DNA of 36,544 nt from Vitrella brassicaformis CCMP3155. Lineage: Eukaryota > Protista > Chromerida. This document shows, piece after piece, positions 1-36,544 of this stretch (positions are counted from its first letter, which is position 1; every line of letters begins with the position of its first letter). The notes under the pieces are model-generated. The model saw only the letters and a program-made list of their open reading frames with translations. It was not told the DNA's origin and made no database searches. Both the position numbers and the translations under genes were made by a program. The DNA lies in the NCBI GenBank assembly GCA_001179505.1, contig CDMY01000651.1, positions 1-36,544 of the forward strand, in the 5' to 3' direction.

Positions 1-1708
1 GCAAAAGTGGAAAAGGTGACCGGCCGCTTTTCGATATTCTTGAATCCAGGCCGATGAGAAGATGCAGTCACTGCAATCGTCCCCGCACTCGTTCATAAGA
101 TACTTTCTACTCGCTCGCCCCCATTTGTAAGGATGAGAGCTCCTTTTTTCTCCTCCTCGAGAATGCTGATCTGAAGCAGGTGATGAGCAAACCTGAGCCT
201 GCTGCTACGTTGCTCGTCCCTACCAAGGATGTGGAGCGTGCGTGGGTTCCCGTTGATTGGTTGGTTAGTGTGTTTAACGAGACTCGTGTCTGTAACCCCG
301 GAGGGATCCTCTTGTCTCACGCACTAAACTAGCAGCATGTACATGCAAAGCATGCACACGGCCTGTCTACCCCTCCCTACACTGGCAGCGGCGGACAGAC
401 AGATGGCAACAGAGAGCACTGGCTGCCTTGTAGAGCGTTGACAAACACCGATTCCGGGTACATACACAAGAACGGGCGCTGTGGCCCAGCAAGAGCCATG
501 GCAAGTGTACAGAAGCCAGAAGGGGGAAGTAGAAAAATGAGCGCCCTCTGAGCCACCAAAGCAACAATCAGCCAATCACATGAGTACACCACCATATACG
601 TGTTCGTTAACGGGCACCGAGGCCCCGGCCCCTGAGGGCAGATGGTGTGTCCAATCAATGCGTTGCGTGTCCATGTGAAAGACATGGACTAGGCCAGTGG
701 TCACCTAGGGCATTACCGTGAAACCGTTCCCACTGACGCGATCAAAGCACTCAGCAATGAAGCCCTCATCAGCCTCGCCGACGACACTGGGGTATGCAGG
801 TGTAGGCTGACACGCAACGCGACATGATTGGTGTGTCGTCATGAGTATGGTGATCAGCTTCTTGAGGGCTTCTTGCGGCTCACATCGTAGAGGGGGAGAT
901 CTCATCAGATGCCATCTCGAAGATGAAGGCACTGCCGACTCTCGGAGGATGGGAAGTCACTGTGGAAGAAGCTGAGGACATCAAAGGGGAGGTCACTTTG
1001 GGAGATTCTGCCGCATTCAGTGAGAAGGACATCAGAGCGACGAATAGCATTGTTCATGTACTTGGTGCAGTAATTCTCTTTCTCACTGGACAAGAGCTGA
1101 AGGACAAGGCTACAGAGCCGTCGACCAAGAAGCTGATGGAACCGGATGACGGCATGGTATCCATCGCGACCGACCCATTGCAACCTGTCGATGATGACCT
1201 TGGATTGCCTACTGATGACGACATAGCGGTCACTCTCAGCACAGAAGAGGATGAAAAGCGTCTTCCTCTCCATTCAAGGGGACGCTCGCTGAGTTCATAG
1301 AGAAGGAGGACGACTTGTTCATATTCAATAGCGCGGTGGTCAAGACAAAGACGCGACCAGCATTTGCTGACACGAAGCATGGTCCCTACACTCTCTTTTG
1401 CGCCCGCTGACGCGCCTTCAAGAACCTCAAATCAGATGAGCTGCAATATCTTGGAGAGCATCTCGGAGAGCATCCCGCTGCCCTGACGAAAGTGAGCGAA
1501 ACGAAAGACGCAGTGAGCGTCAGTCAAGACATCGCTGCTTGTCTATGTTGTGTCATGTAGTGGTCATGTAGTGAACAGCAAGCTGTCCCCCAATAACGTT
1601 AAATCGAAAGAGGAGCTCAAATCAGCTTCTAGCGATACGGTGATTGTAACCAAGACTGAGGAGGAAACCTCATTGCGGACGACCGAGTCAAAGTGGGACA
1701 AAGAGTTG
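1..1708 (+). pseudogene. Multi-domain fasciclin (FAS1) protein gene, intron-containing, 5' end outside the window, frameshifted
   Basis: Manual translation gives FAS1 motifs: FFLLLENADLKQVMSKPEPAATLLVPTKD (~132-235); LLEGFLRLHIVEGEISSDAISKMKALPTLGG...DIRATNSIVHVLGAVI (~857-1080); a further domain TLAEFIEKEDDL...HGPYTLF(APADA)AFKNL (~1275-1490) and GHVVNSKLS (~1561-1708). Frame change near 1275; compensating +1/-1 indels at ~1396-1415 create TGA at 1408. Confidence 0.8.
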
Positions 1709-2240
1709 CGTGCATGCACGCGTGGATTTGCAGTCGGTACATATGATGAATGTCTGTGTGCGCACACCTGCGCATGCATGTTTGGAGTTGGAGTGTGCGG
1801 GTATGATGAATGTCTGTGAATGTCTGTGTGCGCACACCTGCGCATGCACGTGTCGACTAGGAGTGTGTGTACATGATGAATATCTACGTGCACACAACTG
1901 CGCATGCACGTGACTCGGAGTTTGTGTATATAATGAACGTGTGTGTGTGCACCCCTGCGCATACACGTGTCGACTCGGAATGTGTGTACACAAAGTGTGT
2001 GTACATAATGAATGTCTGTATGCGCACATCTGCGCATGCACGTGTCGACTTGGAGTGTGTGCATATGATGAATATCTGTGTGCAGACAGCTGCGCCGACT
2101 TGGAGTGTGTGCATAGGATGAATGTTTGTGTGCGCACACCCACGCATGCACGTGTGGGCTTGGAGTGTGTGTATGTGATGAATGTCTCTGTGCGCACCCC
2201 TGCGCATGCACATATAATGAATGTCTGTGTGCGCACACCA
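1709..2240 (+). repeat. ~60-bp satellite array A (about 9 degenerate copies)
   Basis: Repeated unit like gtgtgcgcacacctgcgcatgcacgtgtcgacttggagtgtgtgtatatgatgaatgtct, read directly. Confidence 0.92.
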
Positions 2241-2325
2241 TACACAACACAACACACAGATGACAACGCATCTGCCTCGCCCCTTCTTCCCCCCTCCCTC
2301 TCTTCCCTGTCCCATCTTACCTGTG

Positions 2326-4814
2326 TCAGGTCGGCACGAGCTGGTTGCCCCACACGGCCCGCCAGTGGCTGTGCTGCAGCTCATCGTGTCCCAGTAGCTC
2401 TTGCTGTAGTAGAGGGAGGGGGGAGCGGGGAACGCAGGGTGACGGTGCTCCAACATCCTTGCCTCGGACCAACACGGCGAAATCCCACGGCGTCTTGCCC
2501 TGTTGTCATGACATGAGATGAGATGAGATGAGCACTCAACCCATCGATGATGTGAATGTCTGTGTGCACTCACGTCGTTGTTTTTGATGTCCAGCAGAGC
2601 ACCGCCGCCCCACTCGAGCCTTTGAGAATGGCACAGAGAGACAGAGAGTGTGTAAGATGTTCGCATCAGTCATTCATCAGTGTCGCCCACAGCTGAGACA
2701 CAGCGACAGATTGGCCCCTGTCCGCAGCCACATGGAGTGCCGTCATGCCGTGCTGTGTGTGTCATGCACACAAAGAAAGGCAATCAAACATGTCAGAGTT
2801 ACGTTCATTGTCTCCCGGCCTTCTGTGTGACCTGGTCCTTTTGTGTGAGGCAGCCCTTCCCGCCTTTGGCATACAGTGCCCTCAGCACATCCACATGACC
2901 ACCCGAGGCAGCAAATATGAATGGTGTGGTACCGAACTACAATCATGACACACAAAATCAATCGACACACTGAGGCGTCAGAGACATGTGTGTGTGCTCT
3001 CTTACCTTGCTGCGTGCATCGAGCAGTTTGGGATCCCACTTCAGCAGCTGATTAACGACCGCAAGATGGCCATTCCAGGCAGCGAAGTGCATTGCAGTCC
3101 AACCAGTATGCATTCCATCACACCCAACACACATCTCCTCATCACCAACTGCAGCACAAGATGATTTGTCTGTGATAGTACGTCGTTTGTTTGCTGCAGT
3201 ACGTCAGGTTTGCTCTCATACATGACCGACATGACGCCTACGTGACCCTGACGGGCAGCCATGATGGATTGGAAGAGCTGTTGGTGCGTGTGTATGGCCT
3301 CCATCCAGCTGGCGGTGAACAGGTGCGGCTCCTTGATGTGCTGCAGGTCGTCGGGGCCGCCCTGCTGCACAGGCAGCATCAGACGCATGAACCGCTCGCG
3401 GAGAGGGCCCGTCGACACAGACAACGCAGACAGGCCTGAGCGCACAGCACAACACCCAGCTCTCTTTGTATGTATGGATGACGCTATTTGACCTTCTTTC
3501 GGTCCTGGTCGCGATGGCTCGACGGCCAGCTGCTGCTCCCTCTCCCTTCTGTCCTCCGCAGGAGGGCTGTATGGCTGCTGGGGCATCGTTCCACGCTGCA
3601 TTGGGGAGGTGGCCTGGTCCACGGCGCCTTCAGTGGCCCTTCACTCGGCCACCGGGAGCTCGTCCTTCTGCCTCAGATGACCTGCATTCATAGAGACGTG
3701 TAGCACATCCATTCTCTCATACACGGATGCTCACTTTTGATTTGGTCTCTTATGAGTGGCGTCGCGGCCATTTGCAGAGGGCTCTTGCGGCTGACAGTGT
3801 TCTGAATGTGCGGGTCAGCTCCATTCCTCAACAGCAGGGGGACAACCTTCGACTGACCATCCTGTGGGCAAAAGAGAAGGCGTCACTGAATGCCCCTCAT
3901 TGCTCACCTTCTATACCTCGCATGCGTAATGGAGAGGGGTGCGGCCGTACAGGTCGCGAGCGTTGACATCAGCTCCCTTGGCGAGCAGCAGCTTGGTGAT
4001 GTCCTGCCCGCTCCAGTGACGGCTCAACACAGCGTAGTACAGACCGGTGCGCTCATGCTGCACGGCACAGCAAAGGCAGCTGCGGCGTTGCTCGTTGTGT
4101 CTGTCGTGTCTCGTCACCTTGTCGGTGGCATGGATGAGCGATGGCTTCGAGTGCAGAAGAATGGAAACGACGTTGCGATTCTCCGAATAGCAACCCAGAT
4201 GAAACGGCGTGCGACCAAGCTGCAACGACGCAAAGCCGTAAGAGCCACATCATGTGGCGTATTCTTGTCCACGCGTACCCAGCCCATCGCGGGCCTCCAG
4301 GTTCGCCCCAGCGTGTAACAAACACTCCACAGCTTTCTCGTGCCCATACTCACACGCCTATCAGACACAATGCCGGTCGGGTGCCTGTCTGTCGGTCGCT
4401 CGGTCGGTCGGTCTATTTGTCCGTGTGCCTCTTCAGCCCTACCAAGTGCAGCGGCGTCCTCCCGATTCGCTCTCTGGCTTCGATGGCGGCCCCGAGGGTG
4501 ATGAACAAGTGCACCAGAACTGCAAACCCCCCTTGACAGCCAAGTGCAGACACGTCTTGAGCGTCTGACAGACACAGCGGCACACAAGCCATGCACCTCT
4601 CCCTCACCAAACGTGATTGACGCATCCCCCTCCCTGTATTGACTTGATCAGTAGCCTGCATGTAGGGCGTGGGATCCTCTCTCTCGAGGCACCGCTGCAC
4701 AGCATCATACTGGCAAGTGGTGACGGAGTGGAAGAAGTCGTTGAAGGCGTTGGGCGAGGGCGGGGGACCGCTGCCATGATGGGTAGATGGGCGAGTGAAG
4801 CGGTTGTCCATCAT
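2326..4814 (-). pseudogene. Ankyrin-repeat protein gene, multi-exon, with a frameshift and an in-frame stop
   Basis: Exons read TLKTCLHLAVKGG/FAVLVHLFITLGAAIEARERIGRTPLHL, ACEYGHEKAVECLLHAGANLEARDG, LGRTPFHLGC, KLLLAKGADVNARDLYGRTPLHYACE and DGQSKVVPLLLRNGADPHIQN, with GT-AG boundaries. The G6 run at ~4527-4532 needs 7 G to keep frame; in-frame TGA at ~3643. The assignment of the 3' exons (down to 2326) is less certain. Confidence 0.85.
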
Positions 4815-5134
4815 CTGACCACACAACAGACGAAGCGTTGTCAAGACCTGTCAGTGGACCTTTCTGGTGTGCCTCTTGCCTTTGTCTTTGGGGACTCCGA
4901 GGAGCAGGGTGGGGGCTCGATGGGGGCCAGTCTGCATGCAAGATGGGGAGAGAACTTACTGAAGGACATCAAAACGAAGATCCCACGGCTTCCCAAGTTG
5001 GTGACGGCGTTGGCTCGCGAGCTCCTGCCTACAACTCTTAATCTGCAATGATTCCAAGTGGGCCCATGACGAGCACCATCTGACTCAAGTGGAGGGGACC
5101 TGACACGGCGGGCGGCACTGCTTCCTATCCCCTA

Positions 5135-5850
5135 TTGTCTGGCTGGGCGACGCGGTACAGCAGCACCATGCAATCTGATGCAAAGCCCCAGGCGCCAAAC
5201 GTTGAATGCAGCCACCATGATGAATGGCAGGAGAAGATGGATGAGCGTCTCTGTCGGCTGGAGCTTAAGGTGGACTTCACCATGGACCTGGCGCGTAGTG
5301 CGAGTATGTGTGTGCGTGGTGGGCGGCGCCGCTGGAAGATACGCCAGGCGGGCGCTGAGGATGGTGCTGGCATGTTTGTCGCATGATTGAGGGTTGGTCG
5401 CCGTTGCGCTATGAGTTAACGTATGTCACACGCCTGATGAGGACAAAACAGATGCGTTTGTGCCGACTTCACCATGGACGCTCTCATCAAGTCGTTCAGA
5501 GAACATCTGTCTCGCACCGATTGTCACATGGCGGAGAACAAACACGCCACTGAGAGCCTGAAGGAAGCGATGATCAAGAAGGTCAAGGAAGTCCGGGCGG
5601 AGATTGCTGGCGTGAAAGAGTCGCTGGGTGGGGTCCAGACTGTGCAAGAGAGGCATGGCAATCAGCTAAAAGGGGGTAGGAAGATTCAGGAGGAGCTGAA
5701 AGCCGAGGTCAGAGGGTTGAAGGCGCTCGTCGAGGAAGTCTCCTCAAAGCAATCTGCAGAAGAGGATTCTTGCAGAAGAGCTTCTCCGCCTCCTGTGCCT
5801 CCTCTCTCCATCTCCGCCATCGGCGAGCGCACAAGGCAAGACGGGAAAGG
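5135..5850 (+). CDS. Hypothetical coiled-coil protein exons
   Basis: ORFs 5135-5386 and 5474 onward give heptad-like charged sequence (KKVKEVRAEIAGVKESL...IQEELKAEVRGLKALVEEV). No family recognised. Confidence 0.35.
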
Positions 5851-5989
5851 GTCAGTCAGCACAGACACGGAGAGACACACCGGCAGTGTCCAAGGCATTA
5901 AGCAACACATGACTGTGTCTCCCTTGTTAATCCATCACTTCCGAAGCGCCTCCCTTCCCCTCCCTGCCCCCCGTCTGCCCCTCCCTGGC

Positions 5990-7171
5990 CCGCGCACACA
6001 TGACGCAGACCCACTCATCCAAGGTCAACACATCGTCCCGAACAACATCGTCGATATTGGTCGAGACCCCCTCAGCAGACGTCACGCGGCGGTTCTCTCA
6101 GCAGCACGTGCTCCACACTGTGCACAGGAAGGGCCACGACCACCGCGCGGCCACCCTCCCACCCACATTCGCCGAGGCATTCCACGGCTCCGCACACTCA
6201 CTTGCAGACAGCCCACATGTACGCCACACCACCCCCACCAGACTCACACACATTCATCTGTCTCCCTTTTCCTTCTGTGGTCAGTTTGGCACGCGTCATG
6301 TTGGTGCTGAGGAGCAGCAGACGAATGCAGGGACGGCAGACAGTCCGATGGACCATCAGTCTGAGGAGGGGAGGAACGCTGCCGGGCCAGTATCGCCCGA
6401 AAACTACGAGCATGAGGAGGCCGGTGATGAGCCGTATAGCACCGAGGACGTGGAGCTGTTGCTCAAGTGCTACATGCACGAGTCGGAGCTCCTCGACCAC
6501 AACATCAGCCTGCTCGACGAGGTGGGTGCAGACGCACAGCCCATCGCATGTATGTGGTGTTTGTTTGTATGTCTGTGTATGTGTGGGCGACTGTGCAGAC
6601 GCTGGATGACGTGCTACAGCTGATGAATCTCCACCTGGGTGAGTGAAAGAGACAGAGAGCAAGCTAACCAACCGACATCGACGCGTCTCCATTCATGCGT
6701 GTGTATGATGTTGTGTGGTGTTGTGTGGTGTGGTCGATCAGCCACCGTGCGTAATAGAGTGCTCAAGCTTGACCTGGGTACAACAGCAAACGGACACAAG
6801 ACACGCAGATGGAAAGAGTGTGCGTGTTGGATGGATTTCTGCAGGTCTGAATGCTGTGGGCGTCGTTGTGGGTTTCGGGGCGTGTGTCAGCGGCCTATTC
6901 GGGATGAACCTCAGGTCAGCATCTTCCCACTGCACACGATTGAAGCGTCTCTCTATGCCCGTCCTGGCTCTGTGTGTCGTGTGCAGGAGTGGCCTTGAGG
7001 ACAGCTTCACCGCGTTTTATGCTGTGTTTGTGTTCTGCATGGTGTCCTGCATCCTCACGGCGATCGCCGTCGGTATGCCGACACACTCATACGGACATCA
7101 ATCACAGCACACGCGTCTGTCTGTCTGTCTGTCTGATAGGATTTTTCTTCAAGAGGGCACTCACGCTGTAG
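5990..7171 (+). CDS. MRS2: MRS2/CorA-family Mg2+ transporter, C-terminal half (5' part missing or unrecognisable)
   Basis: Spliced reading EDVELLLKCY...ISLLDE|TLDDVLQLMNLHL|ATVRNRVLKLDL|GLNAVGVVVGFGACVSGLFGMNLR|SGLEDSFTAFYAVFVFCMVSCILTAIAV|GFFFKRALTL*. GMN signature at ~6901-6909 between two TM helices; splice phases are consistent. The 5' limit is uncertain. Confidence 0.85.
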
Positions 7172-7946
7172 CCAGGCATCACATGAGTGATTGGTGAATG
7201 TGTGTAAGTAAGAAACTGTTGTGTGCGGGAGGGGTGGGCTCGAGCTGTAGAGGATTTTCATTGTACATGTATCGAGACGCTAGTGCTGGACTCGTGAACC
7301 ATACACTGCAATGGCTTTCTCTTCGCCTCTTTCGAATTGCACGTCTGAAAGCCTTCGCGTGAAAGCCCAGGGAGGCAGATCTGCAGACGTTGGAACCTTA
7401 GGACAGACTTTAAATTTCCGTGCACCCGATTACCCTTTGCGCATTTTTCGCCGCAGAATGCAGGCAATAAGGGCCGGCAGCTGCAGGGGCTTCACCAGTG
7501 ACCGTGCAAGAGCCATCCTGCGCCTCATCCTCTGAATTCAACGATCCCACACATCCATCGTTCCTCCCGCGGTCCCCCGCCCTCATCCAGCGCAAAAGCA
7601 CAACAATGGACCGTTCCATCCTCATCGGCAGCTGCCCAGCTCGCTCAAGTACCTCCACATATCGGGTGTGAGGGCATCTCGGTCCATTTGCATCGCTGGA
7701 TCGGGCGGGCGAGGGTGAGGTGAGAGGTGTCGCCAACGCTTTGCAGAAGCCATCGCCGTGGTTTGAGGACAAATCGATAGGCTGATGGCTCTCCTACGCC
7801 GGAAGGGAGGCTCTCGAGGAACATTTGCAATGACAAAACATGTATATCACGCATACACGTATGTGTATTCGTATGTGTTTGTGTGGTGCAGTTTTACCAG
7901 CTTATCCGTTGACTGAGGAATCTTCTCTTCTCATCTGTCGATTGAG

Positions 7947-9619
7947 ATGAGGGGTGGTCTGCTGCGGCTGTCGCTCATCTGCCTCTGCCTCTGTGTGGCG
8001 GCCGCCTAAGGCAGCAGTGCCACAGACGTCAAAACGGTGTTGCTGCAGGACTTTGACTTCCACCACACGACCGACCAGATTCACCACCGGCTCAAGCAGC
8101 TGAGCCAATCATGCCCAGACCTCACATTGGTTTGTCTTTGTCTGGCCGACAAAGAGAGAAAGGGGCAGGCAAACATGCATCAATGTGCTTTGTTCGTGTT
8201 TGTGCTTTGGCTCATGCAGTCTGAGCGTCGCAACGGTTCAGCGTCGATTGACGTGGTCACCATTCGCAGCAAAGGCGTCGAGCCGATCGATCGCGTCTTC
8301 ATGCTCTTCGGCGAACATGCCAGAGAGTGAGTCAGCCAGTGAATGAGCCAGCGGACCACCACAATGGCAGGCAGACACATCACATCAATCGCTCATTTGT
8401 CGCTTCCTGTCTTCGGTTGATCTCTCCCGAGACGGGACTGTACATGATTGAGGCGCTCTGCCAATCGCCGGCCGTCCAAGACAAGAAGCTTCTCAAGGAG
8501 GCCAAGTAAAGGCTCCTGCAGACAAAGGACATCCGTGGCGGCCGGCGTGTCTGTGTGTGTCATGTCAGGCACGTGTTGGAGAGCACCATGTTTTCGATAA
8601 TTGTGAATGGTAATCCTCAATCCCGCCGGCGAGTCGAGAACGGCGACTAGTGCGTGAGGGTCAACGAACACGGTGAGGCTGCGACAGTGTATCGTATTCA
8701 CCGATCTGTATCTCCGTGTGTCTGTGTTTGGCGTGTGCAGGAGTCGACTTGAAACACAACTGGGACGACCACTGGACGGTATGAGAGAGGATGGAAAGAA
8801 TGGCTGACCATACAACCTCAACTGTCGCTTTATGTGTCAGCCTGAGTGAAACCTGGGCCTCGACACGAATCCCGGTGCCAAGCCCTTCTCCGAGCCAGAG
8901 ACAGCCATCTTCCTCGACCTCGTCAAAGAAGTCAAGGTGAGAGTGAGGCAGGCTTAGGAGAGACATCATTTGTTCGACTCTGCTCCCTTTCCGCCTCAGA
9001 CGACGACGTTCGTGACAATCCACTCAGGGACGTTCGGCATGTATCAGCCGTGGGCATACGAGCAGAAGGAGGCGCCGAGAAACGCACAACGCATGAGCAA
9101 AATACTCAGGTACGTGTGGGTGACATTCACACAAGAGGCCCTAATCTGTGTCCTGTATGTGCATGTGGCCTGCAGAGCGCTCGACGCGAAGCACTGCACG
9201 TGTCCGTTCGGCGCCGCGGCCGTGCAGGTGGGGTACCCATGCCCGGGCACATCCCTCGACTTCGTCTATGACAAGCTCGACCCACCGGCCAACTACGCGT
9301 TCGCATTCGAAATCTATACATCACCCCCACGCACCGTCGGTCAGCCATCCGGCAGACATGAAGAAACTCCCTTGTTCGCTTATCATGGTTGTTTGGTGTT
9401 GTCAGGTCTGAAAGAGCGATACGAGCTGGTGATGCGAAAGCAGGCAGCAGCCGACGAGCAGGACGCGATGAGCTTCGTTGCTCTGACGACCAGCTGCGCA
9501 AGAAGAAGCACAAGCGGACGGTCAGAGCACAGGTGACGGCCGATGGGCGAGTGCTGCTGGATGAGGGCATCAGCGGCCTGTGGAACTACAACCCTGTAGA
9601 TGGCAGCTCTAGGACGTGA
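7947..9619 (+). pseudogene. Secreted M14 zinc carboxypeptidase pseudogene
   Basis: Signal peptide MRGGLLRLSLICLCLCVAAA; Zn motif GEHARE-LISPE (8310-8330); GVDLKHNWD (NRN equivalent); PGAKPFSEPET; TIHSG (third Zn ligand); YAFAFEIY (catalytic Glu). In-frame stops TAA 8007, TAG 8648 and TGA 8847; AG acceptor apparently lost near 8415. Confidence 0.88.
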
Positions 9620-9629
9620 GAAATAGGAT

Positions 9630-9895
9630 GGAGCGAGCTGGTGGTGTGAGCGGGCTGCAAGGAGAGGGCGAAGTGTTTGGCGATACTGACGTGCAGATCG
9701 TGAGTGGTGCTCGATATATGGGCGGGTTTGTGGGGACCGCAGAAGGCAAGAGGGCCTACGTCACCGAGAGGGTACAGGAGTGGCAGAGGTGTGTCCAACG
9801 GATGGCGGACGCAACGGCCAAGTACCCACAGGCAGCTCACACGGCTCTCACGACGTCCCTGCAGGCCGAGTGGGATTTTCTGATGCGTAGCGCAC
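9630..9895 (+). mobile_element. Non-LTR retrotransposon fragment (CRE-like, RT C-terminal/thumb region)
   Basis: VQIVSGARYMGGFVG...AYVTERVQEWQRCVQRMADATAKYPQAAHTALTTSLQAEWDFLMR matches the G-RYLG..IG...W...PQAAY..L..SLQ.EW.FL.R pattern of RLE-bearing non-LTR elements. Confidence 0.75.
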
Positions 9896-9968
9896 AGGGA
9901 CGTCATAACTCACACCCCATCCAACTATCGCCCAACTGCCAGCTTTTTGTGATCTCCAGGACAGCTTG

Positions 9969-10210
9969 CTAGCTCATCTGCGTCTGAGTCTTTGATTGAT
10001 TGCAAATTCGACATCCAAAAGGCCAAAGTTCTTGGTTTCCATACAATTGCGGGCTCAGCAAATTCAATAAATGGTCCCAATGCAGACCTGTGAAAGCGTT
10101 CTCGTTGAGAAGCGACAACGTGTGCGTTGGAGTATTTTGCAAAAGATGAGAATATGGGGTGTGCCCTCGGTTGACATATAGAACGGGCGACGAAGTTCGT
10201 CTAAGCATCC
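9969..10210 (-). other. Possible HNH-type nuclease motif ORF or exon
   Basis: LHWDHLLNLLSPQLYGNQELWPFGCRICNQSK has DH-x19-CxxCNxxK spacing similar to HNH domains. Short and unverified. Confidence 0.3.
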
Positions 10211-10392
10211 GTGTCAGACAAGCAACAGGAAACACAACCGTGCATAGCCAACGGACAACACTCATTGACTGCAAACAAATGCATGTCACACACTGCAAAC
10301 AAACGTGAGACATGCAGTACCATATACACACACTCACAACATCCAGATCCAGCCAGCCACCTCACAGCCCCGGAGCGGGGCTGGTGTGTGGC

Positions 10393-10805
10393 CTATACGG
10401 CCCGCAGCTGATGAAGTCCTCGGGAAACGCGCTTATACGGCCCGCAGCTGATGAAGTCCTCGGGAAACGCGCTGGCCCTCCGTGGCCCTCTGGCGGCCGC
10501 AGCACGTTGTGCACGACTCGCCACTTGGAACGTGTTATGCTTCATCAACTCGACGGACAGAAGCTGGCTCCAATGATTGATGATGCTCTCACAGAACGCT
10601 GCGTCCTCGTCAGCGGGAATGGAGGTAGGGCGGGGCTTCCGCTTGGCGAGCATCTTTAGAAAATCCATGGTTTTCTCTCCCCACCTGCCAAATGTCTCTG
10701 CAACGAGCGGCACAAAGCGGAAGCCGGCCGCCTGGGCGGTCGGACCGTACTTGTCGATCTTGCCCTTCTCCGCAAGCTGCGCCGTCTTGCCACCTGATGA
10801 ATATG
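10393..10805 (-). mobile_element. Non-LTR retrotransposon 3' fragment (restriction-like endonuclease, CRE-like)
   Basis: AQLAEKGKIDKYGPTAQAAGFRFVPLVAETFGRWGEKTMDFLKMLAKR...HWSQLLSVELMKHN matches the AE..K..KY...F.P...ET.G.W...LSV.L...N C-terminus of RLE elements. Confidence 0.8.
10394..10473. repeat. 40-bp perfect tandem duplication at the 3' end of the RLE ORF
   Basis: tatacggcccgcagctgatgaagtcctcgggaaacgcgct present twice in tandem. Confidence 0.95.
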
Positions 10806-11159
10806 GGACACTTCTTCACATACATGAATAGTATCTGATTATGAATACTACCCCACAAGGCTGTGTGGTTATCAGAGAATCATGCTCATTCACTTATCCC
10901 CCCCCTTCCCTCGAATTTTGGAAGGCATAATGGAGTTGTGTCGTCCTGTCTCTATCACTCCGTGCCATTAAAGGACGCCCCGCGTACATGATCGACTGAC
11001 CTGTGTGTGTGTCCAGGGTTTGCGGCACATGCGGACCAGCGACCTTTCCAATGTCTTTCGCAACCAGTACTCTAGCGATGGTCAGCTTGCTGCTTAGACC
11101 TAGACCATGATGCGTACTTCGCACGGCGGTCCGTCTTGGCGTGTGATGGTGATGTGTGC

Positions 11160-11840
11160 AGTGTCGATTCAACTGCTTGACGGCACGACATTCAGCGCTC
11201 AACCAAATGGCCAGCCGGAGCTTTCAGACGTGTCGCCGGGCATCACGTTATATGACCTCCAGGCCAACTTGTGTTACGTGGTGGACGAGCTTGTCACGGG
11301 AGAGCAGATGCACCAGGCGGCTCTAAGGCGGAGGGCCAATGGTAGTGATATCGAGAAGGCCGACACCGAGGCGTCGACGGACAACCAGCAGCACACTGGC
11401 GACAGTGGGGGGTGGCGTGGGCTTTATGAGGCCCGCAAGACCAAACGAACACTTATCGAGGCGGGCAGCCCACCGGTCAGCAAGAGTGCCGCAGTATGTC
11501 TCTCTCGCTGCCTTGTATGTATGTCTTCCTTGATTGATTGCACGATGCCATCCCGGAGGTCCTCGCGGGCCTCGCACCGACAGTGGTGGAGACGCCATGT
11601 GGCCATGCAGCAGATGAGGTGCCCACGAGTGGCGCGTCGTCGCCTGTCAGCTCAACCCAATCGCGGCCAAGCGACGCCCACACAGCCGCCCTGACCCCCC
11701 TCTGCCACCTCACGCGTGTCGATTGGCCTCGGCTCAGCAGTTACGACAATGATAGCGCGGCATTGTCCGTGTCAGCCGAAGCTGTCCATGATGCGTGCAC
11801 TGGGCTCTCTTCATCGGGTGCAGCCGATACTGGTGATTGA
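11160..11840 (+). CDS. Hypothetical protein exons
   Basis: Coding-like stretches in ORFs 11107-11694 and 11538-11840 with a gtatgt donor at ~11495. No family recognised. Confidence 0.25.
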
Positions 11841-11968
11841 TGTTATAGTAGTCGACGCGTGTGTACTATACTCGGAAGCCAATGAGTGTCTGCTGCTGAG
11901 TGCATGGGTATGTATCTTTCGGGCTGTCTTTCGTGCGGGGCGTGAGTGAGGGATAGCGCTTCTTTCTG

Positions 11969-12480
11969 TCAGTCGAGGGCAAGCGGGTTGTAGGCCTCGA
12001 GCTGCAGGATGGTCTTCTCGTCACCCTTCGGTCCCACCCCTATGGCCCTATTCCCTGGCAACCTGTCGTGGTCCAGAACCTAACAAAAAGCAGAGACGGT
12101 TCCATGCACTCATGTGAGGTGACGCTACACTCACTCACTACCTTGATTTTGCCAGCCAGCGGGTGGCGCAGCAGGTAGTAATACAGTACACGGACAGTGA
12201 TATACACTGACGGGTCCAACCATCGGGCCTCTGACAACAGGAGCGCAAGGAGGTTAATCGTTCATCGCATGGAAAAGGGCCTTACTTTTGGGTCTTTTTG
12301 GGTCCCTTCTGGCGTGAGGAGCCTCCGTGTTGACCGCCGCCTCCTCAGAACCACCACTGCTGCTGTCCGCCACCGTCACGCCCGGCTCTTCCCTGACAAA
12401 CACGGCCGGCCTCGTGTCCGCATCGCCAGCCGCATCTCCATTCCCCATCTGCGGGCTGGTCACCATCCGCCTGAATGAGA
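11969..12480 (-). CDS. Hypothetical protein 3' exons
   Basis: Exon-like segments WLDPSVYITVRVLYYYLLRHPLAGKIK|VLDHDRLPGNRAIGVGPKGDEKTILQLEAYNPLALD* with GT-AG boundaries. May belong to the SET gene upstream. Confidence 0.3.
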
Positions 12481-12699
12481 AATTGAGAACGGAAAGAGAG
12501 CAATGCCGACAGACCATTACAGACCATTACATACACTTTTCAGCTCGTTGCAGACAACGTACCTGCGATGCTACAGAGCCGCTTCTGTCAGATTAAGAGG
12601 GCGACTAGCCATCAATGATGAGCCTTTCCTTCAACGATTGCAGCGAAAAGCTCGCTGGGCCAGCAAGCTTAGCCTGTCCGACCAGTCTCGATCTCTTCG

Positions 12700-12890
12700 C
12701 ACGCTGCAGGTCCTGTTGAGCAGCGTCCAGTGTGTGTGCGCGCCTTCTGGTCCGTATGGATACTTCAGTAGGTCATCATTGGTCTTGGGCCCGTAGCCGA
12801 AGGACACCTTATCGCCCTCCTGATACGCGGACGTTGTGAAGAACTCGAAAGCATCACTCGTCTCGCTGTAGGCCACACCCGATGCACCTA
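12700..12890 (-). pseudogene. SET-domain (Rubisco-LSMT/SETD3-like) methyltransferase fragment
   Basis: DAFEFFTTSAYQEGDKVSFGYGPKTNDDLLKYPYG resembles the post-NH motif ..Y..GE.V.ISYG..SN..LL..YG. Flanking frames contain stops and I could not reconstruct the rest. Confidence 0.5.
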
Positions 12891-14199
12891 CACATGGACA
12901 CACATACAAGACGGAGCATGTCGCTCTCTCCCTTCTGTTGATCTGGTACCGAGTTGCGATGAGCGCGCGTCCCTTTACACAGAACCGTTTCCCCCTTTGC
13001 ACAGAATGTTCGGTGTGTTGTGTGTTCGGGTTTGTATATGGGTCAGCAGGGGCTCCAAGTACGTGAGCAGGGGTCGGAGAATAGGCAGCTACAAGCTGTG
13101 CTGGTGAGTCGGCAGGTGATAGGCATCATGCAGCCAGCCATGCACATGTGTGAGTTTCATGTGTTCAGGTGCCCTCAATCCCGGTTCGCTGATAACTCCT
13201 GTACGACGGCTGAAGACTGGTCTGATGCCGGAACGCTTACTGTGACGCCAGGTATATTGAAGCCAGCGTCAAGCGATAGTCGATGGATGCGAAGCTCTCT
13301 CTCTCTTTGTGATTCTTTTACTTTCAGATGCAACCACGAAGTAATGATCAATGTTGGGTGCAGAGACACGCACATGAAATACACGTGTGTGTTGCGCAGC
13401 ACTGACGAACCACCCACCTCATCTGAGACACCTGGCAGCAGCAGGAGCAGCCCTGAACCTGACACAAGCACAGGTACAGCTATATATAAGCGAGAACTCT
13501 CACTGCTCACATTCTCACGTTCTCCTCTCAACACGCACGTCCTATGTAGGCGAACCGACCGGAGATGACGGCAAGGACAGCAATGCATTCAGGTGCGTGC
13601 GTGCACATTACGTACACTCGTGTCTCCCTGTGTTTTTGTGCGTTGCCGACATGCAGCGGCGGTCCTCTCTACCTGCTGCTTCTGGCCCTGACCCTGCTCA
13701 CATTCATCCAGTGAGAAACGGCTAGCTGCATCGATCGACAAGCCAATTAATCCACGCTCAAGCTGCTGCTGTTGGTTTAGTGCTTGAAGCCATGCATGCA
13801 TCGACCGACTGACCGACATGTTCTCTACTGTTTGTGTCTCTCTACATGTCTCTCTCTGTCTGCCTAAGTCTGTCTGTCATGCTGTTTGTGTCTGTCTGTC
13901 TGTCTGCCACAACTCTAATCTGCCTGCTTGCTGCGGCCTGTCTGCTAGCACTGACTGATCGATTTACCTACCGCCACACACCTTTTTTCTTCTCGACAAA
14001 GAGTACCAAAAAGAGACCTTAATTGCAAAGGACCATTCCTTTCTTTTTTCCATTTGTTGCCGCTGAATGGTCGGCAAGAAACATCGACTGAGTGTTGGTT
14101 GCTACTGCGCCTGCCGACTCATCATAACCCATATGAGAATCGAAGCCATTAAGAAATCGTCAATGCGAATTTCTTTTCTCTCTGATTATTCTGCTTTCA

Positions 14200-15501
14200 G
14201 CACCGACGACCACGAGGTGATGGTGATTGATGTAGACACGAATATATACACCCATAAATACACACGTGCGTGTGTGTGTGTGTGTGTTTTGTGCAGCACC
14301 ACTGAGGAGCCCACCACCACTACCATGATGGTTATCGATGGAGATCGGGTCGACATAGAGGCGGGCGGCACCAGGTAAGATGCATGCAGACAAGCAGGCC
14401 ACTGATGTCTGTCTGTCTGTCTGCCTGAATGAATGAATACCAGCGTGCCCATTTCTCCCATTTCTCCTTGGAGGCCTGCAAGCGAGCTGGAAATTGACAT
14501 GCCGACTTGTTGGCCGACGGGCACATCACAATCGACAGCATCGACACCGACGACCATGAGGACGCGGCAACTGCATGTCACATGCCATCCGCCACGAAGG
14601 TGTCTTGTGTCTTAAGCTCCTATCCCGAGCGCATCACTTTGGCAGAGGACAGCCCGATTGCGGATGTCGAGGGCACCAGATATGACGATGTCATCACGGG
14701 CAATGCAAAAGAAAATACGCTGACAGGTTTGGAGGGGAATGACGTTATCGTCAGCGGCGGAGGGGACGACACCCTTTTCGGAATGCAGGAGCCGACACCT
14801 TGTAAGAAGCATACAGCACAGACGTACAGTATAGCTTTTTGTCTCTTGTCGGATGCAGTGTGATTCCTGACAAGGCGGGCCACATAACCATCCCCGTATT
14901 TGACATACTGGACCATCACAATTATCATGACGTACTGGACGTGACTGAATTCCCGACGATCACCAGCATGGCCGATCTCATGTCTCGCGTATCGGAGGGG
15001 AGCGTTGTCATCGACGTGGACCAAGGTTTCTCGGTGACTATACGGAACATCATGCCTTCAGACATGTGTGAGGAATATTGCTCCTTTCCCATGCTGCAAT
15101 CCTCTTCAACAGGCGAGAATATAGATATTGGCTACTTACTTGCCTGCTTGCGATGATATACGAGGCCTGTTGTCGTTCCTATTCTTCATGCAGAATCGTC
15201 ATGTGGCGTCTTTGACTTCAGCAAGGATTGCCTGGATCAAGAAGGCTTGGGCGGCGTCTTCATCATCATCCTTGCGTGCCTTGTCTTCATCTCCAGTGCT
15301 GTCGCCTTGTCCTGGGTCCTGATACGCAAATCGCCCTGGAAGAAGGCCGAGAAGAAGAAAGCCGAGAAGATCGAGGAGGGCGCCGAGGAGGGCGAGAAAA
15401 AGGAGCCGCTGACGGCCATCGCCATAGCTGAGACAGGAGAGGAGCACAAAGAAGCCACAACGAAATCTACTCATCCAGTAGAGGCAGCTACGGCCATTTA
15501 A
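14200..15501 (+). pseudogene. Hemolysin-type (RTX) Ca2+-binding repeat protein with C-terminal TM anchor; one frameshift; 5' end unresolved
   Basis: IADVEGTRYDDVITGNAKENTLTGLEGNDVIVSGGGDDTLFGMQ(GADTF)|VIPDKAG...DVLDVTEFPTITSMADL...GSVVIDVDQGFSVTIRNI...|ESSCGVFDFSKDCLDQEGLGGVFIIILACLVFISSAVALSWVLIRK plus a charged tail. One G is missing at ~14788. Introns 14802-14858 (GT-AG) and 15113-15193 (GC-AG). Confidence 0.78.
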
Positions 15502-15745
15502 ACGTATCAAATCCCTGTCCACTGACCTATTAACGTTGAGTCTCTCTTCCATATGGGCTGTTCGGCTGTTTCTCCTGGTGTGATCGTTTCTCTTAGGATG
15601 TCTGTCTATCTGTGTCGCGCGGGCGGGTGGGTGGGCGGGGCCGGGTAGGAAGTGTGTTATGGGTGTCTACGAAAGGACACGGATGCAGAAGGAGACATGG
15701 ATGAAGACGGCGGCCCCATCAACTCGCTACTCGGAAGCAAAGAAG

Positions 15746-16417
15746 CTGGAGTGTGTGTATACGACGAACGTCTCTGTGCGCACACCTGCGCATGCACGTT
15801 TGGCCTTGGAGTGTGTGTATACGACGAACGTCTCTGTGTGCGCAGCCCTGCGCATTCACGTTTGGACTTGGAGTCTGTGTATATGACGAAAGTCTCTTTG
15901 TGCACACCTCCGCCTGCACGTGTGGACTTGGAGTGTGTGCATATAATGAATGTCTGTGTGCGCACACCTGCACATGTACGTTTGGACTTGGAGGGTCTGT
16001 ATCTGCTGAATCCTTCTATGCGCACACTTGCGCATGCACGTTTGGATTTGGAGTATGTTTATATACTTAGTGTCTCTGTGCGCACACCTGCGTATGCACG
16101 CGTGGACCTGGAGTGTGTGTATGTCATGAATGTCTCTGTGCCCTCACCTGCGAAGGCACGTTGGGACTTGGTGTGTGTGCCTATACTGAATGTCTCTGTG
16201 CGCACACCTGCGCATGCACGTTTGGACTTGGAGTGTGTGTATATGTCTCTGTGCGCACACAATATGTACTATATGCCTCTGTGCGCACACCTGCGCATGC
16301 ATGCGTCGACTTGGAGTGTGTATATGATGAATGTCTCTGTGCGCAGACCTGCGTATGCACGCGTGGACTTGGAGTATGTGTATATCCTGAATGTCTCTGT
16401 GCGCTCACCTGCGTACG
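15746..16417 (+). repeat. ~60-bp satellite array B (about 11 copies)
   Basis: Same unit as array A; it produces the spurious 20-aa repeat ORF RTPAHARLDLECVYMMNVSV. Confidence 0.92.
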
Positions 16418-17330
16418 TGCGCAGCTGTGTGTACAGAGATGTGTTTCACCCCTGGAAGCATAGACGTACGTGCGCAGCTGTGCAGAGACATTCATAAGAT
16501 ACACTTCCTGCAAGTCCACGCCTACGTGCGCAGCTGGCTGTGTCTATAGAGATGTGTTTCACCCCTGGAAGCATAGACGTACGTGGGCAGCTGTGCGCAT
16601 AGAGACATTCATAAGATACACTTCCTGCAAATCCACGCCTACGTGCGCAGCTGTGTCTATAGAGATGTGTTTCACCCCTGGAAGCATAGACGTACGTGCG
16701 CAGCTGTGCGCACAGAGACATTCATAAGATACACTTCCTGCAAGTCCACGCCTACGTGCGCAGCTGAGTGTACAGAGATGTGTTTCATCCCTGGAAGCAT
16801 AGACGTACGTGCGCAGCTGTGCGCACAGAGACATTCATAAGATACACTTCCTGCAAGTCCACGCCTACGTGCGCAGCTGAGTGTACAGAGATGTGTTTCA
16901 CTCCTGGAAGCATAGACGTACGTGAGCAGCTGTGCGCACAGAGACATTCATAAGATACACCCCCTGCAAGTCCACGCCTACGTGCGCAGCTGAGTGTACA
17001 GAGATGTGTTTCATCCCTGGAAGCATAGACGTACGTGCGCAGCTGTGACAGAGAGACATTCATAAGATACACTTCCTGCAAATCCACGCCTACGTGCGCA
17101 GCTGAGTGTACAGAGATGTGCATCATATTTTCACCCCTGCAAGCATAGACGTACGTGTGCAGCTGTCTGCACACAAAAGACCATAGGATACACTCCCTGC
17201 AAGCACACACATACGTGCGCAGCTGTGTGTACAGAGACATTTATAGAATACACCCCTTGCAAGTCCACACGTACGTGGGCAGCTGTGCGCGCAGAGACAT
17301 TCATAAGATACACCCCTTGCAAGCACACAC
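16418..17330 (-). repeat. 113-bp higher-order minisatellite (about 7-8 copies), an inverted diverged dimer of the 60-bp satellite
   Basis: gatgtg anchor recurs at 16438, 16551, 16664, 16777, 16890, 17003 and 17115. The subunit agagacattcataagatacacttcctgcaagtccacgcctacgtgcgcagctgtgcgcac aligns by eye to the reverse complement of the 60-mer. Confidence 0.9.
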
Positions 17331-17709
17331 GTGCCATTCTCCATCTTCATCTCCTCCATCTCTCCCTCCAGCAGCGCATGGTTGGACGTGAGCTCCCTGT
17401 GGTCATTCAGAAGCGCCTCGTAACTCTTTTTTGTGGCCCTCTCCGACTCTTCCAGCCTCTACACGATACATTCAGGGTCGTTTGAGGTGATTGATCCATC
17501 CATTCATGCAATTGCTTCTGCAGGACGTCGGATTTGACCGCCAGTTGCTCCTCCAGCTGGCCTACTTTCCGCTTCATGTCGGCTACTTGTCCGGCAAGGG
17601 ATGCGTTCTCGGCCTGCAGCTCACCCCACTTGCCGCCCATCACCACCTCGACGCTCTTCTTCATCATGTGCTTGTTCCTAACCCTCAAAACTCGACCTGT
17701 AAATTTCAC
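17331..17709 (-). CDS. Coiled-coil protein exon(s) lying between satellite arrays
   Basis: ELQAENASLAGQVADMKRKVGQLEEQLAVKSDVLQKQLHEW, then after a frame change KSYEALLNDHRELTSNHALLEGEMEEMKMENG. tttacag acceptor near 17700; GT at 17330. Confidence 0.4.
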
Positions 17710-17769
17710 TCGTTTCGCGCAAGGGAACGGATCTTTCTATGTACAGTCATCATGAATTTCATGTCATAG

Positions 17770-18948
17770 GAAGAATATCTCTGTGCGCACACCTGCGTCG
17801 ACCTGGAGTGCGTGTATATGATGAATGTCTCTGTGCGCACGCCTGCGTCGACTTGGAGTGTGATGAATGTCTCTGTGCGCACGCCTGCGTGCGATGCGTG
17901 TATATGATAGATGTCTCTGTGCGCACACCTTCGCATACACGTTTGGACGTGGAGTGTGTGTATGTGATGAATGTCTGTTTGCGCACATCTGCGCATGCAC
18001 GTGTCGACTTTGAGTGTGTGTATATGATGAATGTCTCTGTGCGCACACCTTCGCATACACGTTTGGACGTGGAGTGTGTCTATCTGATGAATGTCTGTGT
18101 GCGCACATCCGTGTTGACTTGGAGTGCATGTATATGATAAATGTCTGTGTGCGCACACCTGCGCATGCACGTTTGGACGTGGAGTGTGTGTATGTGATGA
18201 ATGTCTGTGTGCGCACACTTGCGCATGCACGTTTGGACTTGGAGTGTGTGCATAGGAAGAATATCTCTGTGCGCATACCTGCGCATGCATGTTTGGACTT
18301 GGAGTGTGTGTATATGATGAATGTCTGCGTGCGCACACTTGCGCATGCACGTTTGGACTTGGAGTGTGTGTATATGAAGAATATCTCTGTGCGCACACCT
18401 GCGTCGACTTGGAGTGCGTGTATATGATGAATGTCTGCGTGCGCACGCCTGCGTGACTTTGAATGTGAGTATTGAATGTCTCTGTGCGCACACCTGCGCA
18501 TGCACGTTTGGACGTGGAGTGTGTGCATATGATGAATGTCTGCATGCGCACACTTGCGCATGCACGTTTGGAATTGGAGTGCGTGTATAGGAAGGATATC
18601 TCTGTGCGCACACCGCACGTTGGACTTGGAGTGTGTGTATGTGATGAATGTCTCTGTGCGCACACTTGCGCATGCACGTTTGGATTTGGAGCGTGTGTAT
18701 GTGATGAATGTCTCTATGCGCACACTTCCACATGCACGTTTGGACTTGGAGTGTGTGTATGTGATGAATGTCTCTGCGCACATCTGCGGATGCACGCGTC
18801 AACTTGGAGTGCATGTATATGATGAATGTCTTGGTGCGCACACCTTCGCATGCACTTTTGGATTTGGAGTGTCTGTAAATGATGAATGTCTCTGTGCGCA
18901 CGCCTGCGTCGACTTGGAGTGTGTATATGATGAATGTCTCTGTGCGCA
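17770..18948 (+). repeat. ~60-bp satellite array D (20 or more copies, runs into the assembly gap)
   Basis: Same unit with ~43-bp deletion variants; continues up to the N run. Confidence 0.93.
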
Positions 18949-19248
18949 NNNNNNNNNNNNNNNNNNNNNNNNNNNNNNNNNNNNNNNNNNNNNNNNNNNN
19001 NNNNNNNNNNNNNNNNNNNNNNNNNNNNNNNNNNNNNNNNNNNNNNNNNNNNNNNNNNNNNNNNNNNNNNNNNNNNNNNNNNNNNNNNNNNNNNNNNNNN
19101 NNNNNNNNNNNNNNNNNNNNNNNNNNNNNNNNNNNNNNNNNNNNNNNNNNNNNNNNNNNNNNNNNNNNNNNNNNNNNNNNNNNNNNNNNNNNNNNNNNNN
19201 NNNNNNNNNNNNNNNNNNNNNNNNNNNNNNNNNNNNNNNNNNNNNNNN
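18949..19248. other. Assembly gap (300 N)
   Basis: Run of N. Confidence 0.99.
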
Positions 19249-19253
19249 ACTCG

Positions 19254-20078
19254 GGGAGTCTGAACAAGGCTGGCCGTCAGTGACCTGCTGGGTGAAAGGA
19301 TCTTCGCCATCAGACGTACATGATCGGAGGCTCGAACACCAACAAACCCGAGAAGCCATGCGAACATCAAACAGCTGAGCTTCAGGGTAGTCAATTGGCC
19401 GCTATTGAGGCGAGAACAGCCTCGCCTCGAGTCGTAGCGCTGCATTGGGAATCAGTGATGCCGAGTTTGGTAGCAGCGGTATAGGTGATAGTTATAATGG
19501 GGGGAGTGGTTCACGCGAAAGCGACGTAGAGTAGCGGTCCACTGAGTAGTCATAGGTGGCCACTGGCCAAGTCTCGTGTCCAACATGTACACACGCACCT
19601 CCATCCGGCCGTCGGCGGCCGGATCTGTCGGAATACACACACCGTCAAAGAAGTCTGAACCGTATCGTCACGAAGAATGAATGAGTGACGCCTTCTTCAT
19701 GTCGATACCTTCAACGCAGGGAGTCTGAACAAGGCTGGCCGTCAGTGACCTGCTGGGTGAAAGGATCTTCGCCATCAGACGTACATGATCGGAGGCTCGA
19801 ACACCAACAAACCCGAGAAGCCATGCGAACATCAAAGAGCTGAGCTTCAGGGTAGTCAATTGGCCGCTATTCAATTGGCCGCTATTGAGGCGAGAACAGC
19901 CTCGCCTCGAGTCGTAGCGCTGCATTGGGAATCAGTGATGCCGAGTTTGGTAGCAGCGGTATAGGTGATAGGTATAATGGGGGGAGTGGTTCACGCGAAA
20001 GCGACGTGGAGTAGCGGTCCACTGAGTAGTCATAGGTGGCCACTGGCCAAGTCTCGTGTCCAACATGTACACACGCAC
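19254..20078. repeat. Direct repeat pair: 19254-19598 and 19719-20078
   Basis: ~345-bp near-identical copies with a few substitutions; copy 2 carries a 15-bp microduplication (tcaattggccgctat). Confidence 0.92.
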
Positions 20079-20149
20079 ATGCAGGCAGGTAGGGAGGCAC
20101 TGCAGGGGCAGGCAGACAGACCTGCAATGTCGGGACGGCAGACCGGAAC

Positions 20150-20557
20150 GTGTAGTGTGTGTGTACATGATGAATATCTCTGTACGCACACCTGCGCATG
20201 GAGTGTGTGAACATGGTGAATGTCTCTGTGCGCACACCTGCGTCGACTTGGAGTGCGTGTATATGATGAATGTCTGTGTGCGCACACCTGCGCATGCACG
20301 TTTGGACTTGGAGTGTGTGAGCTCCATAGATTAGACAGGCAGCTTGTTTCAGCTTGTTTCAAAGATATGAGTCTCATTGTCCTGCGTGCCATCCTCATCA
20401 GACTTGGCACACTTTTAAGTTGTTCAGGTGTTTTCTAGGGCGTATTCGTCGTAAACCCACTCCAAGTCCAAACGTGTATGCGCAGGTGTGCCCAGAGAGA
20501 CATTCAGCATATGCGCACACTCCAAGTCGAATCGTGAATGCACAGGTGTGCGCACAG
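20150..20557. repeat. Short inverted satellite arms (20150-20320 forward, 20456-20557 reverse) around a ~135-bp spacer
   Basis: Forward units followed by cactccaagtccaaacgtgtatgcgcaggtgtgc, the reverse complement of the unit. Confidence 0.85.
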
Positions 20558-21556
20558 GGCCATGCGAAGCTGCAAGGGTGATTGCAGGCGAAGAAGAGTC
20601 AACAAAGGCTGTTGAGCGGCTTCAATAGTCACAGCCAGTGACAGTCAGCCATAGGCGAGGGCTTCTAGTCCTCCGATGAGCCTTCAAAACTTTAGAGCGA
20701 GAAGGAATCGACGATGATTGGCTCAATATGGCTTGCACTGAAAGCGACCTCAGTCTCTGAGATGGCCCGGTGTGTTGAATGATGTCTCACTTTGCGTCAT
20801 CATCTGCAGCTGCTGACCTCTGGAGCCATACTCGTGAGAGGCGCAATCGACAACTTGAGACCATCAGAATACTGAGAGAACTCACTATTACATATGCTCG
20901 GTCACACGATGTCGAGAGCTAAAAAAGAAAGTACATCCGGATGCTAAAGGAAGGCCTCCGAAAGGGGACACTTCTCTTCAGAAGTGTCTTTCATACAGTT
21001 CCTTTACTCCTTATTGCGCAGAGGACCGTACATATCAACCATCTACATACCAGCTGGACCGCTGAAGGCACATGCAGTGAGGTCAAAAAGGGATATGCTA
21101 TGAGGACCAAGAAAGCACAAATACAAATATGAGCAAAGCAATCTTCTCACTGCAAGAAAGAGCCCACTACGGGCGGCTACTCTCCAGTATCGCATACGAA
21201 CCGACCGATGCAGAAGGCAGACACCATCGCACGCTCAGCCATGCAAACAGAAACGTGCACGTGCTCGAAAAAGACAGATGCGACCCACCAGAGGGGCCGC
21301 GACATATACATACACACCATACATACATGCATGTCTATCCCTCCCTCCCACCACAGCACACATGGAACACACATGCTCGAAAAAGACAGGTGCGGCCCGC
21401 TAGACATAGACTGCAACGCCGACACACATACATATTGTTACGAAAGTGTCATGGTGTGGATGTCCTCTCTCTGGCGACGGTCAAACTCACACGCGAAGCA
21501 TACCAGCCATCCACACGTGCAGCCAAACACACCAAACAACCAACTGATCTCAGCCA

Positions 21557-21559
<3 letters not shown>

Positions 21560-21590
<31 letters not shown>
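21560..21590. repeat. (GA)n microsatellite
   Basis: About 15 perfect AG units. Confidence 0.97.
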
Positions 21591-21594
<4 letters not shown>

Positions 21595-22929
21595 CCACAC
21601 ACATGCTTTCGTGCCGTCCGCTCTGAGTGAGTGTCCCGTGTTCCTCTGACTGATGTGCGGGTGTGGATGTATTGTCTGCCTCAGTATGTGATCGGCGAGG
21701 GGACGGACCTTATGGCGGATACGTAGGCACACACTGGGAGGCTAGAGAGACAACACAGACGGACAGACAGGCAGATCTCAGACAGATATGCGTGCATGTA
21801 TTCCCCATAAGACATGACCCCAAAAGCATCCCAAGACATGCATCCGGCCAGTCGGAAGGAGAGGAGTGGAGTAGGTCAGCACCAGGGTGAGTCCTGGAAG
21901 GACGAGAAGACACGCGGACTCAGAGAGAGAGCGAGATCTGGCTGAGCGAAGAGGACGCTAGAAGGGCAGCTAGCTGTCGTACGAGTACTCGTGTCGCCTC
22001 GCTGCGGACTCACCGGGAGGGTGATCAGCTCCGAGAGGGAGATCAGCAGGACGACGCACTCGTTCTCCACCATCACTCACATGCGCACTCCACCATCACT
22101 CTGCGGCTCCAAGGGCGGCTTGGGAAGACGCCCTGCCGAAAGGAAGCGGTCGGAACGACCGAAGACCGTGCCGAAGCAACAGATCTCAAGAGAATGACTC
22201 AAGTCATATCGGAAGCGAACAATAACGAATCATATATGAAACGCAACGGGCACTAACTCGCTCGGCCAACTTCTCCCGTCTTACGCCCCCAAGCCCACGC
22301 ATGCATTTAGAAAACCAACTACAGCCTCATCAGAAGCCCACGCATGCATGCACTGCAGGCTTTCTAGCGCTCTTATTCGCTGCCTCCCCTGTGCCCATCT
22401 ACGGCTTGTCGTCCTGCTTACACACGACTACTATCCTTCAGCCTGTCATCCATCCATCAGCATCAGCATCAGATCCATCCGTCTATCCGTTCATCCACGG
22501 GCTGCATCCTCTCCATCAGCACACGGTCCACGGCATCCAATCCATCCGTCCATCACATCCAGACACACACGTCCACACTTCCAGTTATCTGAGCCGAGCG
22601 CCTTCATCAGGGTCACAGGCAGGGGCGAAGGGCATCGTGAGCACTTCGCAACAAGTGGGGTGGTGCACCTCTTTTGGACATCAAAAACAATGAGATAAGT
22701 GAACACACATTCTAACACCATCGGTCATTGCATGATGTGCTCATTACATCTCAACAGGGTGAGACGCCGTAGGATGAAGCACAAGAGTCCAGGAAGACTG
22801 AGCGGCAGCTAATGGAGAAAGGCCGGCAATAGGATAGGCGCTTTCTGTGTGGTGTTCCAGTCAGTTTGTGTGTCTATAGCTACATGACTTCAGTCGTTTT
22901 GCCACTGCACCATCACACATTCACCGCAT

Positions 22930-23430
22930 CACCTTAGTGACCACGATGTGGTTTCGTGTAGCAATATATTGATGTTGAGCGCTTGAGATCTCAAGCGCGT
23001 GCGACACCTACAAAGATACGCCTGTGTCTGCGCATACAGTCGCATCGCACTATGTACATCAAATGTATACACGAGGCCCCCCAACACACCGCCATATACC
23101 TGCGCGAACACGGAAACAGAAATGGCCATGATAATCATGACAATGTCGGCGATAAGGATGATATGTTTTTGAACATCAGCGTCTCATTTATTGTCTTTTT
23201 CCGGCTGCCTCGTTGGCCGATCCCTTAGATGTGGGCGGGCGGTGTGTGCGACGATGGCCCCCTGACTGCCACTCGACTTGTAGTCCTCATTGCGGAAGAT
23301 GATGTCTGCTGAGCGCACAGAGACATGCATGACTGGATAACGTGTGAAGAGAGCGTACCAGTAGGATGGGCGTCCGTATAATGTGTACGTATTGACTGTT
23401 CCATACTCATGCGTCCACTTGCATGTGTCT
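22930..23430 (-). pseudogene. Degenerate exons of an unidentified membrane protein
   Basis: ADIIFRNEDYK...KDNK*DADVQKHIILIADIVMIIMAISVSVFAQ|TQAYLCR with GT-AG boundaries and an in-frame TGA before a TM-like helix. Confidence 0.25.
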
Positions 23431-23794
23431 CTCGTAAGTGTGGTCGACTTGCCTGGCTGCCTGTGCGGCTGGCTGTGAGATACATACATGCACACAGGTT
23501 GACACACAGCCAGACAGACAGCCAACTAAGGGCCCATATGGATGTACCTGTATACATGCGCTCAGCCACATATACGCACCACCAACCCAGCAAGCCAACC
23601 ATACAGGCACATATGCACGTCAGACGTGTGATAGCTGTGATCTATCTGGTGTCCATATGTTCTACACTACACCACAAACCCACATGGGACCACATTCCCA
23701 GGCCTATGTGCTTGGCTCCCAACCGAGAAACCCATGTCGTGACACGCACCAGACATGCTTCACTCACACGGAAAACCCGCCCCGACTGAAGAAG

Positions 23795-26192
23795 CTAAGC
23801 CACTGTCCCTTCCCCACCCGCCTCGTCCTTCCCCTCCGCCAGCCATTCGAAGGGACAGGTCTGCGCAAGGGACAGACCGATAACCTCTTGAATGGAGGCA
23901 CGTGATGGCACCACGCCGATATCTTCGTCTCCAGCACGCAGCGGTTGGTCCAATCGTTCGATTTTCACCTCCTGACCCTGATCACCGCGCAGCCAGATGG
24001 CACGGACGTAGACCTTCACAGGCTTGCCCGCACCGCTGTCGAGAAAGGAGGCCAGGACACCCCCAGGCCCACCCCCCTTTGGCGCCACCGATGCGAGCGC
24101 TTCAGACACACTGCGCTTGATGATGGCGACGGAGTCTTTGTCAGGGCCCGTCGGTCCCTCCTTGCATTGGCCGCCGTATATCGTCGTCAAGCGCCCTCTC
24201 TCGGTCACAAAGACGAAGAAGTCGAAGCCAAGGAAGCTTGAGTACTTCGGCTTGACGAAATAAGACACGCGGGGCTCTCCTGCAAGTCTCGGGTCCATCT
24301 TGTCGTAGAAGATGGTGATGAGATCCTTCAGCGTTTTTGGCTCGCTTGATTGAATGACGCCCCCAAACTTGCATCCATCATTGACTGCAGCAGGGACCAA
24401 CTGGGCTGCCGCGCTGCTCAGGGCTGCTTCTGCCTCTCCGATGGCCACCAAGTGACTGTGGAGGAGTCGGAGCAGCACCCCTGCGCCGGCAACGCCCTCC
24501 CATCTTCTGCCGGACCCCCTCTCATCGAGTAGCTGGTTCAGGAGCGTGGGAATCACCCTCAAACCAGCGGCAAATCCTTCGCCGAGCGCCGACTTGACCT
24601 CATGGGACTCCCCCAACTCCTTACACGCCAGGCCCAGATAGCACGGCGGCCACGTACACGAATCGCCGAAGACGTCCAGGAAGCGCGACCAGGTCCCGAG
24701 TTTGTCCAGAAGCTGGCCGTCGCCCTCAATGGCTGTTCGAATGACGTTTTGGGCAAGCGCCGCATCAAGACGAGGGACTTTCATTTTTCTGAAGGGCCGT
24801 CGCACGTTGTCTGGCTTGGGCGGCTCTTCCGAGTACATGAGCGTCAGCAACCCAGGCGCCCGCCCAGTCCAAGAGACGATACCAGCGTGTGTGTCTGGGC
24901 AGAGGCCGCTCTCGGTCACATCGGAGATTCTCTCCACCCTCGGAATTTGCGGTTTGTAGACGTCGCGGCCGCTGAGGTTCCAGTAGTAGCTCTCGAGACG
25001 GTTCCCTAGTGTGGCGATGTGGCTCGAAAACACGAAGTAACGCTGCCGCTTGTCGACAAAGTGCTCGGTCAGAAAGTCAGCCACCTCCTTTGCCAATGGC
25101 TCTTCCTTGAACTCAGTGTCTGCGGGGATGCGCTGGTTAAGTTCGTCAGCGAAGAGGACCAGAGAGTGGCTGCCGAGCCACTCCTGGATTGTCCTGCGGC
25201 TGACCGAGACGTTCTCCACCCAGTCGCTGAAGGTGACTTGGGCTGCAGGCTTTCCCAGAGCCTGTGCCACCTTGTCGAGAGCCTCCGGTGTTGCAGTGGC
25301 CCAGGCTATTCGCAACGCGATGGACTGCAGCGGGCTGCGGGCGGATAGCTCGAAGTCGGTGGGCTTCGTCCCCTCGTTGAACCTGCAGAACGATAGATCG
25401 CCACAGACAACAAGAAACATCTCACCATTGCTGGCTGTACACCAGCCTCTGTCTGTCTCTCTGTCTCTCTGTCTGTCTGCTTCTACATACGTGACAAATA
25501 GGGCAGGGATGTCCTTTTTCTGGAGCCCCAGGGCGATCTGCTTCATCAGTCGGGTCTTGCCACCACGCGAAAAACGAGTGACAACCATCGGCGGCACACG
25601 GATGGCACGGTCCTCGTCGCGCGCTTCATAGTGCCCGACAAGCTCTTGCGAGATCTTGTCGAGTCGCCCTTGGCCGATGTACGGCTGTTGCTGGCCGAGG
25701 TCGAGAGCGACGCTTGGCGCGAGTCGGAGGCCACGATCGATGGGCTCGGTGAGCCTGTCGACACTGATCAAGTCGCCAGCCTCGATCTCCACATCATTCT
25801 TGCCGCGGACGCCCAGCGGTGCAACGACGGCATCTGTACACAGACCCACACACAGACAAACAGACAGACAGACACTACTTGAATGAGTGCTTGCCCGCCT
25901 CGTCCTCTCTCGCTGGCTGGCTCGCTCCATCCCATCCAGCTAGCTAAGGAGGTGTACCTACGGGCAACTGGCCGCTCGTGGCAGTTCCTTCACTCATCAG
26001 CACCAGCCTCGTGGCTGTCTTGAGCCGCCTCACTCGTCGCCAGGCAACAGCGCTGCGGTCGCGCTGGTTCGCGTTGATGTGGGTCGGGATGGTGCGGTGT
26101 AGGAATGCCATAGATGCCGGCACCGTCCTCTCAGCCACGCAGCACAACAGCCATCCTCCCAGCACAATGAGGAAGTACAAGACAGCCATCAT
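23795..26192 (-). CDS. Crinkler/RHS-like protein: signal peptide + transit-like peptide + P-loop NTPase + PD-(D/E)xK nuclease fold (~721 aa, 3 exons, apparently intact)
   Basis: Model complement(join(23795..25382,25491..25833,25958..26192)) = 2166 nt with GT-AG introns, matching phases and no internal stop. Walker A variant TRFSRGGKT (~25553-25579); Walker B LVLFADE (~25143-25163); C-terminal FLGFDFFVF...YGGQCKEG (~24158-24235). Confidence 0.8.
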
Positions 26193-26749
26193 CCAGCGGG
26201 GAAGCGACACTGAGGATGGGTCATGCATGAGCTGGGCGTGCCCATACTGCAGTCAAACAGGAACACAAACAGGCACATACAAGATATCAACTACATGACT
26301 GAGAATCACAAACAGGCACATTCACCGTGATGCAATCAACCAACGTCATACTGGATGGCCTCACTCACCACGGATCTGCCACAGATTCACCTACGATGAC
26401 ACTCAACCCCACAGAGGGCAGGAACACAAGCTTCAGTCGGCCCGTGCGTGCACGAGGAGATAGATGGCCGGCTGGCCAGAGCAGCTTCACCAGCTGGCCG
26501 ACTCAATCACCGGAACCAAGCTTTTCGCTGCTTCACGCGCACGTTCGTGGTTGACACGTCTGAAACACGCACAGACACACAATGCATACACTTTCAGTCA
26601 GAGATGCCGAATCTCTGTTTTCACACCTGTTCTCGCGCTGAAGCACTCAAGCCACAGGTCCACACCTGCGCACTCGCTTTCTCGACTTCTTGCACCTTTC
26701 TCACTCGCTCGCGCTCGCTTAGGGGTTTAACGAGACTCCTGTCCCTAAC

Positions 26750-27196
26750 GCGTGAATGCAACAGGGCCTGACGTTCTTGCTGTGGCTCGCCCAGTGGGCA
26801 AGGAGCGTGCGATCAGGGTGGTTCGTTACTATCCGTTTTTTTCTCTGTTCGCTTCCAAGCTATATAGCTTGACACACTGAAGCAAGGCCAGTCAGTGAGG
26901 TTGGTTGGGAGAGATTCCCTTCCGTAGAAGCGCTCACCGCGCCCATTGGCTTTACTCACTGATGCGCTGACTCTGACTGCCTCGTGAATGATGGTTGGGA
27001 ACGTGCTTGAGATCGGAAGAGCCACCTCGAGATCTGCTGGAGCACACGCAACGTGACGGCAATGACGTCTTGACGTGTCCAAGCAGAACCGCATCGGAAT
27101 CAGCTACAGAAAAGCTGCACTCGGCTTATACCGCTTCTGTGTCGGGGTCCGAGTTGAGGAGGGAGGCGGTGCCTCTCGTGCGTCTGTGACGGTGAA
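26750..27196 (-). mobile_element. Duplicated copy of the decayed Copia 3' pol (RT-RNase H junction) segment
   Basis: Near-identical to 27617-28060, which is contiguous with the Copia RT. Confidence 0.75.
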
Positions 27197-27616
27197 GAGC
27201 GGAGATGGTGGGCATGATGGACTACGACCTGGTGATGTGGACGTGCTGACGACGACGGGCTGCTCACTATATGTTACTCTTTCCCGTTCCCTCTACCTTC
27301 CTGCCTTGCTGTGTCGGGATGGGCACGACAAGGAGCAGCTCGAGATAACAGTGAGAGACCGGCACGTCAGGACTGAAGAAGCAGAGACGAGAAGTGGAGA
27401 AGATGCAGAAACGAGAAGAGAAGCGTGTCTATCTTTTCACGACATGATGGCTGACTATCTCTGTGCATCACAGTGAATGGATGGGGATGGGAGAGGTTGT
27501 TCGTTGGTGTTGAGAAGACAGACAGAAGGCACCCATCTGGGGAATAACGTGTGCCTGATTGGCTTGTCGGCTAGCATCGACTCACTATCTCTCTCATCTT
27601 TGCTTGCTTGCTGTGT

Positions 27617-30515
27617 GCGTGAATGTAACTTGGCCTGACGTTTTTGCTGTGGCTCGCCCAGTGGGCAAGAAGCGTGCAATCAGGATTCGTTACTATCCGT
27701 TTTTTCTCTGTTCGCTTCCAAGCTATATGGCTTGACACACTGAAGCAAGGCCAGTCAGTGAGGTTGGTTGGGAGAGATTCCCTTCCGTAGAAGCGCTCAC
27801 CGCGCCCATTAGCTTTACTCACTGATGCGCTGACTCTGACTGCCTCGTGAATGATGGTTGGGAGCGTGCTTGAGATCGGAAGAGCCACCTCGAGATCTGC
27901 TGAAGCACACGCAACGTGACGGCAATGACGTCTTGACATGTAGAAGCAGAACCGCATCGGAATCAGCTACAGAAAAGCTGCACTCGGCTTATACCGCTTC
28001 TGTGTCGGGGTCCGAGTTGAGGAGGGAGGCGGTGCCTCTCGTGCATCTGTGACGGTGAAGTGAGTCTTGCCCCAGCACGAAAAGAACTTGGTCAGTTCCT
28101 TGCACGCATAGGCAATGAGGTGGTCTCGTGATTGCGCTGTACAGCAGGCTTCCAACCAGCTCTCTGTACGGCAACTCACGTGCGGCCTCTGCCTCTGCTT
28201 CTGTTCGAGGGCCCATTTCTGAGCTCAAACGCACACCTGGTGGCAATGGCGTCATGGCTGGGTTGGCTCGCTCCATTCGGAACTTGGTGAGCAGGCTAGA
28301 GATATATTCGGAACTTGGTGAGCAGGCTAGAGATATATTTCTCTTGTGAGAGTGTCATCTCTCCCTTCTCTTTGTCGTATTTGACTTCGATGCCTACGAA
28401 GGTGTCGACTTCGCCCAGGTCCTTGACGGCAAATCGTTGGCCGATTTCCTCCAAGAACCAATCGAGGTCAGCATCGCACCCAGCATAGACAATGTCATCG
28501 ACAACCACACCCAGCCATAGCTGTCGTGTCTTGTGTGTGAAGATGCAGGGATCAGCGACGAGTGGCTCGAAGCCCATGGCTCTCAGCGACTGCACCAGCA
28601 GCTGATTCCATGCTCTCGGCGCTTCCCTCAGCCCATACAGGGCCTTCCGCAGTCTGATGACATGCCCAGGCTTCTCGTATCCCTCTGGGCGCTCCATGTA
28701 CACAGGAGTGTCCAGTGGCGCGTTGAGGAAAGCGGTGCGTCCAGCTGACGCATCGACCACCCCTTCTTCAATACAGCCGCCAGAAAGGTACGGACAGCCT
28801 GCCCAGACATCGTGGGTGCATACGTCTCTTCGTCAGGTCTCAGCCTCTGTTGGAAGCCTTTGGCGACCAATCGCGCCTTCTTCCTGTCGGGCTTCTGTTT
28901 GAAGACCCATTTGGCCTGGATCACTCGTCCATCCGCCTCCTCACGTAAGACATACTCAAACACACCCAGGTCATGCATGGCTTGATGCTCTTTGTCCATT
29001 GCCTCTATCCAGCCCTCACATTCAGGCCCTTCGCGGGCTTCCTGACATGTTTTAGGCTCATAGACGGTGTCAGCCATCGGTCCTGCCTTGACGCTGAATG
29101 CATTCACAAACAGGTCAGGTAAACCACCCGCATGGCCACGTGAGCGTCTCCTGCCAGCACTTCTCTGTCTCGACTGCTGTGTGAACAGGTGCGACCAGTC
29201 TGGTGGTGCGTCAGAGGTCCTTCCCGCATTGCACATGCATCGTGAGGACTTCACTGCCAGGCAGTGGCAGCCCTTGCCTCCCCTCTTCGCGTCCATCCGG
29301 TCCCCTCCTGTCTTCTTATCCCCACACAGACGTACGACAACCGGTCCATTCGCCACACCGACCTGCACAGCACGGACATCGAATAGATGGTCCTCGTACA
29401 AGCGTCGTGGTATCGTTCTCTCGCGTCCAGAGCGCCGTGGTGGAGGGACTGGTGGTGCTCGTCGGTCGAAAGCCATCTCGCCCTCATCGATCGGCATGAG
29501 TTCCATTTCTGCATCGCTCGGCTGGGGTCGGCTGCTGGGCCTGATGCCGGTTCGGCATCCATCCCATCCACCATGTGGTCGTGCTATGGGTTGGTGGCTC
29601 TCGGCTGCCCATCCATTTGGACGTCGCCTGACCCACTCGGCCCATCGAACGGTTCAGCCCCGCCTGCCTGCACATGGCCTTGCTGATCGAGGTGACCCAT
29701 CTCCTCCAGCTCATCGGGCTCGACATCTCTTATCTCGGGCTTTTCGGCAACAATCGGGTCGCTCTCAGGATTGACTATCACATCCCCTCTTCGAGCCGAT
29801 TGGTGCGCTAAGTCAGCCAGTCCATCCCCTCTTTGCGCATGGTCGTCGACAAGCTCAGGGCGGGCCTGCAGAGGTCCACCGAGTCGATGGGTGGCTTCCC
29901 AGCTGGCCGGCACGAGCCGTCGATGCCAAGTGCGCTTCTCGAGGAAACGAACATCACGCGAGATGATGACGCGTCTTGTTTTGGGGTTCCACATGCGATA
30001 GGCGTCCTTGGTGCGACCATCGTAGCCTATCAGCAGCATGGGAACTGCCCTGGCCGCAAATTTGTGTGCTCTGAAGGGCTTCCGCACATGGACGAAGCCA
30101 AGACAGCCCCACACACGCACATGGCCCAGGTAGGGCCGGCGGGCATGCCACATCTCATATGGCGTTTTGTCCTCTGAGAGGCTCTCTGTTGGCATTCTGT
30201 TCCTCAGATATGCCGCTGTGTCGATGGCGAACGGCCAGAAGGCCTCGGTGATGCCATGACGAAGGAGTAGGGCGGTCCCTTTCTCCAAGAGTGTGCGGTT
30301 CATCCGCTCGGCGACACCATTCTCTCGAGGTGTGTAAGGCGCACTAAACTGACGTTTGATGCCCCTATCAATACACTCTTGCTCAAACGAACCAGCAGAG
30401 AGCTCTTGAGCCCAATCTGGTCTGATAGTCTCAGGTGTCTTGCCCCATTCGCCGCACAGCCGCCGCAATGCAGCTGCCGATTCATCTCGGGTCCTGAGCA
30501 TGTACACCGCCACCA
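27617..30515 (-). mobile_element. Ty1/Copia LTR retrotransposon pol remnant (integrase then RT, frameshifted, 5'-truncated)
   Basis: Integrase IRPDWAQE...APYTPRENGVAERMNRTLLE...FWPFAIDTAAYLRNR...VWGC...IISRDVRFLE; RT EWIEAMDKEH..., KWVFKQK...KARLVAKGFQQ, LRKALYGLREAPRAWN, VVVDDI, YRELVGSLLY. Several frameshifts; 31-bp tandem duplication at ~28277-28338. Confidence 0.95.
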
Positions 30516-30549
30516 TATATAATCTCCCTCTCCATGGATGTCTGTGTAG

Positions 30550-30938
30550 TTGTCGGGTCCCCTGCCGATCGAGTTGGGTGGCTGGAAGTCCATGGAGGTC
30601 CTTGATTTGGACAATAACAACTTCAGCGGCCCCATACCAGCAGAGCTGGCAGCAGAGCTGGGACAACTGTCTAAGCTACGGCAACTGAGCCTCGCAGACA
30701 ACAGGGTAGATACCGACGCACACTCATACCGACACACAGACATCAATGACTGAATCCATACATATGATCTCCCTCTCCATGGATGTCTGTGTAGTTGTCG
30801 GGTCCCCTGCTGATTGAAATGGGTGGCTGGAAGTCCATGGAGGTCCTTGGTCTGTACAATAACAACTTCAGCGGCCCCATACCAGCAGAGCTGGGACAAC
30901 TGTCTAAGCTACAAGTTCTGAACCTCGGAAACAACAGG
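30550..30938 (+). CDS. Two tandemly duplicated exons of plant-type 24-residue leucine-rich repeats
   Basis: LSGPLPIELGGWKSMEVLDLDNNNFSGPIPAEL(AAEL)GQLSKLRQLSLADNR and a near-identical second exon (30795-30938, 144 nt), each preceded by the same intron tail ...ccatggatgtctgtgtag. Confidence 0.85.
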
Positions 30939-31089
30939 GTAGATGGCAGGGAGGGGCCCGTGTGGGCGGAACTCATCCCCGCCATCAACCGCAGTGACAA
31001 ACAGGTCCGTCAAGAACGCACCATAGAGCAGAAAACCGAACGACAATACGACGCCGATCTCGTGTGTCTGCATGTTGCTTTTCCTGGCG

Positions 31090-31660
31090 TCCATCAGGAC
31101 CTGCATTGGTCAGACATCATCCATATCGTGCGGACCAAGAAGGCCGACCCCCGCCCACATGTCGACCGCCCCTCACCCTCACCACCCCCACCCCCACCCC
31201 CATCAGCACCGGAAGAACAGGCGGCATCGCCCTCGTCTTTCGTGCAGGAGATCGCCTCTAAGATCGAGGGCGCATTTGACATGGTCGCGCAGTCGGTCCC
31301 CCCACCCCCGCAGCTGCCCACTCACAACGCCATCACCGACCTCCCCAATCGGGTACCCGACAGAGGGCAGCCGCAGACACGACCACTGACTTCCGGCCGC
31401 CCGTTGTCTGCCGATGTGTCGCCATCCAAGACACTAGAGTTCACTGTGGAGATCGGCACGGACTTCCAGTCGTTCATGAGTGGCCACGACATGAATGAGT
31501 GGCGCCTCCGGCTCCACCTGGCGGACTTTCTTGGCGTCTCGCCGGCTCTCGTCCACTGCCTGGGGGTCACTGCGGGCGCCGGCGAGGTCTTCGCTGCGGC
31601 GGCATCGCCCTCGACCCTCATGACTTTCACCGTCCACCCAGAAGCGCACCTCGACCGGCT
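31090..31660 (+). CDS. Pro-rich segment and SEA-like module
   Basis: TLEFTVEIGTDFQSF...LHLADFLGVSPALVHCLGVTAG...TLMTFTVHP resembles the LA..LGV....V..GS..V.F.I SEA-like repeat seen in protist surface proteins. Recognition by eye only. Confidence 0.35.
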
Positions 31661-33394
31661 CAAGTCACCGATGCGGACGTCATCGGATGTGTCTTGTCCA
31701 CCAGCCGCTGTATCCGCAACGCCACACTGACTAGCGACTACACCATCCCTTCCTACCTCGACGCCCCCAGCGAGCCCTTCTGCGCGGCCCCGATCACAGA
31801 CCCACGTAGCAGAAAAGTGGTGGGGGTCATCATGGCAACGCAGAAGAAGTCCGGAGCGACGGTCGGTGGCTGGGGCTGGGGCGGGGCGCATGAGGGAGAG
31901 CAGGGCTTCACGAGCGAAGACGAGGAACTGCTGCGGTGTTTTGGGCTGGCCGCTGGCGTTTTGATGCAGAAGGTGGAGGCCATCGAAAAAACGACGATTC
32001 AGAACCAAAAGTAAGCACGATGACTGGATGTGTGTGTGCGTGTGTGCACGTGCTGTTGAGCCCACAGACCACTTTCTCGACGCTTTGCCCTGCAGGATGA
32101 AAGATGCGGTAGAGCTTGCCTTGAAGCTGTCCAGCACGAAGACCTTCAAAGAACTTTTTACGTGTCTCGAGAAGTCATTGCCCCACGTCGTTGAAACCCC
32201 AGCTGTCCGCCTTTTCTGGTCGACCGCTTCCACATCGATCGCTTCTTCAGGTAAGCTCAGAATGCTCGAGCCTTCGGCGGATCAGCTTTATCTGTCGCAT
32301 TGTTGCAGATTTGCTAACGGCGAGAGGGTGGCTTTTGATGAGTTCAGAGGCCTCGCAGGGGCGGTGCTCTACGACGGTCGCCAAATGTGTGTGCCCCAGG
32401 CCAATGCCGACGACAGGTCGCCACTCGAAGCACTGACAGGCATCCTAGTCAACAATGTCGTACCATGTCTCATGTCTCGTGCGCAGATTTGACGCAGGTG
32501 TCGATCTTGATGTGCCCTTGGGAATGTCTGTGGTGCCCATCAAGCTGACAGATGATCCGAGTGCGGTTGTTAAAGGCTGCCTGCAGGTCGCCCACCCCCG
32601 AGGTGCTGTCGAGCACCACACGGGCAGGTCGGCCGTGGACAGAGACATCCTCTCATACCTGGTACGCTTTGGCGGCAGGTCTTCCCGACCGATTGGCTTC
32701 GCTCGTGTCTGTCTGTTGTCATCAGGTCCGCCTCATCGCTGCTGTGATCGACATGCTGTGGCACTCGACTAGGGGGAACGAGCCGCTATCGAAGATGGCA
32801 TTGGAGACGCCAGCACCAGCCCAACGGCGGAAAACCGCCCACTTCTACCGGTCCGCCACACTGGGTCATCCTTCGTCGTCACCGCTGAGCCCCCTGCGAG
32901 ACAGCAGAAGAGGGAGCTCCAGCAATAAGGAGGACAGCGACGATTCGGGCAGTGACAAAGCGACATCGGGCCCACGACCAAACGAGCTTGCCTTCTCTTT
33001 TGAGATATCGCTTCCATCGCCTCCCGAGGAGCTGCGACCGGAGGCGTTGCCGGAGGGGCGGGACATCAGACTGTCCACTGGCGGCGATTCCTGCAGCACC
33101 CCCCTCACGAGCCCGTTCTGCTCGCCTGTACCGCATTTGCATACCAGAGGACTCGATGACTTGCGGCTGTCGGCCGTTGATGCTACTTCTGCTGCTGATG
33201 GTCAGGGAGACGGAAACGGCACGCAGCCGCCTCCCGTGCATGCGCGTGGCCCTTGTTTATCGACACCATCACCCCTCGACTCGTATTTTCGAAGCGAGAG
33301 TGGAGCGGCCGGAGCACCACCCCCGGCTGAGGACCTCTCGGAGCTGATTGTGTCTCGGGGAAGTCTGTCGGTGTCTTCGAGTGACCCCGCCTAG
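31660..33394 (+). pseudogene. Tandem GAF-domain protein (PDE-type GAF-A/GAF-B) with Ser/Pro-rich tail; frameshifted
   Basis: DVIGCVLSTSRCIRN...FCAAPITDPRSRKVVGVIMATQKK...FTSEDEELLRCFGLAAG; second GAF (LFLVD after restoring one T at ~32212) ...GLAGAVLYDGRQMCVPQANADDR|FDAGVD...GCLQVAH. Stop at 33394. Confidence 0.75.
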
Positions 33395-34049
33395 CGAGTG
33401 GCAAACCACGACTGCATGCATCACAAGATGCTGAGATTGTGGCAAGTGGGATGCGGGGGTTCGTGCTGTGCACAGTGAGCCCGACATTCTGGTCGGCTTA
33501 GGCGAGGGAGACGTGCTTCCTTTCATTCATGCTTGAGTCTCCGCTCAGTACGTGTTCTTCTTGGTTTGGTTGACGTGATGGATTGACGAACTAACTTGTA
33601 TGTGCGTGCGTCCCTGACAAATGGCATGGCTTCATTAAATGCGAAATTCTTATACACACAGACATTCACGTGCGTGGACACGAGCATGCAACCGTCTGCT
33701 AATTTCATTAGCCACACACCCCGGTCAGCAGTTATTCTCATCAGGAAGACTGCTCCGTACATACATACATAGGTCAGACGAATTCATTACAACAGCGTCG
33801 GATCTATCTCAGTGGCTCTCACCCTGCTGTGCCAAGCAACCTGATGTCCTGAATGTTCGCCGATCCCAGCCGTTTAATCCCAACCGTCGTTTGCGAGCTG
33901 AGGATCTTGCCTGGCTTCTCAGCTCATCGCGGATCTCTGCAATACTCGGCAAGAGCCCTTTCTGACACGACTCGTTGTTCGACACCCTTGCACGCTTCTG
34001 ACAAGTCAAGATCTGACTCCCCAGCTCAGATCACTCCAGATCTGTCTAC

Positions 34050-34125
34050 CAGGTGTGCCAATACTCGCTGTCTGCATCAGGTGTGCCAATACTCGCTGTC
34101 TGCATCAGGTGTGCCAATACTCGCT
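34050..34125. repeat. 28-bp tandem repeat, 2.7 copies
   Basis: caggtgtgccaatactcgctgtctgcat repeated. Confidence 0.95.
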
Positions 34126-34495
34126 TCGCTCGGGCTGTTTCTGGTGCCGCACCGAGCAAAATCATCGGCTGTGAGACCTGAACCCCCGCAGCAGCCTCCC
34201 TGCCCTCATCACTCGGCTATCCCGCCGTACCCCCAGATGGCGCCCACCGCGGTCTCACTCACCTCCCCCTCACCCGTCATGGACTCCACCTCGCCCCCTG
34301 CAGCCTCCCCCATGGCTGTTGTCGAAGGGCACTCAAGCCCTAGCCCAGGCTGCTACGTGAAACGAACCACTATTTGTGGAGAACCAACGCCACAGCGTTA
34401 GGCACACTGGGTCTTTCTTTGAGAAAAGACTCTGACTCCATCTGCTTGGTCATCAGCTACTCTACGAGCAAACTGGGCACGCTATTTATCCGACA

Positions 34496-34513
34496 GGTTA
34501 AGAGCCGAAGGGC
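34496..34513 (+). promoter_or_regulatory. Putative half-tRNA primer-binding site following an LTR-like CA end
   Basis: ...tatccgaCA|GGTTAAGAGCCGAAGGGC resembles the Copia half-tRNA PBS GGTTATGRGCCC and lies ~115 bp upstream of the gag-linked ORF. Confidence 0.6.
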
Positions 34514-34611
34514 TTGGTGACTGGCGGACACACAGCAGAAATCGGCAACGACAACTGACTGACAGAGAGAGAAAGAAGAAACAAACACTCTTTTGGCCGT
34601 GTCTCACAAAG

Positions 34612-36544
34612 ATGAGCTCAGGTTTTCTCTTTCGTCTGTCGTTGCGACTGGGACACTACCTGACTGACCCCGGGTTGTCTCTCTTGTGGCTGCTGCTGGC
34701 TGCTGTGGGCCTCGACCTCTGCAATGGGGCACCCGGCACGCTCATGACTATCAAGGACACTGCTGTGTGGCTCATGAAGCTGGAGATACAGATAGGAGAC
34801 GTCATTATCGACTGGCGGAACGCCCTGGCACTGGCGGTAACTTACGTCACTGTCTGGGTGTTGGCGTCAGAACAGAGGACATGGAGGTTCCTGAAATGGC
34901 TGCACAAGGTCGCGCGAGGCTGCTACGTCACGTGGTGCTTTGCTATGCTGCCTGTCCTGACAAGCTGTGTGGTTGTGCTTATCGTCTATTATGTGGTCCA
35001 TCTGCTGGTTGTTTATGTGGTTGTTTATGTGGGGTACCTACTGACGGCCCTGACGACCATGGTGACGCAGATGACTGCTATGACAACGGCATTCGTCAGC
35101 TATGTGGCATCTTACTTAGGGTGCGCAGCAGCGTTTGTCGTCAACCTGACTATGACAGATATCGTCTATCCGTCTATCGCTACCCTGGCTGTATGGTATC
35201 TCAACCAGAGGGCAACTGGTCTGGGCTACACTAGACTACTCTTGCTCATCGTCTGCGTGATGCTGCCACGAGTGCACGCGCTGCCAATCTCACCAGCCAA
35301 CCTGACACAAAGGGGATGCAGACACACACTCAATGTGCTTGTCAAGCTGCTCGTGCTCACAGGCATCCCTACCTTGCTGGTTGGTCGTTGGGTGTGTGGC
35401 AATGAAGGCGGAAGCGATGACACTAGCTCAAAGATACGTCCATGGGCATTTCCAAGTGAGTTCAAGGCTTACGGGGATGATTTCCAGAAAGTGGAAGACG
35501 CACTTTAAGTCGTGGGCGTCAATCAATGGCTTGGCTGACGTCGTGGCTGATGAGGCGCTCCACGAGAGACCCCAGCTGACACAAGTCGGCAACATGCCTG
35601 TACCACAATACGACGACAACGGCAAGTGGACTGATGCTTACAATCAACAGAACGCAGAGTGGGATCTGCTGAAGCACCAACAGAAGGACGAGATCCACAG
35701 GCGTCATCTCCTTCACGCTGAGCTCTTGTCGGCCTGCAAGGGTAACGACACTGCCTTCAATCTGGTGAAACGCACAGATAGAGGCAGCAGAGGAAGACAA
35801 AGACGGACTGTTAAGCGTGGATGGATGGCTGTCTTGGCGAGCTCTCATGGCTAAGTACAACCAGGTGTCACCCTCTGAGTTGTCGAAGCTGCACACCCTC
35901 ATCCGCACGTATCACTGGAAGGGCGATGCGTCAAACCTCGAGCCAAACCTCGGGTACATTATCGGCAAGTTCGAGCAGCTGAAGTCTCTCGAGGCTCAGC
36001 GCGCCAAGACCGACGAACAGCACAAAAAGCTGGTGTATAGCTTAAACAAAACCGACAAAATAGCCGCCGTCAAGGCCATCCTGCCCAAGCAGGCATACCA
36101 ACAACCGTTGGCCTTCCTCAACCTACAGCAGCAAAACGAAGCAAACAACAACTTCGCTGCGTTTCAGTAGTTGCTGCGCAACGACTGTGACCAGAACCTG
36201 CCAAGGTCTGCACAGAACACAAACACGAGCAGCTCAGCTGCCGGCGCACAGAACGACATTGTCATGACCAACAATGGCGAGTCTGTCATGCCCCCCGTCG
36301 CTCACTCTGCAATGACCCGCGATGAGGTGATGACCAACAGCAACTCCACCAAATGCGACATATGTGGCATGTCGAATCACTCGACTGGGGAGTGCTGGCA
36401 CCTGGGCATAGCTCGGGATGCTGTACGAGCCAATAGAGCCCACACAGGCCGTGGTAGAGGCGGTCAAGGGTCATCCAGAGGGCGGGGCGGACAGAACGGC
36501 AACGGCCGTGGCCATGGTGGTGGACCTAAGAAGGGAAACAACCA
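34612..36544 (+). mobile_element. LTR retrotransposon (probably Copia) gag with N-terminal multi-transmembrane extension; decayed; runs off the window
   Basis: Reconstructed: ~270 aa hydrophobic region, then FKAYGDDFQ/KWKTHFKSWASINGLADVV, DGWLSWRALMAKYN, and the CCHC knuckle CDICGMSNHSTGECW (36354-36395) followed by a GRGRGG-rich tail. Lesions: extra A at ~35488-35490, frameshift near 35815, TAG at 36168. Confidence 0.82.

Follow-up and report, generated by a model that had tools for sequence, protein, structure and literature searches.

A transcribed Crinkler-type ATPase-nuclease gene of Vitrella brassicaformis with a predicted ER signal and plastid-style leader

Gene structure and transcription

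The window analysed here is a stretch of 36,544 nucleotides from Vitrella brassicaformis CCMP3155 (contig CDMY01000651.1, assembly GCA_001179505.1). The gene under study lies on its minus strand, as do all features given below. Every sequence feature listed in a preliminary description made from the letters alone was found there. The three-exon coding model of that description is borne out by spliced contigs from public sequencing runs (Logan contigs; runs X1, X2 and X6) and by the MMETSP transcript ORF P0001 (733 residues). The start had been placed at 26192; the first ATG is instead at 26228.

The first coding exon (25958-26246, ATG at 26226-26228) encodes residues 1-90 and ends one base into codon 91. 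It is joined to coding exon 2 across coding intron 1 (25834-25957, 124 nt, GTACAC..GTACAG), the spliced joint 25833|25958 being seen in X2 and X6. CAGA-type low-complexity DNA is found inside this intron. Coding exon 2 (25491-25833; residues 91-205 in part) contains an N-terminal conserved region and the Walker A motif. Coding intron 2 (25383-25490, 108 nt, GTATGT..CTGCAG) is skipped in contigs of X1 and X6. Coding exon 3 (23795-25382) encodes residues 205-733 and ends with a TAG stop at 23795-23797. Both coding introns have GT..AG ends, both are absent from P0001 and one single X6 contig carries both joints. Since intron 2 is in frame and free of stops, a 711-residue ORF reads through it; the RNA-derived contigs show the spliced form, not this one.

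P0001 and the three-exon product share 726 of 733 residues (exon 1, 90/90; exon 2, 113/113; exon 3, 521/528), including the residues D and T read from split codons across the exon junctions. The 7 mismatches, all in exon 3, fall within the last 33 residues. P0001 was used as equal to the spliced product for whole-protein analyses, and the exons were searched separately.

The count of three exons holds for the coding part. On its 5’ side, the transcript includes a fourth exon that is non-coding; the 3’ end of this exon maps to 26369-26420, beyond a 5’UTR intron (26247-26368, 122 nt, GTGAGT..CTGCAG) spliced out by a joint from 26369 to 26246 in X1 and X6. When the spliced 5’UTR is translated, an in-frame TGA is found at 26387-26389, upstream of the ATG. 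In the spliced mRNA, the leader described below begins at the first AUG. The gene is intact and transcribed.

Domains of the encoded enzyme and its family

The ATPase part covers residues 150-480 (24557-25657, with intron 2 inside this span). Its AlphaFold2 model (pLDDT 93.1) shows helical and winged-helix parts in addition to the AAA+/STAND-like ATPase; residues 263-330 of the model form the winged helix, as helices plus a beta hairpin. Structural comparisons using Foldseek and VIA-align gave PAB2304 (2qen; Z 12.1), CED-4 (Z 11.7) and SSO1545 (2fna; Z 11.1), as well as ORC/Cdc6, TnsC and MuB. The alignments to CED-4, NLR and PAB2304 extend through the winged-helix part. The divergent Walker A motif read as RFSRGGKT is present at 25553-25570, where S-R-G-G-K-T forms residues 179-184 with K183. 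Arg replaces the first Gly of GxxxxGK[ST]. The family consensus reads RCSRGGKTR, and across 93 aligned sequences the G, K and R hardly vary. The Walker B motif, previously given as LFADE, extends to LVLFADE at 25142-25162 (D284, E285) and is followed by L-N. Within the family (hhhhDELN), the D is invariant and the E, L and N are nearly so. Pfam ATPase_2 (PF01637) matches P0001 weakly (E 4e-4, 20.6 bits), below its gathering cut-off of 33.2. The model assigns this part to the P-loop ATPases of ATPase_2/STAND/ORC type, with a winged helix, and the resemblance to ATPase_2 is structural.

The C-terminal domain (residues about 496-720; 23837-24511) was modeled by AlphaFold2 with a pLDDT of 83.7 and shows the order alpha-beta-beta-beta-alpha-beta. 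The conserved residues are E500 (24497-24499), D592 (24221-24223) and Q610 with K612 (24161-24169). The last three correspond to the motif described as FD...QCK, found here as GFDFF...GGQCK. Conservation of these columns is high (E 80/87, D 84/88, Q 85/88, K 80/88), with Gln at the position where the classical PD-(D/E)xK motif has Asp or Glu. The top rows of VIA-align are mostly chains of restriction-endonuclease (REase) fold, led by SgrAI (Z 6.5), N.BspD6I (5.8) and Can1 (5.4), and matches to Can2, McrC, FokI, Shedu and Cap4 were also obtained. In the ESM Atlas, the domain matches Crinkler-head proteins, PDDEXK_4, PDDEXK_7 and McrBC. A Foldseek search of the same model against the PDB gave no match at E<=0.001. 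The fold assignment is based on VIA-align, with middling Z-scores of at most 6.5, and on the Atlas. The structure models therefore bear out the proposed combination of an NTPase with a restriction-endonuclease fold, the latter having conserved catalytic-type residues E...D...QxK. We infer nuclease activity of the protein.

The architecture is that of the Crinkler module. A P-loop NTPase with a Walker A Lys and a Walker B Asp-Glu is present, and a winged helix lies between ATPase and nuclease. Crinkler effectors with an NTPase, a helix-turn-helix (HTH) and a C-terminal REase have been described, and a transposon origin has been proposed for the module (Zhang et al. 2016, summarised in PMC5289972). 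An ATPase, winged helix and REase together are the commonest toxin end of these effectors. The link to Crinklers is based on one homologue that passes the Pfam head model and on Atlas clusters. The homologue is P0058, from a Nitzschia diatom (E 5.7e-14), which scores 29.6 bits with the Crinkler head PF20147 for a cut-off of 24.6; P0050 scores 21.4 bits, below cut-off. The Atlas clusters are named “Crinkler family” and match at 0.94 by features and at a TM of 0.54 by shape. The gene itself has no such ubiquitin-like head, as already suspected: at E<=1, neither exon 1 nor exon 2 nor P0001 matches PF20147, the LxLFLAK head that defines the Crinkler family in the strict sense. Of the preliminary label “Crinkler/RHS-like”, the Crinkler half is supported; for the RHS half, neither the exons nor P0001 matched Pfam RHSP (PF07999) at E<=1. 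With Pfam, NCBIfam and PADLOC, no model scored above its cut-off for the exons or P0001, and PDB sequence searches with the protein and three family profiles returned P-loop matches at chance level only.

The family is a eukaryotic one and comprises 240 cluster representatives (E<=1e-3). Vitrella, Chromera and the diatom Nitzschia are the named sources, and most of the other representatives come from metagenome contigs. A profile search for further homologous proteins added almost nothing. In the Vitrella genome, about 30 loci were found, many of them broken copies, and exon 2 has 32 matches. One of the loci, C486, is annotated with a ubiquitin-like head. The family is expanded in V. brassicaformis, and the present gene is an intact, expressed member.

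The N-terminal leader and the destination of the protein

The leader MMAVLYF...PASMA|FLHRT...RLVLMS, proposed to combine a hydrophobic signal with a Phe-initiated stretch, is encoded as described. Residues 1-41 (26106-26228) form a predicted ER signal peptide according to Kyte-Doolittle hydropathy and a Vitrella matrix. It is composed of an n-region with one Arg, the hydrophobic core AVLYFLIVLGGWLLCCVA and a c-region ending with ASMA; the Kyte-Doolittle maximum is 2.85 over 11 residues. The transit-peptide-like stretch runs from F42 to about L77 (25998-26105), as delineated by the matrix, by composition and by the F[LIM]H motif in paralogues. Arg, Thr, Ser and Ala are abundant in it, there is one Asp, and M-S-E follows at residue 78. 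The scarcity of acidic residues noted earlier was confirmed, with 9 K/R for 2 D/E in the 49 residues after the Phe.

Cleavage sites were scored over 25-residue windows with the published Vitrella plastid cleavage (ASAFind) matrix (PMC6668581). The best window falls exactly at ASMA|F (score 5.53, of which the -5..-1 part has 3.48). In the background, 0.0065% of 61,486 windows reach 5.5. The c-region of the leader is long, and CCVA|ER is a second candidate site, with a score of 4.38. The 20-residue transit score is 2.05, for a Vitrella threshold of 1 (PMC6668581). Because a value of 2.05 is only in the top quarter of random Phe-starting windows, the discrimination is owed mostly to the cleavage-site part. 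Conservation of the Phe at +1 is less strict in Vitrella than in Chromera (PMC6668581). The Vitrella PsbO protein, used as a positive control, has a leader of like build scoring 6.22. The leader thus fits the Vitrella matrix for cleavage, transit and Phe at +1 and resembles that of PsbO, in line with its initial reading as plastid-type. Taken together, the N-terminus carries a genuine-looking, predicted ER signal and plastid-style transit stretch.

The preliminary description had called for family size and leaders to be examined among paralogues. When the regions upstream of 29 paralogues were scanned automatically for signal-like ORF starts, the best-window criterion gave a single case of Phe at +1 on the gene strand. 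The output was noisy, since low-complexity intron DNA reads as CLSVCL repeats on translation, and a motif scan for hydrophobic-[AST]|F[LIM]H took its place. Eight paralogous loci have the motif on the gene strand, versus none on the opposite strand. Several of these are only 32-42% identical in the enzyme part. In the tree, where “no leader found” means not detected by the scan and is not proof of absence, 6 of the 7 leader loci that could be placed belong to one clade with 93% support. In three paralogues, Ser or Thr precedes the Phe and the Vitrella matrix prefers another site. Outside the genome, two homologues likewise have a signal followed by Phe: P0102, which comes from a metagenome assembly, and P0069, which comes from a public sequencing run. 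If such leaders mark a move into the plastid, the ASA|F leader of P0102 hints at an independent, similar move in another alga with a red-type plastid.

In chromerids, a two-part code made of a signal and a Phe-led transit peptide sends nuclear-encoded proteins via the ER into the four-membrane plastid. As the leader corresponds to this code, delivery to the plastid stroma is the most likely outcome. Our preferred explanation is that an ATPase-nuclease of a Vitrella-expanded family, in which a bipartite leader replaces the Crinkler head, is delivered to the plastid; we give it a probability of about 0.5. The ER signal peptide would probably be cut after ASMA, exposing Phe42 at the head of a basic, hydroxyl-rich and acid-poor stretch of about 36 residues that would mediate import. 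In the stroma, the ATPase (K183, D284/E285) would bind and hydrolyse nucleotide. It would also regulate the nuclease domain (E500, D592, Q610-x-K612) or position it on nucleic acid, the substrate being DNA or RNA. Plastid delivery of the protein, suggested by its leader sequence, is likely. A wider proposal, which we hold only tentatively, is that at least eight paralogues moved into the plastid by exchanging the Crinkler head for a bipartite leader and cut or police organelle nucleic acids there, possibly to restrict foreign or paternal plastid DNA, to control copy number or to act in defence. For a plastid genome of 85 kb, eight or more nucleases from one set of paralogues seem many, which counts against the plastid reading.

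The strongest alternative, itself rather unlikely, is a purely secretory leader. The enzyme would be secreted or retained in endomembranes, perhaps as a toxin against other cells in the manner of oomycete Crinkler effectors, and the Phe would be an accident inherited within one lineage. The eight leaders are all homologous, so that their common Phe counts as few independent events, and paralogues C757, C866 and C477 have signal-like N-termini without Phe. Lineage-specific expansion with many broken copies is typical of conflict genes, and Crinkler proteins with the NTPase-HTH-REase module are delivered effectors (PMC5289972). However, neither a Phe at +1 nor a basic, acid-poor stretch of 22-36 residues is known to be needed for secretion, and paralogues with otherwise dissimilar leaders retain both. 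The build also matches that of PsbO of the same genome, and P0102 and P0069 share the succession of signal and Phe.

The hydrophobic stretch might also act as a signal anchor, tethering the enzyme to the ER or to an outer plastid membrane so that it faces the cytosol or the lumen. The core, of about 18-20 residues, is longer than a typical signal h-region, so such a role is conceivable. It is improbable, since a good -3/-1 motif (S-M-A) follows the core, with the favourable cleavage part mentioned above, and a like arrangement is seen in paralogues with shorter cores (C783, C356).

Least probable of all is a nuclear or cytosolic, domesticated or selfish transposon-derived ATPase-nuclease that leaves the leader unused, for instance by starting at the internal Met of M-S-E: the proposed transposon origin of the module (Zhang et al. 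2016, summarised in PMC5289972), the TnsC and MuB matches and the dispersed repeats on either side of the gene would suit it, but in the spliced mRNA the leader begins at the first AUG, this leader is kept in eight paralogues, and the flanking repeats are not common to the paralogues. The idea of a mobile element was likewise set aside for now, the flanking dispersed repeats being unrelated to the paralogues and the immediate flanks unique.

Significance and comparison with known systems

The known roles of Crinkler-type ATPase-nucleases are those of delivered toxins and of selfish or conflict genes. Here, such an enzyme module is placed under an ER-signal-like and plastid-style leader that is kept by a set of paralogues; our literature search found no paper linking Crinklers with chromerids. 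Plastid import, if true, would provide a rare case of a conflict-type nuclease family at work inside a complex plastid, and concrete candidates for DNA control or defence in chromerid and, by descent, apicomplexan-type plastids. If the protein is secreted instead, a free-living, coral-associated alga would export Crinkler-type toxins by the classical secretory route.

With Crinkler effectors, the protein shares the three-part organisation of P-loop ATPase, winged helix and REase fold, and membership of an expanded family with many broken copies. It differs from them by its N-terminus, where a hydrophobic signal and a Phe-initiated, transit-like stretch stand in place of the LxLFLAK head. Vitrella, moreover, is no pathogen but a free-living phototroph. 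Delivery of Crinkler proteins having the NTPase-HTH-REase module is ascribed to the ubiquitin-like head, classical signal peptides having been ruled out (PMC5289972).

The ATPase part finds its best structural matches, over about 255 residues, in PAB2304 and SSO1545 of the ATPase_2 group. Archaeal and bacterial ATPase_2 proteins are often joined to nuclease domains, and prokaryotic Atlas clusters combine ATPase_2 with Hjc or Mrr_cat. Identity to PAB2304 and SSO1545 is limited to 13-16%, and the present gene is eukaryotic, with introns and a targeting leader. Trypanosome RHS proteins are reported in the literature to have an NTPase and REase core in common with Crinklers. The present family is unlike them in its lack of an RHSP match (E<=1) and of any trypanosome protein among its named homologues.

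The closest parallel for the leader is Vitrella PsbO. In both proteins, a signal ending with a small residue is followed by Phe at +1 and by a basic, hydroxyl-rich, acid-poor stretch with M-S near its end. PsbO scores somewhat higher, both on the matrix (6.22 versus 5.53) and for transit (3.07 versus 2.05). Its cargo is photosynthetic, whereas the cargo here is a conflict-type ATPase-nuclease.

Gene structure and transcripts

The window is contig C651 of an assembly that named database hits assign to Vitrella brassicaformis CCMP3155, and the window gene is read from its minus strand. A 711-residue ORF (25930..23795) spans exons 2 and 3 without a break at the second coding intron (25383-25490, GT..AG), which is 108 nt long and in frame. 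The leader lies on a separate 94-residue ORF (26228..25944). Coding intron 1 is at 25834-25957 (GT..AG). Introns are absent from Logan contigs, which are assemblies of public sequencing runs, of three runs (X1, X2 and X6). A single 518-letter X6 contig spans exons 3, 2 and 1 and crosses both coding joints. The unspliced genomic form is found in run X4. The gene is thus transcribed and both coding introns are removed, as the preliminary description had proposed. Its three-exon coding model stands, with two corrections, one to the exon count and one to the start codon. Spliced contigs revealed an additional GT..AG intron in the 5' UTR (26247-26368, minus strand). Moreover, the reading frame of the ATG at 26228 is closed by a TGA (26387-26389) farther up the spliced 5' UTR, so that the protein starts with MHDPSS, 12 residues before the MMAVLYF start assumed previously. 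Intron 1 includes CAGA/CAGACAGAC low-complexity DNA, which attracts contigs from across the genome and produces a depth spike; its translation mimics hydrophobic, signal-like CLSVCL peptides.

P0001, a 733-residue MMETSP transcript ORF labeled complete, agrees with the window gene at every residue of exons 1 and 2 and at both split codons, and at 521 of 528 residues of exon 3. The seven differences all fall within the last 33 residues, where P0001 resembles the paralogue P0003; most likely, they reflect an assembly chimera or an allele.

The gene is flanked by two different dispersed repeats. The 5' repeat (26754-27978, about 1.2 kb) occurs in the genome as 40 or more copies or fragments, with 77-96% nucleotide identity. 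The 3' repeat (21700-22654) counts 35 or more copies, most of them 84-93% identical and many located at contig ends. In the own-genome comparison neither repeat accompanied the paralogues, and the sequence immediately beside the gene is unique, which speaks against its belonging to a recently mobile unit.

Family and predicted folds

In an exhaustive HMMER search, 240 cluster representatives passed E<=1e-3, of which 97 also passed E<=1e-10. The members with a named source belong to Vitrella, Chromera velia (P0044) and the diatom Nitzschia (P0058), and the bulk of the remainder are metagenome contigs. In the 72.7-Mb Vitrella assembly (1064 contigs), 65 matches to exon 3 represent about 30 loci, several with stops. 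A divergent branch, with 31-33% identity to the window gene, has at least six copies clustered at G000:C345:28000-86000. The motifs and the two-domain architecture read earlier from the window are real. The family consensus retains RCSRGGKTR, hhhhDELN, RYFVFSSH, SGxxWE, a lone D and GYQxKEG. The first of the classical Gly residues is missing from the Walker A motif. Because the whole family conserves this variant, it is probably divergent rather than dead.

The ATPase part (P0001 residues 150-480) was modeled from 93 sequences (pLDDT 93). Structurally it comes closest to the Walker-type ATPase PAB2304 (Z 12.1 over 255 aligned residues), then to CED-4 (11.7), the plant NLR RPP1 (11.3) and SSO1545 (11.1), followed by ORC/Cdc6, BrxC, Avs, TnsC and MuB (Z 9-11). 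The alignments also take in the helical and winged-helix region at its C-terminal end.

The C-terminal part (470-733), modeled from 88 sequences (pLDDT 84), has an alpha-beta-beta-beta-alpha-beta core. Foldseek gave no significant match to this model in the PDB. VIA-align against 48,161 chains placed SgrAI (Z 6.5), N.BspD6I (5.8) and Can1 (5.4) first, with BstEII, R.BspD6I, Can2, VC1899, McrC, SdaI, Bse634I, Card1, Cap4, Shedu and FokI also at the top; the Z-scores are individually middling, and most of the proteins listed have the restriction-endonuclease fold, as had been anticipated for this domain. An Atlas search by shape hit C-terminal regions of Mucoromycota proteins, among them a cluster with the Crinkler head in 88% of its members, as well as PDDEXK_4, PDDEXK_7, Transposase_31 and McrBC. 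Conserved residues map to the first long helix (E500) and to the second (D592) and third (Q610-x-K612) core strands. In the predicted model this is the layout of a PD-(D/E)xK site, with Gln replacing the second acid. The product would act as an enzyme.

A plastid-type leader and its distribution

To enter the plastid, chromerid proteins carry a signal peptide with a transit peptide behind it; Phe next to the cleavage site is conserved, although less strongly in Vitrella (PMC6668581). The Vitrella bit-score matrix (Table S2 of PMC6668581) was slid along the N-terminus. The best 25-residue window, PASMA/FLHRT (score 5.53), falls right after the hydrophobic core; among 61,486 windows from the interior of family proteins, only 0.0065% reach 5.5. 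The 49 residues after Phe42 contain 9 K/R, 9 S/T, one D and one E. The leader of Vitrella PsbO (MKLL...STHA/FVLP...LRMSADQ), used as a positive control from the same genome, is of like build and scores higher (matrix 6.22 vs 5.53; 20-residue transit score 3.07 vs 2.05, threshold 1 in PMC6668581). These results, together with the retention described below, support the plastid-type leader put forward earlier; the leader would act as a signal peptide and mediate plastid import. We put the probability of delivery to the plastid at about one half. The transit part discriminates weakly, since 23% of random windows starting with Phe reach 2.0. A purely secretory leader is a possible, clearly less probable reading. 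That the hydrophobic stretch, with the best matrix window directly behind it, is a membrane anchor is improbable.

Recognizable exon 1 homologues were found at only four other loci. The 2.5 kb upstream of 29 paralogues were scanned by motif (M, hydrophobic core, [AST]/F[LIM]H, then an open basic stretch). Eight gene-strand loci carry it (C651, C438, C794, C927, C86, C40, C783 and C356), always 316-463 nt before the exon 2 end; the opposite strand of the same regions gave none, and none of the clustered C345 copies showed an F[LIM]H leader. For two loci, annotated or transcript-derived proteins confirm the leader (C40 by P0005, C86 by P0009), and in exon 3 several share no more than 32-42% of residues with the window gene. 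Five of the eight share M-S-[EQ] 22-36 residues past the Phe, as does PsbO; this may be a processing region or an old start codon. In the ATPase-core tree, from which C356 was left out, six of the seven placed loci fall in one 11-member clade (SH-aLRT 93), C40 being on a long unresolved branch. The leader is therefore an old feature of the Vitrella expansion that has since been kept. Such retention, though it represents few independent events, argues for function, and an unused leader is very unlikely.

Similar leaders outside the Vitrella paralogue set are suggested by P0102, an intronless 768-residue homologue from an ENA metagenome contig (L013:952-3258) with its own signal (LSASA/FTTT, Vitrella-matrix score 5.65), and by P0069 from a Logan assembly (YVTS/FQPK). 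Two close relatives of leader-bearing C783, L025 (C757) and L021 (C866), have a signal-like start without Phe (MVHSPLL.WLICLL.HPC...SA/L), which may be a second leader type. A 409-residue ankyrin-repeat ORF adjoining paralogue C86 (L023:641-1867, minus strand) has a very good plastid-type leader (INAPA/FVPPSP, matrix score 6.35).

Relation to Crinklers

The closest paralogue (L015, G000:C486:15100-17935, and P0003; 74% identical in exon 3) has, by annotation, Coilin_N, a ubiquitin-like N-terminus (37.9 bits, above cut-off), in place of the leader. Either a variant of the head type or a fused gene model could explain this.

Pfam scans found no Crinkler head in the window gene. Homologue P0058 exceeds the cut-off of the head model (29.6 vs 24.6 bits) and P0050 comes near it (21.4 bits). 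Ranked by language-model features, the Atlas clusters that come closest are eukaryotic, mostly Mucoromycota (0.98) and "Crinkler family protein" (0.94), followed by prokaryotic ATPase_2 with Hjc or Mrr_cat (0.87). As a review (PMC5289972) reports from Zhang et al. 2016, the commonest Crinkler C-terminus is NTPase + HTH + REase, the REase is considered the toxic part, regulated by the NTPase, and the NTPase/REase pair is traced to prokaryotic transposons. No evidence was obtained for the kinship with trypanosome RHS proteins that had also been proposed. The evidence supports a headless Crinkler-type NTPase-nuclease, as first described: the enzyme part belongs to the Crinkler module, and the gene is not a Crinkler in the strict sense. 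The window gene thus has the NTPase + HTH + REase module in common with Crinklers but lacks their ubiquitin-like head.
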